Shown here piece after piece: positions 1-64,000 of a DNA stretch of 64,000 nt; within the stretch, counting starts at the first letter, position 1, and the number at the start of each line of letters is the position of its first letter. Position numbers and translations under genes: made by a program. Source of the stretch: Bacteriovoracaceae bacterium. GTDB lineage: Bacteria; Bdellovibrionota; Bacteriovoracia; Bacteriovoracales; Bacteriovoracaceae. Location of the stretch: NCBI GenBank assembly GCA_048270185.1, contig JBLWTJ010000002.1, positions 160,001 through 224,000 on the forward strand, in the 5' to 3' direction. Below the pieces are notes generated by a model. That model saw nothing but the letters and a program-made list of their open reading frames with translations, did no database searches and was not told the origin of the DNA.

Positions 1-924
1 AGTGCTTCTTTGTATACACGAATTGCACCCCTCTCTCCTATTTTCTTCCACTATCCTGCTGGAGATATGATCTTTAAAAAGGATGTTTTCAAATTAGAAA
101 ATGGTGGCCTAAGTTTTAAGACACCTTCTGAAATTCGCTTACGTGACAAAAGAAGTGTTGAGAGGTTTACTTACAAGTATCCTGACTTCAAAAATATTTC
201 CTACACAGTTGGAGATGAAACTGAAACTCAACACGATATTATTATAGATATCTCTCTTCGTGGCCTGGCATTTGTTATTGATGCTAAAAGAAAGGCCAAG
301 TACGAACTCGGTAGTAAAATATTAATTTCTTCAATTACTGACCAAGAACTACCACAAAAACATGAAGCAAAAGTAGCATCAGTTAACCGCTATCGACTTT
401 CAGGTGAAGGTTTACAAAATCACCTACTAAGAATTGGTGTTGAGTTTACACAGACTCTAGAATCAATTACCTATGACTCTATTGGATCTCTTGTAAAGAA
501 GCGCCAAAATAAATTAAAAGGCCTTGATACATCAATGTTTAATGGACTTAATCCTGATGATTATCAAAAGCAACTTGCTAAAATTCACGAAAAGAACCCA
601 CAGCTTGCCGTAAATATTTCAGAAGCTGTCGAGGATATCGATCGTCTGCGCTACATGACTACTGATATGAAAAGAGATTTCTTTCTAAACTTCAGTGTCG
701 ATCTTATGGCCTGTGCTCTTAGAATGTCTTCAAAGGAATTAATCAACGATCTTCTTTCTGAAGTAACAGATGGTGTTCGTGAAGAGTTCTTAGAAAAGTA
801 TGATGTCCCTAAACCAGCATCGGCCATCAATAAGGCACAAGATGAACTTAGAAAATTTATCAAAGAAAAAGAACGTGATGGATCTTTTGTCCTAAGTCCT
901 AAATCATTTGTGAAGTATGTTTAG
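1..924 (+). CDS. PilZ domain protein with C-terminal FliG_C-like domain (probably 5'-truncated by the window edge)
   Basis: RSVER (RxxxR) and DISLRG (DxSxxG) PilZ motifs; C-terminal segment resembles FliG_C; frame is open back to base 1. Confidence 0.75.
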   Translation, partial: SASLYTRIAPLSPIFFHYPAGDMIFKKDVFKLENGGLSFKTPSEIRLRDKRSVERFTYKYPDFKNISYTVGDETETQHDIIIDISLRGLAFVIDAKRKAKYELGSKILISSITDQELPQKHEAKVASVNRYRLSGEGLQNHLLRIGVEFTQTLESITYDSIGSLVKKRQNKLKGLDTSMFNGLNPDDYQKQLAKIHEKNPQLAVNISEAVEDIDRLRYMTTDMKRDFFLNFSVDLMACALRMSSKELINDLLSEVTDGVREEFLEKYDVPKPASAINKAQDELRKFIKEKERDGSFVLSPKSFVKYV

Positions 925-1717
925 CCTACTCTCCCTTCTTGATGATATTGCCTCCACTCTTGATGATATCGCAGTGATGTCCAAAGTTGCCATCAAGAAA
1001 ACTTCGGCCCTTATGAGTGATGATCTAGCCGTTAATGCCGGTGTAATCCATGGAGTTCATGCAAGCCAAGAACTTCCAATGGTTTGGAAGATCTTTATTG
1101 GCTCTCTTTTTAATAAACTCTACAGTATTGTGGGTGTGCTTGTTTTAATGGCCATCTCACCAATGATTATCAAGGCCATTCTGCTAATTGGAGGGCTTTA
1201 TCTTTCATACGAAGGTGCCCACAAGATTATTGAAAAATTTTTTGGCCACCATAAAGCAAGAAAGGCTGAAACCATTGATCAAGATAAAAAAATTAAAGGG
1301 GCCATTCGAACAGATTTGATTCTTTCAATTGAGATCATTGTTATTGCTCAAAGTAATATTAGTGGAAATCTTTTAAATCAATCCATCATTCTAACAATCG
1401 TTGGAATTGCCGCTTCCATTATTATCTATGGCCTTGTAGCCTTGATTGTTAAAACGGACGACTTTGGCCTTTATTTAATCGAAAAAGATTATCACAAGGT
1501 TGGGCTCGCCCTTGTTCGCTCGATGCCTTATACGATGAAAGCTCTAGGGATTATTGGAACCCTGGCCATGCTCCTAGTGGGCGGCGGAATTATCGCTCAT
1601 ACCTTTCATCTTCCAAATTATCTTTATGAGCATCTTCAAAACTTCATTCTAGGACTTGTGGGTGGACTTTTTATCTGCGCACTTCTTGCAATCTGGCCAA
1701 GAAAGCGACTGCACTAA
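917..1717 (+). CDS. DUF808 (YedI-like) inner membrane protein
   Basis: LLDDIA..LDD.A.M.KVA.KKT...DDLAVNA and GAIRTDLILSIEIIVI motifs; multiple TM segments. Confidence 0.85.
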   Translation: MFSLLSLLDDIASTLDDIAVMSKVAIKKTSALMSDDLAVNAGVIHGVHASQELPMVWKIFIGSLFNKLYSIVGVLVLMAISPMIIKAILLIGGLYLSYEGAHKIIEKFFGHHKARKAETIDQDKKIKGAIRTDLILSIEIIVIAQSNISGNLLNQSIILTIVGIAASIIIYGLVALIVKTDDFGLYLIEKDYHKVGLALVRSMPYTMKALGIIGTLAMLLVGGGIIAHTFHLPNYLYEHLQNFILGLVGGLFICALLAIWPRKRLH

Positions 1718-1786
1718 TTGCCATTTCTCATTTCACTCAATCCAATAACTACCTGTAATCAGGTCATCTTTTGCCCTTTCTATATC

Positions 1787-1813
1787 TAATATTAAACTAA
1801 AAAAAACCGATAA
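1787..1813 (+). promoter_or_regulatory. Candidate sigma-28 (FliA) promoter
   Basis: TAAT-N15-ACCGATAA versus consensus TAAA-N15-GCCGATAA, 30 bp upstream of the ATG at 1844. Confidence 0.5.
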
Positions 1814-1843
1814 GTTTAATGTATTTATTTAGCTGGGGTATAA

Positions 1844-4800
1844 ATGCAGAGTTCAAAATTCACTAAATTCATTAGTTTAATCTTCATATTATTGGCCTTC
1901 ACTTCATGTGGGTCAAAACTCTCATCAACAACATTTAAGATCACAAAAGTGTCTTTTCTCAGTGGAGCAACAGTTGCTTCTGATTTTGATGGTGGTGTTT
2001 TGATCTTTGGTAAGAACAATGAGACAGGTGAAGCTTTCCAAGTTGCACTTGACCCAACTTCAGCTGACGCTGGCTCAATTGAATTGTCGTTTGGGTCATA
2101 TTCAGTAAAAGCATTTGGCTGGCATGATGGAACGACTCCAACAAATTTATCAGGAACACAATACTGTGCCGATATAACAACAGAAATAAGAGATTCAGAA
2201 GCAACAATGAATCTTTCACTCTCACAAGCTGCTTGCTCAACAATGACTGATGTAACAGTTTATAATAATGACCCGGGTCTTGGATTCAAGATTGAAGCAT
2301 GTCATGGTGTTGTAAAAATTATTGGGAAAGGTCAGATGCCCACATGCGCGGAAGCACCTAGTATTGCTCAATCAATTAAAATTGAATACGTTTCACTAAA
2401 TACAGATGGAACTCTCGATCTAACAAAGAAGCTAGCTTCACAGTGTCTCACAAATACTCTTGGCTATGACTACCTTCCATCAGCTTATACAAAAGTAATT
2501 AAGGGTGGTGCTGGTTTTAAAAATCCAATGGCCATTACGGCCTATCTTGGAACAAATTGTGATGACGCCGGTGCTGTACCATCAATGACAAAGGTTATTC
2601 CGGCACCGATAAATATTCCAAGTCATTCATATTTTAATTATAAGAAAAATTCTACTGGAATTAATCTTATGGTTGGATTTGATTCATGTCTCTTTGACAC
2701 GGCCACAACAAATACTCCATTCGCAGCAGGAGGTACGGCCGGTGACTTCAATATTATTTGCTCTCTGCCCCAGTTTAATCAAATTGCAAATTATCCAGAT
2801 AAGAAGTTTCTCATCGCCAAAACAATTGATTTCATAGGTGCCGCTCCAGCAACACAAGCCGCGGCCATTTTTAGCGGTGGAATCCAGGGTGATATCTCAA
2901 TGTATTATAATAACGTTCTTCACCTTAAAGGAGCTTCAGATAGTCTCTTTGAGTTAATCGGAAGCAACGTCGCTGATGCAGAAGCTAAAATTGAAAATCT
3001 CAATATTGATGTCAGTTCAATTACATCTGGGCCAATCATTGCAAAACAAGCAAAGTATAATTCACAAATTGAGGAGATCAATATCATTGGTGAAATGACA
3101 AATAATGATCCATCAACAATGACAAGTGGAACAAGTGCAGGCGATACATGTGGTGGCCTTATCAATCAGGTCTTTAGTGATGCTGCCGGTGCAAGTGTAA
3201 ACACTAAAATTGAATTTGAAAGAATCAATCTCAAAAACTTTATTTTGAATTGTGCAAGTATGGCAACAGCCAATACACCAAATTATATCGGAGCCCTTCT
3301 TGGTGCTGCTGCGACGATTAACACAGATAGTGCTAACAATCGAAGTATTCACCTACGTCAATTGACAGGAGATATTACAATTAATACAGACTCCACTTCC
3401 TCTCAACAGTACTTAGGGGGATTGATTGGATTTAGTGAAAATATGACAGACGTTGAAGCTTCTGCTCTAAATTATTCATTTGTCCATAATAGTAATACTG
3501 GTGAGCCACGAATCATCGGAGGGCTACTGGGTTCTCAGCAATCAATGGCCGGCCAAGTAAATGGACAGGGTAGTATTAATATTAGAGGAGTAGCGATTCA
3601 TAATGATATCAAAACATCACTTGCCTACAATACAATCCAAGGAGCAGGTGGAATTATTGGTAAAAGCTTTAATCCAGCGAAATTAAGCATTGAGAATACA
3701 ATTCTAACAGGTTCAATTAACACCACTCTAAAAAATGCAGGTGGATTAATTGGTCATTCATTTTTTCAAAACACAACGGGTTACTTTAATTTAAGAAATT
3801 CATTAAATACAGCAACGATTAACTCTGCAGGAAGTGCAGGAGGATTTGTTGGTGCCATTTCTCTTAATGGAACAAATGCTTCTTTTGAGAATCTCAATAA
3901 TAAGGGGAGCATTACAGGCGCATCAGATGGAACTTCGACTAATGAAGGAGTTGGGGGAATTCTTGGAACTTTTGAAGATGATACAAACCTTGGCTACTTA
4001 AGCTTAAAATATTCTGCCAATCTTGGTGAGATTACTGCAACTAAAGGGATGGCATCAAATAGTGCTGCCGGCTCCCTTGTTGGTGTCAGTGTTGGTATTA
4101 ATAAAACATATAATGGAAATTACAATTATGCTGGAGGCCAGGTATATACTAATAGTGCTCTTAAGCCACTTCATATTGGGTTAGTTAGTGGAGCATCACT
4201 CACAAGTATGGATATAGAGTCTGCATTTTATGAAACTAATATCTCCTACCCTGCAGTCACTTCCTATACAGGATCTGAAGTACTACTAGAGTTTGGAGAT
4301 ACTTCGGCCCATACTGACTTCACATTGAGTGAGATTGCGTCGACCCCAATTATTGCCAATTTAACAGATAGTCAAATTTTCACAACCACTGGTTTTCCTA
4401 GATCCATCGACTTCATGGATCGCTTTGCGGTTTTCGACTCTAGTGGACGAGCGATTCGCCATGGAGGAGAAGGTTCTCCATTCTTAATCAACTCAAGAGA
4501 TGATCTGCCTTATGTCAGCTCTATCTTTGGTGCAAACTTTAATTGGAAATTAATGGTTGATATTGATATGCTTGAAGGCTTCTTACAACTTGGCCATGCG
4601 ATCGTTCCATTTAATGGATCATTTGATGGTAATGGAAAAACCATTTCAAATTTTAAAAATAACTACAGCACTTTGCCAATAGCGCCCCAGTTCAATGGAG
4701 TCTTTCCAGTTGTCTCAAATGGTCGAATTAGAGACCTAACTCTCAAATCAGGTATCATGGATTTTGAATGTTCTTCAGCTGGCGCTGGAGGTGTTCTTGT

Positions 4801-5443
4801 TGGTCAAATTGATGGTTCACAAATGGGGACAAATGATAGAGCCATAATTCAAAGTATTAACCTTATTAATAATAACCTATCTGGTGGAAATGGTTGCGAC
4901 ACTGTTGCACATTTAATTGGTCAGTATACGACAGATGCTGATCACCATATCTTTGAAAATATTTCCATTAGAAATAATACTATTGATGCCTCTGGTTCCC
5001 TTGTAGCCGGTGGTCTTATTGGCGTCATGTACAATAATAGTGGCGCAAATATGGCATTTAATATTAAGAATATTGAGCTTATTAATAATCAATTCATTTC
5101 CCCTTCAAGTACTTATGGTTTCGTGGCAAGTAATGGTGGAGCAAATCCATTTATTCTTACTTATGAGAACACACTCTTTATTGGGACAGCTGACTCTACT
5201 TATAATCCATTTAATTTCCATAAAGACGCAGGAGCAACTTCAGTGTCTCCTGCTCCAGGAAATAACTATGTTTTTGCGGCCGGAACTCCTGTTGGGCTTG
5301 ATACTTCGATCATGACAAATAGTACGACATATGCCCTAACAGATATCGCGGCCACTACATTTGGTGACTACTTCATTCACGATGCGACACTAGGAACAGT
5401 TGAACTTAATAAAGCACTAATTAAAGAAGAATTAGAATACTAA
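1844..5443 (+). CDS. Large surface lipoprotein with GLUG-like (GGLIG) repeats
   Basis: Lipobox-like AFTSC; repeated GGLIG/GGLLG/GGIIG motifs; FNGSFDGNGKTISN motif typical of GLUG/beta-helix proteins. Confidence 0.65.
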   Translation: MQSSKFTKFISLIFILLAFTSCGSKLSSTTFKITKVSFLSGATVASDFDGGVLIFGKNNETGEAFQVALDPTSADAGSIELSFGSYSVKAFGWHDGTTPTNLSGTQYCADITTEIRDSEATMNLSLSQAACSTMTDVTVYNNDPGLGFKIEACHGVVKIIGKGQMPTCAEAPSIAQSIKIEYVSLNTDGTLDLTKKLASQCLTNTLGYDYLPSAYTKVIKGGAGFKNPMAITAYLGTNCDDAGAVPSMTKVIPAPINIPSHSYFNYKKNSTGINLMVGFDSCLFDTATTNTPFAAGGTAGDFNIICSLPQFNQIANYPDKKFLIAKTIDFIGAAPATQAAAIFSGGIQGDISMYYNNVLHLKGASDSLFELIGSNVADAEAKIENLNIDVSSITSGPIIAKQAKYNSQIEEINIIGEMTNNDPSTMTSGTSAGDTCGGLINQVFSDAAGASVNTKIEFERINLKNFILNCASMATANTPNYIGALLGAAATINTDSANNRSIHLRQLTGDITINTDSTSSQQYLGGLIGFSENMTDVEASALNYSFVHNSNTGEPRIIGGLLGSQQSMAGQVNGQGSINIRGVAIHNDIKTSLAYNTIQGAGGIIGKSFNPAKLSIENTILTGSINTTLKNAGGLIGHSFFQNTTGYFNLRNSLNTATINSAGSAGGFVGAISLNGTNASFENLNNKGSITGASDGTSTNEGVGGILGTFEDDTNLGYLSLKYSANLGEITATKGMASNSAAGSLVGVSVGINKTYNGNYNYAGGQVYTNSALKPLHIGLVSGASLTSMDIESAFYETNISYPAVTSYTGSEVLLEFGDTSAHTDFTLSEIASTPIIANLTDSQIFTTTGFPRSIDFMDRFAVFDSSGRAIRHGGEGSPFLINSRDDLPYVSSIFGANFNWKLMVDIDMLEGFLQLGHAIVPFNGSFDGNGKTISNFKNNYSTLPIAPQFNGVFPVVSNGRIRDLTLKSGIMDFECSSAGAGGVLVGQIDGSQMGTNDRAIIQSINLINNNLSGGNGCDTVAHLIGQYTTDADHHIFENISIRNNTIDASGSLVAGGLIGVMYNNSGANMAFNIKNIELINNQFISPSSTYGFVASNGGANPFILTYENTLFIGTADSTYNPFNFHKDAGATSVSPAPGNNYVFAAGTPVGLDTSIMTNSTTYALTDIAATTFGDYFIHDATLGTVELNKALIKEELEY

Positions 5444-5468
5444 ATGCCTATAAAAATTGGCGAGTTTT

Positions 5469-5495
5469 AAAGGGACGTGTTCATCGTCCCTTTTT
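5469..5495 (+). terminator. Intrinsic terminator
   Basis: aaagggacg / cgtcccttt stem followed by T run, after the stop at 5443. Confidence 0.75.
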
Positions 5496-5770
5496 AGTTT
5501 ACCGGCAGAAGTTACCGATATTATTCATTAAGAACAATTAACTTAAATAAATCCCCCTAGAATTCGAAGAGTGCCTACAATGGGTAGCCTAATCCCTCTA
5601 ATTGAGCAAAGACAGAGGGCTTTAGACGGCCATTGAGAATGGATTTTGAGCAAGTATTGCCGACAATCGAGAAGACTTTGGTCATCGATAAATCTAAGGG
5701 TAAAATAGATTGTCAGGTAATGTTTTAATAACAACTTTGCTTGTTTTACTTCGTTAAGGAGGAGGACTAA

Positions 5771-6142
5771 ATGGAAGCTGAAAAATTAGAATATTTTAAA
5801 AAGAAGTTATTGGCCGCGAAAGCAGAGATTCTTAACGGTGGTATTTTAACTAGTACTGAAGACCTTAAGATGTCGACAGATGACCTACCTGATGAAGGTG
5901 ATGTTGCCAACGCAGTAATTAACCAACAGGTTACTTTTAATATGAGAGCACGAGCGATGCAAAAGCTAAGACATATTGAAACGGCCCTACACCGTATTGA
6001 AGACGGAACTTATGGTCACTGTGAAGATTGTGAAGAGCCAATTGGTGCTAAGAGATTAGAGAATCAGCCATGGGCCGAATTATGTATCACTCACGCAGAA
6101 GAAAGAGAGCGTGAAGAGCAACACATGAGAAGAGTCGGATAA
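5771..6142 (+). CDS. dksA: DksA/TraR C4 zinc-finger protein
   Basis: DEGDVA coiled-coil tip, GTYGHCEDCEEPI..KRLE..PWAELCITH; strong aggagg RBS. Confidence 0.85.
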   Translation: MEAEKLEYFKKKLLAAKAEILNGGILTSTEDLKMSTDDLPDEGDVANAVINQQVTFNMRARAMQKLRHIETALHRIEDGTYGHCEDCEEPIGAKRLENQPWAELCITHAEEREREEQHMRRVG

Positions 6143-6169
6143 GACTTTATTCATATTCCAAATGTTAGT

Positions 6170-6198
6170 AAAAAAGCCTGCTTATGCAGGCTTTTTTT
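6170..6198. terminator. Bidirectional intrinsic terminator
   Basis: aaaaaagcctgc-ttat-gcaggcttttttt between convergent genes. Confidence 0.85.
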
Positions 6199-6199
6199 A

Positions 6200-6433
6200 T
6201 TAGAGGGACATCCCCTCATCTACTGTGAATTTCTCCTGCTTCACATAAACATACTTAGAAATATCTTTTTTAAGTATCCTTTTAACCTGCTGATTTGTTT
6301 TAATGATTTCATCAACTTTGGGCGAGATTGTACTGGAAGTGGTGTTGTTAATAGGTGCGACGATCATAATATAAGCAAAGAGGAAAATGCTTACTGATAA
6401 TGTCCAAATTGTTTTCACTAGTCTACCCTCCAT
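6200..6433 (-). CDS. Small hypothetical membrane protein
   Basis: One hydrophobic helix; start uncertain (ORF extends to 6502). Confidence 0.4.
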   Translation of the reverse strand: MEGRLVKTIWTLSVSIFLFAYIMIVAPINNTTSSTISPKVDEIIKTNQQVKRILKKDISKYVYVKQEKFTVDEGMSL

Positions 6434-6654
6434 GGTAAGAACTGCTTCTATGCAATATAAAGCACGTTGAGTGCCAAAGTCTGTTATAATGATTCTAGGC
6501 ACTTACTATAGTGGACAATTGAACGCGGTGGCTTTTTGGCCTGTTTTTACACCACCACTTTGAATTTAGTGTATAAGATTTTGACACCTATCTATAAAGT
6601 ATCCATACTGGCTATAGGTGAACACCTTAAGTAGGTAAAATCACAATATGATGT

Positions 6655-6670
6655 TGGCACCGACCATGCA
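6655..6670 (+). promoter_or_regulatory. Candidate sigma-54 promoter
   Basis: TGGCAC-cgacc-ATGCA with exact GG-N10-GC spacing, upstream of the S8 protease. Confidence 0.6.
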
Positions 6671-6710
6671 TTATTATTAGTGAGTTTGAGTTAGACATAA
6701 GGAGCACTCT

Positions 6711-7862
6711 TTGAAGCTTAAATTAAACCTAAAATCATTCCTACTTATTTCATCATTAATGGCCCAGACTGTTGTATTCAGTCAAAATGCTGGCCAAAAA
6801 ATTTCATTTGATCAATTAAGACAACGTGTATTCAAAAAAGAATATCAAAAAGAGACAACATCAACAGATGTACTACACTCTCGTTTTGCTAGTTGGGGAA
6901 TTCAAAATTCATTTGATAAAGGTTCAATTAATCTTCCAGGTGCACTAAAGAAACTTAAGGCACAAAGAGAAGTTGTAGTTGCTGTTATTGATACAGGAAT
7001 CGATCCAACTCACCCATTCCTTAAGCACAATATCTACGTTCCAAAAGGACAAGTAAGCTTAACTAACTACGGTGTTGATTTTTCAAAAGGTGCAGAAAGT
7101 GTAACAGCTCCAATCGATAAGAACCGTCACGGAACTCACGTTTCAGGAATCATCAAGTCAGTATTCCCACAAGTAAAAATTCTTCCACTTAAGTATTACA
7201 ATCGTCATGCTTCAGGAAAAGATAACCTAAACTCAACAATCAAGGCACTACGTTATGCAGTTGATCTTGGTGTTGATATCATTAACTACTCAGGTGGTGG
7301 ACCAGAGCCAGACTTAGAAGAACTAGAAATTCTAAAGAAAGCAGAAAGAAAAGGAATCATCGTTGTTGCAGCAGCAGGTAACGAGCAAGAAAATATCGAT
7401 AACAAGAGCACTGCTTACTTTCCAGCAAGCTACAAGTTATCAAATATCATTACAGTAACTGCACACAACCAGTCACTGAATATCCTTAACTCTTCAAACT
7501 GGGGAGCTCAGACTGTTGATGTTTCTGCTCCAGGATACAAGATCAACTCAGCAGTACCTACTGCAAGAAATGGTCTTCTAACAGGAACTTCACAAGCGAC
7601 AGCGTTTGTTTCTGGTGTAGCGGCAATGCTAAAAGCTGGATACCCAGGGCTAACAGCACCTCAAATTAAGAAGATCATTTCAACAACTGCTAAGAAAGAA
7701 ATTACATTTAACGGAAAAGTTAAGTCTTCAGGAAGATTAGATGCAACAGCAGCAATTAACCTAGCTGAGAGATTAAACACAAGAACAAACGGACAACTTG
7801 CTAAGCATAGAGGAAGCAAGAGAGAAGTAGCAAATACTCCAAAAGTAATTATCAGAAAATAA
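6711..7862 (+). CDS. Secreted subtilisin-family (S8) serine protease
   Basis: VAVIDTG, HGTHVSG, AAGN and GTSQA motifs; signal peptide; TTG start with aggag RBS. Confidence 0.92.
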   Translation: MKLKLNLKSFLLISSLMAQTVVFSQNAGQKISFDQLRQRVFKKEYQKETTSTDVLHSRFASWGIQNSFDKGSINLPGALKKLKAQREVVVAVIDTGIDPTHPFLKHNIYVPKGQVSLTNYGVDFSKGAESVTAPIDKNRHGTHVSGIIKSVFPQVKILPLKYYNRHASGKDNLNSTIKALRYAVDLGVDIINYSGGGPEPDLEELEILKKAERKGIIVVAAAGNEQENIDNKSTAYFPASYKLSNIITVTAHNQSLNILNSSNWGAQTVDVSAPGYKINSAVPTARNGLLTGTSQATAFVSGVAAMLKAGYPGLTAPQIKKIISTTAKKEITFNGKVKSSGRLDATAAINLAERLNTRTNGQLAKHRGSKREVANTPKVIIRK

Positions 7863-8525
7863 TTAGATGGCCCTTAAATAGGACGTAAGCGCAAGGGTCA
7901 CTCCTAAAAAAATCACCACAAACATCAGAACGTACAGCAGATTAGATACCTTTAAAAATCCCATCATTTTATAATTAAAGAAATTTTCAACAGGATTATT
8001 CTGGGCCTCAATACGTGTATTAGAAATAGCCTCTTTCATACGTTCATAAAGAGTTGACTCATCAATTCCCTTTTCAGTATATGAGCGCCAAATCTCCTTT
8101 TCACTGACTCCAGAGTTCATCATTTCAACAACGATGTCTGTCAGTTCTTGTAGATACAATGGTCTAAGCTTATCGCCTTTAGACTCATCACTATAGAAGT
8201 AATCGAGAAGATTATTGTAACGGCGACGAACCTTAATCATGAATTTTTTAAACTTCACATCACCTTGAAAGATTTTAGGATTTTCCATTTCAAGTTCACT
8301 TAGAGTCTGCCAGTACTTTTCCCTAAAAGTATAGAAACTCTTCTCCCCTAATGGTTCACCTAATGGATTAAAAGATAAATCAAAACCACACGACCCACAA
8401 CGATCATTTTCAACTTCAGTGCTTTCACATTTTGGACATGCAATATAGTGCACATCCTGTGCATTTTGATCTTCCATGAAGAGATGTTGATGTTTTTGTA
8501 TATCTTTTAAGAATTCCGTATCCAT
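7863..8525 (-). CDS. Hypothetical protein with N-terminal zinc ribbon and C-terminal TM anchor
   Basis: CPKC...CGSC; hydrophobic C-terminus. Confidence 0.6.
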   Translation of the reverse strand: MDTEFLKDIQKHQHLFMEDQNAQDVHYIACPKCESTEVENDRCGSCGFDLSFNPLGEPLGEKSFYTFREKYWQTLSELEMENPKIFQGDVKFKKFMIKVRRRYNNLLDYFYSDESKGDKLRPLYLQELTDIVVEMMNSGVSEKEIWRSYTEKGIDESTLYERMKEAISNTRIEAQNNPVENFFNYKMMGFLKVSNLLYVLMFVVIFLGVTLALTSYLRAI

Positions 8526-8588
8526 AAGAATATTGTAATTTCATTAGCTTAGTATTGGCAAATACTAAATCATATTAGACAATGGAGT

Positions 8589-10049
8589 ATGCCTAAAATG
8601 CTTATATCAAAATTTAGATTACCGCTTCTGCATATTCTTGCGGGAGTTATCTACGCTTTAAATTTTCCTTTCATTGGGCAGTTTACAATTTTTCCATCAA
8701 TCTTTCTTAGTGCGGCCGTTTTATTCTACGGTTTAGAAAAAGAGAATCGCTTCAAGTTTAATCTACTTAATATTTTTCTCTTTTGCTGGGGCTACAACCT
8801 TGCCGGTTATTATTGGCTGACATTTACCTTAAATGATTTTGGAGGACTTTTCTTTCCTCTTAATTTTATTGTGTGGCAAATCTTTTCCATTTTCATTGCT
8901 CCACAATTCTATGTTTTTCTTGTGATTTACTTTTTTCTTAAAAAGAAAATTAAATTAAATTCGTTCATTGGAGGCGTTCTTTACAGCGCAATTTTTGTAC
9001 TACTTGAGTATATTGTTCCTCAACAATTCCCTGCTCAGTTTGGTCACACATGGCTTAAGGTTGCCCCTTACTTAAAACCGGCACAATACATGGGAGTTCC
9101 TTTCTATAGCTTCCTAACTCTCCTTATCGGATTTGTTATTTACCGTTCTTTTAGTACGAAGAAGTTACCAAAATTTGAAGCGGTCATTGCGGTAGTCCTT
9201 ATTATTTTCAACTTTTCGATGGGTGCTATCAAAAGTGATATTGGCAATGATCTCAAAATCAGAATGGTTCAAGGTAATATCGGAAATGATTTGAAACTTA
9301 AGTCTGAGCAAGGAGTAAAGCTTGCTTCTTCAGAAGTTGTAAATATCTACAAAGAGTTAAGCCTTAGAGATGGTATTGAAGATATTGATCTCGTGATTTG
9401 GCCCGAGACTTCTTATCCTAGATTCCTCTTTACTAAGAAGTACCAAAAACTTCCGGCCGAATTAAGTGGTCTCTTTAATGGAAGTAAAGAAAAAGATACT
9501 CATTTCTTTATTGGAACTTATGATCTTGCCACGAGTGATCTTGACGTTGTTGAGAATACTTATAATGCAACTGCATTAGCTAATTCAAATGGTGATATCG
9601 AGCAGGTCTATCACAAGCAAGTTCTTATTCCATTCGGCGAAGGACTCCCCTTTGGAAGTCTCAATCAATATATCGCTCCTTACTTAAAGAGTGTTTCTCT
9701 CTTTGCTAAGGGAGAGAAGTTCACAAACTTTAAAGTTAAAAATAGGAGTTTTATTTCACTTATTTGTTATGAAGTTCTCTTTCCACGCTATGTCTCCGAA
9801 TATATCAATGATGTAGAAAAGCGCGGTGAAAAAGTTGATTTCATTGTTAATGTAACAAATGACTCTTGGTATGGGCCTTACTCAGAACAAGAGCAACATC
9901 TCTTTCTAGCAAAATGGCGAGCAATTGAATTTGGAATTCCTCTTGTGCGAGCAACAAACACAGGAATCTCAGTTATCGTTAGACCTGATGGCTCAGAGAT
10001 AAAAAGAAGTGGAAATTTCACACAAGAGATCTTAGATTTTGCTCTCTAA
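8589..10049 (+). CDS. lnt: Apolipoprotein N-acyltransferase
   Basis: N-terminal TM region plus nitrilase domain: VQGNI, VIWPET, YHKQVLIPFGE, ICYE, NVTNDSWY, RATNTGIS. Confidence 0.95.
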   Translation: MPKMLISKFRLPLLHILAGVIYALNFPFIGQFTIFPSIFLSAAVLFYGLEKENRFKFNLLNIFLFCWGYNLAGYYWLTFTLNDFGGLFFPLNFIVWQIFSIFIAPQFYVFLVIYFFLKKKIKLNSFIGGVLYSAIFVLLEYIVPQQFPAQFGHTWLKVAPYLKPAQYMGVPFYSFLTLLIGFVIYRSFSTKKLPKFEAVIAVVLIIFNFSMGAIKSDIGNDLKIRMVQGNIGNDLKLKSEQGVKLASSEVVNIYKELSLRDGIEDIDLVIWPETSYPRFLFTKKYQKLPAELSGLFNGSKEKDTHFFIGTYDLATSDLDVVENTYNATALANSNGDIEQVYHKQVLIPFGEGLPFGSLNQYIAPYLKSVSLFAKGEKFTNFKVKNRSFISLICYEVLFPRYVSEYINDVEKRGEKVDFIVNVTNDSWYGPYSEQEQHLFLAKWRAIEFGIPLVRATNTGISVIVRPDGSEIKRSGNFTQEILDFAL

Positions 10050-11012
10050 TTAAAAGCCTTCTTTTAAAAGATCGTGCATACGAATAAAGCCTTTAAAACT
10101 ATCTTCATCCACAACAGGAAGAACATAGACCTTATTTTCCATAACCTTCAATGCATCGATTGCAAGTTCAAATGGTGCAATCATCTTTGGATTCTTTGTC
10201 ATAATCTCAGATAGAGGTTTTTCGAGTGCATTAGTGTCGGCAGCGATTGAGCGGCGAATATCACCTTCAACTAAGATACCTTCAAGCTTATCACCATCAA
10301 GAATTGCAAGAGCACCAAGTGGCTTATTAGTCATTGCAAGAACTGCATCTTTTAATAATTTATCTTTTGAAAGACTTGGACAATCGGAAGCGGCCCACAT
10401 TAAGTCTTGTACTTTCATTGTAAGGGACTTACCAAGCTTTCCACCTGGGTGGTTGATGGCAAAGCCTTCTCTTGATAGGCCAACAAATTTTTCGTATGCA
10501 ACAGCAATAGCGTCCCCCATGGCAAGAGCAACTGTTGAAGATGTTGTTGGAGCAAGGTCATTAATACAAGCTTCTCTTTCAACTGAGCAATCAAAAGCAA
10601 TTCCAGACTCGTTTGCAATGGCCTTTGTCATATCACCAACAAGAGCAATACGATTTTCTTTTTTGATTCTTAGAAATGGAAGAAGTTTAATTATCTCTGA
10701 AGTCGTTCCTGATTTTGAAAGAAATATGATGGCATCGTTTTCACTTGTGCGACCGAGATCACCGTGAAGTGCTTCTGTCGGATGTAGAAAAATTGAACGG
10801 AGACCTAGAGATGAAAAAGTAGAAGAAAGTTTTTCACCGATTAATCCTGATTTACCAACTCCACAAAGTACCATCTGACCATTATGAGTATGAAGGTATT
10901 CAAATACTCCAGTGAGCTTATTGCACATTTCTTCGTCTAGTAAACCAATAACTCGGTTGATCGAATCTGCTTCTAGTTTTAAAACTTCTTTCATTTGACT
11001 AAAATGGTCCAT
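10050..11012 (-). CDS. kdsD: Arabinose-5-phosphate isomerase (KpsF/GutQ; SIS + CBS)
   Basis: GVGKSG, HPTEALHGDLG, APTTSST, HPGGKLG, CBS pair. Confidence 0.92.
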   Translation of the reverse strand: MDHFSQMKEVLKLEADSINRVIGLLDEEMCNKLTGVFEYLHTHNGQMVLCGVGKSGLIGEKLSSTFSSLGLRSIFLHPTEALHGDLGRTSENDAIIFLSKSGTTSEIIKLLPFLRIKKENRIALVGDMTKAIANESGIAFDCSVEREACINDLAPTTSSTVALAMGDAIAVAYEKFVGLSREGFAINHPGGKLGKSLTMKVQDLMWAASDCPSLSKDKLLKDAVLAMTNKPLGALAILDGDKLEGILVEGDIRRSIAADTNALEKPLSEIMTKNPKMIAPFELAIDALKVMENKVYVLPVVDEDSFKGFIRMHDLLKEGF

Positions 11013-11078
11013 TATAACCTCGAAATATGTGCAAAATTTCTTTCTCGATAGAGTGTATGACTATGTTATTATAAATAT

Positions 11079-11597
11079 ATGAAAATGTTAAAAATAATCA
11101 TCTTATTTTCTCTACTTTTTAGTTGTAGTTCGTATGAACAATTTGAGCAATTAGTCGAGGAATCTGAAATTCCAGCAAAAACCTATAAATCAAATTTTAA
11201 CCAAACGTGGCAGGCCGTTCTTGAGATCATGCAACAATATGATATTTCAGTAAAGAATCAAGAAGCTGGAGTTGTTAAAACGCGCTGGATTAATAATACC
11301 AATCAAATCAATTTCTCTGATGCCTTTGGATCAAAAGAAATGGTAAAAGCAGCTCAATTTAAATTAGTTATCAATGTAATTAAGGGATTTCGCGGAAAAC
11401 AGGAAGTTTCTAAAGTATCAATTTACCGAAGACAGATGATTGAAAAAGACTTCCTTCAGGGTTGGCGAGTTGTTCGCTCAGATGGAATCTTAGAAAAAAC
11501 AATCCTCTATCGAATTGAGCGAATTCTTAAACGTGAAAATATGATTAAGAAAATCGAAGAGCAAAAAGCGAAAGAAGCGGAGAAAGAGTTATTCTAG
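11079..11597 (+). CDS. Lipoprotein, BamC/NlpB-like fold
   Basis: Lipobox LFSC; TWQAV...GVVKTRW pattern. Confidence 0.5.
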   Translation: MKMLKIIILFSLLFSCSSYEQFEQLVEESEIPAKTYKSNFNQTWQAVLEIMQQYDISVKNQEAGVVKTRWINNTNQINFSDAFGSKEMVKAAQFKLVINVIKGFRGKQEVSKVSIYRRQMIEKDFLQGWRVVRSDGILEKTILYRIERILKRENMIKKIEEQKAKEAEKELF

Positions 11598-14500
11598 TGA
11601 ATAACGCTTTCTTCCTCTAAGTCTTTTGATACGATTATCATTTCTTCTTCAATAACTTCACTATCTTCAACAACTTCAGATCTTCTTAAAATCTTACGAC
11701 TAAAGAAAACCATAAAGTCTCTTTGAATAAGAAGCATACATGGAAGTACAACTAGTGTTAGAGCTGTTGCAAATAGAAGCCCCCACCCCATACTCATGGC
11801 AAGTGACTTTGTAAATCCAGCATCTCCACCAATAGCGTAGGCCATTGGAAAAACACCACCAAGAGTTGTAATACTTGTTAAAATAATTGCTCTTAGGCGA
11901 CTTGCCGCTCCTTCAATTATTTCAGGACGGTGAAAACTAAACCAATCCTTTCTTCTTTCATTAATAGTAACAACTAGAAGTAAACTATCATTTACAACAA
12001 CTCCGGCCATCCCAATTATTCCTATAATGGCCATTAGACTGATATCGAGTCCTTGGAAGTAGAACGCCCAAATAACTCCAATGACACCAAATGGAATAGC
12101 TGCACAGATTAGAATTGGCTGCATCACACTTCTTAGAACAACAGCAAGTACGAAGAAAATACCAAGTAGCGCAAAGGCAAACTTCTTGGCCATGGAAGTC
12201 TTATTCTTTCGAGACTGCTCATCTGCATCTTGAGCATTAAAAGTTAAATCAGGATACTTCTTTGAAAGCTCCTCAGATATTTTCTCGACTTTCTTAATTA
12301 GTTCTTCTTTCTTAATAACTTCTTTATCAAATGGTAGATCAACAACAACACGTCTCATGAGATTTGAGTGTTTTATTGTTGATTGACGCTTTTCTTTTAC
12401 CCAATCACCTATTTGACCTGTTTTAATTTTATTACCGTTGGCCAGTACAATCGGAAGATTGACTAAATCATTAAACTCAAGATTTTCACCATCTTCAACA
12501 TAAGTGTAGAACTTAATTTTACGACTCCCAACAGTGTACTCATAAACTTCATTCTTCTTAATATATTGAACAAGCTGATTTGAAACTTGTGCCATCGTAA
12601 GACCGTGAGATTGAATCGCATCCTTTCTAGGAACAAATACCCATGCATCTTTAAATAATGAGTCATCAAGGTCAACAGATTTGATTCCTTTAATATTTAA
12701 ATCTTCAATTGTCTTCTTCGTATCTTTTGTCACTTTTTCAACATTAAACGGAGAAAGAGAACGAATTGTCACTTCCACAAGGTTTTCACGATTTTCATCA
12801 TTACCACCCTTTGCAACCTTAACCTCAAGACGTTCAAAGAGGTCAGTCTTTTTTAATTCTTCTAATTTTTCATTTAAGTAATCTTGAACTTCTTTCTTAT
12901 TAACCTCTACATTATCATCTAGTTGAGAGAATGAAATTCTGTAAGAAAAGTACTGCGGACCAGTTTGTTCTTTACCATTTGTATAATTTTGGCCAATCGT
13001 AAATTGATAATTCTTATATTTTGACTTATCAATTCCATTAACAATTTCTTCAACGCCTGCTAGCTTAGCATAAGTATCCTCTAGGCCCTTTGACTCTTTA
13101 AGTTCTCCGATAAACTTCACAGACTCAGCAGAAATATTTAAGTTAAAGTTGAAATTCATTTTCTTACTTGCAAAGATAAGTGAGCCAACCATAATCACGA
13201 CAAAAGAAGCAAGAACGATATAGCGAAACTTAAGAATAATATCTAACAGTTTCATGTAGCCTCTTTTAAAGCGTTGAAAGTAATTTGATTCGTGGTGTGA
13301 ATCAGTTTTCTTTACAAAGTGCTGTAAGTGATTTGGAAGAATAAAGAAACTTTCAAATAGACTTAACAGTAGTGCAGCAAAGACAACAACAGGTATGGCC
13401 ATCAGGATACTCGACATTGAGTCACGGCCAACAAGAATTGGAGTGAAAGCAATGAGAGTTGTGGCCACTGTTCCACAAATTGGTTTCCAAGTCGCAAGAA
13501 CTGCTTGTAAAGCTGACTCTCGCGGAGTCAATCCTGCTTCAAGATTTTGCATATATTGTTCAGAAATAATAATGGCATCATCAACAAGTATTCCGATAAC
13601 AAGAAGCATCCCGACAACAGATATTAAATCAATTGAAATTCCAAATCCTTCAAGAACCGTGAATGTAAAGAAGTACGCTAGAGGCATCCCAAATGAAGTC
13701 ATAAGAGATGCTTTAAAGCCTAGAAATAGAAATAATGTGATAAGAACAAGTGCTATTCCCATTAAGGCATTTGATTTTAAAGCATTGATCTGACGCTCAA
13801 TAAATGCCGGACCATCTTCAACACTTAGGATTTCAATACCTTCAGGAGTCTTTGCATTCAGTTCGACCACTTGCTTTTCAAGAACTTCTTTTAAATGGAT
13901 TGAATCAGCTTCATTATCTTTAAATACATTAAAGCCAATAGACTTCTTACCATTCGTATAAGAAATAGTTGTCTGCTTAGGAAGGCGAAGCTCAACTGTA
14001 GCAATATCTTTTAACCTTAGAGTATGACTAGAATTATTTGAACGAATTAGAATATTCTTTAGAGCTTCAATATCATAAGTATGGTTTTCAACTTCAACAG
14101 AAAATGTGTCGCTTCCCTTTGTGATACTACCTAGAGGATAGATTTTAAAAGTATCAGTGATTTTTGAATAAATATCATAAGGTGCAATACGGTAGCGTGC
14201 TAATTTCTCTTCATCTAATTTGATATAGAGATTTTTAACAGCATTATAAGTATCAACCTGGGCCACTCCATTAATGCGCTCAAGAACTTCCTTGGCCCTT
14301 AGCATCCAACTTTGATGCTCGTCATTACTTTCTTCAAAATTTAATACAGCGTAATAATTAAACCAAGACTGCGTTTGTTTAATGTGACGAACAACAATAT
14401 CATCAGTTTCGCTTGGTAGGTCCCCACGTATATTTTCAATCTGATCCTTCATGCTTGATACTAAATCTGCTATTTCATCAAATTCATCTTTCAGATCAAC

Positions 14501-14779
14501 ATCAATTCTCATATATCCTTGTTGAGAGCGAGAGCGAATCTTATCAATTCCAGCATTCCCCTTAATGGCACGCTCAACAGGGTAAGTCAGAAAACGCTCA
14601 ACCTGAGCCGGTCCTGCCCCTGTTAGCGATGCGGTGATTTGAATTCTCTTTGAACTCCAACCAGAGATGAGGTCTCTTTTCATGTGTGATAGTGAAATGA
14701 TCCCAAAGATGATCATCATGACACTTAACATGTTTACGAGAAAACTATTGTCGATAAAGTAACTAGCAAGCTTCTTCAA
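11594..14779 (-). CDS. RND-family (AcrB/AcrD/AcrF-like) transporter
   Basis: 1061 aa, two large periplasmic loops, GILVDDAIII, GVVVNDS and RLRAIILTSITT motifs. Confidence 0.92.
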   Translation of the reverse strand: MKKLASYFIDNSFLVNMLSVMMIIFGIISLSHMKRDLISGWSSKRIQITASLTGAGPAQVERFLTYPVERAIKGNAGIDKIRSRSQQGYMRIDVDLKDEFDEIADLVSSMKDQIENIRGDLPSETDDIVVRHIKQTQSWFNYYAVLNFEESNDEHQSWMLRAKEVLERINGVAQVDTYNAVKNLYIKLDEEKLARYRIAPYDIYSKITDTFKIYPLGSITKGSDTFSVEVENHTYDIEALKNILIRSNNSSHTLRLKDIATVELRLPKQTTISYTNGKKSIGFNVFKDNEADSIHLKEVLEKQVVELNAKTPEGIEILSVEDGPAFIERQINALKSNALMGIALVLITLFLFLGFKASLMTSFGMPLAYFFTFTVLEGFGISIDLISVVGMLLVIGILVDDAIIISEQYMQNLEAGLTPRESALQAVLATWKPICGTVATTLIAFTPILVGRDSMSSILMAIPVVVFAALLLSLFESFFILPNHLQHFVKKTDSHHESNYFQRFKRGYMKLLDIILKFRYIVLASFVVIMVGSLIFASKKMNFNFNLNISAESVKFIGELKESKGLEDTYAKLAGVEEIVNGIDKSKYKNYQFTIGQNYTNGKEQTGPQYFSYRISFSQLDDNVEVNKKEVQDYLNEKLEELKKTDLFERLEVKVAKGGNDENRENLVEVTIRSLSPFNVEKVTKDTKKTIEDLNIKGIKSVDLDDSLFKDAWVFVPRKDAIQSHGLTMAQVSNQLVQYIKKNEVYEYTVGSRKIKFYTYVEDGENLEFNDLVNLPIVLANGNKIKTGQIGDWVKEKRQSTIKHSNLMRRVVVDLPFDKEVIKKEELIKKVEKISEELSKKYPDLTFNAQDADEQSRKNKTSMAKKFAFALLGIFFVLAVVLRSVMQPILICAAIPFGVIGVIWAFYFQGLDISLMAIIGIIGMAGVVVNDSLLLVVTINERRKDWFSFHRPEIIEGAASRLRAIILTSITTLGGVFPMAYAIGGDAGFTKSLAMSMGWGLLFATALTLVVLPCMLLIQRDFMVFFSRKILRRSEVVEDSEVIEEEMIIVSKDLEEESVIH

Positions 14780-14897
14780 AACTACGGTCCTTATTTATTA
14801 ATTTGAAAACAGTAGCTTATATCACTAGAAACTTAAATTATTGAATACTTTGGTACTTACCTGTTGAATTTACACGAGATAAGTACCTAGAATTGCG

Positions 14898-15692
14898 TTA
14901 GTACGCCATGATGTAAGTCACCCATGACTCACAATTTTCTTCTTTTGTTGAACGGTAGAAGACACCATCTCCTGAGCCATCTTCATCTTCACCTTCCCAA
15001 AAAGTGATGATATTTTCGAAACCTGCATCTTTCATAATATCTTTAATCTCACCTACCGACCAATGTCTCCAGTTATAAGAGAAGGCTTCACGATATAATT
15101 TATCATCGTGGTGAGTTCTGAAGTGGATATAGTATTGAACTTCTTCTGTTAATGGATTGTAGCTATCGCAATCCCAGTAGTAAGTATGATCGTCGTGTTC
15201 AGTCTCTTCCTCTAATTCTTGGCGACATTCTTCTCCACCAAAAATATCAACCATGAAGACACCTTCTTTACCCATATTCTCTTTTACTTTTTTAAAATAC
15301 TCTAGAAGAACATTTCTTTCTTTAAAGATGAAGTATGAGAAGTTAAAAGCAACAGTTACATCGGCCTTGAAATCGTAATTATCTAGAACGTTTCCACGGA
15401 TATAGTGCATACGAGTTTTTTCTTCATCATTTAAGCGAGAGTAGTGATTTTCGATTCCGTATGCTTGTGGTTCTTCATCAAGGTCAATCCCCCATGCTTC
15501 ACGCTCAGGTCCTTCTTTAACCCAGTCACATGCCATGGCAGCAGTTCCACCGAAATCTTCACGAAGAGTTCTAGGTTTACGGCCAAAAATCTTCTTGTAT
15601 TCCTTATTAATAAATTCAATATCTGCTTCGTGGTTTTGAACAGACTTTTCATAAAGTTCATACTTTAGCTTCGTTGGAATCTTAGACATCAA
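14898..15692 (-). CDS. Class I SAM-dependent methyltransferase
   Basis: LREDFGGTA motif I-like, GIDLD, AFNFSY, GVFMVDIFGG. Confidence 0.8.
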   Translation of the reverse strand: MMSKIPTKLKYELYEKSVQNHEADIEFINKEYKKIFGRKPRTLREDFGGTAAMACDWVKEGPEREAWGIDLDEEPQAYGIENHYSRLNDEEKTRMHYIRGNVLDNYDFKADVTVAFNFSYFIFKERNVLLEYFKKVKENMGKEGVFMVDIFGGEECRQELEEETEHDDHTYYWDCDSYNPLTEEVQYYIHFRTHHDDKLYREAFSYNWRHWSVGEIKDIMKDAGFENIITFWEGEDEDGSGDGVFYRSTKEENCESWVTYIMAY

Positions 15693-15717
15693 TTACTCTT
15701 TTGTTATTTATATTATT

Positions 15718-16092
15718 TTATTTATAAGACTTAACTTCTTTAATCCCAGAATTGTAACTCATATTGATTGAATTTTTAACCTTAAATCTCAAATCATTTG
15801 TCACATAAACGCTACGGGCCAGTGCGATAAAATCATCACCAAAATCTTGGGCCTTTTCGAGGAGACGAATATCATCTTCTATAACCCATAATTTCTCATT
15901 AATCTTTTTAAGCTCGCCCTGAAAGCTCTCGATTCCATCAAGCTTTAAGGAATCAAGCTTTGCTTTGAGATGCTCAAATTCACTGCGTGCTAATTCAACA
16001 CGAGCTTGATCCTCAATTCTCTCCATCTTTATTTCTAGAATTGTAATCTTATCAACTAGCTCTCCTAGAGAGACAGGACATTCAATGATCAT
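15718..16092 (-). CDS. DUF6165 family protein
   Basis: PVSLGELVDKITILEIK, LWVIEDDIR, ARSVYVTND.R, EVKSY. Confidence 0.75.
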   Translation of the reverse strand: MIIECPVSLGELVDKITILEIKMERIEDQARVELARSEFEHLKAKLDSLKLDGIESFQGELKKINEKLWVIEDDIRLLEKAQDFGDDFIALARSVYVTNDLRFKVKNSINMSYNSGIKEVKSYK

Positions 16093-16093
16093 T

Positions 16094-16585
16094 TCACACC
16101 TCGATATCAATATATTTAATTTTTAAAATCGTATACTCAAAATCATCATTTGGGGCCTGAACAATAATTTCATCTCCCTCTTCTTTTCCAAGAAGCGATC
16201 TGGCCACTGGAGACTTCCAACTAATAAGGCCACGGGAAGTATTCACTTCATCAACACCAACGATGGAGTAAGTTTTCTCCATCCCCTCTTCATCTTCTAA
16301 GATGACTGTCGCTCCAAATTGGACTTTATCGCTTGTAATACTGCTGGGATCAATAATTTGAGCAGCATTAATACGGGTATTTAGAAAGCGAAGTCTTCGA
16401 TCAATTTCTCGCATTCGCTTCTTTCCGTATTGATAGTCTGCATTCTCTGAGCGGTCTCCAAGGGAAGCGGCCCACTTAACTGTTTCAGTAATTTCAGGGC
16501 GCTCAACTTTTGTTAGATGCTCATGCTCATCGACTAATTTCTGATAGCCTTTGGGCGTTATATAATTATCTTTTTTAATGGCCAT
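16094..16585 (-). CDS. greB: Transcription elongation factor GreB
   Basis: NYITPKG, WAASLGDRSENADYQYGKKRMREIDRRLRFL, ISWKSPVAR. Confidence 0.95.
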   Translation of the reverse strand: MAIKKDNYITPKGYQKLVDEHEHLTKVERPEITETVKWAASLGDRSENADYQYGKKRMREIDRRLRFLNTRINAAQIIDPSSITSDKVQFGATVILEDEEGMEKTYSIVGVDEVNTSRGLISWKSPVARSLLGKEEGDEIIVQAPNDDFEYTILKIKYIDIEV

Positions 16586-17042
16586 ACTTCTTTAAAATCC
16601 CTGCGACACCATTTTCAACGATATCTAAAACCTCTTCAAATCCTCTGGCTCCACCATAGTATGGATCAGGTACTTCTTCTAGGCTTGCATATTCAGCTGA
16701 ACAATAGTCACAAAATAATTCAACTTTAGTGCGGTACTTACCTGCAGGATCAAGTTTTAAGATATTCTTATAATTAGATTTATCCATGGCAAGAATCAAA
16801 TCAAAGTTTTCAAAGTCAGAAGCTCTAAAACCTCGAGAAATACTCGAAAGTAGATAACCACGACGAAAAGCATGTTCACGCATTCTCTTATCCGCAGGCT
16901 CTCCAGCATGGTAGGCACTTGTCCCCGCAGAGTCGACAATGAATTGATCTTCAAGGTTCTTCTCTTTAATAATATGTGCAAGTACACCATCCGCGGCAGG
17001 TGAACGACATATATTTCCAAGACAAACAAATAAGATTCTCAT
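16575..17042 (-). CDS. Low molecular weight protein-tyrosine phosphatase
   Basis: VCLGNICRS and VPDPYYG; start reassigned to MRILFV at 17042. Confidence 0.93.
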   Translation of the reverse strand: MRILFVCLGNICRSPAADGVLAHIIKEKNLEDQFIVDSAGTSAYHAGEPADKRMREHAFRRGYLLSSISRGFRASDFENFDLILAMDKSNYKNILKLDPAGKYRTKVELFCDYCSAEYASLEEVPDPYYGGARGFEEVLDIVENGVAGILKKYGH

Positions 17043-17091
17043 AGTAAAATTATGATAGAATCGAGAGTGAAAGTAAATTAAAGGATTTATA

Positions 17092-17604
17092 ATGACGGCA
17101 CAAAGAATTAGAACAATGGGTGATCCCGTATTAAGAGAGATCGCACAGGACTTCACAAAAGAAGAAATCCTAAGTGATGAGACGAAGCAGCTTATTCAAG
17201 ATATGGATGATTCAATGATAGCAGCAGGTGGAATTGGAATTGCGGCTCCACAAATCGGTATTTCAAAGAAAGTGACAATTATCAATGTACCTGAAGAATC
17301 ACGTTATGAGGATGCCGAAGCATCAGGCAGAATGGTTATCTTTAATCCTAAGATAGAATTTCTCACTGAAAATGAAGATGCCTACTGGGAAGGATGCTTA
17401 TCTGTTCCAGGACTTAGAGGAATTGTCTCGCGCCCAAATCATATTCGAGTTAGCTACCTCGATGAAGAGGCCAATGAAGTAGTCATTGAGGCACAAGGTT
17501 TTCTTGCTACTGTTTTTCAACACGAAATCGATCACCTCTATGGGAAACTCTATGTTGACCAAATGGACGATATCAAGAATCTAAAATACGAAGAGAATCT
17601 ATAA
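17092..17604 (+). CDS. def: Peptide deformylase
   Basis: GIGIAAPQIG, EGCLS, QHEIDHL. Confidence 0.96.
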   Translation: MTAQRIRTMGDPVLREIAQDFTKEEILSDETKQLIQDMDDSMIAAGGIGIAAPQIGISKKVTIINVPEESRYEDAEASGRMVIFNPKIEFLTENEDAYWEGCLSVPGLRGIVSRPNHIRVSYLDEEANEVVIEAQGFLATVFQHEIDHLYGKLYVDQMDDIKNLKYEENL

Positions 17605-17645
17605 AAAAAGGCCTAAATCCCGATGGGAAGAAGGCCTATTCTTTT
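17604..17645. terminator. Probable terminator between convergent genes
   Basis: A-run, aggcct...aggcct stem with internal tccc/ggga, T-run. Confidence 0.5.
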
Positions 17646-17684
17646 AAAATACTTGTAATTTAAATTAGACGAAATTCAAAAGAA

Positions 17685-18137
17685 TTACTCTCCAATAATA
17701 CGAGTCATTACTTTAAGAGTTTCTGGAGATAGAGATGACTCATATCTAGACCAGATTTCTTTTGCTTCACTAACAGAAGTATCTCTATCGATTTGAGAAA
17801 CAACTTCTTCAGCAATTAAGTTTGCTTCAGCAATTTCAGAGTTGTAAATTTCAATTTCTTGATCAGTTACACCTTCCATGCTTCCGTAAACTGGACCAAA
17901 TTCTGCAAGACCAGTGTCATCAAGAAGAATTAGTCCTGCTAGACCAATTTTTGCTGCTTTAACCCAGTCTTTTTGCTCACCAGTAAAGATAGCCTTCACT
18001 GAGTAACCAACACCAACTTTCATAGCAATAAGTCCTGTGTAAGCAATGTAGCAGTTACCAGTAAGCATACCAAGTGCTGCAGATGCGTTGAACGATAGAC
18101 CAGATGCTAGAACTAAACTAAGAATAATCTTTTTCAT
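17685..18137 (-). CDS. Secreted/membrane hypothetical protein
   Basis: Signal peptide MKKIILS..ASA; ggagg RBS before the ATG at 18137. Confidence 0.65.
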   Translation of the reverse strand: MKKIILSLVLASGLSFNASAALGMLTGNCYIAYTGLIAMKVGVGYSVKAIFTGEQKDWVKAAKIGLAGLILLDDTGLAEFGPVYGSMEGVTDQEIEIYNSEIAEANLIAEEVVSQIDRDTSVSEAKEIWSRYESSLSPETLKVMTRIIGE

Positions 18138-18317
18138 TTTTTCCTCCATGTTTTTTTGGTTGTAAATAACTCTATCGACTTCATCTCAATTGCAAAACTT
18201 AAATAAAGGTAATTTGTCGAGGACCGTTTAACTTAAAAATCACGGCGTATTTTTAGAAACGATATACTCGGTTAATATCTATCCTATTGTTTTTCCATAG
18301 ATTGGGCCTTTGAAAGT

Positions 18318-18344
18318 TAAGTTTTAAGTAGAGAAATCCGACAA
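18318..18344 (+). promoter_or_regulatory. Candidate sigma-28 promoter
   Basis: TAAGTTTT-N11-TCCGACAA upstream of 18381. Confidence 0.45.
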
Positions 18345-18380
18345 GCTATCTAGGATATTAATAAAAAGAGAGACATTTCT

Positions 18381-19661
18381 ATGAGTGAAAATAAAAAGCA
18401 AAGTATTGTTGCACTTGCATGTGTACTAAGTGTGAATGCCTTTGTTGGATATCAGTTTTTTTCAACAGCTAAATTCGACAAAGTTTGGACAAAAGAGAAA
18501 GTTCATCAACTACGATCTCCAGCATCACAAAAGGTTCCAGGCGAATACAAAGAATATGAAGCTCTCTACCCTATTGAAGATTATGTAATCTATAATGACT
18601 TTGAAGGTAATGTTGATTATAAGATGTCTGTCGACTTCTGGTCAGATAAAGGAATTAGCTACTTTACTAAAAACGGTAAGGAAGCAATTGAAAAAGGGCT
18701 CACAGAAGGCTTTAAGCAACTTATAAAAAAAGGGGCCGATGAAGAAACAACACTTAAGAGCACTGTTCTACCAGAAGTCTTGAAAGAGTTTTTAAATACA
18801 TTTGTTTATACAATTAAAGTACACAAACTCATAGATTCAAACTTTGAATTAGATATCCAATTTACTCCTTACAACAAAGACAGTGTTTCATATCAAGACG
18901 AGCTTCAAACAAATCAGCTTATCAATCTTGAATCACAAGGAAGTCTCTACCAAGCCTACGAAGACCACGATAAGAATTTTGTAAACAAAGTCATGGGTGC
19001 ACAGATACCTGTTTCAAATGAGCACTATCAATATATTGGAGGAGCAATCACACTTGCTTCTGAACTTATCGATACAAACTGGAAAGTGACACAACCTATT
19101 CCAAAACCAAAGAAAAATGGAATTAAAGGCTATCTACGACTTAGAAAATACTATCGAGTGAACTACCCAACTGATTTAAAGATCGACTCGTTTAATTCAA
19201 AGACATTGAATATTACTTCACAAGAATTTAACGCAAAGAATGAAGCGCCACAAGTTGTCACAGTGGATACAATCTATGAATACAACCTTGCTAGCTTAAT
19301 ACCAAAGAAAACAAAGACAGTCGTACATTTTGGAAAAGTTGTTTCTCTCGACAAGAAACACGACAATCTACTTAAAAGATTCTTTAATCTACTTAAAAAG
19401 AAGAACGATATTAAGACATCAGAGTTCACTTTCAAAGGTGACTTCTCAAATGGACCTATTCGTTCAAACTTCACAGGTAAACTCTATAACCTAGTTTATG
19501 ATCACGAAAAGAAGAATTTCTCTAGTAAGAGCCATGTTTCATTATTTCCAAGAGATCATGACATGAGAAGAAACCTTAGCAAGCATTTTAAAAAGACAAT
19601 GTTTGAAGAAAGTCCAGACTTCTTAATCGAAAACCTTAAGCTAAACGAAATTATTAAATAA
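18381..19661 (+). CDS. Hypothetical exported protein
   Basis: N-terminal hydrophobic segment; directly adjacent to the PLD gene. Confidence 0.65.
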   Translation: MSENKKQSIVALACVLSVNAFVGYQFFSTAKFDKVWTKEKVHQLRSPASQKVPGEYKEYEALYPIEDYVIYNDFEGNVDYKMSVDFWSDKGISYFTKNGKEAIEKGLTEGFKQLIKKGADEETTLKSTVLPEVLKEFLNTFVYTIKVHKLIDSNFELDIQFTPYNKDSVSYQDELQTNQLINLESQGSLYQAYEDHDKNFVNKVMGAQIPVSNEHYQYIGGAITLASELIDTNWKVTQPIPKPKKNGIKGYLRLRKYYRVNYPTDLKIDSFNSKTLNITSQEFNAKNEAPQVVTVDTIYEYNLASLIPKKTKTVVHFGKVVSLDKKHDNLLKRFFNLLKKKNDIKTSEFTFKGDFSNGPIRSNFTGKLYNLVYDHEKKNFSSKSHVSLFPRDHDMRRNLSKHFKKTMFEESPDFLIENLKLNEIIK

Positions 19662-19673
19662 TTGGATCATAAT

Positions 19674-21806
19674 ATGAAAAAGCTATTTATTAGTACAATA
19701 CTGACAACAATGACTCTAAACACTCTTGCTGGAAACTTCAGTATAAAAGACCGTATCGACTCTCAAAAATTATTTTTAGAAACTTACGACTCACTATACG
19801 GAAAAAAAGAGTATGCACATCCTGAATCATTCTTTAAAGAGATTAAAGAATTAAAAGCAGGGAAAGAAAATAAGGTCGAAAAATTTCTAAAAGAGATTGA
19901 TCAAGTGCTTCCTGCAAAAGTGGCCATGCCTGTGACTTACTGGTCACAAGTAAAACCAGATCAAATTGAGCTAAGAAAGGTAATTAATTACTTTCTAGCT
20001 TATAAACTATTCATCCTCAGAGATTATATTGATAATCCACTAACAGATAAAAAGGATAAAGAAGCTGCAAGCAAGCTATTAGAGAAGCTAACTAGAAAAG
20101 GTATTAATTCAAATAATATTTCTTCTTTTTTTGGAGCGCTAAAACTTAAAGCTTACAAAATTGCCGATAGCAAAGATATTATTGATGCCCTAAAAGAAGA
20201 GGAAATTGTGACAACAGACTTTAATGAAGTCTTTGAAGATATCAACAACTACTCTCTTTCAGCTCTAGGCTTTGTTCCTTCAAATAAGACAGAAATCGTA
20301 TCAGAGAATGAAATCTCTCTTGAGAGAATTGATTGGCTTAACCAAAGAGTTATCTTTGCAGGTGGAAAGCTAGACTTTAATTCTGAATATATCAAGATGC
20401 CAACACCATCTGATCCAACAGGGAATATTATCTTCCAACAAGACCCTATCTATATCAAGATCCGAGATATGATTGCAAGCTCTCGTGAATCGATTTTTAT
20501 TGATATCTTCCTCTTTGGAGGAACACTAGGAGCTACTCTCTCAGAGTATCTACTTGACCAAACAAAGGAAAAATTAAAAAGTAATCCAAACTTTAAAGTC
20601 GTACTTCTTCACGATTATGCGACAAATTACAATATGCTTGATGAGATGATGCCAATTTTTGAATATATTCAAAAACGTATTGCAAACGATAAAGAACTTA
20701 AAAATAGTGTCTCTCTCCTACAGGCAAATATTCAACGCCACCCTCCGGGGATTCCATTTGGTATTACAAAACTAATTCCAAAGACGAAAGAAGCGATCCA
20801 ATATTTTGAATCAGGTAGTACATATTTTGAATCTAAAATTGACCACTCAAAAGTCATTGTGGTTGATGGAAACACTGAAAATGCACAAGCCTATTTTGGT
20901 TCTAAGAACTGGACTGATCACAGTGGTGGTTATTACTACGACGATGCCATTTATGTAACAGGAGCTGCTGCGGCCCTTGTCCAAGCTTCATACTACCGAG
21001 ACCTTGAAGCAGCTTTAACAGAAGATCCACAAGAACTTATTGGGTTCTACTATAAAGAAAAAGGTCTTGATAACCGCTCTTATCTTGCAAAGAAAGATGA
21101 AATTCTAAAGAGTATGGAAATTACAAAAGATAAATATCTAGTCAAAGGTGAATCAGTTATTCGTCTTGCTGAAGCTGACGTTGATGGAACAATTAAAAAC
21201 GTACGTAATATCTTAGTTGATATGATCTCAAAAGCAGATAAGAATATTTATATGGAGCAATTATTCCTCTATGACTCTTATGTCGTTGATGCTCTTATTA
21301 AGGCCAAGAGACAAAACCCTCTTCTAGAGATCAAGCTTGTTGTAGACCACAACGGAAACTTTGGAATGAATGGCCTACCAAATACCCTATTTATTCAAAG
21401 ACTTGTTGATGCTGGAATTGAAGTACGTGCACGTAAGACTTATGGTATTACAGCAAACTTTCCTGATGGATCGACAAAAGAGTATCATCAGGAAAACCAC
21501 AGAAAGATTACTTCAGTCGATGGAATTACAGTTCTTGGAGGATCTTCAAATATCAATCCAGATACTCTCCAGGGTTCATTTAGAGAGTTCGGTGCCCAAA
21601 TCTTTGATAAGGCCGAAGTAGCAAGTTTCGAGCAACGCTTTAAAAGAGATTGGAATGATTCGGAAAAGATGGAAATCCTAGATATCGAAAATTTTGAGGC
21701 CAATGTACAAGGTATCAAATTTGGTAAGCGCTCTTCGGCAATTATCAATGGAATTGGAAGTATGGTCTATAAGTCAAAAGACTCTATTGAAAAACGTCAT
21801 AAATAA
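19674..21806 (+). CDS. Secreted phospholipase D superfamily protein
   Basis: Two HKD motifs (HSKVIVVD..FGSKN; HRKITSVD..GGSSN); signal peptide from MKKLFI. Confidence 0.88.
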   Translation: MKKLFISTILTTMTLNTLAGNFSIKDRIDSQKLFLETYDSLYGKKEYAHPESFFKEIKELKAGKENKVEKFLKEIDQVLPAKVAMPVTYWSQVKPDQIELRKVINYFLAYKLFILRDYIDNPLTDKKDKEAASKLLEKLTRKGINSNNISSFFGALKLKAYKIADSKDIIDALKEEEIVTTDFNEVFEDINNYSLSALGFVPSNKTEIVSENEISLERIDWLNQRVIFAGGKLDFNSEYIKMPTPSDPTGNIIFQQDPIYIKIRDMIASSRESIFIDIFLFGGTLGATLSEYLLDQTKEKLKSNPNFKVVLLHDYATNYNMLDEMMPIFEYIQKRIANDKELKNSVSLLQANIQRHPPGIPFGITKLIPKTKEAIQYFESGSTYFESKIDHSKVIVVDGNTENAQAYFGSKNWTDHSGGYYYDDAIYVTGAAAALVQASYYRDLEAALTEDPQELIGFYYKEKGLDNRSYLAKKDEILKSMEITKDKYLVKGESVIRLAEADVDGTIKNVRNILVDMISKADKNIYMEQLFLYDSYVVDALIKAKRQNPLLEIKLVVDHNGNFGMNGLPNTLFIQRLVDAGIEVRARKTYGITANFPDGSTKEYHQENHRKITSVDGITVLGGSSNINPDTLQGSFREFGAQIFDKAEVASFEQRFKRDWNDSEKMEILDIENFEANVQGIKFGKRSSAIINGIGSMVYKSKDSIEKRHK

Positions 21807-21830
21807 ATAGAAGAATCTGATCGGTTGCTG

Positions 21831-22910
21831 TTATCCGCAGCAACCGCTTTTCCCACTTTCTTTAAATTTCTTAAGTAATTTTGGACCTTCAACAACTATA
21901 AGAGATCTTACAAGTAGTAATGAAAAGATCACAGCTAAACCAATTTCCCATGGACTTGAAGTCTCATGTGTGTGGTGAGCAACGTTGAAATTTAAAGGCC
22001 ATGCAAAGTACTGATAGAGATAATCTGTAAGGAAAGAAAATCCAAGTGCCACTGCTGCAATTGAAATTATATTAATCACAACACCACGCTTACCGATATA
22101 CTTACTAATAACTAAAATATTTGAAATATTAGTCGCAGGTCCTACTAGTAAAAATAGAAGCGCCATACCTGGACTCATACCTTTCATAACAAGAGAAGCT
22201 GCAATTGGTGTCGTTGCCGATGCACAAATATAAAGTGGAATCCCAACAAGAAGAATTGCTCCTCTTCCGGCCCAACCACTTAGACCATCAAAGAAGTTTG
22301 CAGGCAGAGCAAAGTCAATAAAGGCTCCCGCTAAAATTCCAAAAGCAAGCCAGATGGCCATATCATCAATCAGTTCAATAAATGCAAAGTGAGTTGAAGC
22401 CTTAAGTTTTTTTGCAAAACTTTCTTTCACAATTACTGTTTCATCTTTCTTCTTTGAACTTCCACAACAACTTGGCTTCACTTCAGGAGTTTCAAGCTTT
22501 ACGTCGCGATCTGTTTTAAAGATTAATTGCAATGTTCCAGCAAAGATGGCCGAGAAGAAAGCGGCCACAGGTCTTATGATTGTCATTGGAAGGTCCATCA
22601 TTCCATAAGTCATGGCAATGGAATCAACGCCTGACTCTGGTGTTGAAATAAGAAAGGCAGATGTAGCCGAATTAGAGGCTCCCTGCTTCTTTAACGTTGC
22701 CGCTGTTGGAATGACAGCACAGCTACATAGTGGAAGTGGGATACCTAGGACAGAAGCTTTTACTGCTCCCCATAATCCTTTACCACCCATGGCCTTCTTA
22801 ATTCTGTCGACAGAAATAAATGCCTTAATCACGCCGGCCACAAAGAGTCCAAACATGAGAAATGGTGCTGATACTAAAATATAATTCCAAAGTGACGTTA
22901 AAAAGCTCAT
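21831..22910 (-). CDS. Permease, DUF318/SO_0444-type metal efflux family
   Basis: GIPLPLCSC, STPESGVDS, PLYICASATTP, GPATN; CC and His motifs. Confidence 0.85.
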   Translation of the reverse strand: MSFLTSLWNYILVSAPFLMFGLFVAGVIKAFISVDRIKKAMGGKGLWGAVKASVLGIPLPLCSCAVIPTAATLKKQGASNSATSAFLISTPESGVDSIAMTYGMMDLPMTIIRPVAAFFSAIFAGTLQLIFKTDRDVKLETPEVKPSCCGSSKKKDETVIVKESFAKKLKASTHFAFIELIDDMAIWLAFGILAGAFIDFALPANFFDGLSGWAGRGAILLVGIPLYICASATTPIAASLVMKGMSPGMALLFLLVGPATNISNILVISKYIGKRGVVINIISIAAVALGFSFLTDYLYQYFAWPLNFNVAHHTHETSSPWEIGLAVIFSLLLVRSLIVVEGPKLLKKFKESGKSGCCG

Positions 22911-23046
22911 TTTTTATACCTTTTCCTATGGCCAAATATTACCAGAGAAATGGCGACAAGTCTCATTTGATGGGTAAATGGCCCTAATCACTAGACAATT
23001 TTTATGTATGGAGCAAAAAAAGATGAACATTTTTTATATTTTTCTA

Positions 23047-23075
23047 TTGACGAATGAAACCGAAATACCTATATT
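23047..23075 (+). promoter_or_regulatory. Sigma-70 promoter of tRNA-Asp
   Basis: TTGACG-N17-TATATT. Confidence 0.75.
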
Positions 23076-23091
23076 AATTCTTACGAAATGA

Positions 23092-23168
23092 GGGGGCGTA
23101 GTTAAGTTGGTTATAACGTCTGCCTGTCACGCAGAAGGCCGAGGGTTCGAGTCCCTTCGCTCCCGCCA
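23092..23168 (+). tRNA. tRNA-Asp (GTC)
   Basis: Acceptor GGGGGCG/CGCTCCC, anticodon arm tctgc-ctGTCac-gcaga, T-arm gaggg-ttcgagt-ccctt, encoded CCA. Confidence 0.97.
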
Positions 23169-23223
23169 TTTTTTTTCATTTCGTACCCATTCAAGTTTTA
23201 AACTCTTCGGAGTCTAAGATATT

Positions 23224-23255
23224 AAAGCCGAGTTAACCCACTCGGCTTTTTTTTT
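23224..23255 (+). terminator. Intrinsic terminator after tRNA-Asp
   Basis: aaagccgagt-taaccc-actcggcttt followed by a long T run. Confidence 0.9.
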
Positions 23256-23453
23256 GTTTGCGGCCATCTGCAGGAGCAGATGACGCAATTCAACCCAGAA
23301 GCGACCACGATGGGAGCTTTCGGGTAACCAACTAAGCAATCTCAATTACATTTTTATAACACTGACTCTTTTTCCCAAGGAGGGTTCCCCGCAAAATTTC
23401 CAATCTATATTTATAAGTCACTGCAAGGCCCAAAAGTCTCGACGTACTACAGA

Positions 23454-24065
23454 TTATACAAATAAAAATTCAAACTGAGTAAACTCGTCATGCGGAAGCA
23501 TGGACTTTAGATATGCCTTGTAATGTTCTTTGTGGGAGTTCATATCACTAATCATGTAATAGAATTTTTCACGGAAGTCCTTGTCCTTAAGGCGCCCCTT
23601 CCATAGATCAGTTTGTAATGATAACTCTATTCGGCTAAAGAAAGTCCTTTGCATAAGTAATAAGTTTTCGTCACTAAAGAACATATGGCCATGCTCAAGA
23701 TCGTGAACAAAGAAATCGAGTGAGTTTCTTCGATGTAAAACGGGGTTATCTGTCGAGTGATAAATCATGGTTACAGGTCTAATCCCCTTAGCCTGATAGG
23801 CCAATACCTCATAAGGAGTAAAGATTTTTTCAGAAAGAACTAAGTTCCACTTTCCTGCAACCCAATTTTTGAGGCAATTAATGGCCTTACCTTTTATCTT
23901 CTTGAATTGATATTTCAGAAGAATTTCTTCATATGGTACCTGACCGATTAGCTGTGCTAGTCGTTGATCATGAAAGTCGATAGCGAAACGATTAATAAAA
24001 TAAATCATCGCCATCTGTGAATCAGCTACTTCTTTTTTTTTCCAAGATCTATAAGTTTCATCCAT
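23454..24065 (-). CDS. Hypothetical protein with HDLEH motif
   Basis: 203 aa ORF; FFVHDLEHGH. Confidence 0.55.
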   Translation of the reverse strand: MDETYRSWKKKEVADSQMAMIYFINRFAIDFHDQRLAQLIGQVPYEEILLKYQFKKIKGKAINCLKNWVAGKWNLVLSEKIFTPYEVLAYQAKGIRPVTMIYHSTDNPVLHRRNSLDFFVHDLEHGHMFFSDENLLLMQRTFFSRIELSLQTDLWKGRLKDKDFREKFYYMISDMNSHKEHYKAYLKSMLPHDEFTQFEFLFV

Positions 24066-24208
24066 ACTATAAATGTACTTTCAAATCTCAGAAACTCAAA
24101 ACTATTTCTTATCACTTTGAAGACGGCCAATAAAACGGAAAAACTGCATTAAATCTCGATACAAAGTCTTATAGACAGATTATAATTATTGAAAATTTTG
24201 AGGACGAA

Positions 24209-24748
24209 ATGAACTTTGAACAAATCATTCAAGTAAATGATAATATAACGCTAGAGCTATTTAACTTAGGTCATAAAAATACCTTCTTCGAAGCGATTCA
24301 TGAGCTTACTGAAGAAGACAGTTTTAGATGTGACTTACAAAGTAGATTTTCTAACTTGGGAAAAGTTCACAATATGCTTGATGACGCAATCAACAGAAAG
24401 CTGAAAAATGGAGGGTCTCCTGATTACTTCATATTCTACAAAGGAAGTCTGGCCGGTATGTTTGAATTTCATCCTCTTACAGAAGAAGACCATGTCGAAA
24501 TGGGCTATTGGTTGTTTGCCAAGTACCGCAGGAAGAAAATCCTATCGACGATAATTCCACGCATGATCACTTTTACAAAAGAAAATTTTAATAAGTCTAA
24601 AATTTTGGCGACAACTTCTACAGATAATATCGCCTCACAAAGGCTTCTCGAAAACATGAATTTTACAGCAACAGGAAGAATTCTTGAATTTACTAATTCC
24701 CGTACAGGAGAAATTAGTGAAGAATATGAATACTTCTATTACTTATAA
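24209..24748 (+). CDS. GNAT acetyltransferase (RimJ/RimL-like)
   Basis: EMGYWL...YRRK; NIASQRLLENMNF. Confidence 0.85.
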   Translation: MNFEQIIQVNDNITLELFNLGHKNTFFEAIHELTEEDSFRCDLQSRFSNLGKVHNMLDDAINRKLKNGGSPDYFIFYKGSLAGMFEFHPLTEEDHVEMGYWLFAKYRRKKILSTIIPRMITFTKENFNKSKILATTSTDNIASQRLLENMNFTATGRILEFTNSRTGEISEEYEYFYYL

Positions 24749-25903
24749 AGTACTTAATTGATTGATAAGCTGTAATGCAAAATCATATGCATCACGCCCT
24801 TCTGATACCTTAACATCAGGAGCAATTCCAACAGACTCTATAAACCGATCATCTCTATAGCTATTATATGTTGAAGGTATATTTAACTGTATTGTACTTT
24901 TAGGAAGCACTACAAATCCAAGGTTTCCAAAATGAACTTGCCCTGCTGAGTTTTCTCCTATTTTAGTAACACCTTCAATGTGCTCAAAGAAGTCTATTGT
25001 ACTCTCACATGAGGATGCACAAGCACGGTCTTGTAAAATAACTACAGGCTTAAGGGCCTTTGCCTTTATAATTGGTGATAATTCTTTATTAATTACAACT
25101 GTTTTCTCTTTTGAGTTTCTATATTTCAATTTATCTTCTTCAATAATTTTTAAAAAGTAATTCTTCTCATTTTCTGATTTTGAATTATATGAAAAGAATG
25201 AGAAAAGATTGGCACGACTATCTAGGCCAGGATTTGTTACGACCTTATACTGATGTCCATATGGTGTAGAGAATTGTCTTTGTCCTGTTAAGACCCTTGC
25301 TAGTTGGTACCCTACAGAATCATCTCCTCCACCATTTCCTCTTAGATCAACAATAACAAAGTCTACTTCAATCAAACGTGCTTTAATTTGCTCAAGCATT
25401 CCACTCCATTCCTTAGAAGAAGGTGACGCGAACCAAGAAATTGAAATAATAAGGATTTTATTCCCCTTAGAATCAACCTCTCTGAGAACCCACAACTTAT
25501 TTTCCTCAGCAAATTTTCTCTTTCCCACTTTTCCAACAAAGATTTTCCTTTCACATTTCTTAGGTCCAAATTGAAAAATCAGATGTTCATCTTTAACATG
25601 AGAAAATGACTTTCCCAATAACCTACAAAATTCTCCAGGCTTTATCGATTCAATTTTGGCCAAATACCTTTTAAGATTTTTTATGCCAACTTCAACATCT
25701 TTTTTATTTTTATAAAAATATCCTGAATATGACTTTTTGAGTGCAAACTCAACAAACCTAACGTCGCTATCGACTTCTTCTTTACTCATAGAGATGGGAG
25801 GCTTAATTGCTTTGGACGGATCATAAACTAAAGAATACGTCTCTTTGTCTGCAAGAGAACACGACATGAGAATAAAAAACAAAGAAGTTAGAAATAAGTT
25901 CAA
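24743..25903 (-). CDS. S41 family peptidase, lipoprotein
   Basis: IVDLRGNGGG, CASSCE, ESVGIAPD; lipobox LMSC. Confidence 0.88.
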   Translation of the reverse strand: MNLFLTSLFFILMSCSLADKETYSLVYDPSKAIKPPISMSKEEVDSDVRFVEFALKKSYSGYFYKNKKDVEVGIKNLKRYLAKIESIKPGEFCRLLGKSFSHVKDEHLIFQFGPKKCERKIFVGKVGKRKFAEENKLWVLREVDSKGNKILIISISWFASPSSKEWSGMLEQIKARLIEVDFVIVDLRGNGGGDDSVGYQLARVLTGQRQFSTPYGHQYKVVTNPGLDSRANLFSFFSYNSKSENEKNYFLKIIEEDKLKYRNSKEKTVVINKELSPIIKAKALKPVVILQDRACASSCESTIDFFEHIEGVTKIGENSAGQVHFGNLGFVVLPKSTIQLNIPSTYNSYRDDRFIESVGIAPDVKVSEGRDAYDFALQLINQLSTL

Positions 25904-26015
25904 GATAGTTACCTGTTTTTAAATGATAAATATTAGATTAATTATACCACAACTAAAAATTTCAGAATCGGGCGACTTCCCTTTCGCGACTTTCAATAGC
26001 TTTAATCAATTGAGC

Positions 26016-26453
26016 TTAAGTGATCTCCAAGATTATCGTTTTACTAAAGTATTGCAATTGCCAGCTTTGAGTTGCTTTTGCCTGTTTTGATGTAGGATTA
26101 TCCCAAGCAGGATAAACTCTAAAACCTCTTTTTCCATTAGATCTTTTCGATCTTATATGGCCCTTTTCAGCTAACACTTCTTTGGGAAAGAGGAAGTGTC
26201 CAATTTGCTCTTGTGTTTCACATATGATGACGACATAATCAAATCGATCACTAATCTCTAGCGGACATGTCTCCCCTTTCGGGTTTCTCTTCCACAATGT
26301 AACAAATTGTCCGACTTTCTGAGGTGTGGTCTTGGCTTCTCTTTGAATAATCGACAAGCTCCCTAATTGATAGGAGCAGCCATTATATTCTTTAGCCTCT
26401 GGGTTATAAACGAGGTACTTAGCACTGGCTTCATTTAACTCTTTAAGGTTCAT
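26016..26453 (-). CDS. MepB family protein
   Basis: AKTTPQKVGQFVTLWKR, GKRGFRVYPAW, QAKATQSWQLQYF. Confidence 0.85.
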   Translation of the reverse strand: MNLKELNEASAKYLVYNPEAKEYNGCSYQLGSLSIIQREAKTTPQKVGQFVTLWKRNPKGETCPLEISDRFDYVVIICETQEQIGHFLFPKEVLAEKGHIRSKRSNGKRGFRVYPAWDNPTSKQAKATQSWQLQYFSKTIILEIT

Positions 26454-26526
26454 TTAATGCTATTATCCTTTTCTATGAAGATACTAATATATTAAACCTT
26501 AAAATAAGTAATCTCGCTAATCTAAA

Positions 26527-27792
26527 TTACTTAGCCTTACTTGCAGCTCGTCGACGTCTAAAACTTTTTTTCTGGATATTCGACTTAGCACCATTATTTG
26601 AAGAGGCTTGTTGCTTCTTGTTTTGAGGTTGCGTAGGTGCTCCGGCAACACCATGAAATGGATGTTCTTTATCTTTGGGAATTTGGTAATTAATCGTTTT
26701 TTCAATATCTTTAAGAAGCTTCATTTCTGTGTCATCACAAAATGAGATTGCAACTCCATCACGTCCGGCCCTAGCTGTACGCCCAATACGGTGAACATAA
26801 CTTTTCGGATCATTTGGTAGGTCGTAATTAATAACGTGAGTAATGTGAGAGACATCAATACCTCGAGCAGCAATGTCTGTGGCCACAAGAACTCTAATAT
26901 CGCCTTTTTTAAAACCACCTAAGGCCTTTTCACGGGCTCCCTGAGACTTATTCCCATGAATGGCAGCAGAAGTAATCCCTGCTTTCTCAAGATGTTTCAC
27001 AACACGATTTGCACCGTGTTTAGTCTTGGTAAAAACAAGAACGTGCTCAATTGCTTGATCTTCTAAAATACTCTTTAAAAGTTTTGGCTTATTTGTTTTA
27101 TGAACGAAGTTAATCTTCTGATCAATTTTTTCGACAGTTGTTGACTCTGGAGTCACCTCTACTTTCTTAGGCTTCACGAGAAGCTTCTTTGAAAGGTTCA
27201 CAATATCTTGAGGCATGGTTGCAGAAAATAAGAGAGTTTGTCTCTTCTTTGGTAGCTTTGCAATGATCTTATTCACATCGCGAATAAAGCCCATATCAAG
27301 CATACGATCCGCTTCATCAAGAACAAAGGTTTCAAGTTGACTAAACTTTATATGATCATCACCCATAAGATCTAAGAAGCGACCTGGAGTAGCAACAATA
27401 ACATCCATCCCCTTCTTCAATTGTAGAATCTGAGGTCTTGGCTTAACTCCACCAAAAATGACTGCACTCTTTAATCCTAGGCCCTTTCCATATTCTTCAA
27501 TATTCTCATTAATCTGTGATGCTAACTCTCTTGTCGGAGTTAGAATGAGAGTTCTCATATGTCTTGGTTTCGTTTTAACTTTATTAGAGCCAAGATTATT
27601 TAAGATTGGTAATGAGAAAGCCGCAGTTTTACCTGTTCCTGTTTGAGCAATCCCTAAGATATCTCCACCCTTTAATAAGTGAGGAATTGAGCCAGCTTGA
27701 ATTGGAGTTGGTTTTGTATATCCCTTCTGCTTAAGACTTGAGAGAATTTCGGGTAATAGGTTAAGAGAATCAAATGAATTGACTGATGACAT
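26527..27792 (-). CDS. rhlE: DEAD-box RNA helicase (RhlE-like)
   Basis: Q motif, AQTGTGKT, PTRELA, DEAD, SAT, HGNKSQ, HRIGRTAR. Confidence 0.9.
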   Translation of the reverse strand: MSSVNSFDSLNLLPEILSSLKQKGYTKPTPIQAGSIPHLLKGGDILGIAQTGTGKTAAFSLPILNNLGSNKVKTKPRHMRTLILTPTRELASQINENIEEYGKGLGLKSAVIFGGVKPRPQILQLKKGMDVIVATPGRFLDLMGDDHIKFSQLETFVLDEADRMLDMGFIRDVNKIIAKLPKKRQTLLFSATMPQDIVNLSKKLLVKPKKVEVTPESTTVEKIDQKINFVHKTNKPKLLKSILEDQAIEHVLVFTKTKHGANRVVKHLEKAGITSAAIHGNKSQGAREKALGGFKKGDIRVLVATDIAARGIDVSHITHVINYDLPNDPKSYVHRIGRTARAGRDGVAISFCDDTEMKLLKDIEKTINYQIPKDKEHPFHGVAGAPTQPQNKKQQASSNNGAKSNIQKKSFRRRRAASKAK

Positions 27793-27949
27793 AGTAAATA
27801 TCCTTGCTTTAAAGCATTAGTGCCATTGCTTAATCCAAATACTAGCAAAGGCAAATATTTAAAATGTATCCAGATCAATACCCTTCATCTCTTGATTTAG
27901 GGTACAAGTCAATCTTTATCATTAATAGTGTAAAGTATATTTACTGAAA

Positions 27950-29338
27950 TCAGTAGATATTATCATTTTCGACATCAATATCATGCTTCTTCAACGGCCT
28001 ACCACAATCAAAAATATGAACTCTTTTACCTGAAAGCTTACCCTTTCCATCAGCTTCCTTAATGAGCCTCCCCCCTTCACATGCGGTCATTGATTTCGCT
28101 TTTTCAAGTTCACTCTCTGACGACCAAAGTCTTTGCCAAGGGCCATCACAGAACCAATTCCCGTTTTTAGAATTCCAACAAACGGCCTTAGCTCGTTTTC
28201 CAGCTACGATATCTGTTTTACTTTGATCTGAGACTTCTACAAGTGGCTTTTCTTGTTTGCTATTTTCTTCCAAGTCATTTACAGCTTCTGCAGCTTTCAT
28301 AATTCCATTGGCACTCTTAAGCTGAGTAGGAATTCGCATGATTCGTTCACTATATCCTTGATAAGCAATAGGATTCGCCTTGGAGCTCCCCTTTTTTACT
28401 GAAGGAGGAGTGTCTTGTCTTTTATACTTATTTCTTAGAGCATCCTCAAAGTTTCGCTTAGCCTCAGGGGTGTCGTAACGAGTAAACGTTGAAGCTTGTG
28501 AATTTTGCTTCTTTAGATTTTTCAACTGTCTTTGCTTTGACTGGATGAGCTTATTTTGCTCATTCATATACATACCCATCATATGCTGACTCATTGCTCG
28601 ATCAGTATTTATTTTCTTTTCTCCACAATAACTTCCCAACCAATAGCGTCCCTGCTGTAAGCAGCGCCTTCTTGGCGCATCATCAGCATTAAGTTTTTCC
28701 TGATACTTACGAAAAGAGTTCATCTGACTACCGTAAGCAGCAAGATCAGCTCTTGGATCAACTAAGTCTGCTAAAGTTAATTCCTCTTCACCTGCCTCAG
28801 GAAACTTCTTCAAATTATTTCTATGATGGTGAACCGACACATAAAATTTCTTGTAATAATTATTACCATATCCACTTTTCATTTTTACAGTTATTAACCC
28901 TTTTAAGTTTCCAACATAGTATCTGCCCCATCCCCAACGTGAGATAACCTCATAACTATAGTAAACAGGGTAACGCTGTTTAATTGCTCTCGTGACGACT
29001 TTGGCCCCTGGATAGATTTCTCCATCAGCTTTAGACATATCCCAGACCAACACATCGATATCAGCAGCAATTGCTAGAGGCTTAGTGCCGCGGCTGTATG
29101 TTTTATCCTTTCTCTTCATTAGTTTAATTTCGAGATTTTTAAATAGATTGTGAACCAATACTATTCTTTTAAGATCATCAGATTCTAAATCTTTATTTTT
29201 TTCTTTAATCCATTGTAATTCATCATTTGATAGAACAAAGTTAAGGGTTTCTATTCCTTCGCGATCAATTCTGCCATGCAAACCTAGTCGAGCACATGAA
29301 CTAAAAAGACAAATGAAAACAAGTACTCTAATTAACAT
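27950..29338 (-). CDS. Hypothetical lipoprotein with Cys-rich C-terminal domain
   Basis: Lipobox-like FSSC; C-terminal VCW..WFCDG..TACEG..FDCG. Confidence 0.6.
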   Translation of the reverse strand: MLIRVLVFICLFSSCARLGLHGRIDREGIETLNFVLSNDELQWIKEKNKDLESDDLKRIVLVHNLFKNLEIKLMKRKDKTYSRGTKPLAIAADIDVLVWDMSKADGEIYPGAKVVTRAIKQRYPVYYSYEVISRWGWGRYYVGNLKGLITVKMKSGYGNNYYKKFYVSVHHHRNNLKKFPEAGEEELTLADLVDPRADLAAYGSQMNSFRKYQEKLNADDAPRRRCLQQGRYWLGSYCGEKKINTDRAMSQHMMGMYMNEQNKLIQSKQRQLKNLKKQNSQASTFTRYDTPEAKRNFEDALRNKYKRQDTPPSVKKGSSKANPIAYQGYSERIMRIPTQLKSANGIMKAAEAVNDLEENSKQEKPLVEVSDQSKTDIVAGKRAKAVCWNSKNGNWFCDGPWQRLWSSESELEKAKSMTACEGGRLIKEADGKGKLSGKRVHIFDCGRPLKKHDIDVENDNIY

Positions 29339-29433
29339 AAAATCTCCATAAAAAGATTTTACAATAACATTTTATTTACAAGCAACCTGTAACAATTTCC
29401 GTTACTATTATCAATCTCATCAAAATAACTGAA

Positions 29434-29462
29434 GAAAAGCCGAGTACATACCTCGACTTTTC
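29434..29462 (-). terminator. Probable intrinsic terminator
   Basis: Minus strand gaaaagtcgag...ctcggcttttc just after the stop at 29481. Confidence 0.65.
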
Positions 29463-29480
29463 ATATTATAAACAAATAAA

Positions 29481-29939
29481 TTACTCACAGTAGAAAGTCT
29501 CATTAAAAACTAGGGTATCACCAGGTAGAGTTACGTGACCAAAATGTGGCCTATTTCCCCATTTCCATATCTCTAACTTAACTTCATTTTCATAAGGCTT
29601 AAAAACAAAGAGAAATTCTCCCTTAAAGCCATTCCCATTTACAAGTGTTCGATGATTATTTTCATATACTGTATTTCTGTGTTCAGTATAAACCGGGCCA
29701 GTCGTACGAAAACCAAAAAGGTTTCTCGATTTTAAATATGTAGCAAAATCGACATTGAAATCAGTTCGATCATATTTCGATAGTTCTTGACCGAACCCGC
29801 CTCTTTGTTGATATTCCCCCATTTGAAATGCAAAATTGTCATTGTTATCGAAGCATAGATAAGAGTTATCAGTAAACTCCGCTTGTGCAGTAATTGAAGT
29901 AAACATAATAAGTGATGTAATAAAAATTCGACTAAGCAT
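29481..29939 (-). CDS. Secreted hypothetical protein
   Basis: Signal peptide ending AQA; aggag RBS. Confidence 0.65.
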   Translation of the reverse strand: MLSRIFITSLIMFTSITAQAEFTDNSYLCFDNNDNFAFQMGEYQQRGGFGQELSKYDRTDFNVDFATYLKSRNLFGFRTTGPVYTEHRNTVYENNHRTLVNGNGFKGEFLFVFKPYENEVKLEIWKWGNRPHFGHVTLPGDTLVFNETFYCE

Positions 29940-29998
29940 AATCTTTTCTCCTTTTTTTGTTAGAAGCTTTATACAAGAGTCGATTTTTTTTTACTTAT

Positions 29999-30034
29999 CC
30001 AAATAGGACAATTTCTTTGCCCAAAATAGACAAT
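29999..30034. promoter_or_regulatory. Direct repeat pair, candidate AraC-family operator
   Basis: ccaaataggacaat / ccaaaatagacaat, 22 bp period. Confidence 0.5.
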
Positions 30035-30036
30035 GT

Positions 30037-30837
30037 CTAATTTGGCATAGATCTAAAATCAGAAGGTAAAGATCCGGTGTATTTTTGAAAGGTTGAAATA
30101 AACTTAGATAGTGAATTATAACCTACTTCGAGACTAATATCTGTAATCGTCATTTTAGTCGTTAAGAGTAATTCTTTGGCCAAGTTTATTTTTTTAGTAA
30201 TCATTATAGTTTTGGGAGTACTACCAACTTCACTTAAGAATAGCCTATTTAAATTTCGAGGACTAAGCCCACATGTTCTAGCAAGCTCTGTAACTGGGAT
30301 GTCATCTTCAGATTCAACAATTAAAGAAAACGCTTTCTTTACTCGTGAATCTTTAATCTTAGACTCAATGACACGAAAATCATCTAAACTTACATCACGA
30401 TGTAAAGATAAACACTCGATAAGACATTCAATTAATGCCTTAGTAAATGTCTTCGAATAAATTGATTGTGGGTTAAGTAAGAGATAATAAGCTAATTCCT
30501 TAACAAGTGAATTCAATGGAGTAACTGAAGAGGTAATTTTTTTCTCTGTACTTCTTTTCCAAATTTTATCATCTATAAGAATGATCATTCTCTCACCTTG
30601 ACCTGAGGCACTTGATGAAAAGCTATGTTCAGTATTTGGTGGTATATATAACATCCTACCTGGCCCACAATTGAAAACATTCTTGTTATCAGAGAATGAG
30701 ACTTTAATCTCCCCTTGAAGAGGTATAAAAAATTCATGTTCTTTATGAGAGTGCTGAGCGAGCTCTCGACCAGGAACCTTTTGATGAATCAATACAATAT
30801 TAGGTAGAGTAACTGTTATATCTTGACCTTTCTTCAT
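30037..30837 (-). CDS. AraC family regulator with cupin sensor domain
   Basis: HSHKEHE...H cupin; C-terminal HTH ITDISLEVGYNSLSKFISTFQKYTGSLP. Confidence 0.93.
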   Translation of the reverse strand: MKKGQDITVTLPNIVLIHQKVPGRELAQHSHKEHEFFIPLQGEIKVSFSDNKNVFNCGPGRMLYIPPNTEHSFSSSASGQGERMIILIDDKIWKRSTEKKITSSVTPLNSLVKELAYYLLLNPQSIYSKTFTKALIECLIECLSLHRDVSLDDFRVIESKIKDSRVKKAFSLIVESEDDIPVTELARTCGLSPRNLNRLFLSEVGSTPKTIMITKKINLAKELLLTTKMTITDISLEVGYNSLSKFISTFQKYTGSLPSDFRSMPN

Positions 30838-30916
30838 TTAATTATCTAACCATATTGATTCTATTTAGGAAAGTCGCTTTTAATTATATGACGACAAAAA
30901 ACATCAGCAGGTTTTG

Positions 30917-31729
30917 TCATACGTTGATGAAGTTATAAATTGTCTCATTAACACTATCGTCTTTTAAGATACGCCTGTGTCCAAGATATTCAAGAGTAAT
31001 TAATGAACCATTCTTCCAATACTTACTTAATTCAAGAGAGTCATTATAAGGCACCTCCTTATCATCTCGACAGTGCAAAATAAGACCTTCGATATCACTT
31101 AAGCCTTCTCCCAGTCGAACAGGATTGACTTCTTGGGCCGCGTGACCAGTTTGCTTTTTCATTTCATTAAAGAAAAAGTAAGAAGACTTTTTACTCATTC
31201 CAACAAATTGGCAAAAGCGACTTAAGACTCCTTCAAGATTAGCGGGAGCTGCAACTAAGATAAGCTTACTTGGTTGAACAACTTTAAGAGAAGCGATATA
31301 AGCTGCAGAAACGGCTCCCATTGAATGTCCAACTAGAGCATAGGGCCCGCCAAAAAATAGAGCTGCTTCTTGAATCGTTTTAGCAAAGAGAAATGGATTT
31401 GCCCTACTCCCCTGAGATCTTCCATGTCCAGGTCCATCAATGGAGACCACACGATACCCACTGTCAACGAGCTTTAATATTATTGGTTTAAAATTATGAG
31501 AATGGCCTTCCCATCCATGCATGAAGAGAATTGTTTTATCACCGCTCTCATTCCAGCAATGGTATGCGATACCGTTATGTACTTTAACACTATAATTTCT
31601 ACTATCAGTTGTTCCACTTCTACTCTTATTATTTCTGCGAGGTGATTGGAATAAATACGCATAAATCTTTGCGGCAGTATTTGGCATTATATTTGAGAGC
31701 AAGCTAAGTGATATCATTATTGTTTTCAT
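30917..31729 (-). CDS. Alpha/beta hydrolase
   Basis: HGWEG, GPGHG, GHSMG, DDKEV, LGHRRIL. Confidence 0.9.
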   Translation of the reverse strand: MKTIMISLSLLSNIMPNTAAKIYAYLFQSPRRNNKSRSGTTDSRNYSVKVHNGIAYHCWNESGDKTILFMHGWEGHSHNFKPIILKLVDSGYRVVSIDGPGHGRSQGSRANPFLFAKTIQEAALFFGGPYALVGHSMGAVSAAYIASLKVVQPSKLILVAAPANLEGVLSRFCQFVGMSKKSSYFFFNEMKKQTGHAAQEVNPVRLGEGLSDIEGLILHCRDDKEVPYNDSLELSKYWKNGSLITLEYLGHRRILKDDSVNETIYNFINV

Positions 31730-31749
31730 ATATCCTTTCCATGTTTTTA

Positions 31750-31824
31750 TACCAGTCGGTACATAATGTTTATTATTGACTCAAAATCAAAAAAAGTGCA
31801 AGATATTTCTTACCAAACGGTACA
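31750..31824. promoter_or_regulatory. Two TACC-N5-GGTA palindromes, candidate TetR operators
   Basis: taccagtcggtaca (31750-31763) and taccaaacggtaca (31811-31824) in the divergent spacer. Confidence 0.7.
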
Positions 31825-31847
31825 AAATAAAATTTTAAAGGCTACAA

Positions 31848-32456
31848 ATGACTGAAAAAACAAAGACATTAAGAGGAAGGCCAAAACAATTCAAGAAAGA
31901 GGAAGTTCTTAATACAATCCTCGAGGCATTTTGGTCCAATGGATATGATGCTCTTTCGACAGCATCTTTAGTCGAAATTACAGGAGTCAACAAACCATCA
32001 CTCTATGCCACTTTTGGAAGTAAGGAAGAGATATTTGAGAAAGTCGTTAATCTCTATCGTGAACGCTTTAAGAATGAAGTCGCTCTAAAGTCCTTAAATA
32101 AAGAAAGCTTTAAGGAATCAGTAGAGAGCTTCTTTAAACAGGCCATTATATTTGCGACAAAGAACAAGGAGGCCAAAGGTTGTTTGGCCATTCATGGTGC
32201 CCTTAAGACAAAGCACGATGACAAGGCCAGTTCACTACTACTACAAGTTAGACTTGATTTAGAAGAAGTTCTTTTAAAAAGAATTAAAAAGGCTGTTAAA
32301 GATAATGACTATCAATGTGAAATGAAGCCTAAAGCGCTAGCGAAGTATCTTGCCACAGTTCATGCGGGTTTAAATATACAAGTTTTAAATAATGCATCAA
32401 CAAGTGAGCTAAAGGAAGTCGTAAGTATCGCATTAAAAAACATTATCAACTCTTAA
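31848..32456 (+). CDS. TetR/AcrR family regulator (ComR/NemR-like)
   Basis: RGRPKQF...FWSNGY...KPSLYATFGSKEEIF; KGCL. Confidence 0.93.
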   Translation: MTEKTKTLRGRPKQFKKEEVLNTILEAFWSNGYDALSTASLVEITGVNKPSLYATFGSKEEIFEKVVNLYRERFKNEVALKSLNKESFKESVESFFKQAIIFATKNKEAKGCLAIHGALKTKHDDKASSLLLQVRLDLEEVLLKRIKKAVKDNDYQCEMKPKALAKYLATVHAGLNIQVLNNASTSELKEVVSIALKNIINS

Positions 32457-32480
32457 TCTTAGCTAATAAAATATTTTCTC

Positions 32481-33158
32481 TTACTTCCAAAAGAAATCTA
32501 AGTCCACAACATGTATATACTTTATTAGATACTGAGATTGAGCAGACTTAATACTCGCTCCACCAAGGGTTTCAAAGCCCTTTGTTTCGATATCAGTTAA
32601 TTTATAGTCAAAAGAAAGTCCGTTCTTTTGGCTCCAGAAAAACATTAAGCCTGCTTCATAATACGTATTTGAATAGCCTGCACTTTCAACTTCTTCGTAT
32701 CCAGAGATATTTCCTTTGCGACTAAGGTACTCTTCTTGGTTATACTGAAGGGATATTGAACCATACATCATACCGGCACCAGCATATAATTTAATGATTG
32801 AAGAATTTAAAAGATAGAATCGCATTCCAACGCTTCCATAAAGACTTGTCATAACAGCATCATAATCTTCTACAGTATATTGAGTAGCAAAGATGTCAGT
32901 GTAATTATATTGAACAGTTGCCGAGCCGAGGGCTCCTCCAATATTACCAATGAGTGAAAAATTCAAAAAAGTTCCTGTCTCAAAACCAATATCGACATTC
33001 ATTCCGACAGCAGAACCAAAAAGAGTTTTTGAGTTAAAGCTCTTATCAGGCTGCTCTGAATCGGCTAAGGTTATAATTCCCCCTCCAGGATAAATCCTCA
33101 TGGCAAAAGTATTCAATGAAAGAAGAAATGATAAAGTAACAACTAAGAACTTAAACAC
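32481..33158 (-). CDS. Putative outer membrane beta-barrel protein
   Basis: Signal peptide; alternating aromatic/Gly beta strands. Confidence 0.55.
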   Translation of the reverse strand: MFKFLVVTLSFLLSLNTFAMRIYPGGGIITLADSEQPDKSFNSKTLFGSAVGMNVDIGFETGTFLNFSLIGNIGGALGSATVQYNYTDIFATQYTVEDYDAVMTSLYGSVGMRFYLLNSSIIKLYAGAGMMYGSISLQYNQEEYLSRKGNISGYEEVESAGYSNTYYEAGLMFFWSQKNGLSFDYKLTDIETKGFETLGGASIKSAQSQYLIKYIHVVDLDFFWK

Positions 33159-33164
33159 GAAACC

Positions 33165-34994
33165 TCACACGCTAAAGATTAAATTTGTCAGAAATGAATA
33201 ATGATTATTATCTTCTTCATTTGAATGATTAATAAATTGGCCATATTCAATACTAATGTCAAAGTTCTCAACAATATCATAAATACGAAGATATGAGTTA
33301 AAGTTGAAATACTCTTGCCCACTTCGATATAAATCCCACATGGACTTCGCTTTAAAATGAAGCTTGAATTTTTCATCAGCAATATAACCTACACCTAACT
33401 CAAAACCAGTTAAGATAAAATCACGACTTATATCTTTAGGCGAATAAATATCTAAAGCACTATATAAGTGAATATATAAATTATTTGTCAGATAGATTTC
33501 TTTTCCAAAAACTGACGAAAGTTCAAACCTTTGACAATCAAAACATGGACTATCAATATCCCTTGATATGCTTAGACGAGACCCCCAAGACCACATGGGA
33601 TCGATTGCTGTTGTCGGAACGTTATTCATAATATTAAAAAGATTAAACTTATGTAGTGAAACCCCATTCTCTTGTGCCTTTATATAAAGCTCTAAAAATG
33701 AAAAAGAACTATTCTCTAAAAATCCTGAACCCTTATCCATAAAGTTATGAATACCAGGTCTAAAACCAAGCAAGAGATACTCTCTTTCAAGCTTTAATTG
33801 ACCTGCCTCGAAGTGATACTCTCCATGACTATTGGCGGGGTTACTTAACTGAACAATTGGTGCTTCACTTGAACTAAGAGTAGAGCGAGCAACGAGAACC
33901 TTCTGATTTAGACGATTATCATCTGGAGAGAGAACTCCCATATTATTATGTCTTTTAAGAGAAAAGTAATCGAGAACAGTATCAGCAGTCTCTGCGTCTA
34001 AACTCTTAATCTCATTTGTTTTAATAATACCTAGAACTGTTGCCTTCTGCTTACTTGATAAATTCTTAAATCTTGCACGTAGCATTTTTCTAATAGAAGG
34101 ACGGCCTTGACTTGATTCAATTAACTCATTCTTTTCTAATAACTTGATTGTTTCATGAGGCACAACGTAGAGGTTAAGGTCAGCGATTAATTTCTTATCA
34201 GGAAAGATTGCCTGTAGGATAGCAATGGACATATAAGAACAGTTCTCATCCATAAAGAAATAGTTCTGTTCTATATTATATACACTCTCCCATAGAAGGT
34301 AAGCGAACTTCAAGCGCTGTTCCTGATTGAGCTTTAACTTGTACTCCCAGATATCACGTTTTTCAATTTGGCTGTATTCATGTACTTTTTCATAAAATGG
34401 ACCTTGAGAAAAAACCCCCGTAAAGCCTCCCATAAGTCCTTTATGGATATAATCAAGCATACCCACATCTTCATCCATTTCAGCGGCATAACCAATGTAG
34501 AAGTTTAAGAAATTAACACTTCGGCTATTAACAACTTTTATAAAAGTATGACCCATAACAGAAGCAGGATTAGAAATAAATTGAGATGCATGGACAAGAT
34601 GAATCTCGTCGAAGCCTAACTCAGCTATCCATTCATTTAATCCGTTACATCTAATTTCCTCTACATCACTTAATAGGCCAAGGGATTTAAGATAGTGAAA
34701 CCGAGCAGGAAATAAACACTGAGGATGTCCTCTTTGTTTTATTCCTTCGGAACTCGGATTCATAAAAGTATCTACTGTTTTAACTAATTCAGAATATGGG
34801 TTTTTGTATCCATCTTTTGCAAGAAAGAATGGTGCATCTTTTTCAACTGTGCTCTTGTGCGCATCTTTTTTGAAATGAAGCATATAGCGCCAATAATCAC
34901 TTGTTGAGACATTTTCTAAATCCACAGCAAAGATAGAAAAAGAAGAAAGTGCAAAAATGATCACACAGGGCAAAGTTTGAAAATATTTTAACAT
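33165..34994 (-). CDS. DUF4105 (Lnb N-terminal-like) protein with C-terminal beta-rich domain
   Basis: QCLFPARF, NPASVMGHTF, EKRDIWEYKL, YFFMDENCSY. Confidence 0.8.
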   Translation of the reverse strand: MLKYFQTLPCVIIFALSSFSIFAVDLENVSTSDYWRYMLHFKKDAHKSTVEKDAPFFLAKDGYKNPYSELVKTVDTFMNPSSEGIKQRGHPQCLFPARFHYLKSLGLLSDVEEIRCNGLNEWIAELGFDEIHLVHASQFISNPASVMGHTFIKVVNSRSVNFLNFYIGYAAEMDEDVGMLDYIHKGLMGGFTGVFSQGPFYEKVHEYSQIEKRDIWEYKLKLNQEQRLKFAYLLWESVYNIEQNYFFMDENCSYMSIAILQAIFPDKKLIADLNLYVVPHETIKLLEKNELIESSQGRPSIRKMLRARFKNLSSKQKATVLGIIKTNEIKSLDAETADTVLDYFSLKRHNNMGVLSPDDNRLNQKVLVARSTLSSSEAPIVQLSNPANSHGEYHFEAGQLKLEREYLLLGFRPGIHNFMDKGSGFLENSSFSFLELYIKAQENGVSLHKFNLFNIMNNVPTTAIDPMWSWGSRLSISRDIDSPCFDCQRFELSSVFGKEIYLTNNLYIHLYSALDIYSPKDISRDFILTGFELGVGYIADEKFKLHFKAKSMWDLYRSGQEYFNFNSYLRIYDIVENFDISIEYGQFINHSNEEDNNHYSFLTNLIFSV

Positions 34995-35045
34995 TCAATT
35001 ATTATTTACTAAATAAATACGGTTTTCAACAAGGAAAGTAATTCA

Positions 35046-35609
35046 ATGAATAAAGTTATCATCTTAGCTTCAATTCTAACAACGCAAGTTTATGCCATCA
35101 ATCAACAGGCATGTTCTAAAATGTTAAATAATGGACTCTACAAAACTTACAAGTATGGTGGGATTGACCAACCTCTGACAAAGGCAACAAAGGATCATGG
35201 AATATCAAAAGCATCATTTGTTACTTCAACAGAAGGTACAACTGCTCTACTTGATCCAAAGTATTGGTCAAATGTGACTACTTCTGAAACGCAATCAACA
35301 AGTTCCTCAGGAGCATGTAGTGCTATCGGATTTAATAAGCTTAAAGAGAATCGTAATAAGTATATTGCTCAAAATTACAATGAAATATTGAAAGAAGCAT
35401 CAAGAGGAGCAGGAGAACACCTCCAAGCGCTAGCAGCCTTTTCTCTCTGTGATCATGAAGCTTTCTCTAGGTTCTTCAAGCACTCTAAAGAGAATGTTTC
35501 AAACTTTATTGATAAAACAGGGCCTGAAATTGGAACGATTATTGATCAAACTATCAAAGCTGATAATTCATTAGAAGGTAAATGCTTCTCTTACGCTGAT
35601 ATAATTTAA
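35046..35609 (+). CDS. DUF3015-like exported protein
   Basis: TSSSGAC...EASRGAGEHLQALA..SLC; signal peptide. Confidence 0.65.
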   Translation: MNKVIILASILTTQVYAINQQACSKMLNNGLYKTYKYGGIDQPLTKATKDHGISKASFVTSTEGTTALLDPKYWSNVTTSETQSTSSSGACSAIGFNKLKENRNKYIAQNYNEILKEASRGAGEHLQALAAFSLCDHEAFSRFFKHSKENVSNFIDKTGPEIGTIIDQTIKADNSLEGKCFSYADII

Positions 35610-35610
35610 T

Positions 35611-35636
35611 AAAAAAAGCCTCTAATCTAGAGGCTT
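35611..35636 (-). terminator. Intrinsic terminator
   Basis: aagcctcta...tagaggctt with A run on the plus strand. Confidence 0.7.
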
Positions 35637-35665
35637 AATTATATTTTAAAATTTTAGAATAAATA

Positions 35666-36409
35666 CTAGCGATCAGAATCGAGACAAGCTTTAATGGCAT
35701 TTACCAATGCACTATGCTTTGCGAGAACCGTACCCTGGTTGGCACCACCACGACTTGTACATCCAGCATGTGAGTGAATTCCAATAATCTCCTGTGTTTT
35801 TTCAAGAATAATACTTGAACCTGAGTTTCCACCAGTAGTATCAGCAGTGTGCTTTAAGTGCGTTGGACTAAAAAGCGTACCAGTACTTGTTAATTTTCCA
35901 GTATGTGTTTGTTGAGCAAAGTTTCCTGTCATATCAGTGCGGTCAACACCGTAGCCTGTAATTCTGATTTCCTGTCCCCTTCTTGGAGTCTTGAAGGAAA
36001 CATTATAGTAACCTTGTACTTCACCAGGAAGTTTATTAGTAATTTCATTACGCTTGAACTTAAAAACGGCCCAATCTCTTCCCGGTCCTGCATTTTGAGC
36101 TTCAATTGAGCTTCTATCAATTAAATAAATATCTTCCATCTCTGATGCTTGTGGAATACCGTTAATTGACTCAGGAGTATTAAATTCAGCTTTGACAAGT
36201 ACAGACTGACAGTGGCCTGCTGTTACTGCACACGAGTTACTAATTAGAGTTGCAGTACATCCTTTATTATCGTTCATTGTCGATAAACGCCCTACCCTTG
36301 GCTCAAATGATAAAACTCGATCATCATTACTACCACAGATAGACTCTTTATTTGCATGTGAATTAATTGAAACTAAGAAAACGAGAAACGTTAATATCGT
36401 TTTAGACAT
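35666..36409 (-). CDS. Secreted trypsin-like (S1) serine protease
   Basis: TAGHC, DWAVF, GGNSGS triad; signal peptide. Confidence 0.92.
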   Translation of the reverse strand: MSKTILTFLVFLVSINSHANKESICGSNDDRVLSFEPRVGRLSTMNDNKGCTATLISNSCAVTAGHCQSVLVKAEFNTPESINGIPQASEMEDIYLIDRSSIEAQNAGPGRDWAVFKFKRNEITNKLPGEVQGYYNVSFKTPRRGQEIRITGYGVDRTDMTGNFAQQTHTGKLTSTGTLFSPTHLKHTADTTGGNSGSSIILEKTQEIIGIHSHAGCTSRGGANQGTVLAKHSALVNAIKACLDSDR

Positions 36410-36554
36410 ATACCCTCCTTGATATATAAAATTTGTCTAAATATATTAATATCATCTCAATGCAATCGAAAAGTTTTTATACCTTTAAGATATTAATTGT
36501 AAGATTATCGAATAATAATTGTTCCTAAGTAAGAAAACATATTAACTCCTTTAA

Positions 36555-37298
36555 TTATTGGTTAAACATATAGTCACTGGCCCTAAAGTCAGTAGCAACA
36601 TAAGACATGAATGTAATGTCTTGAAGATTCTCTTTACCATAAAGCAGCTCTTCTCTTTTTGAGCGCTTTGCAAATTCTTCTTGTACTTCGGCTAAGGCCT
36701 TCAAGTATTCTTTTACTGATTCCTTTTTTAGGTGCATATCACCACGGGAACCTTGGCAAGTTCTCTTAGCTAACTTGAACTCCTTCTGGGCATATTCAAA
36801 GAAAGCATGATCAATTCCAAAGCTTACAACTTCCCCAAGCTTTGAAGAGATCGTGAAGTCATTACCCTTATAGACAAGCTTTACAGCTTCTTTGGCACCA
36901 AGCTCAATGAGATTGACTTTATCAAGTGCCGTCAGTGCAGAAAGACATTCTTTGCGCTCTAAGCGGTGTTTTTTCATGACCTTCTTCCAATCCCCCTCAT
37001 TACTCGTAAGCTCTGAAAAGAAGTGATAGTAGCGTGGATGCTTTAAAAATAGCTTCTCCTGCTTCTCATTGAAAATGAGGCCTTCATCTTTCTTTTCTTT
37101 TGCGATAGCTAGAAGATCTGCGAGATCTATATTCAAGACATCACAGATTTGGTCAAGCTTGCTCATCGAGCAATCTTGTGAGGCCATTAATTTTTTTAAA
37201 CCTGATTCAGACATTTCAATCTTTTTCGCCAATTCACTATAATTAAGCTTTCGGCCCTTCATAACTTCTTTTAGTGCATTAAAAACTTCATTTCTCAT
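36555..37298 (-). CDS. XRE/Cro-type HTH transcriptional regulator
   Basis: YSELAKKIEMSESGLKKLM...KLDQIC; start moved to 37298 (gagg RBS). Confidence 0.85.
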   Translation of the reverse strand: MRNEVFNALKEVMKGRKLNYSELAKKIEMSESGLKKLMASQDCSMSKLDQICDVLNIDLADLLAIAKEKKDEGLIFNEKQEKLFLKHPRYYHFFSELTSNEGDWKKVMKKHRLERKECLSALTALDKVNLIELGAKEAVKLVYKGNDFTISSKLGEVVSFGIDHAFFEYAQKEFKLAKRTCQGSRGDMHLKKESVKEYLKALAEVQEEFAKRSKREELLYGKENLQDITFMSYVATDFRASDYMFNQ

Positions 37299-37369
37299 TT
37301 TGCTTTCCTCATCAGTTATTTGATGAAATAAATATAACTGAATACGAACCCACTTCAAACAAAAACAAC

Positions 37370-37394
37370 AAAAGTACCATAATCAGGTACTTTT
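37370..37394. promoter_or_regulatory. Inverted repeat (operator or weak terminator)
   Basis: aaaagtacc-N7-ggtactttt upstream of the XRE gene. Confidence 0.45.
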
Positions 37395-37424
37395 ATTCAG
37401 TATTAGAGTAGTTTTTTCAGGAAT

Positions 37425-38327
37425 TTAGAAGAAGAATCGATAATAGAGAGATCCAGATGCCCTTGTTTGAGAGTAAGTGTTGTAATCCGATGTATTAGAA
37501 AGCCTCTTGCTATTGATCATGACCCCAAGAAGTGAGCGTTCGAACTCATAGCCAAAATCGCCTCCAACACCAATGGCCGTACCAATCGTTGTCCCATTTT
37601 TTAAATTAGAGTCCCTAAATTTAATCTCTGAGATATTTAATCCTGCTGTCCCTTTAAGTAAGAGATAATACTTATCGAATTGGAATTGTCTCGTATAACC
37701 AAAAGAAGCTGCGTATTGGATTGCATCGACTCTTTTGATATCACCAAAGCTACTAAACTTCGCCTGTAACTCACTTGGTATTAGATTCTCATCGCTCTTA
37801 AAATTTACTTCAGAGATATTCACTTCAATAATTGAAGAGCCTTGTGGAGAGCGACCTTTTTCAGTGTGACCAAATAAAGTCGAAGGACGAAATGATTTAT
37901 TAAAGAAATAGACGGCCGTTACACCATAGTTTTGACTTGAGATATTGGACCTTATTCCGTCATCAGAGCCAACAATCTCATATCCTTCATAATCCTGGTA
38001 GAAGAGTTCATAGTAGATTCTTCCCCACGTTGAAGATAATTGAATATCAGTTGCATTCGATGCACCTTTTGATTTTGTGTTATCATCTTCACTGATTGGG
38101 TTTTGTAAACTAACACCTAGAGTGAAGTCCTTGTGAGATAATCGAATTGAAGAGTATGAAATCCCAGATGGTTTATATTCAATGATATCATCACTAACCT
38201 CTAAAGTATGTCCTAGAGAAGCGAAGTCGAGAGAGTATTCAACACTTTCGATAAACTCCTTAGGGGAATGAAGCTGATCTCCCCATATTGCCGTAAAAAT
38301 GGCCAATGCAAAAACAATACCTACCAA
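37425..38327 (-). CDS. DUF4421-like outer membrane beta-barrel
   Basis: YKPS, FYQDYEGY, YFFNKSF, C-terminal YYRFFF. Confidence 0.6.
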   Translation of the reverse strand: MVGIVFALAIFTAIWGDQLHSPKEFIESVEYSLDFASLGHTLEVSDDIIEYKPSGISYSSIRLSHKDFTLGVSLQNPISEDDNTKSKGASNATDIQLSSTWGRIYYELFYQDYEGYEIVGSDDGIRSNISSQNYGVTAVYFFNKSFRPSTLFGHTEKGRSPQGSSIIEVNISEVNFKSDENLIPSELQAKFSSFGDIKRVDAIQYAASFGYTRQFQFDKYYLLLKGTAGLNISEIKFRDSNLKNGTTIGTAIGVGGDFGYEFERSLLGVMINSKRLSNTSDYNTYSQTRASGSLYYRFFF

Positions 38328-38425
38328 TTAATATTCCCCTACTTAGGGATTGATATACTTACATCCCCTGACTTTAATCTCATATTATTTTACAAACCTT
38401 ATGGCCAATTAGTAAAACTATTCTA

Positions 38426-39337
38426 TTGGGGGCAATTTTGAATCTATTAATTATCGCGTATTTATTCTTTAATACTTCATCGCTTAATTATGATTACGAG
38501 CTTATTAACTTTAATAAGTCCAAAATCTACACGGAAGAAAAGCTTTTAGCTTCAGTTGGCAAGACTAAGGAAGATCTTGAGCAGTTTAAGTGTGATAACG
38601 AGGAGCGCTTTAGCCTATTCACACAGAACAAAAACCCCAATTTAAGTTACGATTCTTTAAGGGTTAAATCAGCTGATGGAAAGATCCTCATCTACAAAGA
38701 TCAAAACCTTTATAAAGACGGCGAAATCTATTCGATCAAGAAAACAGACAAATTCCTAAGAACTTTCATGGATGCCATGGCTACGATAGAGGCAACTACG
38801 GTAGGAGAAGTTCTCGTTAAAAGCCTTCAGTCATACAAAGATATCTTTCTCGTAAAAAAAGGATGGTCACACTTTGAACCAAACTCTGAAAATGAAAGAA
38901 GTATGTGGCATATTAACGAAGCAGGTTTTGGCTTCATTATGGATGAGAAGATGCCTATGTTTGGAGATAAGACACCTCTCGAAAAGATAGGAGCTTCAGG
39001 TCTAATTTATTGGGACCCTAATCTAAAAGCTAAATTCGTTGAAAGTGATTATGTGAAGAGATCAATTAGGCCAGAGCTAGTTTTAGCTCATGAGATGTTT
39101 CACGCTTATGATTCTTCAAGAGGATTTCTAGATCGTAGATTTGTTAAATCAGATGAGCTCGAATTTACAGAATTATCAGAGTACCGCGCAGTTTATCTTG
39201 AAAATATGCTAAGAGAAGAATTTGGCCTTAAGTATCGCAGATACTATGGGGACGTTGATGACTTCTCACAAGCTGATCTTTTGAATGAAGATGGCTCACC
39301 AATTCTGATGCCTTCTCCATGTATTAAGTGGTTATGA
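38426..39337 (+). CDS. M91 (NleD-like) zinc metallopeptidase domain protein
   Basis: LAHEMFHAY followed by SEYRAVYLENMLREEFGLKYRRYY. Confidence 0.7.
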   Translation: MGAILNLLIIAYLFFNTSSLNYDYELINFNKSKIYTEEKLLASVGKTKEDLEQFKCDNEERFSLFTQNKNPNLSYDSLRVKSADGKILIYKDQNLYKDGEIYSIKKTDKFLRTFMDAMATIEATTVGEVLVKSLQSYKDIFLVKKGWSHFEPNSENERSMWHINEAGFGFIMDEKMPMFGDKTPLEKIGASGLIYWDPNLKAKFVESDYVKRSIRPELVLAHEMFHAYDSSRGFLDRRFVKSDELEFTELSEYRAVYLENMLREEFGLKYRRYYGDVDDFSQADLLNEDGSPILMPSPCIKWL

Positions 39338-40366
39338 TTCAACAAAAGCTTCCAAAATTTCAAATTTCACATCGTATTCATTTTGAGCAGTAAGTCTTAC
39401 TTTCACGCGCTCAGCAATAGTGTGCATTGGAATGGTATGGGAGCAATCAAACTCTGAGACAATTGGGTAATCTCTATTACCTACGACTTCCATTAAGAGT
39501 TCATTGAGATCAAATGGAGCACCTTCAGGATTTGGCATTTCAGCTTTTCCCATAATAAGTCCTGAGATTTTATCAAAGACACCAATGAGTTTTAACTGAG
39601 TCAAGCTTCTCTCCTCTTTTGACCAAGGGGCGGCCATCTCTTCAATTAGTAAGATTTTTCCTTCGACATCTGGAAAGTAAGGAGTTCCTGCACTACTCAT
39701 GAGAGTATTAAGATTTGTCACAACAATCTCAGCTTCTATAGTGCCTGAATTTAAGACTTTCCAGCCGTCATTCTGATTCCATTCACGAGGGATATTCTTC
39801 CAATCGCCATTTGACCAATCTCTAAAGTGATTACTCCAACGACTAAATGGTTTTAACTCACGTGGTGTATTATCCGTTATGGTGGCCGCATTTAGGAAGG
39901 ATTCAATACTTTCTTCGATTCCATTTGGATACTCTCCAAACCAAGTCATAATCGCTGGCCCATAGAAAGTACTAAGACCGGAGTATTTTAGAATCGAAAG
40001 ATGAAGAGAGCTTACATCACTATAGCCACAAATAATCTTTCTCTTTTCTCTAATGAGATCAAAATCAAGATAAGGGATCATACTATTTGAGTTCATCCCA
40101 CCAATAGTTGATATGAGACATTTTACTTCGTCGTCTCTTATTAAATCCATGAACTCTTGGGCACGATCTTTTGGAGTACCAGAGCGGTAACCTTGAGATG
40201 CTCTCTTTGCCGTTAAGTTTCCAAGCTTTACTTTAAAACCTAGGGCCTCAATACTCTTAACACCATTTAGAAAGAGCTCTTCATTGGCCTTGTATGCAGG
40301 CGAAGAAGGAGTAAAGATACCAATTGTATCTCCCTTATTAAGCTTGTATGGTTTGAGTATTTCCAT
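39332..40366 (-). CDS. S66 LD-carboxypeptidase / MccF-like
   Basis: IGGMNSN, GYSDVS, FYGP, LIEE, DCSHT. Confidence 0.9.
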   Translation of the reverse strand: MEILKPYKLNKGDTIGIFTPSSPAYKANEELFLNGVKSIEALGFKVKLGNLTAKRASQGYRSGTPKDRAQEFMDLIRDDEVKCLISTIGGMNSNSMIPYLDFDLIREKRKIICGYSDVSSLHLSILKYSGLSTFYGPAIMTWFGEYPNGIEESIESFLNAATITDNTPRELKPFSRWSNHFRDWSNGDWKNIPREWNQNDGWKVLNSGTIEAEIVVTNLNTLMSSAGTPYFPDVEGKILLIEEMAAPWSKEERSLTQLKLIGVFDKISGLIMGKAEMPNPEGAPFDLNELLMEVVGNRDYPIVSEFDCSHTIPMHTIAERVKVRLTAQNEYDVKFEILEAFVES

Positions 40367-40367
40367 C

Positions 40368-40832
40368 CTAGATCCAACGTCTTACTTGTTTTGTGTATTC
40401 AATATATTCTTGTCCAAATATATCTTTTAGAATTTCTTCTTCAGGCTTTATTTGAAAGTAAGTCATGTAAAGAACAAAGAAAATACAAAAAATTAAAGAA
40501 TAGAAACTTCCAAAAAAGCTACAAATGGCAAGTAGCCACAAAAACATTCCCACATACATCGGGTTTCTAGTATAGGCATAAATACCTGAACGAACGAGGT
40601 GATCCGACTTCTTTGGGTCACGAGGATCGACTGTTGTATTGGCCGAGCGAAAGTTAAGAACACCGATAATTGCAAATAGTGATCCGAAAACAAAGATTGA
40701 AATAGAGATCAATAAACTTAAACTCTTATCTAGTTGATAATTTGGTGTATTTTGAGCTGTGAAGTAAATCGCAACACTAAGTATAATCACTTGAAGAACC
40801 GGTGGTATTTTTAACTTTAAAAAATCTAACAT
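40368..40832 (-). CDS. Isoprenylcysteine carboxylmethyltransferase (PEMT/ICMT) family protein
   Basis: TTVDP, GIYAYTRNPMYVG, QIKPEE..L..IFG.EY..Y...VRRWI. Confidence 0.88.
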   Translation of the reverse strand: MLDFLKLKIPPVLQVIILSVAIYFTAQNTPNYQLDKSLSLLISISIFVFGSLFAIIGVLNFRSANTTVDPRDPKKSDHLVRSGIYAYTRNPMYVGMFLWLLAICSFFGSFYSLIFCIFFVLYMTYFQIKPEEEILKDIFGQEYIEYTKQVRRWI

Positions 40833-40835
40833 GGC

Positions 40836-41249
40836 TTACTCTCCTGACTGTCTATCATAATTTCTAAGACAAACACCTTGGGCCTTCATCATCCCAAGCT
40901 TTTCATAATACGGTATGAGGTCTTCATCACAGAGAAGATCAATCATATATAAATGTGAGAGCTCTACTTTTAGCTTCTCAACTAATTTATTTCCAATACC
41001 CTTACCTTGATATTCAGGAAGAACCTCAAGAAGTGGAATATATGCAGATAAGACTCCATCCGAGATACTGTTAATAAAGCCAATGAGCCTACCATTATCG
41101 TAGGCCAAGACAACTTTATAGCTCCCGTAAAGTAGCTTTTTAAATACTTCAATTGAAGGCGGATTTGGCCAATTAACAAAGAAGCCATCAAGATTTAACT
41201 CATTTAATATACTTAAATCGGTAGTAAAATTCATAAAGATCCATTCCAA
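40836..41249 (-). CDS. GNAT acetyltransferase
   Basis: LEVLPEYQGKGIG, YYEKLG. Confidence 0.88.
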   Translation of the reverse strand: MEWIFMNFTTDLSILNELNLDGFFVNWPNPPSIEVFKKLLYGSYKVVLAYDNGRLIGFINSISDGVLSAYIPLLEVLPEYQGKGIGNKLVEKLKVELSHLYMIDLLCDEDLIPYYEKLGMMKAQGVCLRNYDRQSGE

Positions 41250-41533
41250 CAGTAATGTTATTTATTTATAGAGTATCATATTGAAGCTTAAAGCTCACCG
41301 TATTTTTCAAACTAAATTCCTTTAATTACAATAATTTTAAATGATAGAAAGTTAATGATTCAGTAAACAAATACTATATCCAAAATTCACCACTTGGCGC
41401 TCTACCACTAGCCAAAGAGGATTTAAACAAAAAACCAAGGAGAAATAAACGACAAATTAATAATCAAGGATTGTGCTAAAGCTCACGATATAAGTAAGGC
41501 TAAAATTAGAGTATAAATAAAAAGGTATTTGTT

Positions 41534-43645
41534 ATGGATTTGAAAAATCTTTCTTAAAAAAAGAAACTCATTATCGGATTTTTGTCAGCAGGGTTAATTC
41601 CATCATTGGTAATTACCGCCGTCGTCATCGGACAAGTAACAAGTGCACTGCAAACTGAAGCCGAAGAAAAACTTCTAGCGGTAAGAGAAGCTAAAGGATT
41701 TCAATTAGAAGAGTTATATGCAACGATGTCTGGTCAAGTATCTTCACTTGCACAAAATAATTCGACATTAGAAGCTTCTAAAAGTTTCATATCGGCTTTC
41801 ACTTCATATGAGTATGAGAGTAAAAAGGATATTAATCTAGCAAAATCCACTCTTACGAGTTTTTATGAAAATGGATTCGGAAAAAAGTTTAATGAAGAAA
41901 ATATTGGACAAAGATTTGATCGTGCAAGTGATCTTGTAAGCTCACTTAATAAGAATAAACTACTGCTTCAAGATGCTTTTATTAGTAGTAATTCAAAACC
42001 ACTAGGAGCAAAAGATCAACTCTACGGCCTAGATGATCAATCAACATATTCAAATGTACACAAAAAGTATCATCCCTCTTTTCAAACTTACCTAAATAAA
42101 TTTGGCTATTATGATATTTTTATAGCCGATGCAAAGTCAGGAGATATTATCTACTCAGTTTTTAAAGAAATTGATTTTGCTACAAATTTGAGAAATGGAA
42201 TGTTTGCAGGATCTGGAATTGGGGAAGTATATAAAAGAGCAATTAACGCAAAATCAAAAGATGACTTCTTTGGCATTATGACAAAGCTAGGAGTCAGGAC
42301 AGAACAAATAAACTACATGAAGTCCAAGAAAACATCGGCCCTTGCTGTAGAAATTAATTCAAAAGGAGCAAATGCCACAATTCAAGGTAAAACAGGGTTT
42401 GATATTTTTCCAGATTATCGTGATGTCACTGTTCTAAGTGCTTATCGTCCACTTAAGATTGAGGGCCGAGATTGGTATATTCTTAGTGAAATGGATGAAA
42501 GCGAGGCACTGTCATCTCTCTATACGGTTGAAAAATTAATCTTCACTCTAATTGTAATTTCTAGTATTGCTATTTTCGCTCTTGCTCTAGTATTTGCAAG
42601 GAGAATTGCATCAACTCTCGTTAGACTTGCAGATAACTTAATGGATGGATCAAAGAATGTTCTAGAATCAGCTAATGCACTCTCTCATAGTTCGACGAGC
42701 TTATCTGCGGCCACAGAAGAACAAGCGGCCAGTTTACAAGAAACCTCAGCATCTATCACTGAGATTTCTGCCATGATTGAGAAGAATTCACAAAACTCAG
42801 ACTCAACGAAGTCTCTTTCAGAAGAAAGTAAGGCCAAAGCTGAAGAAGGTAAACGATACGTTAGTAGCGTGAAGTCTAAAATCGAAAATATTCATAAAAA
42901 TAATGATGACCTCGTTAAGAATGTTGAAGAAAGTAACACTGAGATTGAAAACGTGACGAAGATTATCGAAGAGATCTCGGAGAAGACTAGAGTTATTAAC
43001 GATATTGTCTTCCAAACTAAACTACTCTCTTTTAATGCATCAGTAGAAGCTGCACGAGCAGGAGAACATGGAAAAGGTTTTGCCGTTGTAGCAGAGGAGA
43101 TCGGAGGTCTTGCATCAATGAGTGGTAAAGCAGCTCAAGAGATTACAGATATTCTTGGTCAAAGTATTTCACAAGTTCATGCTACGGTAGAAAACTCTAA
43201 GTCAAAAATGGCAAATTCGATTGAAGTGGGTAAGAAATCTGTTGAAGAGAGTTTGAATGAAATAAAAGTTTGTGATCAAGTTCTGTCTGAAATATTAGAG
43301 AGTTTTACAAAAGTTGACCAATCAGTTGAAGAAATTGCGGCTTCATCCTCAGAGCAATCTGCAGGAGTCAATGAGATTACAACGGCCATCCAGCAGCTTG
43401 ATACTGTAACTCAGCAGAACACAACTATCGCCCATACATCATCATCAAAAGCAAATGAACTAAAGACACAATCAAATATGCTTTCACAAATTGAAGAGGA
43501 TATTCAAATGATCGTATTTGGGCAAAAGCAATCAGTAAGTCCAAGAACTAAGTCTCAAGCGCAAGCACCACTGAAGCAAAAGCTCGCGCTAGTAAATGAT
43601 GATAGTATTCATCCTGAAGACTCACGTTTTAAAGAGGTGATCTAG
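41534..43645 (+). pseudogene. Methyl-accepting chemotaxis protein with in-frame stop at codon 8 (possible restart at TTG 41582)
   Basis: ATG at 41534 reads [22 protein letters not shown] in one frame, TAA at 41555-41557; MCP signature [29 protein letters not shown]. Confidence 0.7.
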
Positions 43646-44076
43646 CTAGATAAATAATTAATTGTATTTGTTAAATCTGTCTTTTGCATGACACCACTTT
43701 GAGAATTTATTAGTTGATTATTTTTAAAGAATAAAGTGGTTGGAATACCGCGAATACCAAATTTAACAGAAATCATTGGGTGCTTTTCAGTATCAATCTT
43801 ATAGAATTCGGCCTTCTGCCATAACTCTTGGGCCACTTCACTAAAAAGTGGTCCATACATTTTACATGGGCCACACCAGTCAGCATATGCATCAACAACA
43901 ACGGGTAGCTGAGCATGAGAAATTATCTTTTCTAGCTTATCAAAACTAATACTTTGAACTTTTGCACTAGTATCTAAATCAATTGAGCACTTACCACAGA
44001 CAACGGCCTTATCTGAAAGTTTAGATACCTCGACTCGATTGATAGCACCACATGTACAGAGAATAATCTTTTTCAC
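43642..44076 (-). CDS. trxC: Thioredoxin 2 (TrxC-like)
   Basis: N-terminal CTCG..NRV...CGKC and WCGPC. Confidence 0.85.
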
Positions 44077-44444
44077 TTTGACTCCTTCTTCAGTAAACTA
44101 GCAACAGTTCCAATACCTCCACCATTGATTATATTCTTATAACCTAGTCTTAATAAATGTAATCTGGCCATGGCAGATCGAGAACCGGAAGCGCAGTAAA
44201 CAATAATCGATCTTTTCTTATCAATTAAGGGTAAACCTGCAACTAACTTACCTACTGGTATATTGATGGATTCTGGAATTGAATAATTTTCAAACTCAGC
44301 TTCACTCCTCACATCAACAAGTTGGTAACTCGTTGTTGCTAGAGCTTTTCTTAATAACTTCCTTCCACTTATAAAGCGAATTACACGCCAAATAATGAAG
44401 GTAGCAAGAATTATAAATGGTATATTATTCTTTATAATTTCCAT
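44073..44444 (-). CDS. Membrane-anchored rhodanese domain protein
   Basis: VDVRS..EF....IP.SINIP, VYCASGSRS. Confidence 0.9.
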   Translation of the reverse strand: MEIIKNNIPFIILATFIIWRVIRFISGRKLLRKALATTSYQLVDVRSEAEFENYSIPESINIPVGKLVAGLPLIDKKRSIIVYCASGSRSAMARLHLLRLGYKNIINGGGIGTVASLLKKESK

Positions 44445-44480
44445 ACCCTATTACTTTAGTGACATATTTTATATAAATCT

Positions 44481-44494
44481 TTGATGGGGATCAA
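44481..44494. promoter_or_regulatory. FNR/Crp-type box
   Basis: Perfect TTGAT-gggg-ATCAA upstream of the rhodanese gene. Confidence 0.65.
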
Positions 44495-44535
44495 ACTTTA
44501 GTAAATATATTTATATAAAAAAGAGCCAAACAGAA

Positions 44536-45507
44536 TCAAAGAGAGTTAGTTAAGTCTTTGTTTTCAAAGTACTCTAAAAGATTTAATACCGTCGTCTCTC
44601 CAATCGAGTTTAAAGCCTCTCGAGTAAAGAAACCTTGATGGGAAGTAATCAAGACATTTGGGAAACTTAGAAGCCTGGCAAGATCATCATCTTGCATAAT
44701 AAAGTCAGAGTGATCCTCAAAGAAATAAAACTCCTCCTCTTCATAGACATCTAATCCTGCCGCACCAATCTTACCTGATTTTAGGCCATTAATTAGGGCC
44801 TTTGAATCCACAAGTCCACCGCGACTTGTATTTATTAAGAAGACTCCTTCTTTCATTTTAGAAATGGCCTTCTCATCAATGATATGATGTGTTTCCTTAT
44901 TAAGTGGTATATGAAGAGAAATAATATCGCTATCTTTTAGAATTTTATCGAGAGAAACGTAGTTAATGTCCTCATTTTCAATTTTGTCATAAGCAATAAC
45001 CTTACAGCCAAAACCATTCATGATATTTACAAATTTTTGACCAATCTTACCAGTTCCAATAACACCGACAGTCTTTCCATATAAATCAAACCCCATTAGG
45101 CCATCGAGGCGAAAATTCCCTTCCCTAACACGATTGTGGGCGCGGTGTATTTTTCGATTTAAAGTTTGAAGAAGTGCAACAGAGTGTTCAGCAATGGCAT
45201 AAGGAGAATACTCAGGAACACGTACGACACTAATACCAAGCTCTTTTGCCGCTTTTATGTCCACATTATTAAACCCAGCACACCTAAGCGCAACAATTCC
45301 GATACCATATTCTTTTATTGTTTCTAAAACTTCACGACAAACTTTATCATTAGTAAAAACACAGATTGCATCATGCCCATAGGCCAGACCTATTGTTTTT
45401 ACACTAAGTCTTGTTTCAAAGAAACTAAAGTTCAAATTGTTCTTTGAACCTAATTGAGTAAATAGCTTTTTTTCAAATTCGTGGGCATCGAAGAATGCAA
45501 TTTTCAT
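44536..45507 (-). CDS. ldhA: D-lactate dehydrogenase / D-2-hydroxyacid dehydrogenase
   Basis: ALRCAGFNNVD, RVPEYSPYAIAEH, GTGKIG, INTSRG, GLDVYEEE, ITSHQGF. Confidence 0.88.
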   Translation of the reverse strand: MKIAFFDAHEFEKKLFTQLGSKNNLNFSFFETRLSVKTIGLAYGHDAICVFTNDKVCREVLETIKEYGIGIVALRCAGFNNVDIKAAKELGISVVRVPEYSPYAIAEHSVALLQTLNRKIHRAHNRVREGNFRLDGLMGFDLYGKTVGVIGTGKIGQKFVNIMNGFGCKVIAYDKIENEDINYVSLDKILKDSDIISLHIPLNKETHHIIDEKAISKMKEGVFLINTSRGGLVDSKALINGLKSGKIGAAGLDVYEEEEFYFFEDHSDFIMQDDDLARLLSFPNVLITSHQGFFTREALNSIGETTVLNLLEYFENKDLTNSL

Positions 45508-45524
45508 TAGTCATTTCCTATTAA

Positions 45525-46787
45525 TTAATGAAAGACGATATAAAGACAAGCAACAAAAGAGAGCAAGCACTCTGTGATACTTAAATCTTTAATCCTTCCA
45601 GATAAAATATATAAAGTTGTATGAACAAGTAATCCCCACATTATTCCTGAAGTTATTGAGAAAGTTAGTGGAATTAAGATAATACACATAAATGCGGGGA
45701 TCATCTCTTCAAATTTTTCAAAGTTAATCAATGTAATATTTTTAAACATTAATATACCCACAAAAATTAAAACAGGAGCAGTTGCATAGCCAGGGATTGA
45801 TTGTGCAAATGGAGATAAGAATAGAAATGGCAAGAAGCATAAAGCTGTTACAACTGAAGTAAGCCCAGTTCTTCCTCCGACACTGACTCCAGCAGAACTC
45901 TCAACGAATGTTGTCGTTGTTGAGGTTCCCAAAAAAGCTGAGAACAAAGTTGCAAATGCATCAACAGTTAAGGCCTGTTTCATATTCTTTATCTCACCTT
46001 TTTCATTCTTTAAGTTTGCTGTTTCTGCTACTCCGATAAAAGTTGAAAGAGAATCAAATAAGTCAGTCATCATAAGGGTGAGGATACTTGGTATATAAGC
46101 GATTTTTAAGGCACCGATGATATCTGCTTGCATGATATAACTAAAATCTGGGCTTGAAAAAAAACTGGTTGGCATTGAGGACTTGCCAAAAAAGGCTCCA
46201 AAAATCCACGTAAAAAAGATTCCAATCAATAAGCTTCCGGGAATGTTTTTGTTAAAGAGAATAACTGTTAATAAGAGTCCCACAAGTACAGCTACGCCTT
46301 CGATAGATAAAGGTGCTGATTGAACCAAAGTAACCGGATGATCGATAATTATTCCAGTATTCTTTAAGCCGATAAAAGCGAGAAATAAACCAATCCCTAC
46401 GGCCATGGCCATACGTAGATTCTTAGGAATCGATTTTACTAATTTTTCTCTAAAAGGAGTCACGGATAATAAAACAAAGACCACACCAGACCAAAATACT
46501 AAACCGAGGGCCTGTTGCCATGGTATTTTCTGATCTAAAATTAAGGTGTATGTAAAAAAAGCATTAAGTCCCATTCCTGGAGCTAAGGCAAATGGAAGTT
46601 TAGCGACAAGCCCCATTAAGAGTGTTGCAAGAAAACTTGCAAGTATCGTTCCTGTCATAACGCCCGAAAAAGACATTCCTGTACCGTCAGATGAAAGAAT
46701 GAGTGGATTAACAAAGATAATATAACTCATTGTCAGGAAGGTCGTAATACCGGCCAGTACTTCAGTGCGTGTACTTGTTCTTTCCAT
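45525..46787 (-). CDS. NCS2/AzgA-type purine permease
   Basis: EVLAGITTFLTMSYIIFVNP, APGMGLNAFF, ESSAGVSVGGRTGLT; ggag RBS before the ATG at 46787. Confidence 0.92.
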   Translation of the reverse strand: MERTSTRTEVLAGITTFLTMSYIIFVNPLILSSDGTGMSFSGVMTGTILASFLATLLMGLVAKLPFALAPGMGLNAFFTYTLILDQKIPWQQALGLVFWSGVVFVLLSVTPFREKLVKSIPKNLRMAMAVGIGLFLAFIGLKNTGIIIDHPVTLVQSAPLSIEGVAVLVGLLLTVILFNKNIPGSLLIGIFFTWIFGAFFGKSSMPTSFFSSPDFSYIMQADIIGALKIAYIPSILTLMMTDLFDSLSTFIGVAETANLKNEKGEIKNMKQALTVDAFATLFSAFLGTSTTTTFVESSAGVSVGGRTGLTSVVTALCFLPFLFLSPFAQSIPGYATAPVLIFVGILMFKNITLINFEKFEEMIPAFMCIILIPLTFSITSGIMWGLLVHTTLYILSGRIKDLSITECLLSFVACLYIVFH

Positions 46788-46833
46788 CAAAATCTCCAAG
46801 AAGGTAATTCTGGATTATTTTATCATTCTAAAC

Positions 46834-46925
46834 AAAAAACTACCATGCTCTATTAGAGATACAGTAACATAGTAAAATAAGTGAAAGTCGACTCACGGCC
46901 CACGGTCCTCCATCTTACTTTGAAT
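46834..46925 (-). promoter_or_regulatory. Candidate attenuator or riboswitch leader of the permease
   Basis: GC-rich block containing uORF MEDRGP* (46913-46893), then hairpin (46874-46841) and U tract. Confidence 0.45.
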
Positions 46926-47063
46926 TTCGAAGGTTATAACAGGTTCATCCTGCAATAAAAAATATATTAATAAAATGATAATAATCTAATTATTTAAGAA
47001 AAGTTTAACCTTTTACATTATGAATTACGTTACAATAAAAGCGTTAACAAACTGGAGTTAATC

Positions 47064-47258
47064 ATGAGTCAAAACGAAGGCGGCCTTGATCGCACCCTTA
47101 GAATCATCCTCGGAATTGGTCTCTTAATGCTGGCCTTTATTGGTCCAAAGACGGCCTGGGGCTATATTGGAATAATTCCTATTATCACAGGCCTCATGGG
47201 TTGGTGTCCACTCTACTCTATTCTTGGAATGAACACCTGCTCGACAAAGAAGCTTTAA
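47064..47258 (+). CDS. DUF2892 (YgaP-like) membrane protein
   Basis: NEGGLDRTLRIILG...GWCPLYSILGMNTC. Confidence 0.9.
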   Translation: MSQNEGGLDRTLRIILGIGLLMLAFIGPKTAWGYIGIIPIITGLMGWCPLYSILGMNTCSTKKL

Positions 47259-47261
47259 GAA

Positions 47262-47786
47262 TTAAGACTCAAAGTTGATATTAACTTCAACCTTTGTTCC
47301 GTCTTTGCTTTCAAGATGAATGTAGACCTCATCTTCCCCCACTTTCTTACCTTCAACTTTTAATTTTTTATCTTCTTTTTTCTTAAGAGCTGAAACCAGT
47401 GAGATAATTTTTGAATCAAAATTATTTTCAATAACAACGTGATCTTCGTTTACTTCAAGGACAAGGTCTTTTTTGACTTTAATAAGATTGGCCTTGCCAT
47501 CAACAAGGATCTTTCCATTATCAACATTGACCATTTCAGAATCGCCATCAACTTTAACGATATCGCCAACCTTAACCGAGTTATTCTTTCCATCAACCGC
47601 AACAAGATCACCTAGGATATTAACTTTCTGATCTTTTTCGTTGATTTTAATTGCACCCCAAAAAAGAGAAAGGTTTGTTTTCCCATTCTCATCTTTGTCA
47701 TAGCTAAACGATGTATATGTAACAACACCAAGTAGAACAATTACAACTAATGCAATAATACCAACAGTACTTAGAAAGCTTCCCAT
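47262..47786 (-). CDS. Hypothetical membrane-anchored protein
   Basis: N-terminal TM; repetitive V/D/G/K beta-hairpins. Confidence 0.6.
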   Translation of the reverse strand: MGSFLSTVGIIALVVIVLLGVVTYTSFSYDKDENGKTNLSLFWGAIKINEKDQKVNILGDLVAVDGKNNSVKVGDIVKVDGDSEMVNVDNGKILVDGKANLIKVKKDLVLEVNEDHVVIENNFDSKIISLVSALKKKEDKKLKVEGKKVGEDEVYIHLESKDGTKVEVNINFES

Positions 47787-47894
47787 AACCTATCCTTATA
47801 AATGATTAAATTACCGATTTTTAACAATAAAAGGACTCAATTAAAATAGTTTTGAATGGAGGTTGTATTAATTACTTATAGTAAGGCCACTTCA

Positions 47895-48626
47895 CTACAG
47901 AAGTGGCTTAAGTTTTACTTGTTCAAGAACTTCATCAATCACTTTCTGGATGCCATCCTGATTGACACTACCATAACGGCTATAATCTTTTGGCGTTAGG
48001 ACGTGATTGAAACTAAGCTTTGTATCCTTAGTCTTTGTCTCAATACTTTCAAATGACATTTTCTTAACCGCGAAATTAAATGTCACATCCATATCTTCTT
48101 CAACCATTTTAAACTGAAGACTCATCTTTTGAATACTAGTCCAATCTTTTGATGATGGTGGAACGACGGCCGCTTCAATGAAGCCTTTCTTATTTTTAAA
48201 GTTCTTAAGCTTAAAGCGATAGAATTGCTCAAAGACTTCCACAAAGTCAGTAATGACTTTCTTTGGTAAAATATTTAGCTGCATCAAACCACCACCAAAT
48301 GGATCACTTGCATCACCACAGATAATGTAGAGACTTCCCGTTGATTCTGTAATTTGGCAGTCTTGTGCTAATTTGAAATCAAAATCAACTTGATCACCAC
48401 TTGCGTAATCGACACTTTCAAGAACAGTGATCCCCGACTCATCCTTGACCTTTACTTTCTTGGCAGCACAGAAACATAGTTGAACTTTGATATTGGATAG
48501 ATCAACTGAATCACCGCTGTGATTGACAATATTTAATTGGCCCTTCACATGATCACCTTGTGACCAAGTTTCGCCGTCAATATTTAAATTAAATTCTAGT
48601 GGTTTAAAAAAAAATGTAGCTTTCAT
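47895..48626 (-). CDS. Hypothetical protein, possibly Spo0M/arrestin-like
   Basis: N-terminal WSQGDHVKGQLNI beta pattern; weak similarity only. Confidence 0.45.
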   Translation of the reverse strand: MKATFFFKPLEFNLNIDGETWSQGDHVKGQLNIVNHSGDSVDLSNIKVQLCFCAAKKVKVKDESGITVLESVDYASGDQVDFDFKLAQDCQITESTGSLYIICGDASDPFGGGLMQLNILPKKVITDFVEVFEQFYRFKLKNFKNKKGFIEAAVVPPSSKDWTSIQKMSLQFKMVEEDMDVTFNFAVKKMSFESIETKTKDTKLSFNHVLTPKDYSRYGSVNQDGIQKVIDEVLEQVKLKPLL

Positions 48627-48664
48627 GCCCTACACTTTAATTGATTTTTAAAGATGTGGAAAGC

Positions 48665-49513
48665 TTAGTAACCGTACTCTTTTAATAAATTCTTAATGAA
48701 GCCAGTCTTAAGGGCAAACTCAAGAGGGTGTTTCTCATCAAGCGACAGTGATCGCCCACAACCTTCATTAGCATAATCAGGAAAATTCTTCGTTCCACCA
48801 AGTAGGATTCCTTCTAACTCTCCATCATTATTAACAATAGCACTCCCCTTTGTTTCACCTGAAATATCACTTGAGACAAGAAAGTGACGATCACTAAAAT
48901 TTTCAGCGAAAGCATTTGGTGCAATCTTCATAGGCATCCCACGCTGATGGCCGATGGCCGTAAGCTCAGGACCTACGAGGTTTGAGTTATCACTAATCTC
49001 AATAGGCTCTCTATCTTTAACCACCTTATTAAGACGAATAAGCATATAACTTAAAGACTCAGATGGATCGTGGACATGCTTTAAAATCTCTTTACACTTA
49101 TAGTAACCACGAGAGCGCCACTTTTCATTAATTACACCAGGTGTATCCACATGGTAATCAAACATCCAATAGTAGAGGTCATTATTACAATAGTGTTGAG
49201 TTAAGCAGCTTCCCATTGTGAGAAGAATATCTGGAGCGACGAGAACTCCGGAACAATTACTTCGAGTTGTTGGCTGATCAGAGAATCTTTCATCAGAGCA
49301 AACACCTCTTTCTCCAAGAGGATAGTTGAGCATTTTCCAAAAGCGTGCAAAAGTAATTCCTCGAAGCCAAGGTCTATCGACCTGGTAAGCAACAGCACTT
49401 GCAGCTTGCTTTACTTTTTCATTTTGAATTTGATGGTATTCGATACGATCATCACTTCCGTAATGAGCTAGAGTTGATAAAGAAATCAGAAGTAGTGCCG
49501 TTAATTTTATCAT
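48665..49513 (-). CDS. Secreted trypsin-fold protein, catalytic His and Ser absent
   Basis: YGSDDR, CSGVLVAPDILLTMGSC, GHQRGMPMKIA, DISGETKGSAI. Confidence 0.75.
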   Translation of the reverse strand: MIKLTALLLISLSTLAHYGSDDRIEYHQIQNEKVKQAASAVAYQVDRPWLRGITFARFWKMLNYPLGERGVCSDERFSDQPTTRSNCSGVLVAPDILLTMGSCLTQHYCNNDLYYWMFDYHVDTPGVINEKWRSRGYYKCKEILKHVHDPSESLSYMLIRLNKVVKDREPIEISDNSNLVGPELTAIGHQRGMPMKIAPNAFAENFSDRHFLVSSDISGETKGSAIVNNDGELEGILLGGTKNFPDYANEGCGRSLSLDEKHPLEFALKTGFIKNLLKEYGY

Positions 49514-49661
49514 TTTTAAATGTTAGCGAACTAAATATGGGTTGTGTAGTAATAATCAGCGCATGCGCGCAGCGCCAATTTTGACACTTTTCAAGACTCC
49601 CCTTTAACTTACATTCCTACGTGCTACAATCAGCTATTGGTGTATAAATTAGGGAGTATAC

Positions 49662-51146
49662 ATGAGTATTCGAGTACCTTTTCCGGAACAAGGAAAAGAT
49701 CCACAAGTTATTTTAAATAGTTTAAATGATCTAAAAAGAGAAGATTTCAAATGGAACTTAGGAAAAGTCTTTTGCCTTACCTACCCAGTTGATGACTCTC
49801 ACCATGACTTTTTAAAAGAGTCTTATGGAAGCTTCATTAGTGAAAACTTTTTAAATCCAATGGCCTTTGAATCTTTGAAGAAAATGGAAAGAGATGTTGT
49901 TCGTATGACAATTGATCTTCTAAATGGAGATGACAAGTGCGTTGGAACAATGACTAGTGGTGGAACGGAAAGTATTCTCATGGCCGTTAAGGCCGCAAGA
50001 GAGATGGCACGAAAGAAGAGGCCATGGATAAGAACTCCAAATATTGTTTGCGCAAAGTCTGCTCACGTCGCATTCGAAAAAGCCTGTAAGTACTTCGATG
50101 TAAAGTACGTGGCCGTTGATGTTGAAGATGACTTTAAAATGAATTTAAAGAAAATGAAGAAGGCCGTTAATCGCAATACGATTCTTATCGTTGGTTCGGC
50201 CCCTCAATATCCTCAAGGTGTGATTGATCCAATTGAAGAGATGGGACAATTCGCCCTTAAGAAGAAAATCCCATTTCATGTTGATGCTTGTGTTGGTGGT
50301 TTTATGCTGCCATGGCTTGAAAAACTTGGACATGATATTCCTGCGTTTGATTTTAGAGTACCTGGTGTAACTTCGATTTCTGCCGATGTTCACAAGTATG
50401 GTTTTGCGGCAAAGGGTGCATCTGTTGTTATGTATAAGAGTATGGACTATATGAAGCATCAATTCTTCATTAGTACAGACTGGACGGGAGGAGTATATGC
50501 CTCACCTAATATGCCAGGAACAAGGCCAGGTGGAGCGATTGCAGCAGCTTGGGCAACACTTAATAAATTCGGAAAAGAAGGATACTTAAGAGAGTTTGAA
50601 CGCACTATGAATGTCGTGGCCAAATTTATCGAAGGAATCTCAGCAATTGATGGACTTGAAATTTGTGGTAATCCAAAGTCGGCCATTGTTTCATTTCAAA
50701 GTACTGATGAAAATTTAAGCTGTTATGCTATTGCCGATCAAATGATTGAGCGTGGTTGGTTCTTTGATAAAATGCAAGAACCTCAGGCCATTCACTTAAC
50801 AATTATGCCAATTCATGACCTTACTGTTGATGATTTTATTTCAGACTTACAAGAATGTGTTGAAGTTGTTCGCGCTAATCCTGAACTTGCAAAGCAAGGA
50901 GATGCGGCCATGTATGGAATGATGGCCAAGGTTCCAATGAGAGGTCTAGTGAAAAAGACAGTTGGAACAGTGATGGAGGCCATGTGGGGACCAGAAGGAA
51001 AACTTCCAGACCTTGCCAATACTGGTAAGGGTGAAGATGCCTCACCTCTTATGAAGCTTGTGGATAAGTATGGTGATACGGCCATGGATGCCCTTGAGAA
51101 AGCAGAAAAGTTTAAAAAGAATTTAAAGAGTGTCTTTACGAAATGA
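49662..51146 (+). CDS. Sphingosine-1-phosphate lyase-like PLP enzyme
   Basis: NFLNP..F..LKKMERDVV, TSGGTESI, SAHVAFEKA, SAPQYPQGVIDPI, HVDACVGGF, FDFRVPGVTSISADVHKYG, WTGGVYASP, GTRPG, C-terminal AAMYGM. Confidence 0.82.
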   Translation: MSIRVPFPEQGKDPQVILNSLNDLKREDFKWNLGKVFCLTYPVDDSHHDFLKESYGSFISENFLNPMAFESLKKMERDVVRMTIDLLNGDDKCVGTMTSGGTESILMAVKAAREMARKKRPWIRTPNIVCAKSAHVAFEKACKYFDVKYVAVDVEDDFKMNLKKMKKAVNRNTILIVGSAPQYPQGVIDPIEEMGQFALKKKIPFHVDACVGGFMLPWLEKLGHDIPAFDFRVPGVTSISADVHKYGFAAKGASVVMYKSMDYMKHQFFISTDWTGGVYASPNMPGTRPGGAIAAAWATLNKFGKEGYLREFERTMNVVAKFIEGISAIDGLEICGNPKSAIVSFQSTDENLSCYAIADQMIERGWFFDKMQEPQAIHLTIMPIHDLTVDDFISDLQECVEVVRANPELAKQGDAAMYGMMAKVPMRGLVKKTVGTVMEAMWGPEGKLPDLANTGKGEDASPLMKLVDKYGDTAMDALEKAEKFKKNLKSVFTK

Positions 51147-52261
51147 CACCATTAACAGTCGCACTTCTTATTCTCTTTCCGGCTTTTGCTCTTTTCTTAG
51201 AAAAGCGTTTTGAGCTATGTAAGAAAATTGGGGCGATTGTTATCTGCTATGCCGTTGGAATATTTCTTGGAAATAGTGGTATTCCTCTAGGATCAAAAGC
51301 TGCTATCGAAGAAATTGTTAACGTCGTTATTCCAATAGCTATTCCTCTTTTTATTTTTCGCACAGACTTCATTGGGTGGCTTAAACAATCTCGCTCTACA
51401 GTTATTAGCTACACTGTTTGTATCACGATGGTTTCTGCAATCTGTATGTTTAGTGGTGTCTTCTTTTCAAGGTGGATTCCAGAAGCTTGGCAAGTTGCAG
51501 GAATGCTTGCTGGAGTCTACACAGGTGGAACCCCAAATCTAACGGCCATTGCACAAAGCCTTTCAACGCCAAGTGAGATTATCATTCTCACAAACTCAAT
51601 TGATATGGTTACTGGCTCTGTCTTTCTCTTCATTCTTTTGGCATTAGGACGTGAATTCCTAAAAAACTTTCTTCATGTTCTTCCAATTGAAGAAGAAAGC
51701 AATGAGAGTGTTGAAGAAAATCAATCATCAATTTTGAAAGGAGGAAGCTTAGGCCTTCTTCTTTCAATCGTAATTCTTGGTATTGCATTCGGACTAAGTC
51801 ATTTAATCTTTGGAACAGTGAGTGTTGGCTTTATTATTTTTATGATTTCTCTACTTAGTATTGGTCTAAGTTTCAAAGATAAAATTAGAAATCTTTCTGG
51901 CCCATACGAGTTTGGTCAATATCTTCTGATGATTTTCTGCTTTGGAATTGGTCTGATGTCAAATATGAATAACTTTTTAAAGCATAGCTCGGCACTGCTA
52001 GTAATGATAACGACAGTTATCACTCTTTCGATCATTCTTCATTTTATTTTAGCTAAACTCTTTAAAATTGATCGCGATACGGCCGTCATCACTTGCGTGG
52101 CCAGTATCTTTGGCCCGCCATTTGTACCTCTTATAGCTGATCGTTTTAAGAACCAGCAAATGATCATTCCGGGAATCACAACAGGGCTCGTTGGCTTTGC
52201 TATAGGTAATTTTCTAGGGCTATTAATCGCATACTCTGTTAAGTATCTTCAAAATCTATAA
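51143..52261 (+). CDS. DUF819 family multi-pass membrane protein
   Basis: GVYTGGTPNL, ASIFGPPFVP, GFAIGNFLG; ATGA overlap with the upstream gene. Confidence 0.8.
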   Translation: MTPLTVALLILFPAFALFLEKRFELCKKIGAIVICYAVGIFLGNSGIPLGSKAAIEEIVNVVIPIAIPLFIFRTDFIGWLKQSRSTVISYTVCITMVSAICMFSGVFFSRWIPEAWQVAGMLAGVYTGGTPNLTAIAQSLSTPSEIIILTNSIDMVTGSVFLFILLALGREFLKNFLHVLPIEEESNESVEENQSSILKGGSLGLLLSIVILGIAFGLSHLIFGTVSVGFIIFMISLLSIGLSFKDKIRNLSGPYEFGQYLLMIFCFGIGLMSNMNNFLKHSSALLVMITTVITLSIILHFILAKLFKIDRDTAVITCVASIFGPPFVPLIADRFKNQQMIIPGITTGLVGFAIGNFLGLLIAYSVKYLQNL

Positions 52262-52358
52262 TAAATTCAACTAGTTAAAACATTGATTAAGAAATGAGCA
52301 CTACTGTAATCTTTGCTCTTAAACTCCTTATTTTCTCGTAATTTGTTAAAGTGGGTTC

Positions 52359-52931
52359 ATGAAGTATTTAAGAAAATCATCCCTATTCACACTTGTTCTT
52401 CTTATGGGCCTTATTGGCTGTAAGGGACTTGGTTCGAGTGCAGACAGCAAAGTAGTTTCGGGAACAGATGGACTTGAAACAATTGGGACTTGTACTCAAC
52501 AAGAAAAAGATGATTACTTTGTCGCTTTTGAAGGATGTGATTATAATCAACTGACATTCTATGTTGTGGATCAAGAGGTCGTTGACTGCTCTGAGGCCAT
52601 CGATACTTTTGTGGCCACTTACGGACAATATAATTGTACGACCACAGATGATGACCACAATACCATTAATATTGGAATTACAAGTTTAAACCAATTACAA
52701 GCAATCAATACTGAAAGAAATGGATACTTAAATGAAGATTCATCTGGAGCAGATTGTTCACAGAACTTAGCTGACTTCATTGCTGATATCGAAGCTAGAA
52801 GTTATGAAATTTCACAAGAAGAACTTGATGAGCTAATCTCACGTCGTGACTATATCGATTGTTCAGTAGGAACAACTTCTTACGATACTGCTGCCATTCA
52901 AGCAATTATTGATCAAGTTACAGTAATTTAA
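52359..52931 (+). CDS. Acidic Cys-rich lipoprotein (paralog 1)
   Basis: Lipobox LIGC; six further Cys. Confidence 0.7.
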   Translation: MKYLRKSSLFTLVLLMGLIGCKGLGSSADSKVVSGTDGLETIGTCTQQEKDDYFVAFEGCDYNQLTFYVVDQEVVDCSEAIDTFVATYGQYNCTTTDDDHNTINIGITSLNQLQAINTERNGYLNEDSSGADCSQNLADFIADIEARSYEISQEELDELISRRDYIDCSVGTTSYDTAAIQAIIDQVTVI

Positions 52932-52949
52932 TTTAAAGAGATATATAAA

Positions 52950-53519
52950 ATGAAAGGAATTAATTTAGCAGTATTACTACTTTGCCTTACTACGCTTGTA
53001 AGTTGCGATGGAATAATAGAAGCTGGCCCTCGTGTTGAAATATTAAACGCTCTTACGATTACTAATAAATGTACAGATACTGAATATCAAGATTATGCAT
53101 CGACATTTTCTAAATGCTACAATTTAGCTTCTCAACCTTATTTCACAGATGAACAACTCTTGGCCTGTCAGGATGCCCTTGAGCTCTTTACTGAAACTCA
53201 TGGTGAAAAGAATTGTAATGTATTAAATGATCAAGGAAATGGAATAATTGAAGTTGGTCATACTTATCTTTCACAATGGCGTGATAGTGCAGTTAGCATG
53301 AATGAGAATTATCATCAGGATGCATCTGGAGAAGAATGTTCAGATGATCTTGAAACAACAATTAATTTTATCATTGAAAATGATTATGAAGCCTATAGTT
53401 TTCAAAAAGAAAACCTAATCAACCGCGCTATTGTGGTTAATTGCTATATCGATAATGAGTACAACGATGCAAGTACAATCAAAGAAATCGTCGATAAAAT
53501 CGAAGCTAAGGCTTTATAG
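52950..53519 (+). CDS. Acidic Cys-rich lipoprotein (paralog 2)
   Basis: Lipobox LVSC; Cys spacing matches paralog 1. Confidence 0.7.
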   Translation: MKGINLAVLLLCLTTLVSCDGIIEAGPRVEILNALTITNKCTDTEYQDYASTFSKCYNLASQPYFTDEQLLACQDALELFTETHGEKNCNVLNDQGNGIIEVGHTYLSQWRDSAVSMNENYHQDASGEECSDDLETTINFIIENDYEAYSFQKENLINRAIVVNCYIDNEYNDASTIKEIVDKIEAKAL

Positions 53520-54990
53520 AAGTGTAAACCTTCTGCTTGCTAATTTCATAAGAGCGCTCCCACAGTTGAATGAACTTCTCAGCAGAATGTTCAATCCCAT
53601 GAGTATCAACACCTAAATGATTTAGATCCGTCATAAGATCAGAAAGCTGATCAATACGACCAAGGCCTGTCGTATCAAAATTTGTTCCAAGTCTTGGAAT
53701 TTTTTGACCTTTGCAATAATCTTCGTCATGATCAGAAAAGCGCGGTCTTGTTTGCGGAATAAAGCCATTAAAGTCGGAACCAAATGCAATATTCACCCCC
53801 ATACTTTGTCCAAATTTTAAAACCTGAGCAAGTGAAAGAGAGCTTCCATCGCAATTATTTTGAATACTCTTATCCACTTGATGAGCAGGATAAGTAATTG
53901 TTCGAATACCAAAGACACCATCAGCTTCTTTAAGTTCTTTAAGTAATTCCCTTGAAGTCGACTTTTCAAAGTGTCCAAGCCCATCCCTTTGAGCATCTCT
54001 AAAGTGTCCATGGGAAAAGTAAAATGGATAATTCTTAGGCTTGATGATTTTAATAACATCATTCATTGTCTGCTCAGACATATGGGCAAAGTCAATTGGC
54101 ATTCCGAGACTTACCATGTGTTCGATAACTTCTTTTCCTTTTTCGGAAAGGCCCTTAGTATTTCTTTCAACTTCCCTGACACCAAAATCAGTTTTGTACT
54201 CAATCGTCTCCGTATCAAAGCCTTGAAACTTTCCATAGCGAAGCCAATTTCTAATATACTGAGCAAATTTAAGAGGTCCTTTATGAAGAGCTGCTCCGGC
54301 CATTTCATTATCAAATTGGTGTACAATTTGGAGTGTTCTTGCCCCTGCATCCCAGTATGTTTGAAATTCTTTTTGCCAATTTTCGTTTTCAAAAACATTG
54401 CTCGATTCAACAGAGAAGATAATAGCAAGCTTACCTTCTTTAATAATTCTTCTGGCATCCATTGGCGTTAAGGCCAACTCAACCCAGTCATTTGCTTCTA
54501 TAAAAGCTTTTGCATTCTTAAGTTGGCGAAGGTGGTTATCCATATCTTCACAAGAATCGAAGCGTCGACGTGAATCCGGCAGGATCTTACAAAGAACAAA
54601 TGAGTGGACTGATGACATAACCATGAGACTTAATCCATTTTCATGGGCCTTTTTTAGATCCTGATACCAAACTTGTTGGTGGGCCAGATCATTCCACGCA
54701 GGAAATGATTTCTCAAAAGGGACACAATGATTACGATAAAGAAATGAGCTAATATAGGGATCAACATCTTCTATCACACCCTTAAACCATGGCCAAGTCT
54801 CACCTTCTTTACAGTAGTTAAAAAGATCCTCTCTCTTCTTTGCAGCAGGATCTCCAAGGGACCAAGCACCTGCAAAGGCATCATTGGCATACATGTGTAC
54901 ATGGAGGTCTGCGTAGCCCTTTACGGCCTTATCACTTGCAAATAGATGTGAAGATATAAGTATGAGAATTGAAAAGAATATTTTTTTCAT
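53506..54990 (-). CDS. Secreted M19-like amidohydrolase, sphingolipid ceramide N-deacylase-like
   Basis: Signal peptide; GYADLHVH, FPAWNDLAHQQ, GLSLMV, DFAHMS, FSHG, FGSDFNG. Confidence 0.7.
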   Translation of the reverse strand: MKKIFFSILILISSHLFASDKAVKGYADLHVHMYANDAFAGAWSLGDPAAKKREDLFNYCKEGETWPWFKGVIEDVDPYISSFLYRNHCVPFEKSFPAWNDLAHQQVWYQDLKKAHENGLSLMVMSSVHSFVLCKILPDSRRRFDSCEDMDNHLRQLKNAKAFIEANDWVELALTPMDARRIIKEGKLAIIFSVESSNVFENENWQKEFQTYWDAGARTLQIVHQFDNEMAGAALHKGPLKFAQYIRNWLRYGKFQGFDTETIEYKTDFGVREVERNTKGLSEKGKEVIEHMVSLGMPIDFAHMSEQTMNDVIKIIKPKNYPFYFSHGHFRDAQRDGLGHFEKSTSRELLKELKEADGVFGIRTITYPAHQVDKSIQNNCDGSSLSLAQVLKFGQSMGVNIAFGSDFNGFIPQTRPRFSDHDEDYCKGQKIPRLGTNFDTTGLGRIDQLSDLMTDLNHLGVDTHGIEHSAEKFIQLWERSYEISKQKVYTSIKP

Positions 54991-55039
54991 GACTAAGTAA
55001 ACCCCTAAATTGACTTACTTAATCCTAGCATAAATATTT

Positions 55040-56743
55040 CTAGATTTTAAAGTCCTCACAGGCCTTTAAATCATCTGATTTATCTAATTTCGCCTGACAG
55101 CTAAGAAATGCATATCCTCTGGCATAAGAGAGGATTTTCTTAATATTATCAGCACGTTCGACAGCTTTCGCTCTGTGGCAAGCAATTGTGTTTTCACTAC
55201 AATTGGCATCGACTTTCTTGTAATTACTTTTAAAGAATGAAACCGCATTCTTTTGGGCCTCATTACCACTTTGCTCAACTTTCTTAATACAATTTGAAAT
55301 TGTTGATGAAAGTATATCGTAAGTTGAGCGTGATCGAGCAGACAGTCCATAAGGCTTTCCACTTTTTGAAAGCTCATAAGAAACCTTTCTAAGCTTTCTC
55401 TCACCTCCATAAATCTTATTCTCTCTTTCAAATTGCAGAATATCTGAAACAGCAATCTGCATTCCTTTCGATCGATAGCTTAAGGCACACTTATTAGCCT
55501 TGCGTTCATCTTGATAGATTGTTTTACAAAGAGTTTTGGCAAGATTTTCTGAGCGAGCTGAATCAGCATAGTAACTTCGACTTGAACTATGTGAGCTAGC
55601 AAAACTACAATGAACAGGAGTATTGAGAGCAGGGTCACTCATGATCTTTGACTCTTCAGTAACAAGTGGACCAATCTTATCAAATTCGGCTTCATCATTA
55701 GAAATCAGTTCTTCTAACTTTTGCTTTAGACCTTCTGGTTCAGGAATATTAGCAGGATCAACTTTGGCAATCTTTGCAAGAGTCGCTTTATCAGCTCCTG
55801 AATCAATTTTTAGTTTTGAGACAATTTCTTCAACCGTTTCAATTTCTTTATCTCTTTTTTCTGTTAGAACTCCAATATTGGACTGACATACTGGCCGGAA
55901 TTCTTCGTTTTGATATTTCGAATATTTTGCAAAGTTAACTTGTTTCTCATCGCCACAACCAGAGATTTGATTAGTATCATCATAAATTCGCTGAAGAACG
56001 GTTGCTCCATCTTTATAATCAATATTAACTAATTTTGGTTCTTGATTGATAAGTAAATCAAGGTGTAGATCCGCTAAGCTCTTCCCTTTATTGTCTTTCA
56101 AGTGCGAGAAGGCATTATTTATATATTCACTATGAGCGGAACTAAAGGCACCTGTTGATGTCATGACACAACCAAGCCCTTTAAAGACATCAGTTGAAGC
56201 ACCACTCTTACAAGAGTAGTCCATGATCGCAAGCTTTGGTTTATCACAACCTGAATCTTCACTTCTCTTTTGCTTAAGTAATTTTGCAATTTGGTCGGCG
56301 TAAATTCTTTCTGATTTTTGATCTGCGCCGACACCATTGATTGAGTGACGAGCATAAGATTGCTTAGTCTTTGGATCATAGTAATTTCTAGAACCGTGAG
56401 CAACAAAGTTTAACATGAATTGCTCAGGCCTCTCACTACAAGGCTTATTATAGATAAATTCAATCGATTTTTTTAAGTTATCATATGTGAATGGTCTAGA
56501 GTACGAACCAGAATCAGTTGAGAAATCTTTGGCCGTCTTCTCATTCCCAAATAAACTCTTAACAACGTAGCCCGAATCTTTAAGCATTTTACGTGCATGA
56601 ACATTTTGTTCTTGAACAAACTTCGCCCCACCTTCATGATCAGCACCAACAGTAAGAGCGATCTTCTTTGGCGGATCTTTCTTTGTTTGAGCAAGTACGC
56701 TAATCGAACTAAAGAATATTAGAAATGATAGAATTACTTGCAA
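55040..56743 (-). CDS. Secreted clan CD (caspase/legumain-like) cysteine peptidase
   Basis: LNFVAHG and IMDYSCKSG dyad motifs; signal peptide; Cys-rich C-terminus. Confidence 0.6.
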   Translation of the reverse strand: MQVILSFLIFFSSISVLAQTKKDPPKKIALTVGADHEGGAKFVQEQNVHARKMLKDSGYVVKSLFGNEKTAKDFSTDSGSYSRPFTYDNLKKSIEFIYNKPCSERPEQFMLNFVAHGSRNYYDPKTKQSYARHSINGVGADQKSERIYADQIAKLLKQKRSEDSGCDKPKLAIMDYSCKSGASTDVFKGLGCVMTSTGAFSSAHSEYINNAFSHLKDNKGKSLADLHLDLLINQEPKLVNIDYKDGATVLQRIYDDTNQISGCGDEKQVNFAKYSKYQNEEFRPVCQSNIGVLTEKRDKEIETVEEIVSKLKIDSGADKATLAKIAKVDPANIPEPEGLKQKLEELISNDEAEFDKIGPLVTEESKIMSDPALNTPVHCSFASSHSSSRSYYADSARSENLAKTLCKTIYQDERKANKCALSYRSKGMQIAVSDILQFERENKIYGGERKLRKVSYELSKSGKPYGLSARSRSTYDILSSTISNCIKKVEQSGNEAQKNAVSFFKSNYKKVDANCSENTIACHRAKAVERADNIKKILSYARGYAFLSCQAKLDKSDDLKACEDFKI

Positions 56744-57081
56744 GACATTTCCTTTTTAAGAGTGAACCCTTCTTTCTTAATCGCCGAGACTTGTTGTATT
56801 GGAGAAGATAGTGCTTTTGCCAATATCTCATCTCTTATGCTTTCAACTTCAATATCCATTTTAATATCACGGCCACTAAAGTAATTAAGACTATATTGGC
56901 CTTCACTTAGTTTTATCTTAAATTTCGATAACTTAGACTCTCCTAGAATAAGCTCGCACCCCTGTGCTCCTTGGCAATTTAACTTTGCAAATACTTGATA
57001 TTGCCCGCATTTATCTATCTTCTGATCAGAATCAAAGGCATGGGCACTAGCTAGAATGAAGAATAAGATGAATTGTTTCAC
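56734..57081 (-). CDS. Small secreted hypothetical protein
   Basis: Signal peptide ending AHA, 4 Cys; overlaps the start of the peptidase gene. Confidence 0.6.
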   Translation of the reverse strand: MKQFILFFILASAHAFDSDQKIDKCGQYQVFAKLNCQGAQGCELILGESKLSKFKIKLSEGQYSLNYFSGRDIKMDIEVESIRDEILAKALSSPIQQVSAIKKEGFTLKKEMSCK

Positions 57082-57088
57082 CTTTAAA

Positions 57089-57116
57089 TTATCGGTAAAT
57101 CATTAAAATTACTTTA
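57089..57116 (-). promoter_or_regulatory. Candidate sigma-28 promoter
   Basis: Minus strand TAAA-N16-ACCGATAA just upstream of the GTG at 57081. Confidence 0.5.
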
Positions 57117-57181
57117 CTCCGTTTTGACGGCAGTCCACAATATCTTGTAGAATTTTTAAGGACTTACAAAGGGAGTATAAA

Positions 57182-57385
57182 ATGACAAAGGAATTAGCGG
57201 CCCATAATGTTGGTGTTGAAGAGTTTAAAGGAAATAAAATTTTTAAAATCTACAAAGTCGATGATGAAGGTAATGAGCTTGAAAAGTACGGAACAGTAGT
57301 AAGCTTTGGTGTAACGAAAGCACGTTATATTCTAGAAAATATCGATCAGATTAAGAAATTTGTTGAAACATTTGATAATGAATAA
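57182..57385 (+). CDS. Small hypothetical protein
   Basis: ggga g RBS; EFKGN...SFGVTKARYILENIDQIKKFV; followed by a hairpin. Confidence 0.7.
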   Translation: MTKELAAHNVGVEEFKGNKIFKIYKVDDEGNELEKYGTVVSFGVTKARYILENIDQIKKFVETFDNE

Positions 57386-57386
57386 G

Positions 57387-57412
57387 AAAAGAGGTCATTA
57401 AAATGACCTCTT
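57387..57412. terminator. Hairpin between convergent genes
   Basis: aagaggtcatt-aa-aatgacctctt. Confidence 0.7.
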
Positions 57413-57431
57413 CAATGTAATTGCTTATTTC

Positions 57432-57914
57432 TTACTGCTTATTATAGTAATAAATTGGTGATCCACCTGCCTCACGACAAGTTTTGTAATTTGTAAAAGT
57501 ATCTTGAACACTTAACTTTAGTTTTCCATCAGCATATTCATAATCAAAGATTGACCCAGCTGACTCGACACCAAAGTGTTGCTTCTTTAAAATATTCTTC
57601 CATACACCTAGGTTACAATCAACATCAGCAATTTCAAGTCCACCAACATACTGACCTTCACCTACATACTTAAACTCTCCAGCATTAACTTGAGTACAAT
57701 TTAAAATATATGGTGCCCATTTCGCACTTTTTGCAATGGCAGTCATTTCAATTGATTCCTCTGCAATTTCAATAGTGACATTATATCTCATGAATGCACC
57801 ACCAAGTTTTAGAACTTGACCTGTCGTACACTCAATACGATCAAGAAGGTACGAGCCTTGTGGAATTGTTGCAAAAGTTGAAAATGCTAATAGTAGTGAT
57901 ACTAAGTACTTCAT
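57432..57914 (-). CDS. Secreted hypothetical protein (lipocalin-like beta protein)
   Basis: Signal peptide; GSYLL; 4 Cys. Confidence 0.5.
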   Translation of the reverse strand: MKYLVSLLLAFSTFATIPQGSYLLDRIECTTGQVLKLGGAFMRYNVTIEIAEESIEMTAIAKSAKWAPYILNCTQVNAGEFKYVGEGQYVGGLEIADVDCNLGVWKNILKKQHFGVESAGSIFDYEYADGKLKLSVQDTFTNYKTCREAGGSPIYYYNKQ

Positions 57915-57926
57915 AATTTCTCCGAT

Positions 57927-59972
57927 TTATAAAAGTTTTATCTTATACTGAATACTAAATTTAAAGTTCTGTCCGACTTCATAGAGATATGAGCCATGTC
58001 TCATATACTCAATATCTGCAAGGTTATCAACACGTCCGTGGATTGTCAGTCCTCTAAGCATTCCTGTTAAGAATTCTTTTGAGGCATAAATATTTTGTAG
58101 CGTATAGCCTTCGGTCGCTATTGTTCTCTGTAGCGTATTTGGGTTAACATGATTTTGATCTTCTGTGATAACCAATTCATATCCGAGCTTTAGGCCATAT
58201 TGATCAAGATAGTAATTAAGACCAAGATTATATGTATCGGCCGGCATGTTCTCTAGCCATAGGCCAGATCCTTTTTGATAACCTTCACTTCTTGCAAAAC
58301 CTGCTTTGAGCTCAACTTGATCATAGAGATATGAAAGTCCTAATTCGTGACCTTCAAGTGAAACACGATCGCGGTTAACAAATTGAGTCGTTCCGTCCTT
58401 TCCATCAAAGATTGCATAATCAATAACTTCTTGCTCAATATAATCTTTGGCATGACTCCAGTACTTTGTTGCACGTAGAGTTAAGAGGTCATAAGAATTA
58501 AAGAGCTGCTTTTTGAAGTTAAAACCTAGCTCAAGAGTTTTTGAATGTTCTGGCCTTAAGTTATAATTAGGAACAAAGTAATTATCAGAGATGAAGAAGC
58601 CATCTCCAGGACGGTGTAATCCCTTTGCATAAACTTCTTGTACATCAGGGGAATTAAATCCTTGCGTATAATTTGTAAAAAAATCAATGCCTTTAAAGTG
58701 ATAATTAAATAAAAGACTTGAAGAAAGCTTATTATCACTAATCTTAGAAATCTCTTCATCATCCACGTTCATTTGGTAATCACTCAGTCGAAGCCCGGCT
58801 GTTACACTAAAATCATTCTTCTTATAATTAAGCTGTGAGTATGCTGCAACTTCTTGGATCTCACCATCAGGGTAATCACTTACACTACCCATATTACTAT
58901 TAGATTTAGTATTATCGTGATTAAAGTCTCCACCAATATCAAGTGTTAGCTGATTCGAATAAAGAGGCAGACGATTCTTTAGACGCGCTCCAAATGTTTC
59001 GATATTTCTTTGCTCAACTCGCCCATCACTATCACGTGTTTGTTCGTTAATCTGCTTTGAAGCATAGATATCTGCTTTTAAATTAAGGTACTTATTCGTA
59101 TTAGATTTATTTGTATAATTAACAACTACTGATTCACGATCAACTTTTGTACTCCCCTGAAGTGTTGTTAGATCACTAGGAGGATCAAGAGTAGCATTAA
59201 GTGGTGAGTTATCTTTTAATTGATACTTCTCAGCAGTTAGCTTTAAGTTCTCTCTTGAATTTAATTTAAAATTAAATTTGGCCATAAAGTCAAAGTTCTC
59301 ATAAGCAGAGTTCTCAAGAGTCGAACCATCACTTAGGGCAATATTCTTAGCATCTTTTAAGTTTGCCCCTAACAAGTAGTCCCCATCATCCATTAGGCCA
59401 TAGGTTTTAATACTTTCAGCATTTAAGCGCGACGCCTCTTCATATGAATACTTTAGGCTTGCACCCATCTTCTCGCCAGGGCGTAGGTAGTCACCTCCAT
59501 CCTTTGTGACAAAAGAGAAACCACCTCCAAGACTTATTCCTTGAGAGTAATCTGTATTTGATTTAAAGACTTCAACCTTCTTAATCGTATCTGGGTCTAT
59601 CGCAAGGTATGAGTAATTGTGATTTGAAAAATAAACACTTTGTTTTACACCATCAACATTGATAAAAATCTTATTAGATTCAAGGCCTCGAATCTGAAGC
59701 GTTTCACCAAGCGCACGCGGTCCACCCTTGGTTGTTGCACCTAAAGTATTTTTAACAATATCATCAAGAGATTGCGCAACTTCACTTGCAATATCTTCTT
59801 CAGAGATCTCTTCTTGAAGACCTAAATCGAGGGCCTGTTGATTAGAAGTGGATTCAATTTCATCGGTAATATAAATCGACTCAAGACGATTAACGTCTTG
59901 TGCAAGAGCGAGTGAATTTGTGAGAAGGCCAACAAAAACAAGTTTGTATAGGCCGTCAAACTTTTTTATCAT
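57927..59972 (-). CDS. TonB-dependent receptor, heme/hemoglobin family-like
   Basis: Plug IRGL..VDGV, IDPD.IKKVEV.K; FNSP..EVY...H...NYNLRPE (FRAP/NPNL-like). Confidence 0.85.
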   Translation of the reverse strand: MIKKFDGLYKLVFVGLLTNSLALAQDVNRLESIYITDEIESTSNQQALDLGLQEEISEEDIASEVAQSLDDIVKNTLGATTKGGPRALGETLQIRGLESNKIFINVDGVKQSVYFSNHNYSYLAIDPDTIKKVEVFKSNTDYSQGISLGGGFSFVTKDGGDYLRPGEKMGASLKYSYEEASRLNAESIKTYGLMDDGDYLLGANLKDAKNIALSDGSTLENSAYENFDFMAKFNFKLNSRENLKLTAEKYQLKDNSPLNATLDPPSDLTTLQGSTKVDRESVVVNYTNKSNTNKYLNLKADIYASKQINEQTRDSDGRVEQRNIETFGARLKNRLPLYSNQLTLDIGGDFNHDNTKSNSNMGSVSDYPDGEIQEVAAYSQLNYKKNDFSVTAGLRLSDYQMNVDDEEISKISDNKLSSSLLFNYHFKGIDFFTNYTQGFNSPDVQEVYAKGLHRPGDGFFISDNYFVPNYNLRPEHSKTLELGFNFKKQLFNSYDLLTLRATKYWSHAKDYIEQEVIDYAIFDGKDGTTQFVNRDRVSLEGHELGLSYLYDQVELKAGFARSEGYQKGSGLWLENMPADTYNLGLNYYLDQYGLKLGYELVITEDQNHVNPNTLQRTIATEGYTLQNIYASKEFLTGMLRGLTIHGRVDNLADIEYMRHGSYLYEVGQNFKFSIQYKIKLL

Positions 59973-60048
59973 GCATTCAAACTATCATAAATGAACCCAT
60001 TTTTGGAATGCTTTTCACAATGATGCTAGAAATTACAAGGTCTTGATT

Positions 60049-60645
60049 TTACAATAATTCATATTTAATCGGGATGGCGATCTTTAAGACTTCTGTCTTT
60101 AGAAACTCAGGCATAACAGGGATATCCTCGAGGGCCTTAACTGTCTCAAGGGCCGATTCATTTAGAATATCGTGTTCACTTCCCTTTTGTATTTTTATAT
60201 TTCCCAATTGTCTTGGATATGAAATCTCAAAATACACATCAACCACACCCTGCTTCTTAAGTCTCTTAGCGAGTCTTGGGTAGCGTTTCATGGCAAGGAT
60301 TTGATCGCGGATTTGACTTAGGTACTGGGCCTTCTTCGATTGTTGGCCACTATTTTCAATAACTTGCTCTACTGAAGAATTTTCTAATTCTGTCTTCTTG
60401 GCCACACTTTGCTGCTTCACAACCTGTTTTGCTCTCTTGGCCTCTACTTTCTTGATCTCTTTTGGCATTTGAGTGGCCTTTTTGAGATTGAGCATTCGTC
60501 TGATCTGAATCTTATCTGAGCTATTCTTTGAATAATGAATCTGGTCTAAATCAAGCTGTGTACTTTGGTGAAAACCAAAGAGAATTAGCCCATGCGCTAG
60601 TAGCGACAATGAAATGGATAAAATCGTACGACGAGATTGCATCAC
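60049..60645 (-). CDS. tonB: TonB family energy transducer
   Basis: N-terminal TM with SLLAH; RYPRLAKRLKKQGVV.V.F, GSEHDILNESAL. Confidence 0.85.
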   Translation of the reverse strand: MMQSRRTILSISLSLLAHGLILFGFHQSTQLDLDQIHYSKNSSDKIQIRRMLNLKKATQMPKEIKKVEAKRAKQVVKQQSVAKKTELENSSVEQVIENSGQQSKKAQYLSQIRDQILAMKRYPRLAKRLKKQGVVDVYFEISYPRQLGNIKIQKGSEHDILNESALETVKALEDIPVMPEFLKTEVLKIAIPIKYELL

Positions 60646-60703
60646 TTATTATTATCACTAATTAGCGCCAATTTCACAATCGAATTAAGCTCTTGTATTT
60701 TTT

Positions 60704-61494
60704 TCAAGCAGCTCTGTCTTCATGAGTTTCTTCAGGCTTTATATTTTCTTGTGGATAGGCTTCAAGTTTAAAAGTTGGGACAACACTCCTTACACGGGCC
60801 TTGTAATCGAGGTACTTATCTCCCCAGTGCCTAATCAGATCACGTTCTTCAATTGATACACCAGCCACGATGTATGAAGTAAACATCAAGCTAAATGAAA
60901 TATGTTCTATCGTCATCTCAGGAGTAAACCAAATACCAATTAGTGCTCCGGTCATAATGGGATGTCGATCAAAAGCATACATAAAGCTCTCCTTAAATGG
61001 AACGGACTTAGTCTCTTGTCCTCTCATATAATTATATGTTTGCTCAAGACCAAACAACTCAAAGTGATTGATGGCAAAGGTAGCAAGAAAGAGATAGGCC
61101 CACCCTGCTAATGCAATAGCAGTAATTAAGTGGCCACTGTTTCGTTTTCAATATTCCATAAGAGAGTCTCATTACGCGGCCAAAATAAGAGAACTCCATG
61201 TAGAACGATCCCAGTTGTTAAAACAAAGAGAGATCGTTCCGCTTCAACTGGAATATCTTTATAAACAAAACGCTTAAAACTACCGCGGGCCATAACAGTA
61301 TGTTGGATAGCAAAAGTTGAAGTTAAAACGAGACATGAAAGAACAGAAATAAAGATAGAATTAGGAGTAAAGTCGATCACTCCATATTGAAAAGGAATCA
61401 CTCCAAGCATTGTTCCAATCCATGCAACAAGAGAACTAACACCTACGAGGTAACTAAAGACTCCAAAGGCAAAAACACCATAACGCTTTAACAT
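60704..61494 (-). pseudogene. mddA: Methanethiol S-methyltransferase (MddA)-like gene split by a 1-nt frameshift near 61128
   Basis: 5' part FAIQHTVMAR, ERSLFVL; shifted frame continues LITAIALAGWAYLFLATFAINHFELFGLEQ...RHPIMTG...EERDL. Confidence 0.72.
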
Positions 61495-61532
61495 ATTTCC
61501 ATCCTTTTTATAGTTCAGACTATAATTACAAT

Positions 61533-63437
61533 CTATTCTTCTTCACTCGCTAATGTTCTTTCTTTTAGAGTATTTAAGGCGGGATCATTATCCCAATCAT
61601 AAATCATATCGAATTTAGAAAATGCAGTAACAACCTCTTCTTTAGTACCCTTTTCTATTGCGACTTCAGAACTTGCAATAAATTCCTCAACCGTTCCAAG
61701 GTTATTATAAAGCTTTGTAAATGTATCTTTATTCATATGAACTTCGATATCTTTGAGTTTATCAATTTTTTGACGATCACTTTCAAAGTCAACAACTGCA
61801 CCTCTGATATTTAGGCCATACTTCTCACCATAACCAAGGTTAAATGCGATAAAAGTATTTGTATCTTTTGACCTTTCAGGATTTATTCGAATACGATAGG
61901 AATTAACATAATTTTGTGCATTTCCTCTAACTTGCTCAAAAGTTGCTGGAACATTTTTAATGATTGCAGTTTTTCCTTCTGCCTCTAATGCTTGAGTTAA
62001 GGCCCAGCTTCTAGCTGTTGTTGCAAGACTTCGATAACCTATTTGCTTTAAACATTTCGACTTGATTCTCTTATTATCTTTACTCTTATTGATACGTACG
62101 AGATAACTTGCAAGTTGGCACGACCACTGAAAATCACCATTTTCTTGTGCTATATTTGCAAGGGAGCGAACTCGAGATTCTCCTCCCATTGCAAGGACAA
62201 TTCTCTTGGCCTCATCATCGGGATGAAGTTTATAAATAGTTGTCGCATCACGATTGAATTGCCCAAAAATATTATTATAAATTCTTGGAGGCATCGTTGA
62301 TAAAGGGCCATAATTTTCAATAAGCGTTGCTTCTTCTTTTAAATATTTCGGAAATTTTACGAAGTAGCGTAATTCATCTTGATTAAGTCCTAGAGAGATT
62401 CCCTTTAGTGTTTGATCTAGTATGAATGTAAGACCATCTTGGTAGTTCTTTAAACGTTTAGCAATTTTATCTCTACCCTTAAGGCTTGTTGAGTGGGTAC
62501 TCATCAGAACTTCTGGATTTAACTTTTTTATTAATTCGACACTTCTTCTCCACCCTTCAGGGCTTCGATAGCGTCCACCGCGCAGACTATAAATATTAGG
62601 AAGCCAACCCCACATGATATTATTTAGGACGGCCTTCTTTGATGGGATATGAACTAGTACTTGATTTGATGTATCTGTTCCCACATCTTTTGTGTAGAAA
62701 ACCATACTGACGCCTGCAATTGTTAAACGCTGACGATCTGATACTGGAGTGTTTACAGGGACAAAACCTCCTGTACTTGGAATAACAGTATTCTTAAATC
62801 GAGCATCGGCTCCTTCATCAGGTAGGTATAAGTTAAATTGTTCAACAGTTCTGGCCATGAGAACTCCACTTACCTCAGGATAAGCTGCTTCAAGTCCTCC
62901 AGAAGATGACATCACTTGATTCGTATTTGGATGGCCAATGATTTTGATTTGGCGATTACCTCGCTTTCTCTCTTCATCAACCATATGCTTTGCTCCGAGA
63001 GTATAGTGTTCATGAGAATAAATAATTGCTCTTACAGGAAGATTTGTTACCTTTCTCATCGCTTCATAAAATATCTTAGCGTCTTCTCCATTATCCCCAG
63101 TATCGTAGACAATGACTCCACCTCTTCCAATAATAAAGTGTGAATTAACAATGCTTTCACTTCCAATTGTATAAAGTCCGTTTCCTAAATTAATGGTTGT
63201 TAATTTATCGTAAGAGCCACGCTTCTCACTATCTTGGGGAAGATCCCAATAGTCTTTGGTTGGTTGACTAACAAGTGCTCCATTCTCAAGCTTTTGAAGT
63301 TGATCTTTACCTTGATTCATCATTGGATTTTCATGAATCAAAACATTCTCACTAATTGAGCTTCCAAGAAATGATGAGCCACGTCCCATAAAGAATGAGA
63401 TAAAGCAAAGTGCAAAAACAAGAATTCCAACTTTCAT
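61533..63437 (-). CDS. Alkyl sulfatase-like MBL protein (SdsA1/YjcS-like) with dimerisation and SCP2-like domains
   Basis: DTG, PVRAIIYSHEH, PNIYSLRG, DQTLKGI..G, ENYG, LAMGG. Confidence 0.8.
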   Translation of the reverse strand: MKVGILVFALCFISFFMGRGSSFLGSSISENVLIHENPMMNQGKDQLQKLENGALVSQPTKDYWDLPQDSEKRGSYDKLTTINLGNGLYTIGSESIVNSHFIIGRGGVIVYDTGDNGEDAKIFYEAMRKVTNLPVRAIIYSHEHYTLGAKHMVDEERKRGNRQIKIIGHPNTNQVMSSSGGLEAAYPEVSGVLMARTVEQFNLYLPDEGADARFKNTVIPSTGGFVPVNTPVSDRQRLTIAGVSMVFYTKDVGTDTSNQVLVHIPSKKAVLNNIMWGWLPNIYSLRGGRYRSPEGWRRSVELIKKLNPEVLMSTHSTSLKGRDKIAKRLKNYQDGLTFILDQTLKGISLGLNQDELRYFVKFPKYLKEEATLIENYGPLSTMPPRIYNNIFGQFNRDATTIYKLHPDDEAKRIVLAMGGESRVRSLANIAQENGDFQWSCQLASYLVRINKSKDNKRIKSKCLKQIGYRSLATTARSWALTQALEAEGKTAIIKNVPATFEQVRGNAQNYVNSYRIRINPERSKDTNTFIAFNLGYGEKYGLNIRGAVVDFESDRQKIDKLKDIEVHMNKDTFTKLYNNLGTVEEFIASSEVAIEKGTKEEVVTAFSKFDMIYDWDNDPALNTLKERTLASEEE

Positions 63438-63524
63438 AGATACGTCCTTTTTATAATTTCTACTTAGCTGTCATCGGGCCATTGTCGAATAAAAGGAGTT
63501 AAAAAAAGTTAATTAAATACTAAG

Positions 63525-63980
63525 CTAAGAAAAGCCTTTCTTTACAAGAATTTTATTAAGGGAGTTGGTAAAGTCGGCCTTATCTTTAGGGCCAAAGGAG
63601 TCTGGGCCTCCCGTGACAAGTCCACTATCACGAAGATCTTTCATAAAGTCTCTCATTGAGAGTCTTTCACTTATATTGTCTTCATCATAGAGCTCACCTC
63701 GAGGGTTAATCGCAATGGCACCAAGCTGAACAATATCATTGGCCAAGGGTATATCGGCCGTAATGACAACATCATCTTTCGTTGCATTTTGAGCAATATA
63801 GAAGTCGGCGACATCGGCACCACTTTCTACTTTTACAAAGTTAATGCGTGGATCAAAAGGAATATTAAGATATGAATTAGCAACAAGTGTTACTTCAATC
63901 TTAAAGCGTGCGCTGAACTTATAAATGACTTCTTTAATTACCTTTGGACAGGCATCGGCATCAACCCAAATTTTTGTCAT
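63525..63980 (-). CDS. YaiI/YqxD (DUF188) family protein
   Basis: IWVDADACP, DVADFYI, VITADIPLA, NPRGELY. Confidence 0.92.
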   Translation of the reverse strand: MTKIWVDADACPKVIKEVIYKFSARFKIEVTLVANSYLNIPFDPRINFVKVESGADVADFYIAQNATKDDVVITADIPLANDIVQLGAIAINPRGELYDEDNISERLSMRDFMKDLRDSGLVTGGPDSFGPKDKADFTNSLNKILVKKGFS

Positions 63981-64000
63981 GATAGAATCCCAACTCTAAA

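What the first reader, a model, noticed from the sequence alone, without database searches (positions are those of the whole stretch)
49662..54990. Candidate sphingolipid-catabolism locus: S1P lyase, DUF819 membrane protein, two lipoproteins and a ceramide N-deacylase-like enzyme
Seen: an S1P-lyase-type PLP enzyme translationally coupled (ATGA) to a DUF819 protein, then two paralogous lipoproteins, converging on a secreted amidohydrolase. Known: S1P lyase cleaves sphingoid base 1-phosphates to fatty aldehyde and phosphoethanolamine and is rare in bacteria (Legionella, Burkholderia, Symbiobacterium); SCDase removes the N-acyl chain from sphingolipids; Bacteriovorax stolpii makes sphingophosphonolipids. 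Inference: two enzymes for successive sphingolipid breakdown steps within 5.3 kb suggest a deacylate, import and cleave pathway for prey or self sphingolipids, with DUF819 as a candidate importer. No sphingosine kinase is visible in the window.
Basis: partly seen in the sequence, partly recalled or inferred. Interest (0 to 1): 0.8.

Follow-up and report, generated by a model that had tools for sequence, protein, structure and literature searches.

The report
Sphingosine-phosphate lyase with partner membrane transporter
A predatory-type bacterium carries, on a small species-specific gene islet, a genuine sphingosine-1-phosphate-lyase gene fused in expression to an uncharacterised membrane transporter that travels with it across related genomes, which points to a bacterial route for taking up and breaking down sphingolipid bases.

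Summary
All five genes exist as described, including the ATGA overlap. 49662-51146 is a true S1P-lyase-family enzyme: solved SPLs match at E 1e-107 to 1e-66, decarboxylases at 4e-30 or worse. It belongs to a clade in which one substrate-phosphate ligand, StSPL His129, is Asn.

The firm result is a lyase/DUF819 partnership. DUF819 is the commonest real neighbour of this lyase (10 of 29 other loci). In 301 genomes of the phylum, the lyase-type DUF819 occurs in 14, and all 14 carry the lyase. They are 14 of the 15 lyase-bearing genomes of the window's family, in 8 of them on another contig. Sister loci add a ceramidase, an ALDH3-like dehydrogenase, Ntn amidases or other amidohydrolases.

The "deacylase" has an M19-type fold. 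It is nearer to Shewanella-type SCDase homologues (BLASTP 6e-29; sister clade) than to renal dipeptidases, but is not an SCDase orthologue. It lies beside the lyase only here and follows a probable secreted peptidase gene.

The two lipoproteins are near-orphans. The block sits in a 9.6-kb species-specific islet. The genome has an SPT-like gene but no DAGK-type kinase and no ceramidase.

Verdict: the sphingoid-base uptake-and-cleavage module is well supported; the full deacylate-import-cleave pathway is only circumstantial. This scan had already noted lyase plus DUF819 on other DNA (e1-358287).

The parts
49662..51146 (+). S1P-lyase-family PLP enzyme (494 aa), soluble, no membrane anchor
   Evidence: phmmer against PDB: human SPL 8ayf/4q6r 7.5e-107, StSPL 3mad 3.9e-102, yeast Dpl1 3mc6 7.6e-98, Burkholderia 5k1r 1.1e-90, Legionella 4w8i 2.8e-66; best decarboxylase MfnA 4e-30. 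PLP and catalytic residues are kept; His129 is Asn and Ser353 is Thr. No hydrophobic segment.
51143..52261 (+). DUF819 (PF05684) polytopic membrane protein of the lyase-linked subfamily; candidate transporter
   Evidence: Pfam 125.6 bits. ATGA overlap with the lyase. At least 9 hydrophobic segments. Single copy in the genome. Co-occurs with the lyase.
52359..52931 (+). Lipoprotein Lpp1 (190 aa), near-orphan, six conserved Cys
   Evidence: Lipobox seen by eye. Paralogue of Lpp2. Only 4 representatives among 1.84 billion proteins. AF2 model pLDDT 81, with no PDB fold match.
52950..53519 (+). Lipoprotein Lpp2 (189 aa), paralogue of Lpp1
53506..54990 (-). Secreted M19-fold metallo-amidohydrolase of an SCDase-related family (494 aa)
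   Evidence: Pfam PF01244 97.2 bits. No single-sequence PDB hit; profile hit 3id7 at 6e-11. AF2 pLDDT 90, and the 20 PDB matches at E<=0.001 are all M19-type (renal-dipeptidase-family) barrels. BLASTP 6e-29 to the Shewanella corallii SCDase homologue. Sister to the SCDase clade in the tree.
55040..56743 (-). Secreted 567-aa protein, probable clan-CD (C13-like) peptidase, directly upstream of the amidohydrolase on the same strand (context only)
   Evidence: No Pfam hit above cut-off. Atlas feature search: 27 of 30 hits are Peptidase_C13 clusters at 0.92, which is a lead only. A His-Gly and Cys dyad-like motif was seen by eye.
56734..57081 (-). Small secreted protein (115 aa) overlapping the start of the 567-aa gene by 10 nt (context only)
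47895..57081 (.). Species-specific islet: nine genes with no counterpart in the syntenic region of same-genus genomes
   Evidence: No DNA match between window 48255 and 57164 in 12 same-genus genomes. In G004, G008, G009 and G011 the flanking genes are kept but other genes lie between them. The lyase and the M19-like gene were not found in 12 of 12 same-genus genomes.

Best explanation
The core of the finding is a two-gene module. A cytoplasmic S1P-lyase-family enzyme splits a sphingoid-base phosphate, or a close head-group analogue, into a fatty aldehyde and a phospho-ethanolamine-type product. A DUF819 secondary transporter of a lyase-specific subfamily most probably brings the amphipathic substrate across the inner membrane.

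Here the module lies in a species-specific 9.6-kb islet and is probably co-transcribed with two orphan periplasmic lipoproteins. A secreted amidohydrolase of an SCDase-related family converges on it. That enzyme may strip the N-acyl chain from sphingolipids outside the cytoplasm, a role that unrelated amidases (ceramidase, Ntn amidases, other amidohydrolases) may fill in sister loci.

Shown: family membership of the lyase, the lyase-DUF819 linkage and co-occurrence, the fold and relatedness of the amidohydrolase, and the islet. Inferred: direction and substrate of transport, the lipid substrate of the amidohydrolase, any role of the lipoproteins, and how the substrate gets its phosphate.
For: Lyase. 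Solved SPLs match at 227-361 bits, against 108 bits or less for decarboxylases. Nine of the 12 StSPL cofactor or substrate residues named in PMC10243590 (passages read) are identical and one is conservative.

Partnership. DUF819 lies within about 3 kb of the lyase in all 3 related genomes that have the lyase. It is the most recurrent real neighbour: 10 of 29 other loci, and 8 of 17 loci with at least 3 kb on both sides. Among 41 relatives, the low-scoring DUF819 type is found in exactly the 4 lyase genomes. Among 301 genomes of the phylum, the lyase-type DUF819 (299 bits or more; all others 112 or less) is in 14, and all 14 are lyase-positive. They are 14 of the 15 lyase-positive genomes of the window's family and 0 of the 53 lyase-negative ones. 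The two genes are adjacent in 6 and on different contigs in 8 (Fisher 1e-13, though kin are not independent).

Pathway context elsewhere. Found near the lyase were: alkaline ceramidase PF05875 (L005, L007); an ALDH3-like dehydrogenase directly after the lyase (L006); TetR; Ntn AAT-type and penicillin-amidase-type hydrolases plus a putative outer-membrane barrel (L017); and Amidohydro_2 directly upstream of the lyase in 5 Myxococcota loci.

Amidohydrolase. BLASTP gives 107 bits end-to-end to the SCDase homologue, while no renal dipeptidase in PDB reaches E 0.001 by single sequence. A clade with 98% SH-aLRT unites its family with the SCDase clade, apart from two canonical M19 proteins. Strong family members occur in 3 of 301 genomes, and all 3 are lyase-positive.

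Background. The genome has an SPT-like gene (3a2b/8guh at 9e-121), which is conserved in 11 of 12 same-genus genomes.
Against: No enzyme activity or transport has been measured.

The clade replaces a substrate-phosphate ligand: His129 is Asn in 23 of 26 members.

No kinase explains where a phosphorylated base would come from. There is no DAGK_cat, and the only FGGY gene is GlpK.

The lyase exists without the lyase-type DUF819 in 18 of the 32 lyase-positive genomes of the phylum sample, 17 of them in other families. DUF819 is therefore not a general requirement.

The amidohydrolase and the lipoproteins are in 0 of 29 other lyase loci. The 9 other M19-like loci examined hold no lyase, DUF819 or Lpp. 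The amidohydrolase shares a strand and probably a transcript with a peptidase-like gene.

The tree is a quick search with only two canonical M19 outgroup rows and some long branches. The M19 co-occurrence rests on 2 genomes besides the window's own.
Confidence: 0.6

Rival explanations
1. Two unrelated units lie side by side by accident of an accessory islet. One is the lyase-DUF819(-Lpp) unit. The other is a separate secreted-hydrolase operon (small secreted protein, clan-CD-like peptidase, M19-like enzyme) that digests prey peptides. On this reading the amidohydrolase is a peptidase and has nothing to do with sphingolipids.
For: The three minus-strand genes overlap by 10 nt or are separated by 49 nt. 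A terminator-like site lies only upstream of them, after the preceding operon. The upstream gene resembles C13 peptidases in a feature search. A secreted trypsin-like gene lies on the other side of the lyase. The fold is that of M19 dipeptidases. The amidohydrolase is beside the lyase in no other locus.
Against: It is much nearer to SCDase homologues than to dipeptidases. Close homologues sit next to short-chain dehydrogenases (L057, L058) and, in L041, near a START lipid-binding-domain protein, not next to peptidases. All 3 strong family members in 301 genomes are in lyase-positive genomes.
Confidence: 0.3
2. The lyase of this clade does not use S1P. With His129 replaced and no kinase in the genome, it may cleave a lyso-sphingolipid that still carries its head group (for example lyso-ceramide-phosphoethanolamine) or an unphosphorylated amino-diol. 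DUF819 would import that compound.
For: The clade-wide signature changes the phosphate pocket: His129 to Asn in 23 of 26, Ala103 to Leu in 23 of 26, Ser353 to Thr in 23 of 26. No DAGK_cat was found and the only FGGY gene is GlpK. No FGGY was found among the roughly 139 neighbour proteins scanned, unlike the kinase-lyase pairs noted earlier in this scan.
Against: Tyr105, Asn126 and Lys317, which also bind the phosphate or phosphoethanolamine, are kept. Asn can still hydrogen-bond phosphate. No PEP mutase was found, so phosphonolipids are unlikely in this genome. An unknown kinase cannot be excluded.
Confidence: 0.15
3. DUF819 is not the importer. Instead it exports or exchanges something tied to the lyase reaction, such as phosphoethanolamine or an excess of toxic sphingoid base, or it anchors the soluble lyase at the membrane.
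For: Co-occurrence alone does not give direction. The characterised members of the CPA/AT re-entrant group named in PMC8396727 (passages read) carry small anions. The lyase has no membrane anchor of its own.
Against: A cytoplasmic lyase needs an imported or internally made substrate. Sister loci place secreted or membrane deacylases, lipoproteins and an outer-membrane barrel beside the pair, which reads as an inward route.
Confidence: 0.15

Closest known systems
S1P lyases with solved structures: human SGPL1 (4Q6R, 8AYF), Symbiobacterium thermophilum StSPL (3MAD), yeast Dpl1p (3MC6), Burkholderia pseudomallei (5K1R), Legionella (4W8I)
   Same: The alignment covers residues 7-443 at E 1e-107 (human). 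The PLP lysine, the His before it, Asp274, His201, Gly168-Thr169, Tyr105, Asn126 and Lys317 (StSPL numbering) are all kept.
   Different: There is no N-terminal membrane segment. His129 is Asn, Ser353 is Thr and Ala103 is Leu, as part of a clade signature. A C-terminal tail of about 50 residues has no match in the solved SPLs. The gene is paired with DUF819; I found no paper mentioning both.
Sphingolipid ceramide N-deacylase (SCDase) of Shewanella alga G8 (Furusato et al. 2002: citation seen in PMC8435702, paper not held; residues 516-643 seen in that paper's supplementary figure)
   Same: Both have a secreted M19-related catalytic domain. The window protein aligns end-to-end with the catalytic domain of the Shewanella corallii homologue (E 6e-29). 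The two share N-terminal D-x-H-x-H, the H-M-S block and the G-x-D-x-x-G...Q..P-R block (by eye). They are sister clades in the tree.
   Different: Identity is only 23%. The window protein lacks the roughly 210-residue N-terminal domain, and the long C-terminal part seen in the 988-1011-aa homologues. It is not inside the SCDase clade. The substrate is unknown.
Renal/membrane dipeptidases, MEROPS M19 (DPEP1 1ITQ, Sco3058 3ID7, GliJ 5LWZ)
   Same: Same TIM-barrel fold: Foldseek E 1e-13 to 1e-9, TM 0.61-0.75 on the target. Pfam PF01244 scores above its cut-off.
   Different: No single-sequence match and 11-16% identity. There are about 130 extra residues and conserved cysteines. The first metal motif is H-x-H where, from recall, M19 enzymes have H-x-D.
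Eukaryotic sphingolipid degradation: ceramidase, sphingosine kinase, S1P lyase, fatty aldehyde dehydrogenase ALDH3A2 (textbook knowledge, recalled)
   Same: A ceramidase, the lyase and an ALDH3-like gene occur around this lyase clade in sister loci.
   Different: No DAGK-type kinase was found in the genome. A DUF819 membrane protein accompanies the lyase instead. The deacylase differs from locus to locus.

Membership tests
S1P lyase (PLP fold type I, group II decarboxylase-like) | Sequence closer to proven SPLs than to amino-acid decarboxylases | tested here: met
   Ten SPL sequences match at E 7.5e-107 to 2.8e-66. The best decarboxylases are MfnA at 4e-30 and GadB at 1.2e-24. The NCBIfam MfnA and GAD models score below their cut-offs.
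S1P lyase | PLP-binding Lys311 and cofactor residues His310, Asp274, His201, Gly168, Thr169 (StSPL numbering, PMC10243590) | tested here: met
   All six are identical in the window protein and in 26 of 26 clade members.
S1P lyase | Substrate phosphate/phosphoethanolamine ligands Tyr105, Asn126, His129, Ser353, Lys317 | tested here: not met
   Tyr, Asn and Lys are kept. His129 is Asn (23 of 26 in the clade) and Ser353 is Thr. The pocket is altered, and the consequence is unknown.
S1P lyase | Retro-aldol cleavage of sphingoid-base 1-phosphate | not testable with these tools
   This needs an enzyme assay.
DUF819 (PF05684, CPA/AT clan) | Full-length match above the Pfam cut-off; polytopic membrane protein | tested here: met
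   125.6 bits against a cut-off of 27, covering profile positions 1-377 of 379. At least 9 hydrophobic segments. It scores 93-131 bits in the lyase-linked type against 303-313 bits for the canonical type in relatives, so it is a distinct subfamily.
Peptidase M19 / renal dipeptidase | M19 TIM-barrel fold and Pfam match | tested here: met
   PF01244 at 97.2 bits against a cut-off of 26. The AF2 model has pLDDT 90, and the 20 PDB matches at E<=0.001 are all M19-type (renal-dipeptidase-family) barrels.
Peptidase M19 / renal dipeptidase | Binuclear-zinc ligand set of DPEP1 (His, Asp, bridging Glu, two His; recalled, not from a call) | tested here: inconclusive
   These are invariant or nearly invariant in 28 family members: D28, H30, H32, E195, H303, H327, H329, D406. 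The first motif is H-x-H rather than the recalled H-x-D. I did not superpose the ligands.
SCDase (sphingolipid ceramide N-deacylase) | Orthology: falls inside the clade of Shewanella-type SCDases | tested here: not met
   It is a sister family. The SCDase homologues L047-L049 group with other long forms (97*), and the window's family forms its own clade (95*). The two are joined at 98* (quick tree). Identity is 23%.
SCDase | Domain layout: N-terminal extra domain plus catalytic domain (plus a long C-terminal part) | tested here: not met
   The window protein is catalytic domain only (494 aa). The homologues are 726, 988 and 1011 aa, and the match begins at their residue 212.
SCDase | Hydrolysis of the N-acyl bond of glycosphingolipids or ceramide | not testable with these tools
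   This needs an enzyme assay.
Bacterial lipoprotein | Signal peptide ending in a lipobox with Cys | tested here: met
   L-I-G-C and L-V-S-C were read by eye. The Cys is invariant in all 4 family members. No dedicated predictor was run.

The most novel reading that the evidence does not exclude
The lyase-linked DUF819 subfamily is a bacterial inner-membrane importer for phosphorylated or head-group-bearing sphingoid bases. It lets a bacterium without any sphingosine kinase feed an S1P-lyase whose phosphate pocket has been remodelled. The SCDase-related M19 family, together with the orphan lipoproteins, forms the periplasmic front end that makes the lyso-lipid. That would be a kinase-free sphingolipid salvage route and a first function for DUF819.
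Probability: 0.2. Interest if true: 0.8.

Novelty: new variant of a known kind. Interest (0 to 1): 0.6.

Why it matters
Bacterial S1P lyases are known mainly as secreted effectors or isolated enzymes. How free-living or predatory bacteria obtain and degrade sphingoid bases is poorly described.

A transporter family with no known function (DUF819) that is inherited together with the lyase, even when the two genes are unlinked, gives a concrete and testable candidate for the uptake step. The missing kinase and the altered phosphate pocket raise the question of what the true substrate is.

The work also places a family of several hundred secreted "membrane dipeptidases" of Myxococcota and Bdellovibrionota next to SCDase, an enzyme used in glycolipid chemistry. 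That suggests new sources of lipid N-deacylases. I found no paper that mentions S1P lyase together with DUF819, and none with the lyase, Myxococcus and operon. The four papers holding the lyase and Bdellovibrio were seen as listings only.

Tried and rejected
- A single-sequence PDB search with the amidohydrolase found nothing at E 0.001.
- A search of longer proteins and the protein atlas returned only "membrane dipeptidase" names and no named SCDase.
- The SCDase papers (PubMed 11827965, PMC4548787) are not held.
- A genome-collection scan with the single amidohydrolase gave one locus. The metagenome scan gave 8. None held the lyase, DUF819, Lpp or the peptidase-like gene.
- Lpp1 fold: the Foldseek best hit was E 0.47, with weak elicitin rows (TM 0.30-0.32, probability 0.12-0.20). 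The VIA wide best was Z 6.0, on generic helical pairs. No fold was assigned.
- I considered a START-like nature for the secreted 224- and 242-aa proteins next to the lyase in L005 and L007. No similarity to the START protein of L041 was found.
- Ceramidase families PF05875 and PF04734 did not match in the own genome, but the control genomes did not match either. PF05875 was, however, detected in L005 and L007 by a protein scan.
- The sphingophosphonolipid reading was not adopted, because no PEP mutase was found in a genome that is 95.9% complete.
No result exists, so physical contact between the two proteins is untested.
- The promoter scan found fewer sites than shuffled sequence does (25 against 32) and is not used.

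Full report
**Observation.**
The lyase stop and the DUF819 start overlap in ATGA at 51143-51146. A GGGAG ribosome-binding-like site precedes the lyase ATG (read). The gaps are -4, 97 and 18 nt, with no terminator-like site between them. The four plus-strand genes may therefore be one transcript, which is inference.

The two small proteins are paralogues (29% identity, E 1e-18). Each has a lipobox and six conserved cysteines. The second lipoprotein gene and the minus-strand amidohydrolase gene overlap tail to tail by 14 nt.

**The lyase.**
Against all PDB chains the protein matches S1P lyases at these E-values:
- human: 7.5e-107
- Symbiobacterium: 3.9e-102
- yeast: 7.6e-98
- a protist: 1.6e-91
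- Burkholderia: 1.1e-90
- Legionella: 2.8e-66

The best decarboxylases are MfnA at 4e-30 and GadB at 1.2e-24. NCBIfam decarboxylase models score below their cut-offs.

I took the StSPL residues from passages of PMC10243590 and the printed alignments, then mapped them onto 26 clade members. Lys311, His310, Asp274, His201, Gly168, Thr169, Asn126 and Lys317 are invariant. Tyr105 is Tyr in 23 members and Phe in 3. Three positions differ from the solved enzymes as a clade signature:
- His129 is Asn in 23, Ser in 2 and Phe in 1.
- Ser353 is Thr in 23.
- Ala103 is Leu in 23.

The protein has no hydrophobic segment, so it is a soluble cytoplasmic enzyme. I conclude it is a true member of the S1P-lyase family with a remodelled head-group pocket.

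**The partner.**
Among 41 relatives the lyase is in 4 genomes: the own genome and three other genera, at 44-46% identity. It is in none of the 12 other genomes of the genus. In all three of those other genomes, DUF819 lies within about 3 kb.

A scan of one genome per species gave 27 loci; one, L034, was only a 52-residue match and was left out. I clustered all ORFs of at least 100 aa within 6 kb of the lyase in 29 loci plus the window. Apart from the lyase and its antisense shadows, DUF819 is the most recurrent neighbour. It is present in 10 of 29 other loci, in 8 of the 17 loci with at least 3 kb on both sides, and in 2 of the 12 truncated ones.

DUF819 is rare in general. It matched 1 of 14 control genomes and is single-copy here. 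In the 41 relatives, Pfam DUF819 is in 6 genomes. The four lyase genomes have a low-scoring type (93-131 bits). Two lyase-less genomes have the canonical type (303-313 bits).

I then searched 301 genomes of the phylum. The lyase clade is in 32: the own genome, 14 of 67 others in the own family, 7 of 34, 9 of 12 and 1 of 5 in three other families. A profile of the lyase-linked DUF819 proteins separates 14 genomes at 299-515 bits from all others at 112 bits or less. All 14 are lyase-positive. They make up 14 of the 15 lyase-positive genomes of the window's family and none of the 53 lyase-negative ones.

The two genes are within 5 kb in 6 genomes and on different contigs in 8, so the association survives loss of linkage. 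In one genus, 2 of 7 genomes have the lyase, and the same 2 have this DUF819. A Fisher test gives 1e-13, but related genomes are not independent and the figure overstates the case. In the other three families, all 17 lyase-positive genomes lack this DUF819, so it is not a universal requirement.

**What the neighbours say.**
Pfam scans of 27, 100 and 12 proteins show the following around this lyase clade:
- G021 and G023 (L005, L007): an alkaline ceramidase (PF05875), a secreted 224- or 242-aa protein and a 721- or 742-aa lipoprotein in the lyase operon, with TetR-DUF819 divergent from it.
- G013 (L006): DUF819, then the lyase, then an aldehyde dehydrogenase whose best NCBIfam model is the class-3-like MdlD.
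- L017: TetR, the lyase, DUF819, an AAT-type Ntn hydrolase, a probable outer-membrane barrel and a penicillin-amidase-type acylase.
- L009 and L010: an MFS transporter and a CN-hydrolase.
- L016, L019, L021, L025, L033 (five Myxococcota loci): an Amidohydro_2 gene directly upstream of the lyase.
- L008, L013, L030 (the three closest relatives): a DUF2126-like protein.

An aldehyde dehydrogenase and a ceramidase are what a sphingolipid-degrading route needs on either side of the lyase. The variety of amide hydrolases suggests that one step is filled by unrelated enzymes, which is inference. No FGGY kinase was seen in these scans. The 16 loci not fully Pfam-scanned were covered only by clustering.

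Earlier notes of this scan describe lyase-FGGY pairs in other clades, and one myxobacterial operon with the lyase, DUF819, two Ntn hydrolases and an outer-membrane barrel. The latter matches what I saw in L017.

**The amidohydrolase.**
Pfam calls it M19 (97.2 bits). No PDB chain matches by single sequence. A profile of 28 homologues reaches M19 dipeptidases only at 6e-11, over short stretches. The AF2 model (pLDDT 90) has the M19 barrel. The 20 PDB matches at E<=0.001 are all renal-dipeptidase-family structures, with E 1e-13 to 1e-9, TM 0.61-0.75 on the target and about 0.5 on the query, which reflects about 130 extra residues.

Homologues are annotated "membrane dipeptidase" and come mostly from Myxococcota and metagenomes.

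PMC8435702 states that residues 516-643 of the Shewanella SCDase weakly resemble DPEP1 (passages). Its supplementary figure prints that stretch. A short degenerate motif from it found three genes, in Marinobacter, Shewanella corallii and Ferrimonas, of 1011, 726 and 988 aa. By eye, the Shewanella corallii protein is roughly three-quarters identical to the printed stretch; this was not computed. I treat these three as SCDase homologues, not as the characterised enzyme.

The window protein aligns with the S. corallii protein from residue 19 to 480 (their 212-714) at 107 bits, E 6e-29 and 23% identity.

I built a quick maximum-likelihood tree of 30 rows rooted on two canonical M19 proteins from relatives. 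A clade with 98% SH-aLRT holds the window's family (17 rows, 95%) and the clade containing the three SCDase homologues (9 rows, 97%). The window protein is therefore SCDase-related but in a sister family. The caveats are a quick search, two outgroup rows, and three long branches flagged by the tool.

**Is the amidohydrolase tied to the lyase?**
Evidence against:
- It is absent from all 29 other lyase loci.
- It is absent from 40 of 40 relatives.
- The 9 other loci encoding family members (L041; L057-L064) contain no lyase, DUF819, Lpp or peptidase-like gene.
- It follows two minus-strand genes: a small secreted protein and a 567-aa secreted protein. For the latter, a feature search points to C13 peptidases (27 of 30 hits at 0.92, a lead only).

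Evidence for:
- In the 301-genome sample, strong family members (338 bits or more) occur in three genomes, and all three are lyase-positive though unlinked. Two weaker hits (111 bits) are in lyase-negative genomes. Leaving out the window's genome, the chance value is 0.010, which rests on two genomes.
- Close homologues sit beside short-chain dehydrogenases in 2 loci. In L041, one sits two genes from a START lipid-binding-domain protein.

I rate the lipid-deacylase reading at about 0.3.

**The lipoproteins.**
A profile search of 1.84 billion representatives found four proteins, two of which are the window's own. The AF2 model is confident in the core, but neither Foldseek nor the wide structural search gave a convincing match. 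Their role is unknown. The only link to the module is position.

**The islet and the genome.**
Same-genus genomes match the window's DNA up to about 48.25 kb and again from about 57.19 kb, but not between those points. In four of them, the flanking genes are syntenic while seven other genes fill the gap. These flanking genes are the homologue of 47262-47786 on one side, and the homologues of 57432-57914 and the TonB receptor on the other.

The whole block is thus accessory to this species. It comprises a 243-aa protein, a trypsin-like protease, the lyase, DUF819, Lpp1, Lpp2, the amidohydrolase, the peptidase-like protein and the small secreted protein. Its G+C is slightly higher than the flanks (0.38-0.41 against 0.34-0.36).

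The genome, which is 95.9% complete, has these features:
- One alpha-oxoamine synthase, whose best PDB matches are Sphingobacterium serine palmitoyltransferase at 9e-121. Its best NCBIfam model is a serine palmitoyltransferase at 516 bits, below the cut-off of 640.
- That gene is kept in 11 of 12 same-genus genomes; the exception is 73% complete.
- No DAGK_cat domain.
- One FGGY gene, which is glycerol kinase.
- No PEP mutase.

The genus therefore probably makes sphingolipids, while only this species has the catabolic module. G013 has the module but no SPT-like gene at E 1e-100, which fits use of foreign sphingolipids there.

**Mechanism proposed.**
Shown: a cytoplasmic SPL-family enzyme and a polytopic CPA/AT-clan membrane protein are inherited together.

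Inferred: DUF819 imports the sphingoid substrate. The lyase cleaves it to a fatty aldehyde, which is oxidised by an ALDH where one is present, and a phosphoethanolamine-type product. Deacylation outside the cytoplasm is done by whichever amidase the locus carries, here possibly the SCDase-related enzyme.

Unexplained: the source of the phosphate. The possibilities are import of an already phosphorylated or head-group-bearing base, an unrecognised kinase, or a substrate without phosphate.

**Novelty.**
Bacterial S1P lyases, SCDase and M19 enzymes are known. The lyase-DUF819 partnership and the SCDase-related family are not in the papers I could search. Of the ten papers that mention DUF819, I read passages in two. 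Neither deals with sphingolipids. This scan had already noted the partnership once on other DNA.

Noticed in passing
window 49662-51146; loci L005-L033: The whole lyase clade carries S-E-N-x-L-N-P-x-A-F where solved S1P lyases have S-N-P-L-H-P. The phosphate-binding His129 of StSPL is Asn in 23 of 26 members.
   Followed up: partly
L041:6401-7816(-), L030:1482-2843(-), L007:15351-17027(-): RoxA-like di-haem cytochrome c genes recur near these systems. Orthologues at 71% identity lie 70 bp from the M19-like gene in L041 and 5 kb upstream of lyase-DUF819 in L030. A 29% relative abuts DUF819 in L007. The window's genome has three such genes elsewhere.
   Followed up: partly
window 55040-56743(-) and 56734-57081(-): A secreted 567-aa protein with no Pfam family looks like a clan-CD (C13-type) peptidase by feature search and by a His-Gly/Cys motif. 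It is preceded by an overlapping gene for a small secreted protein.
   Followed up: partly
window 57191-57384: A stretch of about 190 nt between genes is 75-80% identical at DNA level in at least five same-genus genomes. That is as high as or higher than the coding flanks. A minus-strand terminator-like hairpin lies next to it at 57413-57388. It could be a conserved non-coding element or a small gene.
   Followed up: no
L016:2735-3730, L019:6982-7980, L021:6764-7960, L025:1-669, L033:5506-6567: A cytoplasmic Amidohydro_2 (PF04909) gene lies directly upstream of the lyase in five Myxococcota loci. It is a conserved pair of unknown role.
   Followed up: partly
G000 contig C3, locus L056:1453-2661(-): The genome's only alpha-oxoamine synthase is most like Sphingobacterium serine palmitoyltransferase. 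It is core to the genus, at 78-94% identity in 11 of 12 genomes.
   Followed up: yes
L057:1971-2720, L058:926-1675: Short-chain dehydrogenase genes abut the two closest metagenomic homologues of the M19-like gene, upstream in one and overlapping downstream in the other.
   Followed up: no
window 47895-48626(-) and 48665-49513(-): The islet also holds a 243-aa cytoplasmic protein without a family and a secreted trypsin-like protease. Homologues of the protease lie 3-7 kb from the lyase in L005 and L011.
   Followed up: no
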